Source of the DNA: Escherichia coli
GTDB lineage: Bacteria > Pseudomonadota > Gammaproteobacteria > Enterobacterales > Enterobacteriaceae
Direction: 5' to 3' (one strand)
Assembly (NCBI RefSeq): GCF_002854065.1
Contig: NZ_CP024147.1
DNA: 64,000 nt
Shown: positions 1 through 64,000 of the stretch, piece by piece
Layout of the letters: the number at the start of each line of letters is the position of its first letter
Numbering within the stretch: position 1 is the first letter of the stretch
Translations under genes and position numbers: made by a program
The notes under the pieces: model-generated
Database searches by the model: none
Told to the model about the DNA's origin: nothing
Seen by the model: only the letters and a program-made list of their open reading frames with translations

Positions 1-126
1 AAGCAAAACTTCAGACACCTGACATATAAAAAATAATCTCGGTGTGAGATGCTTTACGTCTTCCAAGCCCCCTTCCTTGCCGTAAATGGAAAGATACATC
101 TAATTATAGAATTTATATGTTTTACC

Positions 127-702
127 CTACGGCAGTGCTGGCCATTCAATATCCTGTGCAGTTGACGTATCAACACGGTTCAGCAACACCCGATACTTTT
201 TCCAGGCTTCCAGCAATGAGGTTTCTTCCTCCGTTGCGATTTCCAGATCTACAGCATCCTGAAGTGGCGCAATATGCTCACTGGCTACCTGCATCAGGCT
301 GTTTTTTGTTTCTTCCGCCTCCCGGATCCGGAACAGTTTTTCTGCTTCTGCATCTTTCACCCAGGCTGTGCCGTTCCACTTCTGAAACTCCCCTTCCGGC
401 GATAACCAGGTAACATTTTCCGGTAACGGACCGAGTTCAGAAATAAATAACGCGTCCCCTGACGCTACGTCATAAACCGTTTTACCCCGATGGTCTTCAA
501 CGAGATGCCACGATGCCTCATCACTGTTGAAAACAGCCACAAAGCCAGCAGGAATATCTGGCGGTGCAATATCGGTACTGTTTGCTGGCAGACCTGTATG
601 AGGCGGAATATATGCATCACCTTCACCAATAAATTCATTAGTTCCGGCCAGCAGATTATAAATTTTTATGGTCCGTGGTTGTTCACTCATTCTGAATGCC
701 AT
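127..702 (-). CDS. phage tail fibre assembly protein (Tfa family)
   Basis: 191-aa ORF; recognised as lambdoid Tfa; sits immediately 3' of the tail-fibre fragment. Confidence 0.8.
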
Positions 703-1271
703 TATGCAAGCCTCACAATATAGTTAAATGCGATGTTTTTGACGGTGTTTTCCGCGTTACCAGCAGCGTTAACGGTGATGGTGTGTCCATGTGAACCAAT
801 CGCAACGGAGTGCGTATGAGCACCAATACCGACAGTATGTGCGTGTGCACCTGCGCTTGCAGCAGTGCCGGACAGTGAGTGGGTACTGGTATAATCCCAT
901 TGAATATTTACACCAGTCGCATAATTTCCGATTGCAACGTAAATATCGTAAGTATCACCAGATGTATTGACCCAGGCAAAATTTGTAAACCCTGCCGATG
1001 TGCGCTGCCATAAAGCACCAGTAATCCCCTTCGGATTACCATTACCTGCACGCAAAACAAGTTCAGATATACCTGCCTGTTGAGGTGAACCGACGTTATA
1101 TCCAGCCCCACCAATCAACGTAATTGAAACAACAGAACTCGCCTGCGGCATGGTTACCGTTGCTAATTTGAACCAACCAGCACCACCGCTGAATGACATT
1201 GTTGTTGAGTTAAGCGTACCAATATCTTTCGGTGTCAGTGTTATATCCGCTGAAAGCGCCTTACCATTCAC
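702..1271 (-). pseudogene. side tail fibre, C-terminal fragment only
   Basis: 189-aa open frame ending in the His-rich HxH tail-fibre tip motif; frame opens on GTG with no N-terminal body; lies directly after gene L. Confidence 0.6.
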
Positions 1272-1406
1272 CTTACGGGCAGAAGGTATTCACGCAGGGA
1301 AAATATCTTTCCCCCTCCGGTGTTCTCACCACGAAGCCGCACGACTCCGCTGGCGCACATCGCCGGGCGTGCGCCAGAATCGCTGATTCTGTCTCTGTCA
1401 TGGGAT

Positions 1407-2105
1407 TCACTGCGAAAGTTTGTTAATGGAAAGGAAGCCGCCAAAGTTGCCGACGTTATTGCGAAACTTACAGCCGCTCAGGCATTTGCTGCATTTATCC
1501 TTCGTGATATCGGACGTCGGCTGATCATATTCATCCGCGACCGCCGGACCGTGATAACCGCACTCATCACCGCGATAGGTCCAGGTGCAGGTGTTGGCCA
1601 GCATGATACGTCCCGGAAAAACGGCACCGTCCGTTTCCGTCGGCGTGGACAGTACAAAAGAGGCACTGACCGCGCTCAGTTCGCTGCACTGCTCGATGCG
1701 CCAGCGGCTGATCACCTCCTGCTCCGGATCGGCGTCACTGTTTCCGTTGACGAAGTTCACCGCATCCAGAAAACGGGCGTAAACCTTACGCCGGACCACC
1801 GTTCCTCCGACCAGACTCTGCAGGTCTTCCGCCATCCCGGTGACCATGCCGTGCAGGTTAGAAACCGTCAGTGTCGGACGGGCAGCACTGCCTTTGCCGT
1901 TCAGTTCAAATCCCGTCCCCTGAATGGGATACGCCTGATACTGTCGCCCCTGCCAGGTGACCGGCTCACCTTTATCGTTCTGCTCATTACAGAAAAAGTA
2001 GCGTTCCCCGCCTACCTCGGTCAGGTCGATTTCCCAGAGCACCACCTGGGCTGACTGAGTGAGGCGTGTCGTCTCATGATGTGTTTCCTGTGGAATATCC
2101 TGCAT
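1407..2105 (-). CDS. minor tail protein L (lambda gpL-like)
   Basis: 232-aa ORF closely matching lambda L as recalled (MQDI...CSKCLSGCKFRNN...INKLSQ). Confidence 0.85.
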   Translation of the reverse strand: MQDIPQETHHETTRLTQSAQVVLWEIDLTEVGGERYFFCNEQNDKGEPVTWQGRQYQAYPIQGTGFELNGKGSAARPTLTVSNLHGMVTGMAEDLQSLVGGTVVRRKVYARFLDAVNFVNGNSDADPEQEVISRWRIEQCSELSAVSASFVLSTPTETDGAVFPGRIMLANTCTWTYRGDECGYHGPAVADEYDQPTSDITKDKCSKCLSGCKFRNNVGNFGGFLSINKLSQ

Positions 2106-2114
2106 CAGAGACTC

Positions 2115-2444
2115 CTATGCCACGACCTGTTCAAAATCTGCCGTTATGGTTACCCACAACGCCCCCACGCTTGCCGACCATTTACGACAAACCACCCTGA
2201 TCGGCTTCCAGTCATAAGGTGGCGTCCACTGAAATGCGCGGACGCCACCGTGCCGTTCCAGAAAGGCTTTTAAAGATGGGTGTTCACATTTACGAACACG
2301 TATAGTCACGCTGTAAATCGACAACTGGTTATTCAGTCCCGCCGCACGACGCTGTTCATAACCATCGCCCAGCTTCACTGTCACCACTTTCGGCTCTGAT
2401 ACCACATTCATATCCGGGCGCACTTTCCAGTGAAACGTCTCCAT
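2115..2444 (-). CDS. minor tail protein M (lambda gpM-like)
   Basis: 109-aa ORF, lambda M-like, immediately upstream of L. Confidence 0.8.
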   Translation of the reverse strand: METFHWKVRPDMNVVSEPKVVTVKLGDGYEQRRAAGLNNQLSIYSVTIRVRKCEHPSLKAFLERHGGVRAFQWTPPYDWKPIRVVCRKWSASVGALWVTITADFEQVVA

Positions 2445-4648
2445 TACCGATATGCTCCACTTAACCGACCACCATCACGGGCCTGCTGTTGCATAAAGTC
2501 CGCTGCCGCTTTTTTCCCAAGGTCATAAACCACCTTCAGGGCAGCCGGACCTATCTGCCCGTTCGTGCCATCGTTATTGATCTCGATGTTGTACTGCGGG
2601 GCAAACATCGCCATACCTGAACCACCAATATCCGCCACAACCCCCAGCTTACCGTCAGCACCACGACGCAGTGGCAGAATGGCTTCAGGTCCAGCTTCCC
2701 CCATCACACCCGCGCCTTTTGCAAAAGCAAAAAACGTCGGACGGTTAACCACCGTGCCACTGTAACGACTCAAATCAGCAGACTGATAAATCCCCCCATT
2801 GGCATTCAGGGAAAGGCTGCTGAGATCAAATCCCAGTACACTGCCAATCCCTTTTATCGATTTCATCATGGTTGCCTGCGCCAGGATTTTCGCCATATCT
2901 GACAGCACCGAAGAGGTGAAGGATTTGAAGTTGAGTTTGCCGGTAGTGACAAAAGTTGCCAGGCCATTTCCCATGTTGCTGAAGGCTGATGAGAACACCT
3001 GTTCTGCTGTTCCTGCCGTATTGTCTGCATCCACGGTAAAATCCTGAAATGCACGCAGGACTCCGTTTTTCCAGTTACCCTGCACAACTTCAAGCTGTTG
3101 CCAGTAACGGCGATTCTCATTCAGTTGTCGGTTCAGGCTCTCCGTCAGCGCCTGCTCGGCCTTTCTGTAGTCATCCGTGTTATATGTCCCTTTCTGCTCA
3201 CTATCCCGCCTCAACTGCTCCAGCTGTTGCTGGTATTTCTGGCGAAGACTCAGTTGTACCTGATATCGCTGCCGCTGCTGATCACCCATACCCACCGTGG
3301 CGATATCCAGGTCATGTTGCTGACGCTGAGCGCGCTCTTCTTCAGCCAGTTGACTGGTCAGCTGAATTGTTTTTTTCTTCAGATCGTTGAGTGCCGTCTG
3401 TTTCTGAAGCTCCTGCTGTTTTACATCCAGCAGCGTCAGTGCCTGAATCAGTTCATCTTTACGGGCCAGCACACTCTTTTCATCTGCCGTCAGTTTTTTC
3501 CCGTCCAGATCGCTGATGCGCTGCTGCAGAGCCAGAAGCTGTTTATGCGCTTCTGTCATCTTTTCAGTGGCAATGCCTGCTGACTGTCTTGCAGCAGCAA
3601 TCTGTCCTTCCACCTGTGCCTGTTGCTGACTGTACTGCAGCAATAACCGGGTGGCCTCATCATTACGGGGTTCGCGTGTTTTTTTCTTACCGGATGCCAG
3701 GGCTTTCTCGTAACGTTCATTTTCACGTTGTATCGCCGCATCCCTGACAGCCTGATCGGCGTACTGCATGGCATTAATACGCGCAATTTCACGCTGATGT
3801 CGTGCTGCTTCCGTTTCATTCATCCGGTTCAGTGCAGCATTTTCAGCATTACGGCGTTTCTGTTGCTCCTGATAATTCCGCTCTGCCTGCTCTTTTGCAT
3901 CCTGCAAATCCTTCTGGCGTTTTTTCTCCTGAAGCTCGTTAAGACGCTGCTGATCGTACTCAACCTGAGAAGATGATGCCGTCCAGGGGAGTCTTTTCAC
4001 CCGCGACACTTTCTCCTGTAAAGCGGAAATCTGTTCATCCAGCGAGTCTTCACGACCAATATTCATGGCCGCATCCCAGAAACGACTCCATAAATCAGAC
4101 AGATACTTCAGCGTACTGCCCAGCGCATTGAGGTTATTATCAATATCCGCAGTACGCCGACCGGTTTCCTCTGCCAGTGCAGACATGGCTATCCGTGCCG
4201 CATCACTGGACCGCCCCTGTTCCCCAAGGACGCGTATCTGTTCAAGCTGAGTGGCAGTAAGAAAATGCAGCTCATTGTCCAGAGCCTTCGCGGCATTTAC
4301 AGGATCATCCTTCAGCCGCTTAAACTGATTTATGGTATCGCTGACCGACTGGCCAACCGATCGCTCCATCTGTGCGGCAGCTCTCGCCACCATACGGGAT
4401 GGATCATGAACAGAGTCTGCTGCCTCATGCTTCACACTAAACAGGGCTGGCCCGACATGGTGCAGGGCGTAAACGGGGTTCCCCCTGACAGTCGCAGCCA
4501 CAGGAGTGTTGGCCGCGAGGAGCCGTTTTTTTACTGTGTCCCGGTGAAGCCCAAAGGCCTCAGCGATTTTAAAAACACTCCAGTAATAAGCATCACCGAT
4601 CCCGCTCACATTTGACATAAGCAACTCCATCTGGCAGGTGAAAATCAT
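2444..4648 (-). CDS. tail tape-measure protein (lambda H-like C-terminal two thirds) with a divergent, possibly Nu1/small-terminase-derived N-terminus
   Basis: 734-aa ORF; C-terminus ...INNDGTNGQIGPAALK...RDGG resembles lambda H; N-terminal ~170 aa has an HTH-like segment; ATG at 4648. Confidence 0.65.
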   Translation of the reverse strand: MIFTCQMELLMSNVSGIGDAYYWSVFKIAEAFGLHRDTVKKRLLAANTPVAATVRGNPVYALHHVGPALFSVKHEAADSVHDPSRMVARAAAQMERSVGQSVSDTINQFKRLKDDPVNAAKALDNELHFLTATQLEQIRVLGEQGRSSDAARIAMSALAEETGRRTADIDNNLNALGSTLKYLSDLWSRFWDAAMNIGREDSLDEQISALQEKVSRVKRLPWTASSSQVEYDQQRLNELQEKKRQKDLQDAKEQAERNYQEQQKRRNAENAALNRMNETEAARHQREIARINAMQYADQAVRDAAIQRENERYEKALASGKKKTREPRNDEATRLLLQYSQQQAQVEGQIAAARQSAGIATEKMTEAHKQLLALQQRISDLDGKKLTADEKSVLARKDELIQALTLLDVKQQELQKQTALNDLKKKTIQLTSQLAEEERAQRQQHDLDIATVGMGDQQRQRYQVQLSLRQKYQQQLEQLRRDSEQKGTYNTDDYRKAEQALTESLNRQLNENRRYWQQLEVVQGNWKNGVLRAFQDFTVDADNTAGTAEQVFSSAFSNMGNGLATFVTTGKLNFKSFTSSVLSDMAKILAQATMMKSIKGIGSVLGFDLSSLSLNANGGIYQSADLSRYSGTVVNRPTFFAFAKGAGVMGEAGPEAILPLRRGADGKLGVVADIGGSGMAMFAPQYNIEINNDGTNGQIGPAALKVVYDLGKKAAADFMQQQARDGGRLSGAYR

Positions 4649-4798
4649 GTTTATTTATATATTTCAATTAATTGCAAACTGGTCTAATGACAGGGAGAAA
4701 AAAATATTGTACAGGTGAAAAGAGAAATAACTTTTAATTATCAATAAATTACCAAACATGCTGCCGCCGCCATGGAAATGCAAAAACTAGCCTTTTTC

Positions 4799-4818
4799 CG
4801 CGACGCTCCCGCCCCGTG
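4799..4818 (-). other. cos-like site (candidate cosN region)
   Basis: Minus strand reads ACGGGGCGGGAGCGTCGCGG, close to lambda cosN ACGGGGCGGCGACCTCGCGG as recalled; ~150 bp upstream of the ORF start at 4648, inside a GC-rich island. Confidence 0.4.
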
Positions 4819-4995
4819 GCAGGGGCCCCCACCGGGAGGACCCGACAGCCTGACAGCCGTGACGAGCATCTGATACAGCGCTTTACATAATGGCATAGGA
4901 ATAATTCAGAAGGACATCACAGCATGCCCACACAAATTAGTGTGAGTGTCCTGTTTCTTCCTACGCACAGGACTGACGAGCATGAGGGGAAAATA

Positions 4996-5163
4996 TGCGA
5001 ACCATAAATGCCTCATCTTCAGCAATGCAGCCGGCATCCGAACAGGACGATATTGTAAATTCACCTAATTACGAGGACATTGCAGTAGTTGAATTGCAGC
5101 TCTGTATTAGCCTGACAGTGACAGAATGCGATACTGACTCTGTCACAGGTGAAATAGTTTGAA
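4996..5163 (+). CDS. hypothetical small protein (55 aa)
   Basis: ATG preceded by GAGGGG at Shine-Dalgarno spacing; below the ORF-track cutoff; no recognised homology. Confidence 0.25.
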
Positions 5164-5182
5164 TGATTAGCAGTTATGGTGC

Positions 5183-5389
5183 TCAGTCAACCACCAGGGA
5201 ATAATCCTTCGAATTCTTATCGTGCTTCACCAACGCTGCCTCAATTGCCCTGAATGCTTCCAGAGACACCTGATGTTCTATACATGCAATTACAACATCC
5301 GGGTAACTCATAGAAATGGTGCTATTAAGCATATTTTTTACACGAATCAGATCCAACGAGAGTTCATCAGCAGATTGTTCTTTATTCAT
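5183..5389 (-). CDS. hypothetical prophage protein (68 aa)
   Basis: ATG start with GGAG Shine-Dalgarno 7 nt upstream; divergent from the DUF1398 gene. Confidence 0.5.
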
Positions 5390-5689
5390 TTTGTCGCTCC
5401 ATGCGTTTGCTCGTCATCTAGCGGTTAAAATATTACTTCAAATCTTTCTGCATAAAAGAGGAAAAGTATGAAAGTTTGAGTACATCGACCTTACATACAT
5501 CTGTCGGTTGCATATCCCTCCTGGATGCCAGCAAGGCTCAACTTTGTTACGCAATCAACACTATTCATTAAAAACAGGCTTAATATTTGACATAAATCAT
5601 CAACAAAACACAAAGAGGTCAGACCAGATTGAAACAATAAACACGATAATGCAAACTACGCGCCATCGTATCACATGGAAGGTTAACCA

Positions 5690-6100
5690 ATGGCTCAGGC
5701 TGCCATTTTTAAAGAAATATTCGATCAAGTGCGTAAAGATTTAAACTGTGAATTATTTTATTCTGAGCTAAAACGTCACAATGTCTCACTTTATATTTAC
5801 TATTTAGCCACAGATAATATTCACATTGTGTTAGAAAACGACAACATAGTGTTAGTAAAAGGACTCAAAAAGGTTGTAAATGTTAAATTCTCCAGAAACA
5901 AACATCTTATAGAGACCTCCTATAATAAGTTGAAATCAAAAGAAATCACATTTCAACAATACAGGGATAATCTTGCTAAAGCAGGAGTTTTCCGATGGGT
6001 TACAAATATCCAGGAACACCAAAGATATTACTATGCCTTTGATAACTCATTACTATTTACTGAAAGCATCCAGAAAACTACACAGATCTTACCACGCTAA
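5690..6100 (+). CDS. ydfO: DUF1398-family prophage protein (YdfO-like)
   Basis: 136-aa ORF, ATG with GGAAGG Shine-Dalgarno; position between the cos region and gnsB. Confidence 0.6.
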
Positions 6101-6251
6101 ACCATAACGTCCGGCTTCTCTCACTCCTGAGCCGGACTGCATTGGTTTAATAAAAACCATCAACAATTGTGATTTAGATATTCGGAACCATTCAAATATA
6201 ACAAAACCCCGTAAAAACGAGGTTTATGGATAAATTTTATTATTGAATACA

Positions 6252-6425
6252 TCAGATTAAATTAATCTTGACATCATAGCTTTCAAGACCCGTCATTTTT
6301 TCCCGTGCGGTAAACTGAATACTGGTAACTTCTTTCCCGGTCTTTTTCTTAAGTTCAATAATTTTTTTTGTTATATATTCAGAAATATCTGCTTCTGCTT
6401 TTGTTTTTAAGTCTTCAATATTCAT
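6252..6425 (-). CDS. gnsB: GnsB-family small protein (57 aa)
   Basis: Manual translation MNIEDLKTKAEADISEYITKKIIELKKKTGKEVTSIQFTAREKMTGLESYDVKINLI; missed by the ORF track because it is under 60 aa. Confidence 0.75.
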   Translation of the reverse strand: MNIEDLKTKAEADISEYITKKIIELKKKTGKEVTSIQFTAREKMTGLESYDVKINLI

Positions 6426-6596
6426 CATTTCCTCTTTTAGTCTGTTATGACTTTCCAGTTACACAGTAAATCGATTATATGGTGCAAACGTGTAAAAGAT
6501 AAGATGAAAAATCGCAATAATCAACATACGATAGTCTAAATTTTACACAAACAGACAAAGAGAATTTTCCTGAATTATCAATGCAATAGCATCAAA

Positions 6597-6752
6597 TCAA
6601 CTCAAGAGCCTTATTGCTGCTTCCAGAATTTCTTCTGAAGTAACATGTCGATCCGCGGCTACATAAATGACTTTATGATCTCCGGTCAGAGATGGAAACC
6701 CTGCGGCCATTACAGTAAGGTGTGTTTTTTCGCCATTTGGATATTCACGCAT
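6597..6752 (-). CDS. small prophage protein (51 aa; possibly YnfN-like)
   Basis: In-frame ATG giving MREYPNG...; longer alternatives start at 6827 (ATG) or 6869 (TTG); start uncertain. Confidence 0.4.
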   Translation of the reverse strand: MREYPNGEKTHLTVMAAGFPSLTGDHKVIYVAADRHVTSEEILEAAIRLLS

Positions 6753-6875
6753 GATGGTGTTAACTCCAGTCATCGCTGGCACTACCACTGCTGGTTCAGA
6801 GTTAAAAAAAACTATGATTTTTTTCATGATGTTACCGTAGTATGTGAGTATCCATCGAATAGACACCAAGCAAAA

Positions 6876-6900
6876 AAGCTCCCGAAGGAGCCTTCATTTT
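6876..6900 (-). terminator. rho-independent terminator-like hairpin
   Basis: Minus strand GCTCC-TTCG-GGAGC followed by TTTTTTGCTT. Confidence 0.45.
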
Positions 6901-7098
6901 CACTTTTTTAAATCCAACGACAGACGGCTGGCATTTAAGTATTGTGAAATATTATCAAATGTAATCATCATTGATTTACAAAAGATACATTTTGCCCCGA
7001 AAGGATTCATGTCAGAAACATCAAAAGATGATGTTCTATACTGGGAACCATGACAACACGGGCATCTAAAGTGAATATGGTTTGTAATATTGTCTACC

Positions 7099-7311
7099 TC
7101 AAAGCGCCACTACATGAACAGCGGCAGGACCTTTAGGTCCGTTCTCAATACCAAATTCAACTTCCTGATTCTCAGTTAATGTTTTGAAATCGTTGCTCTG
7201 AATTGCTGAGAAATGGACAAACACATCTTTGCTGCCATCTTTCGGCGTGATGAAACCAAAACCTTTTTCAGGGTTAAACCATTTCACTAAACCAGTCATT
7301 TTGTTAGACAT
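7099..7311 (-). CDS. cspI: cold shock protein CspI
   Basis: 70-aa CspA-family [26 protein letters not shown]... Confidence 0.9.
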
Positions 7312-7673
7312 AATTATTACCTTTTGAAGAAATTAGCCCTTGGGCAGAATGGTCCGAAAAAAAATATCAGAGAGAAAAACCAACAAGGAAATCCCAAGAG
7401 GTACAAATAATAAAATTATAACAATGACTGCTTCAGATAAATTTGTAACAAACCAGAACACCATTAACGCATGATTAACCACCCATAGCAAGGATTACTT
7501 TTGTAAAGAAAAACACAGCAATGAAAGAATAGCTTTATTTATTAATAAAACGTGTCATTCTGATTAAGACCTTTTATCTTACCCTTAAGATTTCAGGAAT
7601 TTTGGCTCATGGAAGAGTCCTTTTTATTTAAATTTTACATTCCGCGATGTAAATGTTCCGATTTAATATTACC

Positions 7674-8698
<1,025 letters not shown>

Positions 8699-8702
<4 letters not shown>

Positions 8703-9010
8703 AGATATTTATGATGAGGACGCTCGTGCTTATTGGCAGGATTTTCAATCTTAAAGGAGTACTGATGCTGCAGATAAGACTCAACTTTTTCTGACAATTT
8801 TTCTGCTACTTCCAGGAAGACTTGCCGGACGCTCCTTCTGGCTGCTGCCTCATAAAACTCCAGCGCAGCTCCTTCAACACGGTCCATGGCGACATCCAGG
8901 TCAAAAATTTCACCGTCAAAGCGTTCTTTGTCCTGTAAGGCTACAGTTACCGTAACTTTGTTCTCAAAATTACGGACTCCTTTCACAACCAGTTCATAGT
9001 CTTGAGTCAT
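8699..9010 (-). CDS. ydfR: prophage protein YdfR-like, located between holin and endolysin
   Basis: 103-aa ORF whose stop overlaps the endolysin start. Confidence 0.65.
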
Positions 9011-9014
9011 TGGA

Positions 9015-9230
9015 TTACTCTCCTCTCGCAGCCTTACGCCTGTCTTCTTTAATCTTGAAATAAAGATTTGTCAGATACGTCAGCAGGCCAAAAACCAGGC
9101 TACCCAGCACACCGATTGCAGCCCACTGTGACGGAGTTACTTTATCGAGTAACTGCAATGCCCAGAAACCAGCATTACCCGCCGATGTGCCATAGGCAAC
9201 ACCTGTTGTTAACTTATCCATTGATTTCAT
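9015..9230 (-). CDS. essQ: phage holin (S-like)
   Basis: 71 aa from [14 protein letters not shown]...; GAGG Shine-Dalgarno; ORF track shows a longer upstream extension. Confidence 0.8.
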
Positions 9231-9449
9231 ATCCTCACCCCGATGTACACGGATGGTGCAATATGTTTGAAAAGATCGGAGTCTACGGGGTAGTTTTGAC
9301 AGCACACGCTGTTCTCAACGGCGCTAAAGAAACATACACATTAAAAATGTGAGTAATTATTTTGAAAGAAAGTCATATATAAAATAATAATACGAGAAAT
9401 GTTTTCATATTTAGTGTACTGTATACGGCCATTTATACAGGAAAAGCCT

Positions 9450-9620
9450 ATGTCAGAACGTAAAGACTCAAAATCACGCCGTAATTATCTCGTTAAATGT
9501 TCCTGCCCAAACTGCACCCAAGAGTCAGAACACAGTTTTTCAAGAGTACAAAAAGGTGCCCTTTTGATCTGCCCTCATTGCAACAAAGTATTCCAGACAA
9601 ATCTTAAAGCTGCAGCCTGA
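9450..9620 (+). CDS. small zinc-ribbon protein (CxxC...CxxC), 56 aa
   Basis: ATG at 9450 with AGGAAA Shine-Dalgarno; cysteine pairs CPNC and CPHC; followed by a terminator. Confidence 0.5.
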   Translation: MSERKDSKSRRNYLVKCSCPNCTQESEHSFSRVQKGALLICPHCNKVFQTNLKAAA

Positions 9621-9680
9621 TTGATTTTATTAGTAACAAGTATTTTTTATATTTTAATAATATATTTAAAGTAGATAATA

Positions 9681-9702
9681 AAAAACCCGCCTGAGCGGGT
9701 TT
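9681..9702. terminator. bidirectional intrinsic terminator-like hairpin
   Basis: AAAAA-CCCGC-CTGA-GCGGG-TTT between convergent genes. Confidence 0.5.
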
Positions 9703-9983
9703 GAGATTGTGGTGCTTTTTGTGGGAGTCATCCACTTACGCACTTTGTTTTGCCATGCCAGCAGTTAGCTTCTGCTGTAAAACTATTCATGCCGCAAACC
9801 TGCACTTCACCACAATGGTTAGCATACTTTTCCTGATTAAGATTTTGCCAAATATGCTGGCCATTGTTTCATGTATTGGACCTCCTTAATTTTTATTAAA
9901 GAAATCCAATATTCACTACTCTGTCCGTATCTCTACTCAGGCATCAGCCTTCTTCGTTATCGTATACAGACGAGCGATGAATT

Positions 9984-10199
9984 TTAATCAGTAATGATGA
10001 CATTTGCTGCTGCAGGACCTTTAGCACCACTCTCTATAGAGAAGGTAACCTTTTGACCTTCAAATAAGGTTCGATAATTATCATTCTGAATCGCAGAAAA
10101 ATGCACAAACACATCTTTACTACCATCAACAGGAGAAATAAAGCCGAAACCTTTATCAGCGTTAAACCATTTTACTAAACCAGTCATTTTATTTGACAT
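9984..10199 (-). CDS. cspB: cold shock protein CspB
   Basis: 71-aa CspA-family [26 protein letters not shown]... Confidence 0.9.
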
Positions 10200-10509
10200 T
10201 CTACATTCCTTAACTTGAGCCTTTCGGCATAAATGGTTTGCATAACAGAAACGACTTCGTACTTAATTGGAGAGACTCAAAGAAGGAATAAGTGAATAAC
10301 ACCTGAAATGAGAACTGCTTTAGTAAACTACTTCGTATATCGTCTGTTCTTCAAACCGACGCAGTCATTAACTCATAGTTGAACATATGAAGCAATGTTT
10401 ATTTTAGACATCCAGCCACCTTCAACCCTATCAAAAAAGTAGTTTTCTCCAGGAACGTGTGTATGGTGCACCAGGTTATCAGTATTAAGGAGTTTTTCTG
10501 TCCCCTAAA

Positions 10510-10715
10510 ATGACAGGAATTGTCAAAAACTTTGACTACAAAAGCAGCAAAGGTCTTATATCCCCATCCGATGGCGTATCGATGCCCAGCTTCAGGTTTC
10601 AGCTCTCAATCTTCGAGATGCAGAAGAAATTACCACAGGATTACGCGTGGAATTTTGCCGGATAAATGGTTCGCGTGGACCTTCAACTCCCAATGTTTAT
10701 CCTGGGATGAGATTC
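10510..10715 (+). pseudogene. cspF: cspF-like cold shock gene, frameshifted
   Basis: [22 protein letters not shown] in frame 1; homology continues as [32 protein letters not shown] in the -1 frame; one base missing around 10573-10578; original stop lost. Confidence 0.65.
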
Positions 10716-10744
10716 AATATCTCTATTGCCCCATTTAAAGCACA

Positions 10745-10775
10745 AAAACCCGCTTATCAGCGGGTTTTCTACTTT
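10745..10775 (+). terminator. rho-independent terminator
   Basis: ACCCGCT-TATC-AGCGGGT followed by TTTTCTACTTTTTT. Confidence 0.55.
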
Positions 10776-10874
10776 TTTCTAAACGTCGGATACACAAAGC
10801 CCATCGTTGAGAAAATCTTATCCATGTTTTTTGAAAAATGCAAACATCATGTCGCCATCTTCAGCAAAAATCAT

Positions 10875-12508
<1,634 letters not shown>

Positions 12509-12516
12509 CCACTACA

Positions 12517-12852
12517 GTTTTTCAACCTGAAGTGTCAGCGAGAGTAAAAAATTATGGTGACCATTTTACCGTTGACTCAATAAGGCAGATGTGGGACGCA
12601 GCGATAAAACGTGCCGGACTCCGCCATTGAAAATCATATCAGTCGAGACATACTTATGCCTGCTGGTCGCTGACAGCTGGTGCTAACCCGGCATTTATAG
12701 CAAACCAGATGGGCCATGCAGATGCGCAAATGGTATTTCAGGTATACGGAAAATGGATGTCTGAAAACAATAATGCACAGGTAGCTTTGTTAAATACACA
12801 GTTAAGCGAGTTTGCCCCAACCATGCCCCATAACGAAGCAATGAAAAATTAA
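12517..12852 (+). pseudogene. phage tyrosine integrase, 3' remnant
   Basis: Open frame 12631-12852 encodes ...RHTYACWSLTAGANPAFIANQMGHADAQMVFQVYGKWM...; in-frame TGA at 12628; begins at the IS right end. Confidence 0.55.
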
Positions 12853-13039
12853 TTTAATATTTATCAAATAGTTGACACGTATGACTCTTGAAATCCATAA
12901 ATTCAAGCGCAGTGCCCAGCCATCCCGATACTGCTGCTTTCACCAAATCCTTAGTGCTTCTTTCGTGTTTTTCTATTGTCATAATGGTTATCTCTAAAAA
13001 AGAGGTAAGATGCGTACTACTTACTCGCCGTTATTGGTA

Positions 13040-14059
13040 TTATTCAGAAAAAGTGAGTAAGACTTTGCAGCAATGTTTTTGATCCTGTTCAAATAAACTA
13101 ATGGCATCAGCAACATGCTGGAAATCAAACGTATGGGTAATTAATTTTTCTGGTTTAATTAACCCTTTACTTAACCAGTCGATAACGACCGGAAATTTAT
13201 TTGCATTTAAGCGTGAAGAGAAAATAGATAGTTCTTTTCCGGTAATTCCTTGCTGAATCACTTCAGAAGGTTCACTGGAGAAGCCCATCAATACAATACG
13301 TGCCGCTGGAGAAGCCAGCGTTACGGCCTCTTTCAGGATAGAAGGATGACAAGCCGCATCAATAATTAATGTCGGCTTTATGCCTTTTTCAGCGAAAATC
13401 TCGCCAAGCGGTGTCTGGCTGTTATTAATCACCCAGTCAGCCCCGCTCTCTTTCGCTTTTTCCAGTCGTTCATCAATGCGATCGGCAACAATCACATTTT
13501 TAACGTTATAGACGCCTTTTAATACCTGAACGATCGTCAGGCCGATTGGACCGGCACCGTAAACCAGAACGGTATCATTTTCAGTCGGTTGACCATGACC
13601 GGTTACGTTAGCCGCAATGGTAAAAGGTTCGATCATCACCGCATATTGATCGGCCACTGCTTCAGGAATTTTCCACGCATTTTTTGCCGGAACCACAGCA
13701 TATTCACTGAAACCACCGTCAGCGTGCACACCTAATACAGCGAGTGTCGTACAAACGTTCGGCTTACCTATAGAGCACGGATAGCAATGACCACAGCTGA
13801 CCACCGGATCGACAGCAACACGTTCACCGACTCTGGCGCTTTCCACACCTTCACCCACCACATCAATGACGCCAAAGAATTCATGTCCAATGACGCGCGG
13901 ATATTTCGCAAAAGGATTATGCCCACGATAAATATGGCTATCTGAACCACAAATTCCGGCAAGTTTCACTTTTACTCGTACTTCACCCGCTGACGGGGTG
14001 GGTATTTCACGTTCGACAATCGCCAGTTGATTCGGTTTTTCAATTAATATGCTTTTCAT
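13040..14059 (-). CDS. rspB: starvation-sensing protein RspB (Zn-dependent dehydrogenase)
   Basis: 339-aa ORF from MKSILIEK with AAGGAG Shine-Dalgarno; ORF-track start is extended. Confidence 0.9.
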   Translation of the reverse strand: MKSILIEKPNQLAIVEREIPTPSAGEVRVKVKLAGICGSDSHIYRGHNPFAKYPRVIGHEFFGVIDVVGEGVESARVGERVAVDPVVSCGHCYPCSIGKPNVCTTLAVLGVHADGGFSEYAVVPAKNAWKIPEAVADQYAVMIEPFTIAANVTGHGQPTENDTVLVYGAGPIGLTIVQVLKGVYNVKNVIVADRIDERLEKAKESGADWVINNSQTPLGEIFAEKGIKPTLIIDAACHPSILKEAVTLASPAARIVLMGFSSEPSEVIQQGITGKELSIFSSRLNANKFPVVIDWLSKGLIKPEKLITHTFDFQHVADAISLFEQDQKHCCKVLLTFSE

Positions 14060-14070
14060 TATCTTACTCC

Positions 14071-15285
14071 TTACCAGTTCCACAGCGTGCCATCTTCCAG
14101 ACGTGCGACTGGTAGATAAGCAGGTTCATAGGGATATTTCGCCGCCAGCTTTTCATCGAATTCGATGCCAAGACCCGGTTTGTCTCCCGGATGCATATAG
14201 CCGTTATCGAAAGTCCAGTTGTGCGGGAAGACTTCGAGCATTTGTTCGGAATAACCCATGTATTCCTGGACACCGAAATTGGGGACCCACAGATCAAAGT
14301 GCAGCGCTGCAGCCATGCAGACTGGTGACAAATCGGAAGGACCGTGTGAGCCAGTACGTACCTGATACAGCGAAGCAAAATCGGCAATCCGGCGCATACC
14401 GGTAATTCCGCCTGCATGGGTCAGCGTGGTGCGGATATAATCGATGAGTTGCTCTTCAATCAGTTGTTTGCAGTCCCAGATGCTGTTGAAGACTTCACCC
14501 ACTGCGATGGGTGTGACGGTATGTTGGCGAATGAGACGGAAGCATTCCTGGTTTTCCGCAGGCGTCGGGTCTTCCATCCAGAACATGCGATAATCTTCAA
14601 TGCTTTTACCAAAGCGCGCCGCTTCAATAGGCGTTAAGCGATGGTGCATGTCATGCAGCAAATGTTCATTAAAACCAAACTTGTTACGTACCGCGTCAAA
14701 CAATTTCGGCATGAAATCGAGGTATTTCTCCGTCGACCACAGCTGCTCTTCCGGCCACTGTCCTTTGGTTGCGGGTTCATAAGCCAGACCTTTACCTTTC
14801 GACATGCCGTAGGTGGTTTTCATACCAGGGATTCCGCACTGCACGCGGATGGCTTTGAATCCCAGCTCCTGATGACGGGCATAATCATCCAGAGCTTCAT
14901 CAATACTGTGACCGGTGGTATGGCAATAAACCATCACCCCTTCACGAGACGCGCCGCCGAGTAACTGGTAAAGCGGCATGTTGGCAGCTTTGGCTTTAAT
15001 ATCCCACAGCGCCATATCAACCGCTGAAATAGCCGACATCGTAACCGGACCGCGACGCCAGTAAGCACCTTTATAGAAAAACTGCCAGATATCTTCGATA
15101 CGGTGCGCATCGCGACCAATAAGCTGCGGACAAAGGTGATCCTGCAAATAAGAGGCCACGGAAAGCTCACGTCCATTGAGGGTGGCATCCCCAAGGCCCG
15201 TAATACCGTCCTCAGTGGTGATTTTTAATGTGACGAAATTACGCCCCGGACAGGTAACAAAAACTTCAGCCTTTACGATCTTCAT
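14071..15285 (-). CDS. rspA: starvation-sensing protein RspA (enolase-superfamily dehydratase)
   Basis: 404-aa ORF from MKIVKAEV. Confidence 0.9.
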
Positions 15286-15491
15286 GTTCGATTCCTTGCA
15301 TCGCTTGTCGTGATGCATGAAATCTACGCAACTGAGCTACTACCATACAAGTATGAGGATCAAAAAAAGCCGGAGTGATCACAAAAAAAAGGCGTATATT
15401 TTCGCCATGAATGGTTGACAAAAGATGAAATAGAGTACCTTTTATCAGCTGACGCTTCCTCGTATCTTATTGATAAAATAGATTTATGTCC

Positions 15492-15818
15492 TTACGTGCG
15501 CCCCCAGCCGGCAACAATGATCAACATGCCGCAAAGCGCAATCAACGCCCCCGTCCAGTCATAAAGACTCAGTTTCACGCCATCCACAACGCGCAGCCAC
15601 ATCAACGCCGTGCAGACATAAACGCCACCATAAGCCGCGTAAACACGCCCACTCGCCGCAGGATGCAACGTTAACAACCAGACAAACAGCGCCAGTGAAA
15701 TCCCCGCCGGAAGCAACAGCCAGATACTGGCGTTTCGTTTTAACCACAACCAGGGCAGAAAGCATCCAATAATTTCACACAGCGCAGTAGCAAAAAATAG
15801 TAACGTTGTTTTAATCAT
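15492..15818 (-). CDS. ynfA: UPF0060 inner membrane protein YnfA
   Basis: 108-aa hydrophobic ORF. Confidence 0.85.
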
Positions 15819-15952
15819 CTTTGTCTCTTATTGACATCATGTATAGTTATAGGGCGACATAATATCATCAATATAAACACCCTCCTGGTACGTTTTGCGT
15901 CCGCAGTGGATGGTGTAGAATCACCTTTAATCATTCATACAGGGAATGAATT

Positions 15953-16294
15953 ATGAAAATCACTCTCAGCAAACGAATCGGCCTGCTCGCTTTTCTGCTG
16001 CCTTGCGCACTGGCATTGAGCACAACTGTTCATGCCGAAACTAACAAACTGGTGATTGAGTCTGGCGACAGTGCACAAAGCCGCCAGCACGCCGCTATGG
16101 AAAAAGAGCAATGGAATGACACGCGCAATCTGCGCCAGAAAGTGAATAAACGCACTGAAAAAGAGTGGGATAAAGCCGACGCCGCTTTTGATAACCGCGA
16201 TAAATGTGAGCAAAGCGCCAACATCAATGCCTACTGGGAGCCAAATACTTTGCGCTGCCTGGACCGTCGAACTGGCCGCGTTATTACCCCCTAA
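15953..16294 (+). CDS. ynfB: UPF0482 protein YnfB (secreted)
   Basis: 113-aa ORF with signal peptide. Confidence 0.85.
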
Positions 16295-16328
16295 CCTGTT
16301 ATTGATTTAAGGAATGTAAGGACACGTT

Positions 16329-16889
16329 ATGCCAAGCGCCCACAGTGTTAAGCTACGCCCGCTGGAGCGTGAAGATTTACGCTATGTACATCAACTCGAC
16401 AATAACGCCAGTGTGATGCGTTACTGGTTTGAGGAACCCTACGAAGCCTTTGTTGAACTCTCTGATCTGTATGATAAGCATATTCACGATCAGAGCGAAC
16501 GACGCTTTGTGGTGGAATGTGACGGCGAAAAAGCCGGTCTGGTGGAGTTGGTGGAAATTAACCATGTACATCGCCGCGCAGAATTTCAGATAATTATCTC
16601 CCCGGAGTATCAGGGGAAAGGTCTGGCAACCCGTGCCGCCAAATTAGCAATGGACTATGGCTTCACCGTTCTCAATCTCTATAAGCTGTATCTGATCGTC
16701 GATAAAGAGAATGAAAAAGCGATTCACATTTACCGCAAGCTTGGCTTTACGGTTGAAGGTGAATTGATGCATGAGTTCTTTATTAATGGTCAATATCGTA
16801 ATGCTATTCGCATGTGTATATTCCAGCATCAGTATCTGGCAGAGCACAAAACACCGGGTCAGACTCTCCTGAAGCCGACCGCACAATAG
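16329..16889 (+). CDS. speG: spermidine N1-acetyltransferase
   Basis: 186-aa GNAT ORF. Confidence 0.9.
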
Positions 16890-16891
16890 CA

Positions 16892-17163
16892 TTAATAATA
16901 ATCGATCGTATTTTTGATGGTGTAAACCCGTTCGACGGCGGGTTTTACTCCTTCATCAACAATGATCAGCTGACAGTCCACTGGATTGGCGTGACTGTCA
17001 TATTCACAGCTCTGTTTTACATTACCAACCCGTTGATTGTTCAGTAAAGTAACCGCTGTGTAATCTAATTTTTTGATCGGATCCGTTGATGGCGTGGCGC
17101 TGACAGATAATGTTTTGTCGTTACTTTTCGTGGTTTTACCCAGCGGATACCCCTGATCATCAT
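16892..17163 (-). pseudogene. ynfC: ynfC lipoprotein gene, 3' portion (interrupted by IS2)
   Basis: Reading frame continues from 18495 across the IS: ...EYRYD|QGYPLGKTT... Confidence 0.8.
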
Positions 17164-17174
17164 TGGATTTGCCC

Positions 17175-18080
17175 CTATATTTCCAGACATCTGTTATCAC
17201 TTAACCCATTACAAGCCCGCTGCCGCAGATATTCCCGTGGCGAGCGATAACCCAGCGCACTATGCGGATGCCATTCGTTATAATGCTCGAACGCCTCTGC
17301 AAGGTTCTTTGCTGCCGTTAACCCGTCTGGTTTGGGCATGATACTGATGTAGTCACGCTTTATCGTTTTCACGAAGCTCTCTGCTATTCCGTTACTCTCC
17401 GGACTCCGCACCGCCGTGTTCTTCGGTTCAAGTCCCAACATCCGGGCGAACTGGCGTGTTTCATTAGCCCGGTAGCATGAACCATTATCCGTCAGCCACT
17501 CCACTGGAGACGACGGAAGATCGTTGCCGAAGCGGCGTTCCACCGCTCCCAGCATGACGTCCTGTACTGTTTCACTGTTGAAGCCGCCGGTAGTGACCGC
17601 CCAGTGCAGTGCCTCACGATCACAGCAGTCCAGCGCGAACGTGACACGCAGTCTCTCTCCGTTATCACAGCAGAACTCGAACCCGTCAGAGCACCATCGC
17701 TGATTGCTTTCTTTCACGGCCACTCTGCCTGTATGTGCCCGTTTCGATGGCGGTACAGCAGGTTTTCGCTCAAGCAACAGCGCATTCTGGCGCATGATCC
17801 GGTAAACACGTTTGGCATTGATCGCAGGCATACCATCAAGTTCTGCCTGTCTGCGAAGCAGCGCCCATACCCGACGATAACCATACGTGGGCAGCTCTCC
17901 GATAACATGGTGTATACGGAGAAGCACATCCGTATCATCAGTGTGACGACTGCGGCGGCCATCCATCCAGTCATCGGTTCGTCTGAGAATGACGTGCAAC
18001 TGCGCACGCGACACCCGGAGACAACGGCTGACTAAGCTTACTCCCCATCCCCGGGCAATAAGGGCGCGTGCGCTATCCAC
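17175..18080 (-). CDS. insD: IS2 transposase InsD (OrfB)
   Basis: 301-aa ORF. Confidence 0.9.
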
Positions 18081-18403
18081 TTTTTTGCCCGTCCATATTC
18101 AACGGCTTCTTTGAGGAGTTCATTTTCCATCGTTTTCTTGCCGAGCAGGCGCTGGAGTTCTTTAATCTGCTTCATGGCGGCAGCAAGTTCAGAGGCAGGA
18201 ACAACCTGTTCTCCGGCGGCGACAGCAGTAAGACTTCCTTCCTGGTATTGCTTACGCCAGAGAAATAACTGGCTGGCTGCTACACCATGTTGCCGGGCAA
18301 CGAGGGAGACCGTCATCCCCGGTTCAAAGCTCTGCTGAACAATTGCGATCTTTTCCTGTGTGGTACGCCGTCTGCGTTTCTCCGGCCCTAAGACATCAAT
18401 CAT
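18038..18403 (-). CDS. insC: IS2 transposase InsC (OrfA)
   Basis: 121 aa from [18 protein letters not shown]... Confidence 0.9.
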
Positions 18404-18494
18404 CTGTTCTCCAATGACTAGTCTAAAAACTAGTATTAAGACTATCACTTATTTAAGTGATATTGGTTGTCTGGAGATTCAGGGGGCCAGTCTA

Positions 18495-18974
18495 ATCATA
18501 GCGATATTCCATCTGCATCTGTTTGCTGCTGGCTTTAATCACGAAGCCATTATCATCGGTTTCCCAACTCACCCCGGCAGAAGGTAATTCTGCTAGCTGG
18601 CATTTTCCCTGTAAACGTACTCTCTTCTCCAGCGTCTCGGCATCACGGTAATAATTGGCGTCCAGTACCAGAGCGACCACGGTATTATTTTCCAGATCCA
18701 GTAATTCGAGTGAATCAAAACAGCCTTCTTCCGACAAAGTCCCCGAAACACGTTTCGTCACTTCACCTTGCTCATCCATTAATGTCTGAGTGAAATCTTT
18801 TACCGGACCACGCAGCGGATCAAAATCGAATTCATTAGAGAAACTGGCCATCTCAGGAGTAAATGAAAGTGTTACCTCTGTGCGGTCACATCCTGTGAGT
18901 AATATCGCGAGTAAGCATGGCAGTAATTTGTATTTCACATCAGTCACCAGAGAGTAGAGATGATTCTCAATCAT
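18495..18974 (-). pseudogene. ynfC: ynfC lipoprotein gene, 5' portion (interrupted by IS2)
   Basis: 160 codons with lipobox LLTGC; truncated by the IS2 end at 18494. Confidence 0.8.
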
Positions 18975-19045
18975 AGTAGCAAATACAGTACTTTACACGT
19001 TAAATGCTATGCTTAAAGAAGTTATCTTCGCGTAAGGAGCTTATG

Positions 19046-19351
19046 ATGAAACTCTCAACCTGCTGTGCCGCGCTTCTGCTCGCCCTCGCCTCACCCGCGG
19101 TACTCGCCGCGCCGGGATCCTGTGAGTGCATACAGAGCGATATATCACAGCGCATTATCAATAATGGCGTACCCGAAAGCAGCTTCACGTTAAGTATTGC
19201 ACCCAATGACCAGGTTGATCAGCCTGATTCCCAGGTCGTCGGGCATTGTGCTAATGATACGCATAAAATTCTCTACACCCGCACCACCAGCGGTAACGTC
19301 TCTGCTCCCGCGCAGTCTACCCAGGATGGCGCGCCTGCCGAACTGCAGTAA
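19046..19351 (+). CDS. ynfD: secreted protein YnfD (DUF1161)
   Basis: 101 aa from MKLSTCCAALLLALA; AAGGAG Shine-Dalgarno. Confidence 0.8.
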   Translation: MKLSTCCAALLLALASPAVLAAPGSCECIQSDISQRIINNGVPESSFTLSIAPNDQVDQPDSQVVGHCANDTHKILYTRTTSGNVSAPAQSTQDGAPAELQ

Positions 19352-19367
19352 TACATTATCGACTGAA

Positions 19368-19390
19368 CGCCGGATACGACGCATCCGGCG
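19368..19390. repeat. REP-like palindrome / terminator hairpin
   Basis: CGCCGGAT-ACGACGC-ATCCGGCG. Confidence 0.35.
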
Positions 19391-19548
19391 ATTTGAACAT
19401 ATAACATAACCCACCTTATTACTCATACCCTTCTATTGATATGGATTAATAATTCTTAACCCAAAATGGGTAGACCCCCTCTATTGTTAGCGCGCTAAAT
19501 ATTCAATATATAAACTTTTATATAACGATAAAGAACAGGGAGTGAGTT

Positions 19549-21975
19549 ATGTCCAAAAATGAACAAATGGTGGGCATCAGCCGCAGAACACTCGTTAAAT
19601 CTACCGCGATAGGTTCTCTGGCGCTGGCTGCAGGCGGTTTTTCTTTACCGTTTACCCTGCACAGTGCAGCAGCAGCGGTACAACAGGCCCGCGAAAAAGT
19701 GGTCTGGGGTGCCTGTTCTGTCAACTGTGGTAGCCGCTGTGCACTTCGTCTACATGTTAAAGATAATGAAGTGACCTGGGTGGAAACTGACAATACCGGC
19801 AGCGATGAGTACGGCAACCATCAGGTACGCGCCTGTTTGCGCGGTCGCTCCATCCGCCGGCGTATTAATCATCCCGATCGCTTGAATTACCCAATGAAAC
19901 GCGTGGGCAAACGCGGCGAAGGCAAATTCGAACGGATTAGCTGGGATGAAGCCCTGGATACTATCGCCAGTAGCCTGAAGAAAACCGTCGAACAATATGG
20001 CAATGAGGCTGTATATATTCAGTACTCTTCGGGGATCGTTGGCGGCAATATGACCCGCTCTTCGCCATCAGCCTCGGCGGTCAAACGCCTGATGAACTGC
20101 TACGGCGGTTCACTCAACCAGTATGGCTCCTACAGCACTGCGCAAATTTCCTGTGCCATGCCCTACACCTACGGCAGTAATGATGGCAACAGCACCACGG
20201 ATATTGAAAACAGCAAGCTGGTCGTGATGTTTGGTAACAACCCGGCAGAAACCCGCATGAGCGGCGGTGGCATCACTTATCTTCTTGAAAAAGCCCGCGA
20301 AAAATCGAACGCAAAAATGATTGTTATCGATCCGCGATATACCGATACGGCTGCCGGTCGTGAAGACGAATGGCTTCCTATTCGCCCGGGCACCGATGCC
20401 GCGCTGGTTGCGGGTATTGCCTGGGTATTGATTAACGAAAATCTCGTTGATCAACCTTTTCTCGATAAATACTGCGTCGGCTATGACGAAAAAACCTTAC
20501 CCGCAGATGCACCCAAAAATGGTCACTATAAAGCCTATATTCTTGGTGAAGGTGACGATAAAACAGCGAAAACGCCGCAGTGGGCTTCGCAAATTACCGG
20601 TATCCCGGTGGACCGTATCATCAAACTGGCGCGTGAAATTGGCACAGCAAAACCCGCTTATATCTGCCAGGGCTGGGGGCCGCAACGCCAGGCAAACGGC
20701 GAGCTGACCGCACGCGCTATTGCTATGTTGCCTATTCTGACGGGCAATGTCGGCATCAGCGGCGGAAATAGTGGCGCGCGTGAATCGACCTATACCATTA
20801 CCATAGAGCGCCTGCCGGTGCTGGATAATCCGGTCAAAACGTCAATTTCCTGCTTCAGCTGGACAGATGCTATCGATCATGGCCCACAAATGACGGCAAT
20901 CCGCGACGGTGTCCGGGGCAAAGATAAACTGGATGTGCCCATTAAGTTCATCTGGAACTACGCGGGAAATACCCTGGTTAATCAGCATTCTGACATCAAC
21001 AAAACGCATGAAATTCTGCAGGACGAATCGAAATGCGAAATGATTGTGGTCATCGAAAACTTTATGACCTCATCGGCAAAATATGCCGACATTCTGCTGC
21101 CAGACCTGATGACCGTTGAGCAGGAAGATATTATTCCTAACGACTACGCCGGTAACATGGGATATCTCATTTTCCTCCAGCCAGTCACCAGCGAAAAATT
21201 CGAACGTAAACCGATTTACTGGATCCTGAGTGAGGTCGCGAAACGTCTTGGACCTGACGTCTATCAAAAGTTCACTGAAGGTCGCACGCAGGAACAATGG
21301 TTACAACATCTGTACGCCAAAATGCTTGCCAAAGATCCGGCGTTACCGTCTTACGACGAACTGAAAAAAATGGGTATCTATAAGCGTAAAGATCCCAATG
21401 GTCATTTTGTCGCCTACAAAGCATTTCGTGACGACCCCGAGGCAAATCCACTTAAAACACCTTCCGGTAAGATTGAAATTTATTCCAGCAAGCTGGCGGA
21501 AATTGCCCGTACCTGGGAACTGGAAAAAGATGAAGTGATAAGCCCACTGCCAGTTTATGCCTCAACCTTTGAAGGCTGGGACTCCCCTGAACGTAGTACC
21601 TTTCCACTGCAACTGTTTGGTTTCCATTACAAATCCCGTACTCACTCGACCTACGGCAATATTGATCTCCTGAAGGCTGCCTGCCGTCAGGAGGTGTGGA
21701 TCAACCCTATAGATGCGCAGAAACGTGGGATTGCCAACGGCGATATGGTGCGGGTGTTTAACCATCGTGGCGAAGTTCGGCTACCAGCCAAAGTGACACC
21801 ACGTATTCTCCCTGGAGTTAGCGCTATGGGCCAGGGAGCCTGGCACGAGGCCAATATGTCTGGCGATAAAATCGACCATGGAGGCTGTGTGAATACGCTA
21901 ACCACTCTGCGCCCTTCACCACTGGCGAAGGGAAACCCGCAGCATACGAATCTGGTCGAGATCGAAAAAATATAA
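19549..21975 (+). CDS. ynfE: Tat-exported molybdoenzyme, DMSO reductase family (YnfE)
   Basis: 808-aa ORF; twin-arginine signal SRRTLVK. Confidence 0.9.
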   Translation: MSKNEQMVGISRRTLVKSTAIGSLALAAGGFSLPFTLHSAAAAVQQAREKVVWGACSVNCGSRCALRLHVKDNEVTWVETDNTGSDEYGNHQVRACLRGRSIRRRINHPDRLNYPMKRVGKRGEGKFERISWDEALDTIASSLKKTVEQYGNEAVYIQYSSGIVGGNMTRSSPSASAVKRLMNCYGGSLNQYGSYSTAQISCAMPYTYGSNDGNSTTDIENSKLVVMFGNNPAETRMSGGGITYLLEKAREKSNAKMIVIDPRYTDTAAGREDEWLPIRPGTDAALVAGIAWVLINENLVDQPFLDKYCVGYDEKTLPADAPKNGHYKAYILGEGDDKTAKTPQWASQITGIPVDRIIKLAREIGTAKPAYICQGWGPQRQANGELTARAIAMLPILTGNVGISGGNSGARESTYTITIERLPVLDNPVKTSISCFSWTDAIDHGPQMTAIRDGVRGKDKLDVPIKFIWNYAGNTLVNQHSDINKTHEILQDESKCEMIVVIENFMTSSAKYADILLPDLMTVEQEDIIPNDYAGNMGYLIFLQPVTSEKFERKPIYWILSEVAKRLGPDVYQKFTEGRTQEQWLQHLYAKMLAKDPALPSYDELKKMGIYKRKDPNGHFVAYKAFRDDPEANPLKTPSGKIEIYSSKLAEIARTWELEKDEVISPLPVYASTFEGWDSPERSTFPLQLFGFHYKSRTHSTYGNIDLLKAACRQEVWINPIDAQKRGIANGDMVRVFNHRGEVRLPAKVTPRILPGVSAMGQGAWHEANMSGDKIDHGGCVNTLTTLRPSPLAKGNPQHTNLVEIEKI

Positions 21976-22032
21976 CCCACTACAACCATAAATTCTGGCA
22001 TGACATTTTGTTTGAAAAGCAATAAGTGAGTA

Positions 22033-24459
22033 ATGATGAAAATCCATACCACAGAGGCGCTCATGAAGGCTGAAATCAGCCGTAGAAGTCTGATGAAAAC
22101 CTCCGCACTTGGCAGTCTTGCGCTGGCAAGCAGTGCTTTCACTCTGCCATTTTCCCAAATGGTCCGGGCGGCAGAGGCTCCGGTAGAAGAGAAAGCGGTC
22201 TGGAGTTCCTGTACCGTTAACTGCGGGAGCCGCTGTCTGTTACGTTTGCATGTGAAAGATGACACCGTGTACTGGGTGGAGTCTGATACGACAGGTGACG
22301 ACGTCTACGGTAATCATCAGGTTCGAGCGTGTTTACGCGGGCGCTCTATCCGCCGACGGATGAATCATCCTGATAGGTTGAAATATCCCATGAAGCGCGT
22401 CGGCAAGCGCGGTGAAGGTAAATTTGAACGGATAAGTTGGGACGAAGCCCTGGATACCATCAGTGATAATCTTCGGCGGATCCTAAAAGATTACGGCAAT
22501 GAGGCTGTACATGTCCTGTACGGAACAGGTGTAGATGGCGGAAACATCACCAACTCAAACGTCCCGTACCGTCTGATGAACTCTTGCGGTGGTTTTCTCA
22601 GTCGCTATGGCAGCTACAGTACCGCACAGATCAGTGCCGCAATGAGTTATATGTTCGGTGCCAATGATGGCAACAGCCCGGATGATATCGCCAATACGAA
22701 ACTGGTCGTTATGTTCGGAAATAACCCGGCAGAAACGCGGATGAGCGGTGGTGGTGTCACTTACTACGTCGAGCAAGCCCGCGAACGTTCAAACGCACGC
22801 ATGATCGTCATCGATCCACGTTATAACGACACAGCTGCCGGGCGTGAAGATGAATGGCTGCCCATTCGCCCTGGCACCGATGGCGCACTGGCCTGTGCGA
22901 TTGCCTGGGTACTGATTACTGAAAACATGGTCGATCAGCCATTTCTCGACAAATATTGTGTTGGTTACGATGAAAAAACGCTGCCCGCCAACGCACCACG
23001 TAACGCGCATTATAAAGCCTATATTCTGGGCGAAGGGCCTGACGGCATAGCTAAAACGCCGGAATGGGCAGCAAAAATCACCTGCATCCCGGCAGAAAAA
23101 ATTATCCAGTTGGCACGAGAGATCGGTTCAGCAAAACCTGCTTATATTTGTCAGGGTTGGGGGCCACAACGACATTCCAACGGCGAGCAAACATCCCGCG
23201 CTATTGCCATGCTTTCCGTTCTCATCGGTAACGTCGGCATAAACGGCGGCAACTCAGGCGTACGCGAAGGTAGCTGGGATCTGGGGGTAGAATGGTTCCC
23301 GATGCTCGAGAATCCTGTTAAAACGCAGATTTCCGTCTTTACATGGACAGATGCCATCGATCATGGTACGGAAATGACCGCGACCCGTGATGGTGTTCGT
23401 GGAAAAGAAAAACTGGATGTCCCCATCAAGTTTTTATGGTGCTACGCCAGTAACACATTGATCAATCAACATGGCGACATCAATCACACCCATGAGGTGC
23501 TTCAGGATGACAGCAAGTGCGAGATGATTGTTGGCATTGACCACTTCATGACGGCCTCGGCTAAGTATTGCGATATCCTGTTGCCCGACCTGATGCCAAC
23601 AGAGCAAGAAGACCTTATCTCTCATGAATCTGCAGGGAATATGGGCTATGTGATCCTCGCCCAACCCGCAACCTCAGCAAAATTTGAACGCAAACCCATC
23701 TACTGGATGCTGAGTGAAGTCGCCAAACGCTTAGGACCGGACGTTTATCAAACCTTTACTGAAGGTCGCAGTCAGCATGAATGGATCAAATATCTCCATG
23801 CGAAAACGAAGGAACGTAACCCTGAGATGCCCGACTACGAGGAGATGAAAACGACCGGGATCTTTAAGAAAAAATGCCCGGAAGAACACTACGTCGCTTT
23901 CCGCGCATTCCGTGAAGATCCACAGGCAAACCCGTTGAAAACACCTTCGGGGAAAATCGAAATTTATTCTGAACGACTGGCGAAGATTGCAGATACCTGG
24001 GAATTGAAAAAAGATGAAGTTATTCATCCCCTTCCAGCTTATACGCCAGGTTTTGATGGCTGGGACGATCCCCTGCGGAAAACCTATCCACTGCAGTTAA
24101 CGGGCTTCCACTACAAAGCGCGTACCCACTCCAGCTACGGCAATATTGATGTGTTACAGCAGGCCTGCCCACAAGAGGTGTGGATCAACCCCATTGATGC
24201 TCAGGCACGCGGTATCCGTCATGGCGATACCGTGCGGGTATTTAACAATAATGGAGAAATGCTGATTGCCGCAAAAGTGACTCCGCGTATTCTGCCTGGC
24301 GTTACCGCCATCGGGCAAGGTGCGTGGCTTAAAGCGGATATGTTTGGTGACCGGGTCGATCACGGCGGCAGTATTAATATTCTGACCTCTCACCGCCCTT
24401 CACCGCTGGCAAAGGGAAACCCGTCGCACAGCAATCTTGTCCAGATCGAAAAGGTTTAA
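22033..24459 (+). CDS. ynfF: Tat-exported molybdoenzyme, DMSO reductase family (YnfF)
   Basis: 808-aa paralogue of the upstream gene; twin-arginine signal SRRSLMK; start may be 3 nt downstream. Confidence 0.9.
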   Translation: MMKIHTTEALMKAEISRRSLMKTSALGSLALASSAFTLPFSQMVRAAEAPVEEKAVWSSCTVNCGSRCLLRLHVKDDTVYWVESDTTGDDVYGNHQVRACLRGRSIRRRMNHPDRLKYPMKRVGKRGEGKFERISWDEALDTISDNLRRILKDYGNEAVHVLYGTGVDGGNITNSNVPYRLMNSCGGFLSRYGSYSTAQISAAMSYMFGANDGNSPDDIANTKLVVMFGNNPAETRMSGGGVTYYVEQARERSNARMIVIDPRYNDTAAGREDEWLPIRPGTDGALACAIAWVLITENMVDQPFLDKYCVGYDEKTLPANAPRNAHYKAYILGEGPDGIAKTPEWAAKITCIPAEKIIQLAREIGSAKPAYICQGWGPQRHSNGEQTSRAIAMLSVLIGNVGINGGNSGVREGSWDLGVEWFPMLENPVKTQISVFTWTDAIDHGTEMTATRDGVRGKEKLDVPIKFLWCYASNTLINQHGDINHTHEVLQDDSKCEMIVGIDHFMTASAKYCDILLPDLMPTEQEDLISHESAGNMGYVILAQPATSAKFERKPIYWMLSEVAKRLGPDVYQTFTEGRSQHEWIKYLHAKTKERNPEMPDYEEMKTTGIFKKKCPEEHYVAFRAFREDPQANPLKTPSGKIEIYSERLAKIADTWELKKDEVIHPLPAYTPGFDGWDDPLRKTYPLQLTGFHYKARTHSSYGNIDVLQQACPQEVWINPIDAQARGIRHGDTVRVFNNNGEMLIAAKVTPRILPGVTAIGQGAWLKADMFGDRVDHGGSINILTSHRPSPLAKGNPSHSNLVQIEKV

Positions 24460-24469
24460 GGAGTAGCCC

Positions 24470-25087
24470 ATGACCACACAATATGGATTTTTTATCGATT
24501 CCAGCCGCTGTACTGGCTGTAAAACCTGCGAACTGGCGTGCAAAGATTTTAAAGATCTTGGCCCGGAAGTCAGTTTCCGCCGTATTTATGAATATGCTGG
24601 CGGCGACTGGCAGGAAGATAATGGCGTCTGGCACCAGAACGTGTTCGCTTATTATCTCTCCATCTCCTGTAACCATTGCGATGACCCCGCATGTACAAAA
24701 GTCTGCCCCAGCGGCGCAATGCATAAGCGTGAAGATGGCTTTGTGGTGGTTGATGAAGATGTTTGTATCGGCTGCCGCTACTGCCACATGGCTTGTCCGT
24801 ACGGCGCGCCACAGTACAATGCTGAAAAAGGGCACATGACGAAGTGCGATGGTTGTTATTCGCGCGTCGCCGAGGGGAAACAACCCATATGTGTCGAATC
24901 CTGCCCGCTGCGTGCACTTGAGTTCGGTCCAATTGAAGAGCTGCGCCAGAAGCACGGCACTCTGGCTGCCGTCGCGCCACTGCCGCGCGCGCATTTCACA
25001 AAACCCAATATCGTTATCAAACCTAACGCCAACAGCCGCCCGACCGGCGATACCACTGGTTATCTGGCTAATCCGGAGGAAGTTTAA
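24470..25087 (+). CDS. ynfG: 4Fe-4S ferredoxin-type subunit (DmsB-like)
   Basis: 205-aa ORF with multiple CxxCxxCxxxCP motifs. Confidence 0.9.
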   Translation: MTTQYGFFIDSSRCTGCKTCELACKDFKDLGPEVSFRRIYEYAGGDWQEDNGVWHQNVFAYYLSISCNHCDDPACTKVCPSGAMHKREDGFVVVDEDVCIGCRYCHMACPYGAPQYNAEKGHMTKCDGCYSRVAEGKQPICVESCPLRALEFGPIEELRQKHGTLAAVAPLPRAHFTKPNIVIKPNANSRPTGDTTGYLANPEEV

Positions 25088-25088
25088 A

Positions 25089-25943
25089 ATGGGAAATGGA
25101 TGGCATGAATGGCCACTGGTTATCTTTACCGTATTGGGTCAATGCATAGTAGGCGCGCTGATTGTTAGCGGAATTGGCTGGTTCGCCGCCAAAAATGACG
25201 CAGACCGTCAGCACATTGTTCGTGGCATGTTTTTCCTCTGGCTGTTGATGGGCATCGGGTTTATTGCCTCTGTCATGCACCTGGGATCGCCACTGCGGGC
25301 GTTTAACTCGCTGAATCGAATCGGAGCTTCTGGTCTGAGTAACGAGATTGCTGCCGGTTCCATATTTTTTGCCGTTGGCGGACTATGGTGGCTGGTGGCG
25401 GTCATCGGTAAAATGCCGCAAGCGTTGGGGAAACTCTGGTTACTTGTCAGCATGGCGCTCGGCGTCATTTTCGTCTGGATGATGACCTGCGTGTATCAAA
25501 TCGACACTGTGCCCACCTGGCATAACGGTTACACTACGCTGGCTTTCTTCCTGACGGTATTGTTGAGTGGTCCAATACTTGCTGCCGCAATTCTGCGGGC
25601 AGCCCGCGTTACATTTAATACCACACCATTTGCCATCATTAGCGTTCTAGCGCTGATCGCTTGTGCCGGGGTGATTGTGCTGCAAGGTTTGTCTCTGTCG
25701 TCTATTCACTCATCCGTGCAACAAGCCAGCGCACTAGTACCAGATTACGCCTCCTTACAGGTCTGGCGTGTGGTATTGTTATGCGCAGGTCTAGGATGCT
25801 GGCTTTGTCCGCTCATACGTCGCCGTGAACCTCACGTTGCCGGACTTATTCTGGGGTTAATCCTCATTCTTGGCGGTGAGATGATCGGGCGTGTGCTCTT
25901 TTATGGCCTGCACATGACGGTAGGAATGGCTATTGCAGGTTAA
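25089..25943 (+). CDS. ynfH: membrane anchor subunit (DmsC-like)
   Basis: 284 aa from MGNGWHEW; polytopic; ORF-track start is extended. Confidence 0.85.
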   Translation: MGNGWHEWPLVIFTVLGQCIVGALIVSGIGWFAAKNDADRQHIVRGMFFLWLLMGIGFIASVMHLGSPLRAFNSLNRIGASGLSNEIAAGSIFFAVGGLWWLVAVIGKMPQALGKLWLLVSMALGVIFVWMMTCVYQIDTVPTWHNGYTTLAFFLTVLLSGPILAAAILRAARVTFNTTPFAIISVLALIACAGVIVLQGLSLSSIHSSVQQASALVPDYASLQVWRVVLLCAGLGCWLCPLIRRREPHVAGLILGLILILGGEMIGRVLFYGLHMTVGMAIAG

Positions 25944-25985
25944 CAAATTGGTGCGGGGCAACCCGCACATTTCAGGATGTTAGGA

Positions 25986-26600
25986 ATGACCCATTTTTCA
26001 CAGCAAGATAATTTTTCTGTCGCGGCGCGCGTGTTGGGCGCGCTGTTTTATTACGCTCCAGAGAGTGCTGAAGCCGCACCTCTGGTTGCGGTACTCACCA
26101 GTGACGGCTGGGAAACTCAGTGGCCTCTACCAGAAGCGTCATTAGCGCCGCTGGTGACGGCTTTTCAGACACAGTGTGAAGAGACTCACGCCCAGGCCTG
26201 GCAGCGTTTGTTTGTCGGCCCGTGGGCACTGCCGTCTCCGCCGTGGGGGTCGGTCTGGCTGGATCGCGAATCTGTGCTGTTTGGCGATTCAACATTGGCA
26301 CTTCGTCAGTGGATGCGCGAGAAAGGCATTCAGTTTGAAATGAAGCAAAACGAACCGGAAGATCATTTTGGTTCACTGCTGTTGATGGCTGCGTGGTTGG
26401 CGGAGAATGGTCGCCAGACAGAATGCGAAGAATTGCTGGCATGGCACCTTTTTCCGTGGTCAACACGTTTTCTTGACGTTTTTATCGAAAAAGCAGAACA
26501 CCCTTTCTACCGCGCACTGGGTGAACTGGCTCGCTTAACGCTGGCGCAATGGCAATCACAACTGTTAATTCCTGTCGCGGTTAAACCGCTGTTTCGATAG
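25986..26600 (+). CDS. dmsD: Tat proofreading chaperone DmsD
   Basis: 204 aa from MTHFSQQDNFS. Confidence 0.9.
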   Translation: MTHFSQQDNFSVAARVLGALFYYAPESAEAAPLVAVLTSDGWETQWPLPEASLAPLVTAFQTQCEETHAQAWQRLFVGPWALPSPPWGSVWLDRESVLFGDSTLALRQWMREKGIQFEMKQNEPEDHFGSLLLMAAWLAENGRQTECEELLAWHLFPWSTRFLDVFIEKAEHPFYRALGELARLTLAQWQSQLLIPVAVKPLFR

Positions 26601-26612
26601 GATCACCGTAAT

Positions 26613-26649
26613 ATTGCCGGATGGTGACGATTACGCGCAATCCGGCAAT
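26613..26649. repeat. REP-like palindrome
   Basis: ATTGCCGGAT-17 nt-ATCCGGCAAT just after the dmsD stop. Confidence 0.3.
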
Positions 26650-26793
26650 AATAGGTTACAGTGTCACGTTTTTTATCTCTTAAAGCACGCACTGCTTTTG
26701 CGGCTGGCCTCTTTTGCCGCAAAATAGTCGCCCGTGTTTCATTGCCCATTTCTGCTCATGCATCATCTACACATCTATCCGGATCTGCGCACT

Positions 26794-28050
26794 ATGTTCC
26801 GCCGTCTGCTTATCGAAACAGTCGTCGGTATTCTCGCGGCCTTTGCCGTTGCCGGGTTTCGTCATGCGATGCTGCTACTGGAGTGGTTGTTCCTCAATAA
26901 TGACTCGGGCAGTCTGGTCAATGCAGCGACAAATCTTTCCCCCTGGCGACGGCTGCTAACTCCGGCGCTCGGCGGACTGGCGGCGGGTTTGTTGTTGATG
27001 GGCTGGCAGAAATTTACCCAGCAACGCCCTCATGCGCCGACCGATTACATGGAAGCGTTGCAAACCGATGGTCAGTTTGATTACGCAGCAAGCCTGGTTA
27101 AATCGCTTGCCTCTCTGCTGGTAGTAACCAGCGGCAGCGCAATTGGTCGCGAAGGTGCGATGATTCTTTTAGCTGCCCTTGCCGCCTCCTGTTTTGCCCA
27201 ACGTTTTACGCCACGCCAGGAGTGGAAATTATGGATCGCCTGTGGGGCCGCGGCGGGAATGGCTGCGGCCTATCGTGCCCCGCTTGCTGGCAGTTTATTT
27301 ATAGCCGAAGTGCTGTTTGGCACTATGATGTTGGCCTCTCTCGGCCCGGTGATTATTTCCGCCGTCGTGGCATTGCTGGTTAGCAATCTGATTAATCATA
27401 GCGACGCGTTACTCTACAGCGTACAACTCTCAGTGACGGTTCAGGCTCGTGACTATGCGCTGATTATCAGTACAGGTGTGCTGGCAGGTCGGTGCGGACC
27501 ACTGTTGTTAACGTTAATGAACGCCTGTCATCGTGGATTTGTGAGTCTCAAACTTGCGCCGCCCTGGCAACTGGCACTAGGCGGGTTGATCGTGGGTCTG
27601 CTTTCCCTGTTCACACCTGCAGTGTGGGGCAACGGCTATAGCACCGTACAATCCTTTTTAACCGCCCCGCCACTGTTAATGATCATTGCCGGGATCTTCC
27701 TTTGTAAACTGTGTGCCGTGCTGGCGAGTAGCGGTTCCGGCGCACCCGGTGGTGTCTTTACACCGACGCTATTTATCGGTCTTGCCATTGGCATGTTGTA
27801 TGGTCGTAGCCTGGGATTATGGTTCCCTGATGGCGAAGAAATTACGCTTTTACTCGGATTGACCGGGATGGCGACACTGTTGGCGGCAACCACGCACGCG
27901 CCGATTATGTCGACGTTGATGATATGTGAAATGACCGGGGAGTATCAGCTACTCCCCGGTTTATTGATTGCCTGCGTAATTGCGTCGGTAATCTCGCGGA
28001 CGTTACACCGTGACTCTATCTACCGCCAGCACACTGCGCAGCATAGCTAA
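26794..28050 (+). CDS. clcB: ClC-family chloride channel/transporter ClcB
   Basis: 418 aa from [12 protein letters not shown]; ORF-track start is extended. Confidence 0.9.
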
Positions 28051-28698
28051 GCGGATGTATTGCCCCAGTTCACGCTGTTCGGCGCGCGGCAGATAAGGCA
28101 GTTCACCAATGAGCGGTGCCGGAAGTTTTTTACCGAGCACATCAATGATTTCCGCATAATGCGCCAGTCCTGGGTTGATTCGGTTAGCCACCCAGCCAAT
28201 GAGCGGCAGCCCGTCGTTGGCAATCGCCTGAGCTGTTAGCAGTGCATGGTTAATGCAACCTTCCTGAATACCGACAACCATCAACACCGGCAGTTGTTCC
28301 TGCACCACCCATTCAGAGAGTGGACGCAAATCATTCATCAGACTACGCCAGCCGCCAGTCCCTTCTACCACGACATGATCGACTTTTTCGGTCAGGTTTG
28401 CCAGGCCGTTTGAAATGAGGGTGTAATTGATTGGGCAACTGTGCGCCACGCTACTTTCTTCTTCGCTTAACGCGATAGGATTAACTGCTTCATAAGGCAG
28501 TTCGATGGTTGAAACACTCTGCAACACCAGGGCATCTTTATTACGCAGCCCTTCGGGTGTCTCTTTGCTCCCCTTCGCTACGGGTTTATATCCCGCAACC
28601 GTTTTTCCCTGGGAGGCTAACGCTTGTAGCAATGCGCGGGAAACCACCGTTTTCCCTACAGAAGTGTCTGTACCGGTAATAAAGAAACGCTTCAGCAT
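28003..28698 (-). CDS. ynfK: dethiobiotin synthetase paralogue YnfK
   Basis: 231 aa from [17 protein letters not shown] (P-loop). Confidence 0.85.
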
Positions 28699-28822
28699 CA
28701 CTAACTCCACCGTTATGCTTCACAAATATAAACCAGGAAAATAATTAACCTTGAAAGTCTAAGTTATGCTTTCCTGGCCCAAATTGAGATAGCGCAAATT
28801 TTGGTAGAACAGTTAAAAAATG

Positions 28823-30043
28823 TTAACCCTGCAACAGACGAATCAACAAAGAACCGTTATACATCGCGTCTTTTACCAGCGCAGCCCCTGCCATCGTGCC
28901 CTGGTTAGAAAACTGAGTACTCTCAACGCTAATGTGCTGACTATACGCAGGAAGGGCCTGCTGACGGATGCTATCTGAGATGACCGGGAAGAGGATATCT
29001 GCCGCTTTACTTAACGGTGAGCCAATCAGTATTTTTTGTGGGTTAAATAAATTCACCATGATGGCAAGAATGCGCCCTACATGCGCGCCCACCCCGGTAA
29101 TGATGTCTTTTGCCAGCAGATCGCCGCGCAATGCCGCCTGACACAATGAGTCCACGGTTAACGGTTGCCCATGTAACATCGAGCTCATGGATTGATTGAG
29201 ACGCAGCTGTGCCAGCTCAAGAATACTGTCCACACTGGCGATGGTTTCGAGGCAGCCGTGGTTCCCGCAATAACAGCGTTTACCATATGGGTCTACCTGT
29301 GTGTGACCTATTTCCACGAGGCTACTGCTGCCTGCGTGTAGCAGATGACCATCGGTAATGACGCCCGCCCCCACGTTGTGATCGATAACCACCTGGATCA
29401 CATCGCGCGCCCCGCGTGAGGCACCAAACAAGGCCTCTGCCATCGTCCATGCGCTGATATCATGCTGAATATAAACCGGAACGCCGGTATGCTGCTCCAG
29501 AGCCTCGCCGAGCGGCATCTCTTTTACATCCTCGTAGAACGGCATGCGATGTACAATGCCATTTTCCGTATCAATAATTCCCGGCAGGGTTATGGCAATC
29601 GAAGTTAGACGCTCAAGTTTTTTCTGGTGGCGGATAAAAAACTGATCGATATGGGAAATGATACGATCCAGCAATGGCGAGTCATCTTTTAACGCCAGTT
29701 CCTGCGACTCTTCCACCACCAGTTTGCTGCTCAGATCGCGCAGAGCAAGGAAAATCTCCCCGCGACTAATGCGCAGAGAAAGATAGTGCCAGGCTTCAGT
29801 TTCAACCACCAGCCCCACCGCCGGACGGCCACGGTTCCCCGCTTCTTTGATTTCCAGCTCTTGTACCAAGTGTGCTTCGAGCATCTCACGGACAATTTTA
29901 GTGATACTGGCAGGAGCCAGCTGCGCCAGACGGGAAAGATCGATACGCGAGACTGGACCAAGCTGATCAATCAGGCGATAAACCGCGCCCGCGTTGGTCT
30001 GCTTTATTTGATCAATGTGCCCAGGCTGGTTTTCAGCAACCAC
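28823..30043 (-). CDS. mlc: ROK-family global regulator Mlc (DgsA)
   Basis: 406-aa ORF; GTG start. Confidence 0.9.
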   Translation of the reverse strand: MVAENQPGHIDQIKQTNAGAVYRLIDQLGPVSRIDLSRLAQLAPASITKIVREMLEAHLVQELEIKEAGNRGRPAVGLVVETEAWHYLSLRISRGEIFLALRDLSSKLVVEESQELALKDDSPLLDRIISHIDQFFIRHQKKLERLTSIAITLPGIIDTENGIVHRMPFYEDVKEMPLGEALEQHTGVPVYIQHDISAWTMAEALFGASRGARDVIQVVIDHNVGAGVITDGHLLHAGSSSLVEIGHTQVDPYGKRCYCGNHGCLETIASVDSILELAQLRLNQSMSSMLHGQPLTVDSLCQAALRGDLLAKDIITGVGAHVGRILAIMVNLFNPQKILIGSPLSKAADILFPVISDSIRQQALPAYSQHISVESTQFSNQGTMAGAALVKDAMYNGSLLIRLLQG

Positions 30044-30177
30044 CGCATACTCCCTATATTTTCGCGCTCCGAAATAATCTGTAGGCTATGGTGAAGCACT
30101 TCAATACGTGTCGTCAAATTTTTACTTAGGCATGTGATTAACAGCACATTTTTCGGGCTTTTTCGCTGAAATTTCCC

Positions 30178-31071
30178 TCACCTGAGAGCATTCAGCAGAT
30201 GAATACGAAAGTTACGCGCAGCTGGACTTTGTTCATGATGTTTCGGCCAGACCAACCACATTTCAGAAACCGCATCCTCTTCAGCAATCGGCACCCAGCG
30301 CATTTCGTTGAGCTGAACACGTTTAAATGACGCAGGCAAAATTGAAACACCCAGACCGGCGGAAACCAGACCGATGATGGTCATTGCCTCGCCCACCTCC
30401 TGAGTGATGACGGGCGTCAAATGGTAACGTCGCATCAGCCCGAGAATATCGTCATACAGCCCTGTCCCGACGTGCGGATCAAAAAAGACAAAGGGTTCTT
30501 TCGCCAGTTCAGCCAGTTTTACACTCGAATTATTTGCCAGGGGATGATCGTGCGGGATCATCGCCATAAGCGGTTCATGGACGATGACTGCGTGTTCAAG
30601 CGTCTCCGGTAACGCTGTGTTACGCAGCAATCCCATATCCAGCGTTCCTTCAATGAGCGGAGCGATTTGCTCGCGAGTGTTCATTTCGCGGGTTTGTAAA
30701 TGGACATCGGGATAATCTCGGCGAAACAGCGATAACGTATCGGACACCGCCCGAATAAAAGGAGCCGACGAAGTAAAACCAATGCGCAACTCCCCCGCTT
30801 CACCCTGATGCAGTCTTTCAGCGCGAGCGGCAGCGTCATCCACCATAGACAGGATTTGCCGACTATCTGCAAGAAACTGTTTTCCTGCTGCCGTCAGCAA
30901 TACACTGCGATTGGTTCGTGCCAGCAGTCGGGCACCAATTTGTTGCTCCAGCGCCTGAATCTGCTGACTTAGCGGCGGTTGCGAAATATTCAGGCGGGCA
31001 GCGGCGCGCCCGAAATGCAGCTCTTCCGCAACAGCAACAAAGTAACGCAGATGACGAAGTTCAATATTCAT
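30178..31071 (-). CDS. ynfL: LysR-family transcriptional regulator YnfL
   Basis: 297-aa ORF with N-terminal HTH. Confidence 0.85.
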   Translation of the reverse strand: MNIELRHLRYFVAVAEELHFGRAAARLNISQPPLSQQIQALEQQIGARLLARTNRSVLLTAAGKQFLADSRQILSMVDDAAARAERLHQGEAGELRIGFTSSAPFIRAVSDTLSLFRRDYPDVHLQTREMNTREQIAPLIEGTLDMGLLRNTALPETLEHAVIVHEPLMAMIPHDHPLANNSSVKLAELAKEPFVFFDPHVGTGLYDDILGLMRRYHLTPVITQEVGEAMTIIGLVSAGLGVSILPASFKRVQLNEMRWVPIAEEDAVSEMWLVWPKHHEQSPAARNFRIHLLNALR

Positions 31072-31177
31072 ATTTAAAACATCTTATTTGAGATTATTAA
31101 TATATTAGACAGAACAATTCGATTTTCCTACCCTATGTATAAGCCTGATCCACAGGCATATTTAGCAAGGATTTCAA

Positions 31178-32431
31178 GTGAGCCGTACTACAACTGTTGA
31201 TGGCGCTCCGGCAAGCGACACTGACAAGCAAAGCATTTCTCAGCCAAATCAATTTATTAAACGCGGTACGCCGCAATTTATGCGCGTCACCCTGGCGCTG
31301 TTCTCTGCCGGACTGGCAACATTTGCACTTCTCTATTGTGTGCAGCCTATCCTTCCGGTGCTTTCGCAGGAGTTTGGCTTAACGCCCGCGAACAGTAGTA
31401 TTTCACTGTCCATTTCCACGGCGATGTTGGCTATTGGTTTGCTGTTTACTGGCCCCCTATCCGATGCCATTGGTCGCAAACCAGTGATGGTCACGGCGCT
31501 ACTGTTGGCCTCCATTTGTACGTTACTTTCGACAATGATGACCAGCTGGCACGGCATTTTGATTATGCGCGCCTTGATTGGGCTTTCGTTAAGTGGCGTG
31601 GCAGCTGTTGGCATGACTTATCTTAGCGAGGAAATCCACCCCAGTTTCGTGGCCTTTTCGATGGGGTTGTATATCAGCGGCAACTCAATTGGCGGCATGA
31701 GCGGACGCTTAATTAGTGGTGTCTTCACGGACTTTTTCAACTGGCGAATTGCTCTGGCGGCTATCGGTTGTTTCGCGCTAGCCTCGGCGTTGATGTTCTG
31801 GAAAATCCTCCCGGAATCACGCCATTTTCGCCCGACTTCGCTGCGACCTAAGTCGTTGTTTATCAACTTTCGTCTGCACTGGCGTGACCGGGGATTACCG
31901 TTATTGTTCGCAGAAGGCTTTTTGCTGATGGGGTCGTTCGTCACGCTGTTTAATTACATCGGCTATCGGTTGATGCTCTCCCCCTGGCATGTCAGTCAGG
32001 CCGTGGTTGGCTTATTATCGCTGGCTTATTTGACCGGTACATGGAGCTCACCCAAAGCCGGAACCATGACCACCCGCTATGGGCGTGGTCCAGTGATGTT
32101 GTTTTCGACGGGGGTTATGCTGTTTGGTTTACTGATGACCTTATTCAGCTCGCTGTGGCTGATCTTTGCCGGAATGTTACTCTTCTCAGCCGGATTCTTC
32201 GCAGCCCACTCAGTAGCCAGCAGCTGGATCGGCCCCCGCGCAAAACGCGCTAAAGGCCAGGCCTCCTCGCTGTATCTGTTCAGTTACTATCTGGGGTCGA
32301 GTATTGCCGGGACGCTGGGTGGTTTTTTCTGGCATAACTATGGCTGGAACGGCGTCGGCGCATTTATTGCTCTGATGCTGGTCATTGCTCTGCTGGTCGG
32401 GACGCGTTTGCATCGTCGTCTGCACGCCTGA
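31178..32431 (+). CDS. ynfM: MFS transporter YnfM
   Basis: 417-aa polytopic ORF; GTG start; divergent from ynfL. Confidence 0.85.
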   Translation: MSRTTTVDGAPASDTDKQSISQPNQFIKRGTPQFMRVTLALFSAGLATFALLYCVQPILPVLSQEFGLTPANSSISLSISTAMLAIGLLFTGPLSDAIGRKPVMVTALLLASICTLLSTMMTSWHGILIMRALIGLSLSGVAAVGMTYLSEEIHPSFVAFSMGLYISGNSIGGMSGRLISGVFTDFFNWRIALAAIGCFALASALMFWKILPESRHFRPTSLRPKSLFINFRLHWRDRGLPLLFAEGFLLMGSFVTLFNYIGYRLMLSPWHVSQAVVGLLSLAYLTGTWSSPKAGTMTTRYGRGPVMLFSTGVMLFGLLMTLFSSLWLIFAGMLLFSAGFFAAHSVASSWIGPRAKRAKGQASSLYLFSYYLGSSIAGTLGGFFWHNYGWNGVGAFIALMLVIALLVGTRLHRRLHA

Positions 32432-32854
32432 AAAATAAGTCCGGACTGCGGTAAATACCCGTCCGGACTTATTGCCTGCTCAAACCAACGTTAATAGCCA
32501 TCCTAAAATAGACGAAGCGCCAGCCAATTCCCGCAGCGCGTCTAGCGTCATCAGGATTATAAGTACCCAAATAAACGGATTCATTTTGCTGTGTGTCATT
32601 TATTACTGATGCGCAGTTATTCTACCGCTTTGTAAGTAGTAAAATAGTTAACCCGATCAAGACTACTATTATTGGTAGCTAAATTTCCCTTAAGTCACAA
32701 TACGTTATTATCAATGCTGTAATTTATTCAGCGTTTGTACATATCGTTACACGCTGAAACCAACCACTCACGGAAGTCTGCCATTCCCAGGGATATAGTT
32801 ATTTCAACGGCCCCGCAGTGGGGTTAAATGAAAAAACAAATTGAGGGTATGACA

Positions 32855-33163
32855 ATGAAAAAAGTATTAGCTCTGGTTGTTGCCGCTGCTATGGGTCTGT
32901 CTTCTGCCGCCTTTGCTGCAGAGACTGCGACCACACCTGCTCCGACTGCGACGACCACCAAAGCAGCGCCGGCGAAAACTACACATCATAAAAAACAGCA
33001 TAAAGCAGCACCTGCCCAGAAAGCGCAGGCGGCTAAAAAGCATCATAAAAATACGAAAGCTGAACAGAAAGCCCCTGAACAAAAAGCGCAGGCAGCGAAG
33101 AAACACGCCGGGAAACACAGCCATCAGCAACCGGCAAAACCTGCTGCACAACCCGCAGCGTAA
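32855..33163 (+). CDS. asr: acid shock protein Asr
   Basis: 102 aa from [14 protein letters not shown]; Lys/His/Ala-rich low-complexity body; GAGGGT Shine-Dalgarno. Confidence 0.85.
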
Positions 33164-33255
33164 GTTTTCAACAGTAATGCTGGCGCGCCCCCTCGCGCCT
33201 GAAAATTACGGTGCTAAGCGGGTAACGTTTAGCACCGTCTTTAGCGGAGGGTAGT

Positions 33256-33339
33256 ATGGTGGGCCGTTATCGCTTTGAGTTCATTCTTATCATCCTTATT
33301 TTATGCGCACTGATTGCCGCTCGTTTTTATCTTTCCTGA
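33256..33339 (+). CDS. ydgU: small membrane protein YdgU (27 aa)
   Basis: MVGRYRFEFILIILILCALIAARFYLS with GGAGGG Shine-Dalgarno; below ORF-track cutoff. Confidence 0.6.
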   Translation: MVGRYRFEFILIILILCALIAARFYLS

Positions 33340-33438
33340 CTGTAGTTATCTGATTTTACTCCCACTTTCATCCCGTCCCGTCTATAGTATTTATGAGGGT
33401 TTGCTTTTAATAATCATAATTACCCACCAGAGTGTGAT

Positions 33439-34260
33439 ATGCGTACAACCATTGCTGTAGTGTTGGGTGCAATTAGTTTGACGTCTGCTTTTGTGTTTGC
33501 AGATAAACCAGACGTTGCCAAATCGGCAAACGATGAGGTCAGCACCCTGTTTTTTGGTCATGATGATCGTGTGCCAGTGAATGACACGACCCAATCACCG
33601 TGGGATGCGGTTGGGCAACTGGAAACGGCCAGCGGCAATTTATGTACGGCGACGCTGATTGCACCCAATCTGGCATTAACGGCAGGACACTGTTTATTGA
33701 CACCTCCAAAGGGTAAAGCCGATAAAGCAGTGGCGCTGCGTTTTGTGTCAAATAAAGGTCTTTGGCGCTATGACATCCACGACATAGAAGGCCGCGTTGA
33801 TCCGACACTGGGAAAGCGGTTAAAAGCAGATGGGGATGGTTGGATTGTACCTCCCGCAGCCGCGCCGTGGGACTTCGGATTGATTGTGCTACGTAATCCC
33901 CCTTCTGGCATTACGCCGTTGCCGTTATTTGAGGGAGATAAAGCCGCGCTTACCGCCGCATTAAAAGCGGCAGGTCGTAAAGTGACTCAGGCAGGATACC
34001 CTGAAGATCATCTCGATACGTTGTACAGTCATCAAAACTGTGAAGTGACTGGCTGGGCGCAAACGTCGGTGATGTCACATCAGTGCGATACCTTGCCGGG
34101 TGACAGCGGTTCGCCTCTGATGTTGCATACCGATGACGGCTGGCAATTAATTGGGGTGCAAAGTTCGGCTCCTGCCGCGAAAGATCGCTGGCGCGCCGAT
34201 AACCGGGCCATTTCTGTTACCGGTTTTCGCGACAAGCTGGATCAACTGTCGCAAAAATAA
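33439..34260 (+). CDS. ydgD: trypsin-like serine protease YdgD
   Basis: 273-aa ORF; signal peptide; TAGHC and GDSGSP motifs. Confidence 0.85.
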
Positions 34261-34298
34261 TGTTCAAACGCTGCCCGACAGCGCGGGCAGCGTCTTCA

Positions 34299-34628
34299 TC
34301 AGGCAAGTTTCACCATGATCATTCCAGCCAACAGCAAGACCAGGCCAATCCAGCCTTTACGATTTAACCGTTGACCAAACAAGATCCAACCTGCGGCTAA
34401 CGTGGCGGCAATACCAAACCCGCCCCACAATGCATAAGCGACAGACAAGTCGATCCCTTTAACGGCCTGAGAAAGCGCACTAAAGGCAGCCAGCACCGCC
34501 GCAAGGGAGAGCAAGCCAAATATTTTGCGACGAAAGCCGTCAGAAAATTTCAAAAAGACGTTAGCAACGATTTCCAGCACGATTGCCAATGCCAGCCAGG
34601 CGGCGTGAACCCATTCAAACTGCGCCAT
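34299..34628 (-). CDS. mdtI: SMR-family spermidine exporter subunit MdtI
   Basis: 109-aa 4-TM ORF. Confidence 0.9.
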
Positions 34629-34980
34629 GGTTCACCTCCAGTTCAGGTTTACGCGCTTTACGGGTACCTGATTTTATCAACACAATCCCGGCGACCAGGG
34701 TGGTTAACCCGGCAATTTTCATCAGCGATAAACTTTCGTCGAATAACAAAACGCTAAACAAGGTAATAAATAAAATACCGATACCTTCCCACAGCGCATA
34801 AGCTACGCCTAAGGCGATTTTTTTAACGGCGAAAGAGAGAAATATATACGACAGAGAAATCATCACCAGCATTAAAATAAAGCCGCCATTTCCCTCACTG
34901 ACGCTCGCCCATTTCATGGACAGCGTACCGGTAATTTCTGTAGCAATAGCCAGACCTAATAAAATCCAATAAATATACAC
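34615..34980 (-). CDS. mdtJ: SMR-family spermidine exporter subunit MdtJ
   Basis: 121-aa ORF overlapping mdtI. Confidence 0.9.
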
Positions 34981-35391
34981 TGTCCTTCTCCTGCAAGAGA
35001 ATTATTTTAATTTTCGCTTAATTCAGCGAAACCAAAGTAAAGTGGTCAAGCCCCGCGCTTAGCGCAAGCTTTGGCAGAAGAAAGGACTAAAGCGCGTTGC
35101 GCCAGTGCTGCTCACCTACGAGCAAGATAGTGGATGAGGTACGAAGATGGGTAAATGTAGAAAATAACGTCCTGAACAAATTGTCCATAATATTACAATT
35201 ATCCGCAGTGTTGCTTCTCGTCATCGCGGATGATAATTGTCCTCGGTAGTTGAACACGCCTGATTTGTATCATAGCTTAAGAATTAACTCAAAATATTTT
35301 CACTTCTTTACCTGAGCGGTTTGATTTTCGTTATGATGACGGAGCGAAAAAGACATTATTATTAGCAAAGGAAGAAAAAACGGGGACAAGC

Positions 35392-36426
35392 ATGGCAAAG
35401 CCGATCATCACGCTCAATGGCCTAAAAATCGTCATTATGTTGGGAATGCTGGTCATTATTCTCTGCGGTATCCGTTTTGCCGCCGAGATCATCGTGCCGT
35501 TTATTCTCGCATTATTTATTGCTGTTATTCTTAACCCGCTGGTGCAACACATGGTCCGCTGGCGAGTGCCGCGTGTACTGGCGGTGTCGATTTTGATGAC
35601 CATCATCGTGATGGCGATGGTGTTGCTGTTAGCTTATCTGGGTTCCGCGCTCAACGAGTTGACGCGGACGTTACCGCAATATCGCAACTCTATTATGACG
35701 CCGCTGCAAGCTCTTGAACCGTTGTTGCAACGCGTAGGGATTGACGTCTCAGTTGACCAACTGGCGCATTACATTGATCCGAACGCGGCGATGACGTTGC
35801 TCACCAACTTATTGACGCAGTTATCTAATGCCATGTCATCAATATTTTTATTGCTGCTGACGGTGCTGTTTATGCTGCTCGAAGTGCCACAATTGCCCGG
35901 AAAATTTCAGCAAATGATGGCGCGTCCGGTTGAAGGGATGGCGGCGATTCAGCGTGCGATTGACAGTGTGTCTCATTATCTGGTGCTGAAAACAGCCATC
36001 AGCATCATCACCGGCCTGGTCGCATGGGCGATGCTCGCCGCCCTCGATGTTCGCTTCGCTTTTGTCTGGGGATTGCTGGCCTTTGCGCTTAATTACATCC
36101 CTAATATTGGTTCAGTTCTCGCAGCAATTCCCCCTATCGCTCAGGTACTGGTGTTTAATGGCTTCTACGAAGCGTTGTTGGTGCTGGCGGGATATCTGCT
36201 GATTAATCTGGTCTTCGGCAATATTCTGGAGCCACGCATCATGGGGCGTGGGCTGGGACTTTCCACATTGGTGGTATTTTTGTCGTTGATTTTTTGGGGA
36301 TGGTTGTTAGGACCGGTGGGTATGCTGCTTTCCGTGCCGTTAACAATTATTGTCAAAATTGCGCTTGAACAAACAGCGGGAGGTCAAAGCATCGCCGTTC
36401 TGTTAAGCGATCTCAATAAAGAGTGA
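35392..36426 (+). CDS. tqsA: AI-2 transport protein TqsA (YdgG)
   Basis: 344-aa polytopic ORF. Confidence 0.85.
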
Positions 36427-36447
36427 CGGCCTCCGCAGAGGCCGTCA
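36424..36447. terminator. bidirectional terminator hairpin
   Basis: TGACGGCCTC-CGCA-GAGGCCGTCA between convergent tqsA and pntB. Confidence 0.45.
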
Positions 36448-36450
36448 GGG

Positions 36451-37842
<1,392 letters not shown>

Positions 37843-37849
37843 TTACCCC

Positions 37850-39445
<1,596 letters not shown>

Positions 39446-39905
39446 TCATGTACGAGCTAAATGTTACTCCGTTAAAATAAATTAGTAACAAACGCCCTAT
39501 AACGTACTGAAAATTATGCCTGTGATCTAGCGCCAAAAATCAGTATTTCGGCGTGAACTCGCAAAATATTAACGATTCAGCCGTGATAGTGGGATAAACA
39601 CCTTAGAACGCCGGATAAAGACTGATAATTGTCTTCGACGGTCGGGTAAAACGAGACAACGCCCCGGCACGAATCACTACTTAACATTAAATTAACTTAT
39701 ACAATTCAGTTGCTTCAGTAGTATTGATGCTGATACGGCTGTTTTTTAAGCATAGACGGTCATTTGAGCAGGATTAAAATTGGTTTAAGGAATGTGATAT
39801 GAAAAATGACGCAGACAGTTACACCGTTTAAATGCAATAATCAGCCACGTTTCTCGTTAATAACAATACCAGTACCTGGTTTGCGCAAGGCGAAGGATTA
39901 TTTTT

Positions 39906-40850
39906 ATGAAGCTTAAGAACACCCTCCTGGCGTCGGCACTGCTTTCTGCTACGGCATTCTCCGTTAACGCAGCAACAGAACTGACACCGGAGCAAGCGGC
40001 AGCGGTTAAACCTTTTGACCGTGTAGTGGTTACCGGTCGTTTTAATGCTATTGGCGAAGCGGTGAAAGCCGTTTCTCGTCGCGCAGATAAAGAAGGTGCC
40101 GCCTCTTTTTATGTTGTCGACACTTCTGATTTTGGTAACAGCGGTAACTGGCGTGTGGTCGCTGACCTCTATAAAGCCGATGCTGAAAAAGCAGAAGAAA
40201 CAAGTAATCGCGTAATTAACGGTGTTGTCGAACTGCCGAAAGATCAGGCTGTTCTGATTGAACCGTTTGACACGGTCACCGTCCAGGGCTTCTATCGTAG
40301 CCAGCCAGAAGTCAATGATGCCATCACCAAAGCGGCAAAAGCGAAAGGTGCCTACTCTTTCTACATTGTTCGTCAAATCGATGCCAACCAGGGCGGCAAC
40401 CAGCGTATTACTGCATTCATCTATAAAAAAGATGCTAAGAAACGTATCGTCCAGAGCCCGGATGTGATCCCGGCAGATTCCGAAGCAGGACGTGCAGCTC
40501 TGGCTGCCGGTGGCGAAGCCGCGAAGAAAGTTGAGATCCCGGGTGTTGCGACTACCGCATCACCAAGTTCTGAAGTCGGTCGCTTCTTTGAAACCCAGTC
40601 ATCAAAAGGCGGGCGTTACACCGTCACGCTCCCGGATGGCACTAAAGTCGAAGAACTGAACAAAGCGACCGCAGCGATGATGGTCCCGTTCGACAGCATC
40701 AAATTCTCTGGCAACTACGGCAACATGACCGAAGTCTCCTATCAGGTTGCGAAACGTGCCGCGAAGAAAGGTGCTAAGTATTACCACATCACCCGCCAGT
40801 GGCAGGAACGTGGTAATAACCTGACCGTCAGCGCAGATCTGTATAAATAA
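39906..40850 (+). CDS. ydgH: DUF1471 periplasmic protein YdgH
   Basis: 314-aa ORF with signal peptide and internal repeats. Confidence 0.85.
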   Translation: MKLKNTLLASALLSATAFSVNAATELTPEQAAAVKPFDRVVVTGRFNAIGEAVKAVSRRADKEGAASFYVVDTSDFGNSGNWRVVADLYKADAEKAEETSNRVINGVVELPKDQAVLIEPFDTVTVQGFYRSQPEVNDAITKAAKAKGAYSFYIVRQIDANQGGNQRITAFIYKKDAKKRIVQSPDVIPADSEAGRAALAAGGEAAKKVEIPGVATTASPSSEVGRFFETQSSKGGRYTVTLPDGTKVEELNKATAAMMVPFDSIKFSGNYGNMTEVSYQVAKRAAKKGAKYYHITRQWQERGNNLTVSADLYK

Positions 40851-40868
40851 CTATTCAGTTACTCCTAT

Positions 40869-40900
40869 AAGGCGGCTTGATGCCGCCTTTCGCATTTTTA
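40869..40900 (+). terminator. rho-independent terminator
   Basis: AAGGCGGC-TTGAT-GCCGCCTT followed by TCGCATTTTT. Confidence 0.55.
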
Positions 40901-41035
40901 GTCACAAATTTCCCCGCGACCATTGCATGCAGACACATCTCTTCGTAAAATCCCGCGCTTCAGTGGCAAACTCCATTTTTATGCGTTTTGCCCTAATATT
41001 TATTCTTCTTATCACGTTTTAATCACTGGATATCG

Positions 41036-42418
41036 ATGGAAAAGAAACTGGGACTGAGCGCACTCACCGCGCTGGTATTAAGCTCAATGCTGGGCGCGGG
41101 TGTTTTCAGTCTGCCGCAAAATATGGCGGCAGTTGCCAGCCCGGCAGCACTGCTCATCGGCTGGGGTATTACTGGCGCTGGCATTTTATTGCTGGCCTTT
41201 GCCATGCTGATCCTCACGCGCATTCGTCCCGAACTTGACGGCGGTATCTTTACCTACGCCCGCGAAGGGTTTGGCGAGCTAATCGGCTTTTGTTCCGCAT
41301 GGGGATACTGGCTGTGCGCAGTCATCGCCAACGTCTCCTATCTGGTGATCGTTTTTTCCGCGTTAAGCTTTTTTACGGACACGCCGGAATTGCGCCTGTT
41401 TGGCGATGGTAATACCTGGCAATCGATAGTCGGTGCATCGGCTTTATTGTGGATTGTTCACTTTTTGATCCTGCGCGGGGTGCAAACCGCTGCCAGCATT
41501 AACCTGGTGGCGACACTGGCAAAATTGTTGCCGCTGGGTCTGTTTGTTGTGCTGGCGATGATGATGTTCAAACTGGATACCTTCAAGCTCGACTTCACCG
41601 GACTTGCACTTGGCGTACCTGTTTGGGAACAGGTGAAAAACACCATGCTGATCACCCTGTGGGTTTTCATTGGTGTGGAAGGTGCCGTGGTTGTTTCTGC
41701 GCGTGCGCGTAATAAACGTGATGTTGGCAAAGCGACACTGCTGGCGGTTCTCTCCGCTCTGGGCGTTTACTTGCTGGTAACGCTGCTTTCGCTGGGTGTG
41801 GTGGCACGTCCTGAACTGGCTGAAATTCGTAACCCATCAATGGCCGGTCTGATGGTGGAAATGATGGGACCATGGGGCGAAATCATCATCGCTGCCGGTT
41901 TGATCGTTTCCGTTTGCGGCGCGTACTTAAGCTGGACCATCATGGCGGCAGAAGTTCCGTTCCTGGCTGCCACTCATAAAGCATTCCCACGCATTTTTGC
42001 GCGCCAGAACGCACAAGCTGCGCCATCCGCCTCACTGTGGTTGACCAACATCTGCGTGCAAATTTGTCTGGTACTCATCTGGCTGACCGGTTCCGATTAC
42101 AACACGTTGCTGACCATCGCCTCAGAAATGATTCTGGTGCCCTATTTCCTGGTCGGCGCGTTCTTGCTGAAAATCGCAACCCGTCCACTGCATAAAGCGG
42201 TAGGTGTCGGTGCCTGCATTTATGGCTTATGGTTATTGTACGCCTCTGGTCCAATGCACTTGCTGTTATCCGTTGTTCTGTATGCACCGGGGCTGCTGGT
42301 TTTCCTGTATGCGCGCAAAACGCATACACATGATAATGTACTGAACCGTCAGGAAATGGTGCTGATTGGCATGCTGTTAATTGCCTCAGTTCCGGCGACC
42401 TGGATGCTGGTGGGATAA
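41036..42418 (+). CDS. ydgI: APC-family arginine:ornithine antiporter-like transporter YdgI
   Basis: 460-aa polytopic ORF. Confidence 0.8.
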   Translation: MEKKLGLSALTALVLSSMLGAGVFSLPQNMAAVASPAALLIGWGITGAGILLLAFAMLILTRIRPELDGGIFTYAREGFGELIGFCSAWGYWLCAVIANVSYLVIVFSALSFFTDTPELRLFGDGNTWQSIVGASALLWIVHFLILRGVQTAASINLVATLAKLLPLGLFVVLAMMMFKLDTFKLDFTGLALGVPVWEQVKNTMLITLWVFIGVEGAVVVSARARNKRDVGKATLLAVLSALGVYLLVTLLSLGVVARPELAEIRNPSMAGLMVEMMGPWGEIIIAAGLIVSVCGAYLSWTIMAAEVPFLAATHKAFPRIFARQNAQAAPSASLWLTNICVQICLVLIWLTGSDYNTLLTIASEMILVPYFLVGAFLLKIATRPLHKAVGVGACIYGLWLLYASGPMHLLLSVVLYAPGLLVFLYARKTHTHDNVLNRQEMVLIGMLLIASVPATWMLVG

Positions 42419-42454
42419 CGTTCATCCCATCGTTGGATAGTAAAGGAGATAACG

Positions 42455-43177
42455 ATGGGTAAAACCCAGCCCTTGCCAATATTAATTACTGGCGGAGGTC
42501 GTCGCATCGGCCTCGCCCTTGCATGGCATTTCATTAATCAAAAGCAACCGGTGATTGTCAGCTATCGGACACACTATCCAGCCATTGATGGACTGATTAA
42601 TGCAGGTGCGCAGTGTATTCAGGCTGATTTTTCGACCAACGACGGTGTGATGGCGTTTGCCGATGAAGTACTAAAAAGCACCCATGGTCTGCGTGCTATT
42701 TTGCATAACGCCAGTGCGTGGATGGCGGAAAAACCGGGTGCGCCACTGGCCGACGTACTGGCTTGCATGATGCAGATCCACGTTAATACCCCATACCTGC
42801 TCAACCATGCGCTGGAAAGATTACTGCGTGGGCACGGACACGCCGCCAGCGATATCATTCACTTTACCGATTATGTGGTGGAGCGCGGTAGCGACAAGCA
42901 TATTGCGTATGCTGCAAGCAAAGCGGCACTGGATAATATGACCCGCTCGTTTGCCCGCAAGCTGGCACCGGAAGTGAAAGTGAATTCTATTGCGCCATCG
43001 CTGATCCTGTTTAATGAACATGATGATGCCGAATATCGACAACAGGCGCTGAATAAATCACTGATGAAAACCGCGCCTGGCGAGAAAGAAGTGATCGACC
43101 TGGTCGATTACTTACTTACCAGTTGCTTTGTCACCGGACGCAGTTTCCCACTTGATGGCGGTCGTCATCTGCGTTAA
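42455..43177 (+). CDS. folM: dihydromonapterin reductase FolM (SDR)
   Basis: 240-aa ORF with Rossmann motif TGGGRRIG. Confidence 0.85.
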   Translation: MGKTQPLPILITGGGRRIGLALAWHFINQKQPVIVSYRTHYPAIDGLINAGAQCIQADFSTNDGVMAFADEVLKSTHGLRAILHNASAWMAEKPGAPLADVLACMMQIHVNTPYLLNHALERLLRGHGHAASDIIHFTDYVVERGSDKHIAYAASKAALDNMTRSFARKLAPEVKVNSIAPSLILFNEHDDAEYRQQALNKSLMKTAPGEKEVIDLVDYLLTSCFVTGRSFPLDGGRHLR

Positions 43178-43509
43178 TGCAGCTTTATCCAGCATATAAT
43201 CAACACCCATGCGCTTATCCCCCAACACGCAACAGAACCAACAAAAGCAGCGGGTAAGCGCATCATTCCGGTGAAATACCACAGTGACACCAGGTAAACA
43301 AAATAGGGAATAATCGACCACATGCTAAAAATGATGGTTGCACGCAAGGCTTCGATGCCACGTTCGCTGGCAACAATATAATGCGCGATGAGCGCAAAGG
43401 TCGGGAAAAGTGGAATCAGCCCGGCGATATAATAATTTTTCGTTTTTGCTAAAACACCAATCAACAGCACTACCAGCGCACCGAGCGCGGCTTTGATTAC
43501 CAGCCCCAT
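43174..43509 (-). CDS. ydgC: GlpM-family inner membrane protein YdgC
   Basis: 111-aa hydrophobic ORF. Confidence 0.8.
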   Translation of the reverse strand: MGLVIKAALGALVVLLIGVLAKTKNYYIAGLIPLFPTFALIAHYIVASERGIEALRATIIFSMWSIIPYFVYLVSLWYFTGMMRLPAAFVGSVACWGISAWVLIICWIKLH

Positions 43510-43637
43510 CTTTTTACCTTAACACTTCCATAACAAGTCATCAGTAGAATACCTGATGAAAACTTGTTTAGAAACGATTGATAGTAAGTAAAAACAGCGC
43601 GGTGTATTGTGACGTTTTTATATCTACCGTGAATGTT

Positions 43638-44357
43638 ATGAACACTATCGTATTTGTGGAAGATGATGCGGAAGTCGGTTCACTGATTGCCGCGTACCTG
43701 GCAAAACATGATATGCAGGTTACCGTAGAGCCGCGCGGCGACCAGGCCGAAGAAACCATTTTGCGAGAAAATCCGGATTTGGTGTTACTCGACATCATGC
43801 TACCAGGCAAGGACGGCATGACCATTTGTCGTGATTTACGCGCAAAGTGGTCCGGACCGATTGTTCTTCTAACCTCTCTCGATAGCGATATGAACCACAT
43901 CCTGGCACTGGAAATGGGTGCCTGCGACTATATTCTCAAAACGACGCCCCCTGCTGTTTTGTTAGCGCGTTTACGTTTGCATTTGCGTCAGAATGAGCAA
44001 GCCACACTGACCAAAGGTCTTCAGGAAACGTCTCTGACTCCCTACAAAGCCCTGCATTTCGGCACGTTGACCATCGATCCCATCAACCGCGTAGTCACCC
44101 TGGCTAACACTGAAATCTCGCTCTCGACAGCTGATTTCGAATTATTGTGGGAATTAGCTACCCATGCCGGGCAAATCATGGACCGCGATGCATTGCTGAA
44201 AAATTTACGCGGCGTCAGTTATGACGGACTGGATCGTAGCGTGGACGTGGCTATTTCGCGGTTAAGAAAAAAACTGCTCGATAACGCCGCAGAACCTTAT
44301 CGCATTAAAACTGTGCGTAACAAAGGCTATCTTTTTGCGCCTCATGCATGGGAATAA
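43638..44357 (+). CDS. rstA: two-component response regulator RstA
   Basis: 239 aa from MNTIVFVEDD; OmpR-family; ORF-track start is extended. Confidence 0.9.
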   Translation: MNTIVFVEDDAEVGSLIAAYLAKHDMQVTVEPRGDQAEETILRENPDLVLLDIMLPGKDGMTICRDLRAKWSGPIVLLTSLDSDMNHILALEMGACDYILKTTPPAVLLARLRLHLRQNEQATLTKGLQETSLTPYKALHFGTLTIDPINRVVTLANTEISLSTADFELLWELATHAGQIMDRDALLKNLRGVSYDGLDRSVDVAISRLRKKLLDNAAEPYRIKTVRNKGYLFAPHAWE

Positions 44358-44360
44358 GCG

Positions 44361-45662
44361 ATGAAAAAACTGTTTATCCAGTTTTACCTGTTATTGTTTG
44401 TCTGCTTCCTTGTGATGTCTCTGCTGGTTGGGCTGGTGTACAAATTTACCGCCGAACGCGCGGGCAAACAGTCGCTGGATGATTTGATGAACAGTTCGCT
44501 GTATCTGATGCGCAGCGAATTGCGTGAGATCCCCCCACACGACTGGGGTAAGACGCTGAAAGAGATGGATTTAAATCTCTCTTTCGATCTGCGTGTCGAG
44601 CCACTGAGTAAATACCATCTTGATGATATTTCCATGCACCGACTGCGTGGCGGCGAAATTGTCGCCCTGGACGATCAGTACACGTTTTTGCAGCGTATCC
44701 CGCGCAGCCACTACGTGCTGGCAGTTGGTCCTGTTCCTTATCTTTATTATCTCCATCAGATGCGATTGCTGGATATCGCCCTGATCGCTTTTATTGCTAT
44801 TTCCCTCGCCTTTCCGGTGTTTATCTGGATGCGTCCGCACTGGCAGGATATGTTAAAACTGGAAGCAGCGGCGCAACGATTTGGCGATGGGCATCTCAAT
44901 GAACGTATCCACTTTGATGAGGGTTCGAGCTTTGAACGACTTGGTATCGCATTTAACCAGATGGCGGACAATATCAACGCCTTGATTGCCAGCAAAAAAC
45001 AGCTTATTGACGGTATCGCTCACGAACTGCGAACACCGTTAGTGCGCCTGCGTTATCGACTGGAGATGAGCGATAACCTGAGCGCCGCCGAATCCCAGGC
45101 GTTGAATCGTGATATCAGTCAACTTGAAGCTTTAATTGAAGAGCTGCTGACTTATGCCCGACTCGATCGCCCACAAAACGAGCTTCATCTTAGCGAACCA
45201 GACCTGCCGTTGTGGCTATCAACGCATCTGGCAGATATTCAGGCAGTAACGCCCGATAAAACGGTACGGATAAAAACGCTCATGCAAGGCCATTATGCGG
45301 CGTTGGATATGCGCTTAATGGAGCGCGTGCTGGATAATTTGCTCAATAACGCCCTGCGCTACTGCCATTCAACGGTTGAAACCAGCCTGCTACTGTCGGG
45401 GAATAGAGCGACATTAATTGTTGAGGATGATGGCCCAGGGATTGCCCCAGAAAACCGCGAACATATCTTTGAACCTTTTGTTCGCCTCGATCCCAGCCGG
45501 GATCGCTCAACCGGCGGCTGCGGGCTGGGGCTGGCAATTGTCCACTCTATAGCACTGGCAATGGGCGGTACGGTTAATTGTGACACCAGCGAACTGGGTG
45601 GTGCCCGCTTCTCGTTTAGCTGGCCGTTATGGCATAACATCCCGCAATTTACCTCTGCTTGA
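44361..45662 (+). CDS. rstB: two-component sensor histidine kinase RstB
   Basis: 433-aa ORF with HAMP and H-box (HELRTP). Confidence 0.9.
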   Translation: MKKLFIQFYLLLFVCFLVMSLLVGLVYKFTAERAGKQSLDDLMNSSLYLMRSELREIPPHDWGKTLKEMDLNLSFDLRVEPLSKYHLDDISMHRLRGGEIVALDDQYTFLQRIPRSHYVLAVGPVPYLYYLHQMRLLDIALIAFIAISLAFPVFIWMRPHWQDMLKLEAAAQRFGDGHLNERIHFDEGSSFERLGIAFNQMADNINALIASKKQLIDGIAHELRTPLVRLRYRLEMSDNLSAAESQALNRDISQLEALIEELLTYARLDRPQNELHLSEPDLPLWLSTHLADIQAVTPDKTVRIKTLMQGHYAALDMRLMERVLDNLLNNALRYCHSTVETSLLLSGNRATLIVEDDGPGIAPENREHIFEPFVRLDPSRDRSTGGCGLGLAIVHSIALAMGGTVNCDTSELGGARFSFSWPLWHNIPQFTSA

Positions 45663-45704
45663 CACTACGCGCACGGTGGTCAAGTCACCACCACTGTGCT
45701 ATAA

Positions 45705-48067
<2,363 letters not shown>

Positions 48068-48180
48068 GGCCTGCTCCTCACCTGATTAATTTTTTCTTTC
48101 TGCTTTGCTTTCGTTAAGCAACTTTTAGCTCACTCATTATTTACCATTTGATAACAAATGTTTGGTCTTTCGTGCCATAT

Positions 48181-48204
48181 AAAAAAAACGCCCCGAAGGG
48201 CGGC
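48181..48204 (-). terminator. rho-independent terminator downstream of fumA
   Basis: Minus strand CCGCCC-TTCG-GGGCG followed by T8. Confidence 0.6.
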
Positions 48205-48209
48205 TCTGT

Positions 48210-49856
48210 TTATTTCACACAGCGGGTGCATTGTGTGAGTTGTATCTGCTGGAAGAAGTCATTTCCTTTATCATCCACAAGGATAAACGCCGGGAAATCT
48301 TCCACTTCAATTTTCCAGATGGCTTCCATTCCCAGTTCCGGATATTCAACACATTCCAGGCTCTTAATACTTCCCTGCGCCAATACAGCGGCCGGACCAC
48401 CGATACTGCCAAGGTAGAAGCCGCCGTGTTTTTTACAGGCATCCGTCACCTGCTGGCTGCGGTTGCCTTTCGCCAGCATGATCATACTTCCGCCCTGCGC
48501 TTGCAGTTGATCGACATAAGAATCCATCCGTCCGGCGGTCGTTGGGCCAAGAGAACCGGAGGCATAACCTTCCGGCGTTTTGGCCGGACCCGCGTAGTAA
48601 ATCGGATGATCTTTAATGTACTGCGGCAGCCCTTCACCGTTATCCATCCGCTCTTTCAGTTTGGCGTGAGCAATATCACGACCGACGATAATCGTGCCGT
48701 TAAGCGATAAGCGTGTAGAAACGGGATACTGCGACAACTGTGCGAGGATCTCTTTCATCGGACGGTTAAGGTCAACGCGCACCGCTTCGCCTTCTCCCGC
48801 TTTGCGCAGCTCTTCCGGGATATATTTGCCTGGATTATGTTCCAGTTTTTCGATCCAGATCCCCTGACGGTTGATCTTCGCTTTGATATTACGGTCAGCA
48901 GAGCAGGAGACGCCCATACCGACCGGGCAGGATGCGCCGTGACGTGGCAGGCGAATCACGCGGATGTCGTGAGCGAAGTATTTACCACCAAACTGCGCAC
49001 CCAGACCAAGATTTTGCGCTTCGATCAGCAATTCTTTTTCCAGTTCCACATCGCGGAACGCCTGACCGTGCTCATTCCCTTCCGTTGGCAGTTCATCATA
49101 GTATTTCGCGGAAGCCAGTTTCACCGTTTTAAGGTTCGTTTCTGCAGAAGTTCCACCAATAACGAACGCAATATGATACGGAGGACAGGCCGCCGTACCC
49201 AGCGTGCGCATCTTCTCAACCAGGTAATTTTTCAGTTTCCCCGGCGTCAGTAACGCTTTGGTTTCCTGATAGAGATACGTCTTGTTTGCCGAACCACCAC
49301 CTTTGGCGATACAGAGGAATTTGTATTCGTCGCCATCAACGGCATAAAGATCGATCTGCGCTGGCAGATTGGTGCCGGTATTCACTTCTTTATACATATC
49401 CAGCGGCGCGTTTTGCGAGTAGCGCAGATTATCTTCGATATAAGTGTTATAGACACCGCGCGCCAGCGCCGCTTCATCACCACCACCGGTCCATACACGC
49501 TGCCCTTTTTTACCAACAATAATCGCGGTGCCGGTATCCTGACAGGTTGGCAGAACGCCTTTCGCCGCGATGTCGGAGTTACGCAGGAATTGCAGCGCCA
49601 CATATTTATCATTTTCGCTGGCCTCCGGGTCACGCAGAATGTCGGCCACCTGTTGTTGGTGAGCCGGACGCAGCATAAACGACGCATCATGAAACGCCTG
49701 ACGCGCCAACAGAGTTAACGCTTCGGGTGCGACTTTCAAAATCTCCTGCCCTTCAAATTCAGATACGCTAACGTGTTCGCTGGTTAGCAGGTAATACTCA
49801 GTATCATCTTTTTTGAGTGGAAAAGGAGCCTGATAATGAAAGGGTTTGTTTGACAT
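48210..49856 (-). CDS. fumA: fumarate hydratase class I (Fe-S)
   Basis: 548-aa ORF. Confidence 0.9.
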
Positions 49857-50054
49857 TGTTCTCTCACTTACTGCCTGGTTTGGTTATGCTCTGGGCGGGT
49901 GTTCCGTTGCCCTGTTAAAAGCGAGTAACAATATCCTACACACTTTTTTAACAAAAACTGAGACTAGTACGACTTTTTGCGGCTCCAGGTTACTTCCCGT
50001 AGGATTCTTGCTTTAATAGCGGGATTAATTTCCACATTAAAACAGGGATTGATC

Positions 50055-51230
50055 ATGCAAAAACTCATTAACTCAGTGCAAAACTATGCCTGGGGCAGCA
50101 AAACGGCGTTGACTGAACTTTATGGTATGGATAATCCGTCCAGCCAGCCGATGGCCGAGCTGTGGATGGGCGCACATCCGAAAAGCAGTTCACGAGTGCA
50201 GAATGCCGCCGGAGATATCGTTTCACTGCGTGATGTGATTGAGAGTGATAAATCGACTCTGCTCGGAGAGGCCGTTGCCAAACGCTTTGGCGAACTGCCT
50301 TTCCTGTTCAAAGTATTATGCGCAGCACAGCCACTCTCCATTCAGGTTCATCCAAACAAACACAATTCTGAAATCGGTTTTGCCAAAGAAAATGCCGCAG
50401 GTATCCCGATGGATGCCGCCGAGCGTAACTATAAAGATCCTAACCACAAGCCGGAGCTGGTTTTTGCGCTGACGCCTTTCCTTGCGATGAACGCGTTTCG
50501 TGAATTTTCCGAGATTGTCTCCCTACTCCAGCCAGTCGCAGGTGCACATCCGGCAATTGCTCACTTTTTACAACAGCCACATGCCGAACGTTTAAGCGAA
50601 CTGTTCGCCAGCCTGTTGAATATGCAGGGTGAAGAAAAATCCCGCGCGCTGGCGATTTTAAAATCGGCGCTCGACAGTCAGCAGGGTGAACCGTGGCAAA
50701 CGATTCGTTTAATTTCTGAATTTTACCCGGATGACAGCGGCCTGTTCTCTCCGCTGTTGCTGAATGTGGTGAAATTGAATCCTGGCGAAGCGATGTTCCT
50801 GTTCGCTGAAACACCGCACGCTTACCTGCAAGGCGTGGCGCTGGAAGTGATGGCAAACTCCGATAACGTGCTGCGTGCGGGTCTGACGCCTAAATACATT
50901 GATATTCCGGAACTGGTTGCCAATGTGAAGTTCGAAGCCAAACCGGCTAACCAGTTGTTGACCCAGCCGGTGAAACAAGGTGCAGAACTGGACTTCCCGA
51001 TTCCTGTTGATGATTTTGCCTTCTCGCTGCATGACCTTAGTGATAAAGAAACCACCATTAGCCAGCAGAGTGCCGCCATTTTGTTCTGTGTCGAAGGCGA
51101 TGCAACGCTGTGTAAAGGTTCTCAGCAGTTACAGCTTAAACCGGGTGAATCAGCGTTTATTGCCGCCAACGAATCACCGGTGACTGTTAAAGGCCACGGC
51201 CGTTTAGCGCGTGTTTACAACAAGCTGTAA
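50055..51230 (+). CDS. manA: mannose-6-phosphate isomerase
   Basis: 391 aa from MQKLINSVQNYAWGS; ORF-track start is extended. Confidence 0.9.
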   Translation: MQKLINSVQNYAWGSKTALTELYGMDNPSSQPMAELWMGAHPKSSSRVQNAAGDIVSLRDVIESDKSTLLGEAVAKRFGELPFLFKVLCAAQPLSIQVHPNKHNSEIGFAKENAAGIPMDAAERNYKDPNHKPELVFALTPFLAMNAFREFSEIVSLLQPVAGAHPAIAHFLQQPHAERLSELFASLLNMQGEEKSRALAILKSALDSQQGEPWQTIRLISEFYPDDSGLFSPLLLNVVKLNPGEAMFLFAETPHAYLQGVALEVMANSDNVLRAGLTPKYIDIPELVANVKFEAKPANQLLTQPVKQGAELDFPIPVDDFAFSLHDLSDKETTISQQSAAILFCVEGDATLCKGSQQLQLKPGESAFIAANESPVTVKGHGRLARVYNKL

Positions 51231-51287
51231 GAGCTTACTGAAAAAATTAACATCTCTTGCTAAGCTTATTAAAGGCTTATAACACCT

Positions 51288-51317
51288 TCAGGCGGCCAGT
51301 CCGCCTGATTTCATTTT
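51288..51317 (+). terminator. rho-independent terminator
   Basis: CAGGCGG-CCAGT-CCGCCTG followed by ATTTCATTTT. Confidence 0.5.
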
Positions 51318-51330
51318 ATGGATAATCATT

Positions 51331-52839
51331 ATGAATAAATCGCTGGTAGCGGTAGGCGTCATTGTTGCGCTAGGCGTAGTCTGGACAGGCGGCGCATGGT
51401 ATACAGGCAAGAAGATTGAAACCCATCTCGAAGACATGGTCGCGCAGGCGAACGCGCAACTCAAACTGACCGCTCCTGAATCCAACCTGGAAGTGAGTTA
51501 TCAAAACTATCATCGCGGCGTATTCAGCAGTCAGCTGCAACTGTTGGTGAAACCCATTGCCGGGAAAGAAAATCCGTGGATTAAAAGCGGTCAGAGCGTC
51601 ATCTTCAACGAATCGGTTGATCATGGTCCCTTCCCCCTTGCCCAGCTTAAAAAACTGAACCTGATCCCATCGATGGCATCAATTCAAACCACGCTGGTCA
51701 ATAACGAAGTAAGCAAACCACTGTTTGATATGGCAAAAGGTGAAACGCCTTTTGAGATTAACTCCCGCATTGGTTACAGCGGTGATTCCAGTTCCGATAT
51801 TTCGCTCAATCCGCTGAATTACGAGCAAAAGGATGAAAAAGTCGCCTTTAGCGGCGGCGAGTTCCAGTTAAATGCGGACAGAGACGGCAAAGCTATCTCC
51901 CTTTCCGGGGAGGCGCAAAGTGGTCGGATAGACGCAGTTAACGAATACAACCAGAAAGTGCAGTTGACCTTTAATAATCTGAAAACTGACGGTTCCAGCA
52001 CGCTGGCAAGTTTTGGTGAGCGCGTAGGAAACCAAAAACTGTCACTGGAAAAAATGACCATTTCAGTGGAAGGCAAAGAACTGGCACTGCTGGAAGGCAT
52101 GGAGATCAGCGGTAAATCGGATCTGGTCAATGACGGTAAAACGATCAATAGCCAACTGGATTACTCGCTAAACAGCCTGAAGGTACAGAATCAGGATCTG
52201 GGCAGCGGCAAGCTGACTTTAAAAGTCGGCCAAATTGATGGCGAAGCCTGGCATCAGTTTAGCCAGCAATATAACGCGCAAACTCAGGCGCTGCTGGCAC
52301 AGCCAGAAATTGCCAACAATCCCGAACTTTATCAGGAGAAAGTGACGGAAGCCTTCTTTAGCGCCCTGCCGCTGATGTTGAAAGGCGATCCGGTGATTAC
52401 TATCGCGCCACTAAGCTGGAAAAACAGTCAGGGTGAAAGTGCACTGAATCTGTCGCTGTTCCTGAAAGATCCGGCAACGACTAAAGAAGCGCCGCAAACG
52501 CTGGCGCAGGAAGTAGATCGTTCGGTTAAATCTCTGGATGCGAAACTGACCATTCCGGTGGATATGGCAACTGAGTTGATGACTCAGGTAGCGAAGCTGG
52601 AAGGTTATCAGGAAGATCAAGCGAAAAAACTGGCGAAACAGCAAGTTGAAGGTGCATCAGCAATGGGGCAGATGTTCCGTCTGACCACCTTGCAGGACAA
52701 TACCATCACCACCAGCCTGCAATATGCTAACGGTCAGATAACGTTAAATGGGCAGAAAATGCCACTGGAAGATTTCGTTGGTATGTTTGCAATGCCGGCA
52801 TTAAACGTTCCGGTCGTACCCGCTATTCCGCAGCAGTAA
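51331..52839 (+). CDS. ydgA: DUF945 protein YdgA
   Basis: 502-aa ORF with N-terminal TM/signal. Confidence 0.85.
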   Translation: MNKSLVAVGVIVALGVVWTGGAWYTGKKIETHLEDMVAQANAQLKLTAPESNLEVSYQNYHRGVFSSQLQLLVKPIAGKENPWIKSGQSVIFNESVDHGPFPLAQLKKLNLIPSMASIQTTLVNNEVSKPLFDMAKGETPFEINSRIGYSGDSSSDISLNPLNYEQKDEKVAFSGGEFQLNADRDGKAISLSGEAQSGRIDAVNEYNQKVQLTFNNLKTDGSSTLASFGERVGNQKLSLEKMTISVEGKELALLEGMEISGKSDLVNDGKTINSQLDYSLNSLKVQNQDLGSGKLTLKVGQIDGEAWHQFSQQYNAQTQALLAQPEIANNPELYQEKVTEAFFSALPLMLKGDPVITIAPLSWKNSQGESALNLSLFLKDPATTKEAPQTLAQEVDRSVKSLDAKLTIPVDMATELMTQVAKLEGYQEDQAKKLAKQQVEGASAMGQMFRLTTLQDNTITTSLQYANGQITLNGQKMPLEDFVGMFAMPALNVPVVPAIPQQ

Positions 52840-52850
52840 TTCACAGCCAA

Positions 52851-52878
52851 AACGCCGGAGGTTTTTCTCTCCGGCGTT
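52851..52878. terminator. bidirectional terminator hairpin
   Basis: ACGCCGGAG-GTTTTTCTC-TCCGGCGT between convergent ydgA and uidC. Confidence 0.5.
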
Positions 52879-52883
52879 ATTTC

Positions 52884-54149
52884 TTACTTCAGCATAAAGT
52901 CATACTGAATACTCATTTTCACATCCCAGTAATTCAGGCGATCGCCCAGCACACTGCCATCGCGCTTTTCCCCCCCTTTATCGGCAGCAAGAAAGAAATT
53001 CATCCCTTGTAACGGCCCTTCGCTGACCCGATAGTTCATACCACCTAAGATACCCGCGCCTTCAATCCGCACATCTCGTTTACTGGATTCATAGCCGCGA
53101 GTCACAATCGGTGCAAATGTCAGTGTAAATTGCGGCGTTAAACGATAGTTGACGCCCAATTGCCAGGACTGCATTCCTTCACGGTTACGATAAAGACTTA
53201 ATGAAAAGGGATAGCCAATGTCGGTATCCACCACGGCACCATTCATTGCATGGCGCAAATAACCACCACTGCCAAATACGCTTCCCCACGGCGCATTCCA
53301 GGTCAATTGTCCACTAACCAACGCCGTTTCATTGGGCTGACTGGTATTACGACTTAAACCTTCGAGCTGCGCGTAAAAGCCGAGCAACTCCCCTTTCAAC
53401 GTATAATTCGGGTCGAGCGGTATGCTTTTCTCGAGAATACTTTGTATCTGATTGGAAACATCTTTCTGTACCGATGCCCCCAGAGAATAGCGACTGGTAT
53501 CATCATGCCAACTGGCGGCTAAAAAAGAACGTGCGCGATGTTTATCGTATTTTCCCGTCTGGCTGTTATAAACCCCTTCATCACGAATACCGGTTGTTGA
53601 ATCGGTCCATAAAAATACTCGTGAACGCCACATTCCCCACAGATCAATATTTGGCGTTAACGCCCAATAACCTAATGCTCCTTCAGAAACTGTCGGTAAT
53701 GTACGTTGCGAACTGCCAGCCATTAACGGAATACGATAAGGTAAGCTACCATAACTATAATCCGTCCCGAAGCGACCTAATTTAAGCTGGCTATTTTCAC
53801 TGGGTTTTATTTTTACTGCCCCCAGGGCAAAGCCAAAACTTTTATCACCATCAAGATACCACCGGGTACTCATATCAGCACGAGCACCTAATTTATAAAC
53901 ATAATACGCTCCGCCTTCAACGCCAATAATATTGGAATAATAACCACTATTGAAATCGAGCAATCCTCCCTGTACCCATGCGTAAATATCTCTTCCCGCG
54001 CCAGCACTGGGCTTATCCGCCCTGCGCAATTCGTTTTTCAGTCTGATGCGTAGTCCCGCTTCATCGTCAGCCAGTTGCGCCGCGTAAGCAGAGGTAAGGC
54101 CAGAGGCAGCCGTCAGGCAAATAACGGCCATGGCCACTATTTTTCTCAT
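52884..54149 (-). CDS. uidC: outer membrane glucuronide porin-like protein UidC
   Basis: 421-aa ORF with signal peptide. Confidence 0.85.
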   Translation of the reverse strand: MRKIVAMAVICLTAASGLTSAYAAQLADDEAGLRIRLKNELRRADKPSAGAGRDIYAWVQGGLLDFNSGYYSNIIGVEGGAYYVYKLGARADMSTRWYLDGDKSFGFALGAVKIKPSENSQLKLGRFGTDYSYGSLPYRIPLMAGSSQRTLPTVSEGALGYWALTPNIDLWGMWRSRVFLWTDSTTGIRDEGVYNSQTGKYDKHRARSFLAASWHDDTSRYSLGASVQKDVSNQIQSILEKSIPLDPNYTLKGELLGFYAQLEGLSRNTSQPNETALVSGQLTWNAPWGSVFGSGGYLRHAMNGAVVDTDIGYPFSLSLYRNREGMQSWQLGVNYRLTPQFTLTFAPIVTRGYESSKRDVRIEGAGILGGMNYRVSEGPLQGMNFFLAADKGGEKRDGSVLGDRLNYWDVKMSIQYDFMLK

Positions 54150-54187
54150 AGTTGCACCTTTGATGTTCTGATTATTTTTATTGAATA

Positions 54188-54323
54188 TTAATTAGTGATA
54201 TCGCTGATTAATTGCTGCTGCACTTTTTTACGATTATCAATTTCAACCACGATTTCTTTGAATTTTTTATCCGTGAGCGGATAAAACCAGATAATGACGA
54301 ATGCCAGTAACATAAATCCGCAA
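54188..54323 (-). pseudogene. uidB: uidB 3' fragment (separated by IS1)
   Basis: Encodes ...[44 protein letters not shown] in the same frame as the upstream part once IS1 and its duplication are removed. Confidence 0.7.
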
Positions 54324-54338
54324 GGTAATGACTCCAAC

Positions 54339-54842
54339 TTATTGATAGTGTTTTATGTTCAGATAATGCCCGATGACTTTGTCATGCAGCTCCACCGATT
54401 TTGAGAACGACAGCGACTTCCGTCCCAGCCGTGCCAGGTGCTGCCTCAGATTCAGGTTATGCCGCTCAATTCGCTGCGTATATCGCTTGCTGATTACGTG
54501 CAGCTTTCCCTTCAGGCGGGATTCATACAGCGGCCAGCCATCCGTCATCCATATCACCACGTCAAAGGGTGACAGCAGGCTCATAAGACGCCCCAGCGTC
54601 GCCATAGTGCGTTCACCGAATACGTGCGCAACAACCGTCTTCCGGAGCCTGTCATACGCGTAAAACAGCCAGCGCTGGCGCGATTTAGCCCCGACGTATC
54701 CCCACTGTTCGTCCATTTCCGCGCAGACGATGACGTCACTGCCCGGCTGTATGCGCGAGGTTACCGACTGCGGCCTGAGTTTTTTAAATGGCGGAAAATC
54801 GTGTTGAGGCCAACGCCCATAATGCGGGCGGTTGCCCGGCAT
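54339..54842 (-). CDS. insB: IS1 transposase InsB
   Basis: 167-aa ORF. Confidence 0.9.
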
Positions 54843-55036
54843 CCAACGCCATTCATGGCCATATCAATGATTTTCTGGTGCGTACCGGGTTGAGAAGCGG
54901 TGTAAGTGAACTGCAGTTGCCATGTTTTACGGCAGTGAGAGCAGAGATAGCGCTGATGTCCGGCAGTGCTTTTGCCGTTACGCACCACCCCGTCAGTAGC
55001 TGAACAGGAGGGACAGCTGATAGAAACAGAAGCCAC
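54761..55036 (-). CDS. insA: IS1 InsA
   Basis: 91-aa ORF; A-run frameshift window at the insA/insB overlap. Confidence 0.9.
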
Positions 55037-55091
55037 TGGAGCACCTCAAAAACACCATCATACACTAAATCAGTAAGTTGGCAGCATCACC

Positions 55092-58197
<3,106 letters not shown>

Positions 58198-58536
58198 TTA
58201 ACCAATTCTGTGTTGCACACAGTTATCTGTGAGAAACCCATGGAAGAGAAATGGAAATAAAAAGAACTGACACCGCGATCAAAAAACCAAAAACTGCAAT
58301 ACCCACAGCGTGATATAGATCGCATTAATCTTTAAAACAGCGTTGACAGAAGCCATAAAACAAGCAATCGAACGTTCGTTCTATCGTATTGGGAACGATA
58401 AACTCTCATGACATATGGCTACGGTGAATATTTTAGGGAGGAATTCCCCGCTCCGGCGAGATTGTATTTTGTACAGGGAAATTAAAGTATGAAACGCGGG
58501 CTCAGTTGTCACCAGCCCGCGGAAAGAGAGAGAGAA

Positions 58537-59127
58537 TCAGGATGCGGTTAAGATACCGCCAATCATCGCGCGTAATCCCTGAGCAAACGACACTTCACGC
58601 GCCAGGTCTTCCGCTTCGATATCGGCCAGTACACCGTAGGTCAGATCCAGCAGTAAACGTGAAGTCATTGCCGTGTTGATGTCTGGGCTTATCTCGCCTT
58701 TTTGCTGGGCATCACGCATCCGCTGAGCAACAAATTCAGTGATCGTCATATGCTTATTTTTAAGCATGGCGGCGACCTGTGGGTTACGCATCCCTTCCGC
58801 CATAATTTCGACCACCAGCGCCCGTTGCCCAAAGGCTTCATGGGTGAGAGAGACAATAGACTCGACCATATAGTCAACAAAATGAATCCCTTCAATCGGT
58901 TCCCGGAAACGAGCCAGCGCCCTCTCCTGATCCTGTAAGATAATCGCCTGAATCAAGGCTTCTTTGGAGATGAAATGGTGATAGAGCGTCCCGGGACTAA
59001 TGGCGCAAGATTTACAGATGGCTTTCATCGAGGCACTGTGAAATCCATTTTCTGAAAAAATCTCTCTGGCAGCATTGAGGATCCGGGTCCGTGTCGGTTG
59101 TGCTTCAGTCTGCATGTTATCCATCAT
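58537..59127 (-). CDS. uidR: TetR-family repressor UidR
   Basis: 196-aa ORF with N-terminal HTH. Confidence 0.9.
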   Translation of the reverse strand: MMDNMQTEAQPTRTRILNAAREIFSENGFHSASMKAICKSCAISPGTLYHHFISKEALIQAIILQDQERALARFREPIEGIHFVDYMVESIVSLTHEAFGQRALVVEIMAEGMRNPQVAAMLKNKHMTITEFVAQRMRDAQQKGEISPDINTAMTSRLLLDLTYGVLADIEAEDLAREVSFAQGLRAMIGGILTAS

Positions 59128-59355
59128 TAAACCATTATAGTTAGCGTGAATAACTAGTTTACCGCGTTGTCAGGTGAGCGCCTATCATTGCTGTTGAATA
59201 GTGCGAAGGCACACTCTATTCGTATGCTTTTCATCCAGCTATTGGTTAACCAATAGCCGTGATTTGGCTGCCAGTTGTTTAGCAGAGACGTTGATGAATT
59301 GCACACGCTATCCCGGTAAACAACACATACGGCTGTTTACCGGTTCGTTAGTGTA

Positions 59356-60123
59356 TTAATTGAGCTCTTGTACCCCACCACCGGAGACGGTGAGAATTTG
59401 TCCGCTTACCCAGCTGGCTGCAGGCGAGCAAAGGAACAGCGCTGCGTTAGCAATATCTTGCGGTTGGCCCAGACGTCTGATCGGCGTGTGCTGTAACATT
59501 TTTTGTTCAATTTCTGGTGTAATAACGGATTTCAGGGCATCGGTTAATATTGCCCCCGGCGCAATGCCATTTACCCGAATATTTTTTTCACCCAGGTCAA
59601 ACGCCATATTTCTGACCAGATGACTGGCCGCAGCTTTAGATGATGCATAGGAAGTCATGTTTATATTTTTATTTTCTGCCGCCATAGAAGTGATGGTCAG
59701 AATAACGCCACCGCCATTTTTTTCCATTTCTGGCGCAACAAGTTGTGACAGATGGAAAAAAGAAAACACATTCAGTTCATAAGCACGGCGAAAATCCGCC
59801 ATTGGCATATCAAACGGTTTAGGTCCACCGCCACCGGCGTTGTTAACCAGAATATCAACTTTACCCAGCTTACTGATAGCAAAGTCTGCCAGTGCAGAGA
59901 GTTCCTGTTCGGAAGTAATATCACAACGGCAGGCAAATGCCTGACCACCCAGTTGTTGAATTTCGTCTACAACATGGTTAGCTGCGTCGGCGTTAATATC
60001 ACTGACCACCACAGATGCGCCAGCTGTCGCGAATGTAATGGCGATTTCTTTACCAATACCTGCACCCGCACCTGTGATGATGGCGCATTTTCCGTCGAGT
60101 CTCAGGTTGTCAGAATTAAACAC
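59356..60123 (-). CDS. hdhA: 7-alpha-hydroxysteroid dehydrogenase (SDR)
   Basis: 255-aa ORF with TGAGAGIG and YxxxK motifs. Confidence 0.9.
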   Translation of the reverse strand: MFNSDNLRLDGKCAIITGAGAGIGKEIAITFATAGASVVVSDINADAANHVVDEIQQLGGQAFACRCDITSEQELSALADFAISKLGKVDILVNNAGGGGPKPFDMPMADFRRAYELNVFSFFHLSQLVAPEMEKNGGGVILTITSMAAENKNINMTSYASSKAAASHLVRNMAFDLGEKNIRVNGIAPGAILTDALKSVITPEIEQKMLQHTPIRRLGQPQDIANAALFLCSPAASWVSGQILTVSGGGVQELN

Positions 60124-60234
60124 ATAAACCTCCTGTGAACTTCAGTAAAAATAAAAGGCACCGCCTGTGTGCCACATTTTTTATCATTAACCTTGAGGAA
60201 AGGACACTACCAGGTATAGCAGATAAAGAGAGGA

Positions 60235-63030
<2,796 letters not shown>

Positions 63031-63039
63031 GGATAAGAT

Positions 63040-64000
63040 ATGTTCGATTTTTCAAAGGTCGTGGATCGTCATGGCACATGGTGTACGCAGTGGGATTATG
63101 TCGCTGACCGTTTCGGCACTGCTGACCTGTTACCGTTCACGATTTCAGACATGGATTTTGCCACTGCCCCCTGCATTATCGAGGCGCTGAATCAGCGCCT
63201 GATGCACGGCGTGTTTGGCTACAGCCGCTGGAAGAACGATGAGTTTCTCGCGGCTATTGCCCACTGGTTTTCCACCCAGCATTACACCGCCATCGATCCT
63301 CAGTCGGTGGTGTATGGCCCTTCTGTTATCTATATGGTCTCAGAACTGATTCGTCAGTGGTCTGAAACAGGTGAAGGCGTGGTGATCCACACACCCGCCT
63401 ATGACGCATTTTACAAGGCCATTGATGGTAATCAGCGCACAGTAATGCCCGTTGCTTTAGAGAAGCAGGCTGACGGCTGGTTTTGCGATATGGGCAAGCT
63501 GGAAGCCGTGTTGGCGAAACCAGAATGTAAAATTATGCTCCTGTGTAGCCCACAGAATCCTACCGGGAAAGTGTGGACGTGCGATGAGCTGGAGATCATG
63601 GCTGACCTGTGCGAGCGTCATGGTGTGCGGGTTATTTCCGATGAAATCCATATGGATATGGTTTGGGGCGAGCAGCCGCATATTCCCTGGAGTAATGTGG
63701 CTCGCGGAGACTGGGCGTTGCTAACGTCGGGATCGAAAAGTTTCAATATTCCCGCCCTGACCGGTGCTTACGGGATTATAGAAAATAGCAGTAGCCGCGA
63801 TGCCTATTTATCGGCACTGAAAGGCCGTGATGGGCTTTCTTCCCCTTCGGTACTGGCGTTAACTGCCCATATCGCCGCCTATCAGCAAGGCGCGCCGTGG
63901 CTGGATGCCTTACGCATCTATCTGAAAGATAATCTGACGTATATCGCAGATAAAATGAACGCCGCGTTTCCTGAACTCAACTGGCAGATCCCGCAATCCA
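63040..64000 (+). CDS. malY: MalY (PLP-dependent C-S lyase), 3'-truncated by window end
   Basis: ATG at 63040 giving MFDFSKVVDRHGTWCTQWDYVADRFG...; open to the window end. Confidence 0.85.
   Translation, partial: MFDFSKVVDRHGTWCTQWDYVADRFGTADLLPFTISDMDFATAPCIIEALNQRLMHGVFGYSRWKNDEFLAAIAHWFSTQHYTAIDPQSVVYGPSVIYMVSELIRQWSETGEGVVIHTPAYDAFYKAIDGNQRTVMPVALEKQADGWFCDMGKLEAVLAKPECKIMLLCSPQNPTGKVWTCDELEIMADLCERHGVRVISDEIHMDMVWGEQPHIPWSNVARGDWALLTSGSKSFNIPALTGAYGIIENSSSRDAYLSALKGRDGLSSPSVLALTAHIAAYQQGAPWLDALRIYLKDNLTYIADKMNAAFPELNWQIPQS

Follow-up and report, generated by a model that had tools for sequence, protein, structure and literature searches.

The convergent coding overlap of clcB and ynfK in Escherichia coli and related Enterobacteriaceae, with a candidate ynfK 3' stem-loop inside clcB

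Excludons and overlapping 3' untranslated regions (UTRs), known from Listeria and other bacteria, are arrangements in which a transcript extends antisense into the convergent neighboring gene. Overlaps between the coding sequences of convergent genes were surveyed by Palleja et al. 2008, in whose collection this orientation accounts for 7% of the well-characterized overlaps (PMC2478687). Those authors, who cite Rogozin et al. 2002 on conserved convergent overlapping pairs, describe convergent overlaps as arising by 3' extension or compaction and as free of start-codon annotation errors. A further known class consists of Rho-dependent transcripts that end just past stable stem-loops without a U tract, as described by Dar and Sorek (PMC6061677). 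The interlocked stop codons of clcB and ynfK and the hairpin embedded in clcB are instances of these known kinds, and a literature search found no paper on either feature.

The window analyzed here is a stretch of 64,000 nucleotides of E. coli DNA. It contains clcB at positions 26794..28050 on the + strand, which encodes 418 amino acids when counted from the K-12 start; this reading follows the open reading frame (ORF) list and the K-12 and strain CUWW06 annotations, with the PGAP start placed at 26758. The convergent gene ynfK, whose current name in K-12 RefSeq is bidA (b1593), lies at 28003..28698 on the − strand according to the ORF list and the annotation and encodes 231 amino acids. The original prediction placed a convergent 48-bp overlap of the two genes at 28003-28050, and this is borne out by the ORF list, the raw sequence, and K-12 RefSeq. 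The prediction is also right on gene identities, strands, coordinates, and stop codons, all of which agree with RefSeq. In K-12 MG1655 (NC_000913.3), clcB extends over 1665315..1666571 and bidA over 1666524..1667219, leaving 48 bp common to both, and the PGAP annotation of strain CUWW06 shows the same clcB and ynfK ends, so that both stop codons match the reference annotations against which they were checked. An earlier true stop in either gene, which would speak against the overlap, is absent: the six-frame ORF list and the raw sequence contain no earlier in-frame stop in the clcB frame and none in the ynfK frame. The overlap is thus already part of the public reference annotation.

The shared 48 bp (28003..28050, both strands) encode ClcB residues 404 to 418 plus the stop codon on the + strand and YnfK residues 217 to 231 plus the stop codon on the − strand, as can be seen from the sequence, the ORFs, the K-12 annotation, and the alignments. 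Read in antisense register, the two frames have position 2 of each codon opposite position 2 and position 1 opposite position 3, and because of this register each of the two stop codons stands opposite a leucine codon of the partner gene. The ynfK stop codon TAA (28003..28005, − strand) is the complement of the clcB Leu404 codon TTA, as found in the sequence and the alignments, and the clcB stop codon TAA (28048..28050, + strand) is the complement of the YnfK Leu217 codon TTA, as found in the sequence and the per-codon table. In the preferred reading, clcB and ynfK are packed closely enough for a short segment of each to be read in the same codon register on opposite strands. The interlock with leucine codons fixes the position of the ynfK stop, while the clcB stop is found one codon earlier in Citrobacter and Salmonella.

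Within the species, the locus is close to universal. Among 5,426 complete E. coli genomes, 5,421 carry a match to a 2.2-kb probe and 5,420 a match to a 96-bp probe spanning the junction, with both clcB and ynfK annotated at the junction in all cases among the matches listed. Beyond E. coli, a ClcB scan with one genome per species yielded 19 loci, in each of which both frames were extended to their stops; further genera were added through YnfK homologues and their contigs. The resulting aligned set of clcB-bearing sequences comprises 23 members, namely, the window, K-12, and 21 loci from other species or genera. A 48-bp overlap is found in Escherichia whittamii, E. albertii, and other Escherichia lineages, in Cedecea and its allies, and in Entomohabitans, as well as in Klebsiella oxytoca, Buttiauxella, Kluyvera, Raoultella, and Scandinavium. 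Citrobacter and Salmonella arizonae show an overlap of 45 bp, their ClcB being one residue shorter with the stop one codon earlier. About ten named genera of the Enterobacteriaceae thus preserve an overlap of 45 to 48 bp. Each stop lies opposite a leucine codon of the partner in most of these genera, and the ynfK stop stands opposite ClcB Leu404 in all 23 aligned sequences, as TAA with TTA or as TAG with CTA. TGA occurs as the ynfK stop in none of the 23 aligned clcB-bearing sequences. Across the same loci, YnfK is 84 to 98% identical, compared to 55 to 93% for ClcB, and the most distant overlap-bearing loci show a ClcB identity of only 55 to 66%.

Some lineages retain ynfK without a functional clcB partner. 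In-frame stops interrupt clcB in Citrobacter sp. NCU1 and Awk 4, and ynfK and its tail are intact there. Kosakonia, Trabulsiella, and Pseudescherichia have no clcB downstream of ynfK; ynfK is followed by an ABC transporter in Kosakonia, by a DUF1161 gene in Trabulsiella, and by ABC transporter genes in Pseudescherichia vulneris. The pairing of clcB and ynfK is dispensable, since clcB has been lost in three genera and has decayed in two Citrobacter strains with ynfK unchanged.

An overlap of this kind may also arise from misannotation, with one of the genes ending earlier or in another frame and the coding overlap not being real. This explanation draws on the observation that the long convergent overlaps found in databases frequently stem from mis-extended 3' ends (PMC2478687) and on the YnfK tail, which lies past the solved BioD fold in a region of low model confidence. 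It is opposed by the lack of an earlier stop in either frame, by the identical ends in K-12 RefSeq, in PGAP, and in the annotation among the matches listed (5,420 genomes matched), and by stop positions kept across about ten named genera. The length of the YnfK tail and its Asp-Arg pair persist in genomes without clcB, and a conserved tyrosine of ClcB lies within the overlap. An annotation artefact is accordingly very improbable, and the clcB-ynfK overlap is in all likelihood a genuine and ancient tail-to-tail overlap of two real genes.

Compared with the pairs of Palleja et al. (PMC2478687), clcB and ynfK are likewise two real genes with their 3' ends in common on opposite strands. Both ORFs have homologues, each stop lies inside the partner gene, and the overlap is conserved in other species; on these sequence comparisons, the pair belongs with the conserved convergent overlaps already known. 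Translation of both overlapping C termini is indirectly supported by the conservation of the two tails. Two differences stand out: at 48 bp, the overlap falls below the 60-bp "long" class of that survey, and it is kept in many genera, whereas the long real overlaps reported there are mostly confined to very close species.

The length of the overlap can be compared with chance expectation. In this antisense register, a stop codon requires TTA, CTA, or TCA as the sense codon, and these make up 2.6% of the 16,132 codons of 49 neighboring genes. From this frequency, 15 open antisense codons are expected with a P of about 0.68, and convergent penetration by at least 15 codons is possible in 63% of the 49 genes. 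By itself, an antisense frame that stays open this far is unremarkable. What goes beyond chance, as judged from the alignments, is the placement of the overlap and its conservation between genera. The equivalent 64 kb of strain CUWW06 contains about a dozen convergent pairs, three of which overlap: folM/ydgC by 4 bp, tus/fumC by 4 bp, and clcB/ynfK by 48 bp.

ClcB is a paralogue in the CLC family of Cl-/H+ transporters and matches ClcA structures with E values of about 1e-25. In a structure alignment with the Salmonella ClcA structure 1kpl, residue 410 of ClcB pairs with residue 445. ClcA Tyr445 is the conserved central tyrosine of CLC proteins, and ClcB Tyr410 (codon TAC at 28021..28023 on the + strand, antisense to the YnfK Val226 codon GTA according to the 1kpl alignment and the per-codon table), which lies inside the overlap, is by alignment its counterpart. 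The alignment reaches the central tyrosine in both proteins; ClcB continues for 8 residues past it, compared to 28 residues in the 473-residue ClcA chains. The eight residues following Tyr410 of ClcB are variable among the aligned loci.

YnfK is a paralogue of the dethiobiotin synthetase BioD and matches E. coli BioD (1a82) over residues 3 to 220 with an E value of 3e-65. As BioD (224 amino acids) ends opposite YnfK residue 220, residues 221 to 231 (28006..28038, − strand) form a tail past the BioD fold, giving YnfK 11 additional C-terminal residues. The shared stretch would accordingly combine this family-specific 11-residue tail and the last four residues of the BioD-like fold on one strand with the C-terminal stub of ClcB around the tyrosine on the other. 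Among the best 120 YnfK homologues, 92 have a length of 231 amino acids with a [VIA]-D-R-x-x-A end, and the conservation of Asp227 and of Arg228 is 90% or higher. An AlphaFold2 model of YnfK, built on a shallow alignment of 24 sequences, has a mean pLDDT of 70.5 and runs the last helix to residue 227 with low confidence; the pLDDT of the tail is 55 for residues 221 to 230 and below 50 for residues 227 to 231. A literature search found no paper on the clcB-ynfK overlap or on the YnfK tail, and the text matches for ynfK and clcB in PMC4448311 and PMC12844172 proved to be table entries unrelated to the overlap.

The tail of YnfK could be regarded as a neutral extension by read-through, an antisense shadow of the constrained ClcB C terminus, with selection in the shared 48 bp acting on clcB only. 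This would fit the absence of the tail from BioD, the variability of most tail positions, the low AlphaFold confidence, and the correspondence of Val or Ile at YnfK position 226 with ClcB Tyr410. The genera without clcB give a different picture: Kosakonia (Kosakonia/Phytobacter), Trabulsiella, and Pseudescherichia keep a YnfK of 231 amino acids with the Asp227-Arg228 end and no clcB opposite, and the antisense frame opposite the tail, which was translated for Kosakonia alone among the three, contains a stop in that genus. The tail is also intact opposite the clcB pseudogene of the two Citrobacter strains. On the clcB side, the codon of ClcB Ser408 is TCT or TCG and never TCA in the 20 Ser-bearing sequences (Buttiauxella has Thr), and TCA at this site, though synonymous for ClcB, would place a TGA at YnfK codon 228. 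A tail shaped by selection on clcB alone is unlikely on these grounds. The comparison across genera suggests instead that the YnfK tail has a function, and both C termini in the overlap look genuine.

The original prediction also held that the overlap constrains both C termini, a claim that is supported by the comparison of genera with and without clcB; the constraint is light. The ynfK stop is TGA in two of the three clcB-less genera, compared to 0 of the 23 clcB-bearing sequences. YnfK residue 226 is Val or Ile (GTA or ATA) opposite ClcB Tyr410 (TAC or TAT) at all clcB-bearing loci but that of Entomohabitans, where Arg replaces Tyr410 of ClcB. In the clcB-less genera, the same residue is Ala in Kosakonia and Pseudescherichia and Val in Trabulsiella. 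A change of the clcB Gln412 codon from CAG to TAG, found naturally in strain E69, is synonymous in ynfK (Leu CTG to CTA). Entropy at codon position 2 averages 0.41 in the overlap versus 0.13 in the adjacent 40 codons of clcB and 0.08 in those of ynfK. The reading of the overlap as unusually conserved DNA was rejected, as codon positions 1 and 2 are more variable there than in the flanking gene bodies. Mutual constraint is mild by these measures, and the shared stretch holds the most tolerant residues of both proteins, whose tails vary more than any other part of them; the coding overlap would be tolerated because both tails are permissive.

There is no intergenic DNA between clcB and ynfK and hence no intergenic terminator, which places the signal for the ynfK transcript end inside clcB. 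A 3' terminus of ynfK has been mapped in K-12 to position 1666447 on the − strand (peak 1666442-1666455) and classed as "Primary" (PMC10687069, Supplementary Data 2), with p values of 4e-15, 4e-9, and 2e-11 in three replicates (PMC10687069; the dataset sheet is not certain). With an offset of 1638521 between K-12 and window coordinates, this terminus corresponds to position 27926. The 3' UTR of ynfK defined by it (27926..28002, − strand) is 77 nt long and wholly antisense to clcB codons 378 to 403; the mRNA ends 77 nt past the stop codon and 8 nt past the last paired base of the stem-loop described below. The terminus at 1666447 is absent from the curated Term-seq list of PMC7815308. That study reports a Rho-dependent termination region with its peak at K-12 1666514, corresponding to 27993 on the − strand, 10 nt past the ynfK stop (PMC7815308, Supplementary file 2), and classes it as "primary" for ynfK and "antisense" to clcB. 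Without the Rho inhibitor bicyclomycin (BCM), 85 reads lie upstream and 11 downstream of this region, compared to 292 upstream and 159 downstream with BCM (Rho score of 4.2; p = 1.5e-6; PMC7815308), the 3'-end and BCM data both coming from K-12 grown aerobically, when the FNR-activated ynfK is weakly expressed. Read-through past ynfK thus rises under Rho inhibition according to the published counts. For clcB, no 3' terminus was found in the datasets of PMC10687069 and PMC7815308, and a search for a + strand stem-loop inside ynfK that could mark the clcB end gave best local folds that differ in place between genera, with none being consistent.

A pattern scan locates a 12-bp hairpin at 27933-27961 within clcB. 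In the ynfK RNA, the stem-loop reads ACCGGGGAGUA-GCUGA-UACUCCCCGGU (27934..27960, − strand) and is identified by the terminator-like scan, the fold z-score, conservation, covariation, and codon bias. Its stem is spelled by the clcB codons for Thr381-Gly382-Glu383 (ACC GGG GAG) and Leu387-Pro388-Gly389 (CTC CCC GGT). The local hairpin has a folding energy of about -21.5 kcal/mol, and the ynfK 3' UTR, folded as a segment of 91 nt, reaches -28.8 kcal/mol with a z of -4.4. The RNA after the stem is CAUUUCAC, which has three U on the − strand and no U-rich tract. A canonical intrinsic terminator combines a G+C-rich hairpin with at least five U in 8 nt; the ynfK hairpin is not such a terminator because the U tract is missing on the − strand, and the terminator scan called no site on this strand. 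An Rfam search over 26500-29000 gave nothing above the gathering score, the best hit being SR6_antitoxin with 23 bits versus a threshold of 55 bits (E = 0.59).

Conservation of the pairing was followed across the 23 aligned sequences. The stem is paired in 90% of the cells, compared to 28 to 47% when the partner strand is slid. The 8-bp core comprises 169 cells with Watson-Crick pairs, 11 with G.U pairs on the ynfK strand only, 3 with G.U pairs on the clcB strand only, and 1 unpaired cell; these counts, like those for codon bias, are inflated by the relatedness of the sequences. In Klebsiella, Kluyvera, Raoultella, and Scandinavium, the Glu codon GAG is changed to a Gln codon CAR together with a change of Leu CTC to CTG, turning a G-C pair into a C-G pair; this swap probably represents a single evolutionary event in one clade. 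As the compensatory swap is one event, the covariation support rests mainly on the codon bias and the G.U asymmetry. In Entomohabitans, the stem is degraded.

The codons that spell the stem are rare ones. Pro388 is encoded by CCC in 22 of 22 sequences, compared to 19.5% of the Pro codons in the same genes. At Gly382, 17 of 23 sequences use GGG versus a background of 22%, and four of the other six have GGA, which gives a G.U pair on the ynfK strand. For Leu387, CTC is the codon in 17 of the 19 sequences with Glu, versus a background of 11%; CTG is found in none of these 19, though it makes up 51% of the Leu codons of these clcB genes. The synonymous sites next to the stem codons vary freely. 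Codon choice is the stronger signal of selection in these alignments than covariation, and the two together indicate selection on the hairpin through synonymous sites of clcB. It is likely that selection on clcB codons 381 to 389 maintains two things at once, the CLC motif TGE..LPG and the stem-loop at the 3' end of the ynfK mRNA. The reading of the + strand hairpin at 27933-27961 as an attenuator internal to clcB was rejected as the main interpretation, since its T-rich tail is found in E. coli only and the G.U pattern favors the RNA of the − strand.

The end of the ynfK transcript resembles the class described by Dar and Sorek (PMC6061677) in that a precise 3' end follows a stem-loop without a U tract and a BCM-sensitive region is found there. 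It differs from that class in the location of the stem-loop inside the coding sequence of a convergent gene, in a conserved CLC motif, and in its maintenance through rare synonymous codons of clcB. On this comparison, the ynfK RNA end would belong to the stem-loop-protected, Rho-dependent 3' ends, with the protective role itself being inferred. In the proposed mechanism, Rho would curtail ynfK transcription past the stem-loop, and the stem-loop would most likely either shield the Rho-released ynfK RNA from 3'-5' exonucleases or act as a weak intrinsic terminator. In Kosakonia, which lacks clcB, a textbook terminator with a hairpin and a T run lies 1 nt past the ynfK stop. In Trabulsiella, a CCGGGCAG/CTGCCCGG hairpin aligns with the clcB-embedded one; this alignment is suggestive only, and the hairpin may be a remnant of the embedded stem-loop.

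Over its final 125 nt (27926-28050), clcB lies antisense to the ynfK mRNA, and interference of this RNA with clcB, as raised by the original prediction, is only a possibility. An extended form of this idea sees the locus as an excludon-like module in which anaerobic, FNR-driven ynfK transcription, covering the terminal 125 nt of clcB, lowers ClcB by polymerase collision or cleavage of the RNA duplex, with the arrangement being conserved for this reason. FNR directly activates ynfK (PMC3688515). The ynfK RNA has been mapped antisense over clcB codons 378 to 418, BCM extends read-through into clcB, and the arrangement is kept between genera. As in excludons, the ynfK transcript enters a convergent gene in the antisense direction; unlike in excludons, its antisense reach is only 125 nt and the functions of clcB and ynfK are not obviously opposed. 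The antisense RNA is held to the last 10% of clcB by Rho and the stem-loop, and the loss of clcB in three genera and its decay in two Citrobacter strains left ynfK unchanged, which marks the pairing as dispensable. The stability of the ynfK mRNA alone would account for the conservation of the hairpin. A literature search found no expression data linking clcB and ynfK and no data on their reciprocal expression. Conservation of the overlap as an excludon-like module is doubtful on this balance, and a genuine overlap with a ynfK 3' stem-loop under selection inside clcB is the preferred reading. As a separate observation, an FNR-like motif TTGCG-N4-CTCAA lies upstream of ynfK at 28784-28797, a candidate site read from the sequence only.

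As first described, the overlap is a matter of textbook annotation that alters nothing. There is a small chance that ClcB output in anaerobiosis is tuned by FNR-induced ynfK transcription through the final 125 nt of clcB; if true, this candidate regulation would explain an overlap frozen across the Enterobacteriaceae. For work on either gene, deleting clcB or ynfK together with 28003-28050 truncates the partner gene, and a "silent" recoding of clcB codons 381 to 389, Ser408, or Gln412 would not be silent for ynfK. The locus offers a worked example of convergent genes without a spacer, in which the stop codons are interlocked with leucine codons, the shared stretch holds the least constrained residues of both proteins, and the mRNA end signal of ynfK is likely to be kept inside clcB through rare synonymous codons.

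The gene clcB of Escherichia coli strain E69 (locus L009), a separate GTDB species representative, carries a premature TAG at codon Gln412, directly 3' of the conserved Tyr-Arg. The change is silent in ynfK, where the Leu codon CTG becomes CTA, and cuts the coding overlap of the two convergent genes to 27 bp. Citrobacter sp. NCU1 (L021) and Citrobacter sp. Awk 4 (L020) contain in-frame stops in clcB, which is recognisable only in its 3' part and is therefore likely a pseudogene in both; the overlapping ynfK is intact in these strains, with a full-length tail. Kosakonia (L023), Trabulsiella (L028) and Pseudescherichia vulneris (L029) possess ynfK in the absence of clcB, and YnfK still measures 231 amino acids in these genera. 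Where the two proteins are compared across one set of genomes (L003-L019), whole-gene identity amounts to 84-98% for YnfK, compared to 55-93% for ClcB. Conservation so far above that of its partner is surprising in a supposed back-up paralogue of BioD.

The ynfK RNA contains a conserved stem-loop (window 27934-27960, minus strand), which lies inside clcB codons 381-389, 42 nt downstream of the ynfK stop, and is maintained by the rare synonymous clcB codons GGG, CTC and CCC. A published map places the 3' end of the ynfK mRNA at window position 27926, 8 nt 3' of this structure (PMC10687069). Kosakonia features a bidirectional-looking intrinsic terminator immediately 3' of the ynfK stop. The hairpin following the ynfK stop in Trabulsiella, CCGGGCAG/CTGCCCGG, can be aligned with the hairpin that Klebsiella-type genomes carry inside clcB, of which it may be a remnant.

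Two further convergent overlaps of 4 bp each are found in the window, folM/ydgC at ~43174-43177 and tus/fumC at ~46664-46667; these positions are approximate, being transferred from the annotation of strain CUWW06 (L031, 10880-10883 and 14370-14373, respectively). Relative to CUWW06, the window shows a 1,331-bp insertion at 17164-18494 with a duplicated 5-bp target, whose two ORFs (HTH_Tnp_1 and an rve integrase core) identify it as an IS3-family element of IS2 size. The insertion breaks ynfC (UPF0257), of whose 236 profile positions only the first 148 remain. The OprD-like porin gene at the uidC position, cut short by IS1 in CUWW06, is intact in the window (421 amino acids) and forms a 52887-55092 segment with an adjoining IS1 copy (54324-55092). 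A further difference from CUWW06 is seen in the part of the window upstream of ~12500.

Upstream of clcB, two published 3' termini are located at K-12 1665172 (dmsD primary; window 26651) and K-12 1665250 (classed as clcB 5' UTR; window 26729). The latter, 65 nt 5' of the clcB ATG, comes after a hairpin, TTTTGCGGC...GCCGCAAAA (26696-26724). These termini and the hairpin raise the possibility that clcB is shielded from the ynfEFGH-dmsD operon or is subject to attenuation. Upstream of ynfK, the FNR-box-like motif TTGCG-N4-CTCAA (28784-28797, minus strand) shares 7 of 10 positions with the FNR box TTGAT-N4-ATCAA, and such a candidate site is consistent with the published direct activation of ynfK by FNR (PMC3688515).

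Follow-up and report, generated by a model that had tools for sequence, protein, structure and literature searches.

Four short open reading frames in a chromosome segment of Escherichia coli: the known genes ydgU/samT and gnsB, an intact ynfN and a probable chance frame near a prophage cos junction

Results

The stretch of DNA analysed here (64,000 nucleotides, in the following called the window) is a segment of an E. coli chromosome that leads from a decayed Qin-like lambdoid prophage through asr-ydgU-ydgD-mdtIJ to rstAB. For the first 25 kb, a colinear complete genome was not found in the collection (the best coverage was 88%), which points to an E. coli chromosome carrying its own variant of the decayed prophage. 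Positions 4600-7100 match Qin-like lambdoid prophage DNA and hold a ybcW-like gene, DUF1398 (ydfO), gnsB, ynfN, ynfR, ynfQ/ymcF and cspI. The asr-ydgU-ydgD stretch (1.6 kb around position 33256) is present at an identity of at least 95% in 5422 of the 5426 complete E. coli genomes, where it is annotated as asr, 'small membrane protein YdgU', ydgD and mdtI. A scan of the loci of the four short ORFs treated below (ydgU, gnsB, a 51-aa ORF and a 55-aa ORF) against Rfam revealed no known RNA family; elsewhere in the window, the matches above the gathering score comprised IS009 (161..359, minus strand), the Hfq-binding sRNA isrC (11327..11449, plus strand) and the cspA-type thermoregulator 5' UTRs of cspI (7072..7457) and cspB (9968..10360), both on the minus strand.

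The gene ydgU, also named samT, occupies positions 33256..33339 on the plus strand and encodes a single-pass inner-membrane peptide of 27 aa. The initial annotation had described it as a 27-aa gene with a strong Shine-Dalgarno (SD) sequence, and this was borne out exactly: there is an ATG-initiated ORF of 27 codons (MVGRYRFEFILIILILCALIAARFYLS), and the SD sequence GGAGGG is found at 33246..33251 (+), its GGAGG standing 5 nt before the ATG. The product has the same sequence as RefSeq WP_000233090.1 ('small membrane protein YdgU') and scores 70.3 bits with the NCBIfam equivalog small_YdgU (NF052476; cutoff 24; aligned over 1-27 of 27) and 74.5 bits with PRK14758 (cutoff 66). In its layout, MVGRYRFE-FILIILILCALIAA-RFYLS, a basic N-terminus is followed by one hydrophobic helix, a pattern kept in nine genera. 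Directly upstream and in the same orientation lies asr (32855..33163, +), identified by annotation mapping, which encodes an acid-shock periplasmic protein and is the first gene of the acid-inducible asr-samT operon (PMC13425233, PMC11429745). Between the asr stop (33163) and the ydgU start (33256) there is a spacer of 92 nt; the published description of the operon gives it as 93 bp (PMC13425233). The gap from samT to ydgD measures 99-103 nt in all genera and 99 nt here (33340..33438).

Within Escherichia, other species retain both the 27-codon frame and the SD sequence, the latter without variation across seven Escherichia loci, and the four nucleotide differences from E. albertii all fall on third codon positions and are synonymous. 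Beyond Escherichia, we used ydgD orthologues as anchors to examine loci of Citrobacter, Salmonella, Enterobacter, Kosakonia, Kluyvera, Cronobacter, Leclercia and Siccibacter. Each of these eight genera has a ydgU/samT orthologue of 26-28 codons with a GGAG-type SD motif that starts 180-188 nt before ydgD (at about 1313..1401 of loci L028-L035), and in none of the eight (0/8) had it been called by the gene callers. The consensus over nine genera is MxRRYRFELILxxLILCALxAxxFYLx, with F7, E8, L11, L14, C17 and F24 invariant. A degenerate DNA pattern designed for ydgU had matches only in Escherichia and in one Bacteroidota MAG, the latter probably by chance. The order asr-then-samT also occurs in seven of the eight other genera; Cronobacter has kept ydgU and ydgD, with asr absent at the locus, so that a link of samT to ydgD may exist in addition to the one with asr.

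Flanking non-coding DNA is also highly conserved within Escherichia and a strong RNA structure lies directly upstream of ydgU, as might be expected if the frame were incidental and the conserved element were an RNA only (the asr 3' end or a ydgD leader). We give this explanation next to no credence, because the frame, its length of 26-28 codons and six residues have been kept in nine genera with upstream spacers of 74-207 nt, because the changes in E. albertii are exclusively synonymous, and because published data include ribosome footprints, epitope-tagged protein and complementation with samT alone. Thus, ydgU is a real gene for an already annotated, experimentally characterised E. coli membrane peptide, and there is nothing new in its presence here.

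The asr-ydgU spacer contains two hairpins on the plus strand. The first (33182..33199; GGCGCG-CCCCCU-CGCGCC, with a C-rich loop) is invariant in Escherichia and has altered stems in Citrobacter, Salmonella and Kosakonia. The second (ACGGUGCUAAGCG...CGUUUAGCACCGU; 33208..33238) is situated at the end of the spacer and folds with -22.7 kcal/mol (z = -3.9). Its core stem reads CGGCGCU/AGCGCCG in six genera and CGGUGCU/AGCACCG in E. coli, which is a compensatory change, and one more compensatory double change plus one G.U wobble were seen within Escherichia. In all seven genera that have asr, the spacer measures 74-174 nt and its end consists of a GC-rich hairpin, then a U- or pyrimidine-rich tract and then the samT SD sequence. 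A simple terminator scan flagged the hairpin at this position in Enterobacter and Kluyvera as an intrinsic terminator, with 6-7 T in a row. It left the hairpin unflagged in E. coli, Leclercia and Kosakonia; the last two have a loop that exceeds what the scan accepts, and E. coli has a degenerate U-tract behind the hairpin (GUCUUUAG). An alternative minimum-energy fold of the spacer pairs the element at 33182..33199 with the ydgU SD sequence. We rejected such a long-range anti-SD fold as a general feature, since Enterobacter, Kluyvera and Leclercia lack the C-rich element and there is better support for the local hairpins.

Upstream of asr, a putative RstA box (TACATATCGTTACA; 32738..32751, +) ends 103 nt before the asr ATG. 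It is the sole match without mismatch in the 64 kb to TACATNTNGTTACA, which we take to be the consensus of the RstA box. The genes of the corresponding two-component system lie some 10 kb downstream of samT: rstA (43638..44357, +), whose product is the response regulator that activates asr-samT, was mapped with 100% identity from an annotated genome, and rstB (44361..45662, +), placed by annotation mapping and intact in the window, encodes the sensor kinase that is the published partner of SamT (PMC13425233).

The second gene, gnsB, belongs to the GnsA/GnsB family and encodes 57 aa at 6252..6425 on the minus strand; the initial annotation had recognised a real gene of less than 60 aa with correct coordinates, leaving its strand unstated. 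GnsB matches Pfam PF08178 (GnsAB_toxin) at 5e-35 and 119.6 bits (gathering 27; aligned over 1-54 of 54) and the GnsA structures PDB 4XO1/4XO2 at 1e-19 to 3e-20. Compared with diverged prophage and phage copies, gnsB shows no indels, an excess of third-position changes and a dN/dS of 0.09-0.14. A slip of one base in the A8 run of gnsB (6360..6378, minus strand) has cut the gene short in strain 100416, the closest RefSeq genome; the gene is flagged as frameshifted in another genome (L005) and is intact in the window. [quoted passage not shown] The label 'addiction module toxin' of this family derives from the ymcE-gnsA pair, in which gnsA overlaps ymcE, the proposed antitoxin, whereas gnsB here follows ynfN after a gap of 171 nt. 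YnfN as a YmcE-like antitoxin of GnsB was considered and rejected, YnfN and YmcE being without similarity. Because the upstream ynfN is unrelated to YmcE, a toxin-antitoxin arrangement is not supported for gnsB by its context.

The third item, a 51-aa ORF at 6597-6752 that had been proposed as a separate gene, exists as an in-frame stretch from ATG to stop on the minus strand. It is, however, made up of the C-terminal 51 codons of ynfN, which in near-identical genomes is annotated by RefSeq in its intact form of 76 aa (6597..6827, -). Neither did it fall below the cutoff of the ORF track, as had been supposed: an ORF list with a 60-aa cutoff shows it as a TTG-initiated ORF of 90 aa at 6597..6869. 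The 51-aa form is that of K-12, where ynfN has T7 in place of the T8 of the window (codons 6-9; 6800..6812, -) and only the part from Met26 is left in frame; RefSeq flags this allele (L036 1698..1927) as frameshifted. The 51-aa YnfN of K-12 is thus a remnant that goes back to a homopolymer frameshift from T8 to T7. The family is found in lambdoid prophages and in the phages Tritos, 2H10 and PHB10. YnfN of the window is 100% identical to the translations from phages Tritos and PhiR42_1, and five others share 93% identity with it. Scans of YnfN against Pfam and NCBIfam gave no match, and in the literature we found nothing on the start site of ynfN; in K-12, ynfN RNA is co-induced with cspI and ynfQ.

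Could the functional product in the window nevertheless be a protein of 51 aa that starts at Met26 (6752), with the 25 codons upstream serving as an untranslated leader? The K-12 lineage survives with only the Met26 part in frame, a GGAG motif 11 nt upstream of Met26 might allow some internal initiation, and the annotation of phage Tritos likewise uses the 51-aa form. We regard this as unlikely. The most distant homologue, that of phage PHB10, which is 59% identical over residues 1-75, is conserved at the protein level in residues 1-25 and has Leu at position 26, and tblastn of YnfN against phages aligned residues 1-76 in all eight matches. The N-terminal 25 codons have a dN/dS of 0.27-0.28 (compared with 0.09-0.2 for the C-terminal 51 codons and gnsB), the treatment of the K-12 allele as frameshifted by RefSeq also speaks against a 51-aa product, and so does the position of the 76-aa start, 4 nt past the ynfR stop in the tightly packed cold-shock array cspI-ynfQ-ynfR-ynfN. 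This position also suggests translational coupling. We therefore retain the intact 76-aa form of ynfN.

The fourth item had been given as a 55-aa ORF at 4996-5163. An ORF with an SD-like motif (GAGGGG at 4984..4989, 5 nt upstream of the ATG) is indeed present, one base away from that position (4995..5162, +), but it fails every test of coding constraint. Among the copies examined, the ATG is replaced by ACG in the class with about 92% identity (L004-L006), and in the seven loci with 84-92% identity each copy carries one or two frameshifting one-base indels and 1-6 premature stops. The substitutions show no preference for a codon position (e.g., 2/6/4 or 5/7/4) and dN/dS is close to 1 (0.7-1.6), whereas the same test gave 0-0.28 for the controls gnsB, ynfN and cspI and 0-0.5 in most comparisons of neighbouring real genes. 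There is no Pfam or NCBIfam match. The relatives in protein databases are close, restricted to E. coli, named 'hypothetical proteins' and inconsistent in length (38-89 aa), and the commonest of them (P0026; 838 contigs) is a chimera that starts in a different frame and then switches into that of the 55-aa ORF. Several other relatives are frame-switch chimeras as well, and together with the inconsistent lengths we took this as evidence against a gene. No annotation exists on this strand in the RefSeq or phage records examined (including Tritos and lambda), and even the heavily auto-annotated phage HannyBb has only opposite-strand ORFs in the region.

A very young, lineage-restricted small-protein gene of the prophage, antisense to the late operon, would be compatible with the GAGGGG motif in front of the ATG and with the intact frame in copies of at least 98% identity (L003 and L018, among them phage Tritos). 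Some annotators other than RefSeq do label the ORF as a 'hypothetical protein', and other lambdoid prophages carry a YlcI/YnfO-family gene in the same orientation, a short distance upstream of the homologous DNA. Against such a gene stand the loss of the ATG, the indels and stops in all seven loci of 92% identity or less, the dN/dS values, the chimeric nature of P0026 with the lack of a family match in Pfam and NCBIfam, the unannotated plus strand in Tritos, lambda and the RefSeq records, and the finding that 15 of the 17 short ORFs with an SD-like motif in the window are non-genes. Taken together, these observations make a young gene very improbable. Judged from sequence comparison, the 55-aa ORF has not been conserved as a gene; it is apparently a chance ORF in the non-coding spacer that extends from the ybcW-like gene to cos.

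The cos junction of the prophage was placed at 4803..4814 (-), where the left end of phage Tritos begins (GGGCGGGAGCGT), and the two ends of the linear packaged Tritos genome abut at window position 4814|4815. The left end of Tritos presumably resembles the cohesive end of lambda. This puts the 55-aa ORF at a distance of 180-350 bp from cos, within the spacer that follows the convergent ybcW-like gene. The latter (68 aa; 5183..5389, -; annotated as hypothetical protein/YbcW) has a dN/dS of 0.3-0.9 and no indels. The right two-thirds of the 55-aa ORF (window 5037..5182) are homologous to lambda about 47945-48090 with 84-89% identity, a region between the ybcW-like orf and cos of lambda that is free of annotated features in J02459. 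Lambda is unlike the window in the left third of the ORF and in the type of cos and terminase, which here is Tritos-like with a DUF1441 small terminase. What is left of this small-terminase gene is no more than its first ~240 nt (4618 down to 4381), fused to a remnant of the tape-measure gene, which implies that the head genes and most of the tail genes have been deleted. Just downstream of the ybcW-like gene and inside the 55-aa ORF, an inverted repeat of 8 bp (GTGACAGA at 5118..5125 and TCTGTCAC at 5139..5146) is conserved in every lambdoid copy, that of lambda among them. We rejected the idea that it forms a structured RNA or a terminator, its predicted fold being no better than that of shuffled sequences (z = -0.37); it could instead be a protein-binding site.

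The weight of an SD-like motif was assessed over the whole window, which contains 424 ORFs of 20-59 aa when the first ATG is taken as the start, 17 of them with a 4-mer SD core. If the start may be any in-frame ATG, an SD-like 5-mer is found on 17 ORFs of 15-62 aa, and the only genes among these are gnsB and ydgU. Because the other 15 are non-genes, an SD-like motif on a short ORF is to be expected by chance several times per window. The proposal that four genes of less than 60 aa had been missed in the window is therefore half right: ydgU and gnsB are real and of that size, while ynfN exceeds it and the 55-aa ORF is attributed to chance. Nor are the real genes unassigned, since ydgU, gnsB and ynfN are all named in the RefSeq annotation of nearly identical genomes.

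Other small genes in the window were absent from the initial annotation or are of interest for their starts. The gene ynfR (6832..6897, -) encodes 21 aa identical to MKAPSGAFLLGVYSMDTHILR; in K-12, YnfR has been validated by SPA-tagging and is induced by cold shock (PMC6001520). It contains a premature stop in a prophage copy of ~89% identity (L014 996..1034) and in phage 2H10, and is thus poorly conserved despite its expression. The neighbouring ynfQ/ymcF-like gene (6900..7088, -) encodes a CxxC small protein of 62 aa according to its RefSeq annotation and a match to Pfam PF23641 (YmcF-like; 7e-32). Its RefSeq start is ATT (7086..7088, -), an unusual codon, and the translation opens with ITNHIHF. 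Three more annotated genes had been overlooked. The prophage gene ynfU (9450..9620, +) encodes a zinc-binding CxxC protein of 56 aa. A peptide of the KPN_01571 family (MNPFIWVLIILMTLDALRELAGASSILGWLLTLV; 34 aa; 32480..32584, -) lies between ynfM and asr; RefSeq genomes are inconsistent in giving it 34 or 23 aa, and the alignment to the family model begins at residue 1 of the longer version. Finally, ydgV (56 aa, GTG start; 35087..35257, -) is situated upstream of mdtJ; for this site the literature also describes MdtU, a regulatory upstream ORF.

Discussion

The analysis of the four short ORFs leads us to the following reading, which we consider about 90% probable: ydgU/samT and gnsB are known genes, ynfN is intact and encodes 76 aa, and the 55-aa ORF arose by chance. 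None of the genes is novel: ydgU/samT, gnsB and ynfN are already annotated, and for ydgU a function has been published. Three lessons may be of more general use. A motif that looks like an SD sequence is weak evidence for a gene when it precedes a short ORF. Gene models taken over from K-12 may mislead in other strains, because in K-12 ynfN is a frameshift remnant. And samT, although clearly present in each of the eight other enterobacterial genera examined, is still passed over there by gene finders.

The initial annotation had named ribosome profiling as a check; for ydgU, such data have already been published and show that it is translated (PMC10746267, PMC11429745). In ribosome footprints of K-12 at pH 4.4, ydgU was among the top three induced genes with a log2 fold change of 9.22 (PMC10746267), and it is one of 17 small proteins induced in Ribo-seq at low Mg2+, and for all of these but YoaI epitope tagging had already provided validation (PMC11429745). 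GFP-YdgU was localised to the membrane, and reporter fusions placed ydgU in the asr-ydgU operon and showed that it lacks its own promoter (PMC11429745). In July 2026 the gene received the name samT, when its product was described as a membrane peptide that binds to RstB, the kinase, and dampens signalling through RstB-RstA; this mechanism comes from one study, which used genetics and bacterial two-hybrid assays and in which PhoQ and EnvZ gave weaker two-hybrid signals (PMC13425233).

According to the published mechanism, RstA~P would activate the asr promoter at acid pH or low Mg2+, and SamT would insert into the inner membrane, its N-terminus facing the cytoplasm, bind RstB and limit the phosphotransfer to RstA, which would close a negative feedback loop (PMC13425233). 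As far as can be judged from the DNA, all parts of the circuit are present in the window, namely the putative RstA box, asr, samT with a strong RBS, and rstAB. The differential expression of asr and samT has been named as an open question; the study makes no mention of a terminator or of read-through, and neither the hairpin nor a link to ydgD is discussed in it (PMC13425233). In this context, the second hairpin of the spacer deserves attention. As it resembles a terminator and ends just before the RBS, samT might be reached by read-through of this hairpin, which would set a low ratio of SamT to Asr. Our tentative suggestion, which we hold with less than even confidence, is that the hairpin and the tract that follows it act as a leaky terminator or attenuator of asr and thereby set or regulate the SamT:Asr ratio, that the C-rich loop of the first hairpin or the pyrimidine tract could mask the SD sequence (in E. 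coli, Citrobacter and Salmonella), and that samT is perhaps functionally tied to ydgD. The terminator-like hairpin would then offer a testable handle on the balance between the opposing feedbacks of Asr and SamT on RstB-RstA.

Compared with YdgU/SamT of E. coli K-12, the window has the same 27 residues, the same spacers, a putative RstA box 5' of asr and rstAB nearby; we detected no difference, and it is the same gene in another strain. The nearest parallel among known systems is MgrB, an inhibitor of PhoQ with 47 aa: both MgrB and SamT are single-pass peptides under the control of a two-component system, bind their own kinase and exert negative feedback (PMC13425233). The two have no strong sequence similarity according to the authors of that study (PMC13425233). 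They also differ in their targets, as SamT acts on RstB and MgrB on PhoQ, and SamT, with only 27 aa, shares its operon with the positive modulator Asr.

Follow-up and report, generated by a model that had tools for sequence, protein, structure and literature searches.

The perfect palindrome CGAACGTTCG in the spacer between uidA and uidR of Escherichia coli is probably the core of a ~19 bp operator, the O1 site of the glucuronide repressor UidR (GusR). The second dyad of the spacer, CTGTGT-TGC-ACACAG, would be no operator, and a hairpin behind uidR would end the uidR transcript. The probability of this reading as a whole was put at about 70%, judged from conservation across genera and from published constructs mapped onto the sequence. 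Both palindromes had been proposed as candidate repressor operators in an earlier note on this DNA, which placed CGAACGTTCG at 58369–58378 and CTGTGT-TGC-ACACAG at 58208–58222, between the two genes; the positions and the placement were confirmed. The proposal gained support for the former, which is conserved and lies inside the published O1 deletion, and lost it for the latter, which is unconserved and lies outside.

Locus and sequence comparison

Coordinates refer to the window, the whole stretch of 64 000 nucleotides that was analysed. The window holds the native E. coli uidR–uidA (gusR–gusA) control region, with the following genes and ribosome-binding site.

56335–58146, minus strand: uidA (gusA), β-glucuronidase, 603 amino acids; from the open reading frame and the RefSeq annotation of matching E. 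coli genomes
58153–58158, minus strand: GAGGAG, Shine–Dalgarno sequence of uidA, at −12 to −7 from the ATG
58537–59127, minus strand: uidR (gusR), TetR-family glucuronide repressor, 196 amino acids; from the open reading frame, translation and homology

The UidR of the window is 99% identical to proteins named UidR, contains the Pfam domain TetR_N and matches PDB entry 6AYI (‘UidR’) with E = 1e-124; a search of the PDB for a UidR–DNA complex found none. The spacer between the genes is 390 bp long (58147–58536) and holds both palindromes. A 501 bp query spanning it was matched in 5419 of 5426 complete E. coli genomes, with the flanks annotated as uidA and uidR. The window carries a rarer haplotype, 94% identical to K-12 across the spacer query stretch and found at an identity of at least 99% in only five of the 5419 genomes. 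The ~290 bp preceding the uidA ATG are almost invariant in E. coli. The sole hypervariable part of the spacer, 58436–58487, lies just downstream of the uidR hairpin, where the differences from K-12 are clustered, and shows many substitutions among E. coli genomes as well as polymorphism in the length of a C-run.

For comparison, uidR–uidA loci from other Enterobacterales were gathered by way of UidR homologues (47–97% identity to E. coli UidR) from Enterobacter, Cedecea, Salmonella, Klebsiella sp., a rabbit-gut metagenome-assembled genome (MAG), Mixta, Buttiauxella, Erwinia, Pantoea, Yersinia, Winslowiella and E. whittamii. From 17 taxa with a uidR orthologue an alignment was made of the 330 bp upstream of uidA; uidR is divergent in some of these and co-directional in others. 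Variation of O1 within Escherichia was followed in an alignment of eight E. coli genomes and E. whittamii. At two Enterobacter hormaechei loci (L002 and L003, the latter from the 269 kb record CP070545.1) transposase genes, of IS1 type and others, lie on the flanks of uidR–uidA(–uidB) together with a group II intron reverse transcriptase, and H-NS, FlhC and ParM-like genes stand beside the cluster, which suggests that the uid locus is carried there on a mobile or plasmid replicon.

The chance level of the palindromes was estimated from 2000 dinucleotide-preserving shuffles of the spacer. A perfect palindrome of at least 10 bp occurred in 30% of the shuffles (P = 0.30), and two or more dyads (arms of 6 or longer, spacer of 0–8) in 16% (P = 0.16), so that neither palindrome exceeds chance on its own. 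Significance can thus come from conservation alone, which is strong for CGAACGTTCG and absent for CTGTGT-TGC-ACACAG.

The conserved block and the published O1 deletion

Three features make up the conserved upstream part of the spacer.

58369–58378, unstranded: perfect palindrome CGAACGTTCG, probable core of O1, identified from the sequence
58365–58383, unstranded: conserved ~19 bp pseudo-palindrome TAGAACGAACGTTCGATTG (uidA sense), putative UidR/GusR O1, from conservation, position weight matrix (PWM) and its place inside the published deletion
58342–58348, unstranded: TGTCAAC, of which GTCAA is invariant in 17 of 17 taxa, always 26–27 bp from the O1 centre

In the 17-taxon alignment the block T[A/C]GAA[C/T]GAACGTTCG[A/G]TTG stands out. 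Its best 15-mer ranked first, with a mean pairwise identity of 0.86 (0.84–0.86 for the element) against a background of 0.42. The PWM found one site of 22–35 bits per taxon, in all 17, at −219 to −262 from the ATG. When the same 17 upstream regions were scanned for a second O1-like site, a possible O2, nothing scored above about 3 bits, and exact regular-expression patterns matched only the one O1-like site in the 64 kb window. The centre of the block lies about 160–164 bp upstream of the inferred uidA start.

The block also has the dyad size of a TetR-family operator, with a perfect core of 10 bp and a form of 16 bp elsewhere: in a second register, TCGAACG-AA-CGTTCGA, it is a perfect 16 bp palindrome in strain CUWW06, E. 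whittamii, Erwinia and Pantoea, and the window has one mismatch in this register (TAGAACG). Compared with K-12, the left arm of the window reads TAGAACG rather than TCGAACG and the right flank CGATTG rather than CGGTTG. A further dyad, TATCGT-N7-ACGATA, abuts O1 at 58382–58400; it is present in this haplotype only (K-12 has ACGCTC), is unconserved elsewhere and is probably incidental. In E. coli HCM-26C-1, where the annotation lists uidA as a pseudogene (internal stop), an A-to-G change was seen in the O1 core (CGAGCGTTCG).

GusR binds two operators, O1 and O2, upstream of gusA, and on deletion of O1 the expression of a gusA-promoter fusion was nearly equal whether conditions were repressing or inducing (Pellegrino et al., 2023; PMC9881133). 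The two deletion primers, DE6279 and DE6280 (‘to remove O1 site’; PMC9881133), match the window exactly at 58483–58502 and 58302–58323. From these positions the published O1 deletion corresponds to 58324–58482 (159 bp). The earlier note had called for a comparison with characterised operators, and this one puts CGAACGTTCG within the deleted range and CTGTGT-TGC-ACACAG outside it. Within the 159 bp, only the O1 block and the nearby GTCAA are conserved across genera. The deletion proves the region to be GusR control DNA; it is not proof of the 19-mer itself.

The window site can probably be equated with O1 of the E. coli gus (uid) operon on the grounds that the locus is the same, the primers match exactly and the repressor is 99% identical to UidR (PDB entry 6AYI); it differs in belonging to a rarer haplotype with substitutions in arm and flank, and the comparison is by deletion range rather than by published boundaries of O1. 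We infer from these points that UidR is the protein that binds 58365–58383.

The uidA promoter and the UxuR-type boxes

The promoter-proximal part of the spacer contains three candidate elements.

58221–58227, minus strand: GATAACT, candidate −10 of the uidA promoter (TGnTAAC/T in other genera), from the conserved block, spacing and dCas9 data
58268–58283, unstranded: putative CRP-like site 2, TTTGATCGCGGTGTCA, about 62 bp upstream of the inferred start; its TGATC is fixed 91–93 bp from the O1 centre
58309–58324, unstranded: putative CRP-like site 1, TGCGATCTATATCACG, about 103 bp upstream of the inferred start; after the TGTGA-N6-TCACA consensus, partly conserved (0.48)

A scan of the region with the σ70 consensus gave no promoter that reached the threshold, and the lack of a strong consensus promoter fits one that depends on an activator. 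The promoter has to lie below 58324, since the O1-deletion plasmid still expresses. In published dCas9 interference data the strongest upstream knock-downs were obtained at 58232–58251 (368 units) and 58221–58240 (1064 units), against about 10 000 units uninhibited; mapped to the window, these targets (58221–58251) coincide with the proposed −35-to-−10 stretch. Catabolite repression of uidA is known. The uidA promoter is probably weak and CRP-dependent, and its position as given here is provisional.

Boxes of a GntR-family type lie immediately downstream of the inferred start, and a third stands upstream of uidR.

58191–58208, unstranded: box A, GAATTGGTTAACTAATCA, with a HpaI site inside, candidate operator of UxuR/ExuR type (GntR family); 12 of 18 positions match AAATTGGTATACCAATTT, and its TGGTTAAC core is conserved
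58171–58188, unstranded: box B, TTAAAGGTTGACCAGTAT, second candidate operator of UxuR/ExuR type; its GGTTGACCAAT core is conserved across genera
59239–59256, unstranded: perfect 18 bp palindrome CTATTGGTTAACCAATAG, of the same GntR-type box class as A and B, 112–129 bp upstream of the uidR start codon

The UxuR site has been given as AAATTGGTATACCAATTT (PMC8092373). When the spacer was compared with it, only box A reached 12 of 18 positions; the Yersinia counterpart reached 15 of 18. Boxes A and B share the core TTGGT-NN-ACCAA, are conserved in most genera and adjoin CTGTGT-TGC-ACACAG; they are conserved operator-like elements that the earlier note had omitted. Boxes A and B have the core in common with the UxuR/ExuR operator, as does the palindrome in front of uidR; the boxes differ from that operator in a central dinucleotide of TA or TG instead of AT. 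UxuR is a documented co-repressor of uidABC and its regulon listing includes uidABC; in genomic SELEX UxuR alone did not select uidA. Boxes A and B are likely to be UxuR operators. The palindrome in front of uidR suggests that uidR itself may be under control of UxuR/ExuR type, and similar boxes were seen near uidR in Cedecea, Enterobacter sp. R1 and Klebsiella sp.

The CTGTGT-TGC-ACACAG dyad

58208–58222, unstranded: CTGTGT-TGC-ACACAG, Escherichia-specific dyad overlapping the inferred −10/+1 of the uidA promoter, from sequence and conservation

The left arm of the dyad runs on directly from the conserved GATAAC block (TGnTAA(C/T) elsewhere). If this block is taken as the −10, the dyad covers the stretch from about −10 to about +5 of the uidA promoter, and the transcription start would fall at about 58209–58214. 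Outside Escherichia the stretch is variable and forms no dyad; its mean pairwise identity, 0.36, is below the background of 0.42 and falls to 0.28 in the loop and right arm. The surrounding 40 bp show no difference in 4708 of the 5426 E. coli genomes (87%). Three independent changes were found in the right arm, none of them compensated in the left: ACACGG (uidA sense) in 546 of the 5426 genomes (10%), ACGCAG in strain D10 and TCACAG in E. whittamii.

The dyad was compared with the sites of several regulators. The PWM detected no similarity to O1, and there was no match to the UxuR/ExuR motif AAATTGGTATACCAATTT or to TTGGT-NN-ACCAA; the dyad simply abuts box A. A CRP site was rejected on spacing, since TGTG and CACA are 5 bp apart and 8 bp are required (TGTGA-N6-TCACA). 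Nor did the dyad fit the consensus sequences of LacI/GalR-type regulators, KdgR and CytR. The O1-deletion plasmid, in which GusR control was lost, had retained CTGTGT-TGC-ACACAG, and the dyad is thus not sufficient for GusR control. It is most likely a lineage-specific symmetry within the −10/+1 stretch, incidental rather than an operator, which would correct the first candidate operator of the earlier note.

A different assignment would keep both palindromes as UidR operators, with CGAACGTTCG as O1, CTGTGT-TGC-ACACAG as a weaker O2 on the promoter and UidR bridging the two. Two GusR sites, O1 and O2, are indeed drawn upstream of gusA (PMC9881133); the dyad overlaps the inferred −10/+1, an effective place for a repressor, its 40 bp surroundings are the same in most E. 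coli genomes and an sgRNA directed at it lowers GusA about threefold. It may have a low-affinity role specific to E. coli, for example as the published O2. The assignment is nevertheless unlikely. The dyad does not resemble O1 in sequence, and in the PWM scan nothing outside O1 exceeds 3 bits; the dyad is missing from all other genera in which UidR occurs together with O1; uncompensated changes break it in a tenth of E. coli genomes, in strain D10 and in E. whittamii; GusR control disappeared with O1 while the dyad was intact; and chance alone would produce such a dyad.

Orientation and loss of the O1 block

In two of the 17 taxa, Klebsiella sp. BIGb0407 (L016) and the Enterobacteriaceae MAG from rabbit gut (L018), O1 is inverted in place. 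The flipped asymmetric 22 bp motif stands about 238 bp upstream of uidA and scores 27.0 and 22.3 bits, respectively, on the minus strand of the PWM. Inversion of this kind fits a dyad-symmetric protein site and would not be expected of a directional promoter element. The orientation of GTCAA is unchanged in these two taxa.

In two Escherichia species that have uidR and lack uidABC, O1 is decayed in one (L011) and deleted in the other (L012). At the first of these loci (Escherichia sp. MOD1-EC7003, positions 3560–4100) uidR is kept, uidABC is deleted and O1 is degenerate; at the second (‘E. coli’ SCPM-O-B-8794, positions 3560–4100) uidR is likewise kept, the uidABC deletion begins exactly at the start of uidA, and O1 is missing. 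Both are remnants of a decaying gus locus.

These observations bear on the proposal that the conserved GAACGAACGTTCG element is bound by another protein or forms part of an ancestral promoter of uidR, and that UidR binds elsewhere in the 159 bp segment. The deletion evidence is at the level of the region, and an invariant TTGAC on the opposite strand, 26 bp away, could serve as a −35 towards uidR when that gene is divergent. Read from the sequence, no acceptable −10 follows TTGAC at 16–18 bp; the element keeps its position whether uidR is divergent or co-directional; O1 but not GTCAA is flipped in two taxa, which a promoter element could not withstand; O1 and GTCAA are the only parts of the deleted segment conserved across genera; and the element decays where uidA has been lost although uidR is kept. 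The proposal is therefore highly improbable. A promoter towards uidR composed of GTCAA/TTGAC and O1 was rejected for its lack of an acceptable −10, its retention in co-directional genomes and the independent flipping of O1.

As a UidR operator, O1 would resemble those of the TetR family (tetO, a 15 bp dyad; QacR IR1, 28 bp) in being a dyad of 16–20 bp beside the repressor gene, with repression released by a ligand. Unlike TetR-family operators generally, O1 of uidA stands ~160 bp upstream of the regulated start and does not overlap the promoter.

RNA hairpins

58495–58521, minus strand: GC-rich hairpin CGCGGGCU...AGCCCGCG, then UUUCAUACUUU, candidate uidR terminator that starts 15 nt behind the stop codon of uidR

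The hairpin CGCGGGCT-11 nt-AGCCCGCG that the earlier note had described at 58492–58520 exists, with its arms at 58495–58502 and 58514–58521, a shift of 1–3 bases. As RNA of the uidR strand it folds into a stem of 11 pairs with one bulge and a loop of 4 nt (−18.7 kcal mol−1, z = −3.5), and none of 200 shuffles was as stable. The K-12 hairpin is weaker (−15.6 kcal mol−1, z = −1.4), and many shuffles fold at least as well. All Escherichia examined share the CGCGGGC/GCCCGCG stem, whereas the loop varies. The U-tract is poor, with only UUU directly after the stem (UUUCAUACUUUAAUUU; four T in eight bases), and the consensus scan for terminators, which asks for at least five T in eight bases and a loop of 3–8, did not call the hairpin, the perfect arms of which are 11 nt apart. 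It is like Rho-independent terminators in its GC-rich stem of 8–11 bp, 15 nt after a stop codon and with U residues next, and unlike them in having only three consecutive U after the stem (UUUCAUACUUU). A terminator is functionally expected at this point because read-through from uidR would bypass repression. The idea that the hairpin terminates uidR is plausible and unproven, with the strong stem and its conservation within Escherichia in its favour and the weak U-tract and the missed scan against it; we judge it somewhat better than an even chance.

The CTGTGT-TGC-ACACAG dyad could also be read as a 5′ hairpin of the uidA mRNA that controls stability or translation, given that a 6 bp stem with a 3 nt loop is possible, and this is scarcely credible: the fold reaches only −5.9 kcal mol−1 (z = −0.2 against shuffles), the inferred start lies inside the dyad and would leave the left arm untranscribed, natural variants break pairs without compensation, and a search of 58000–58700 for Rfam families found none.

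Fixed geometry and a proposed mode of repression

Spacing was compared between window positions 58171–58383 and loci L003, L006–L008, L010 and L013–L023. Measured from the O1 centre, GTCAA lies at 26–27 bp, TGATC at 91–93 bp, TGnTAA at 142–145 bp and the GntR boxes at about 167–172 and 187–192 bp. These distances are constant within about 2 bp across genera and the intervening DNA is only about 40% identical. With O1 some 160–164 bp upstream of the inferred start, simple occlusion cannot account for repression by UidR.

Purified UidR is said, in work by Little and co-workers from 2018, to bind its operator and to be released by glucuronide, and the uid operator was reportedly mapped by Blanco and co-workers in 1985. 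The gus-repressor patent of Jefferson is said to place a ‘Psp1406I (AACGTT) palindrome’ at about −164 and a HpaI palindrome just downstream of the start, which agrees with the geometry proposed here.

In the mechanism that we favour, a UidR dimer would sit on O1, about 160 bp upstream of the uidA start, when glucuronide is absent. It would repress a weak and probably CRP-dependent promoter with its −10 near 58221–58227, most likely acting together with UxuR, bound to boxes A and B immediately behind the start, within a complex whose geometry is fixed. Binding of glucuronide would release UidR from O1. The hairpin at 58495–58521 would most likely end the uidR transcript, leaving uidA to be driven only by its own regulated promoter. 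Looping by UidR and its cooperation with UxuR are suggested by the spacing and the boxes.

The finding is real and ordinary: the CGAACGTTCG site had already been mapped and is present in published constructs, and the analysis mainly confirms known biology. Its sole added value is the footprint across genera, which describes how far O1 extends, its independence of orientation and the rigid distances that separate it from the promoter and from the UxuR-type boxes. Three minor observations may be new: the architecture shared across genera, the invariance of GTCAA and the inversion of O1. From this footprint testable predictions follow on how a repressor 160 bp upstream shuts the promoter. That the uidA control region is a hitherto undescribed nucleoprotein assembly of fixed geometry we regard as rather unlikely; if true, UidR at about −160 would repress by forming, with UxuR and/or CRP, either a phased loop or a wrapped complex, and GTCAA would bind a further partner. 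The uid/gus control region governs bacterial β-glucuronidase, an enzyme by which glucuronidated drugs are reactivated in the gut and whose gene is the classic GUS reporter, and the identity of the real repressor site matters when glucuronide-responsive switches are built.
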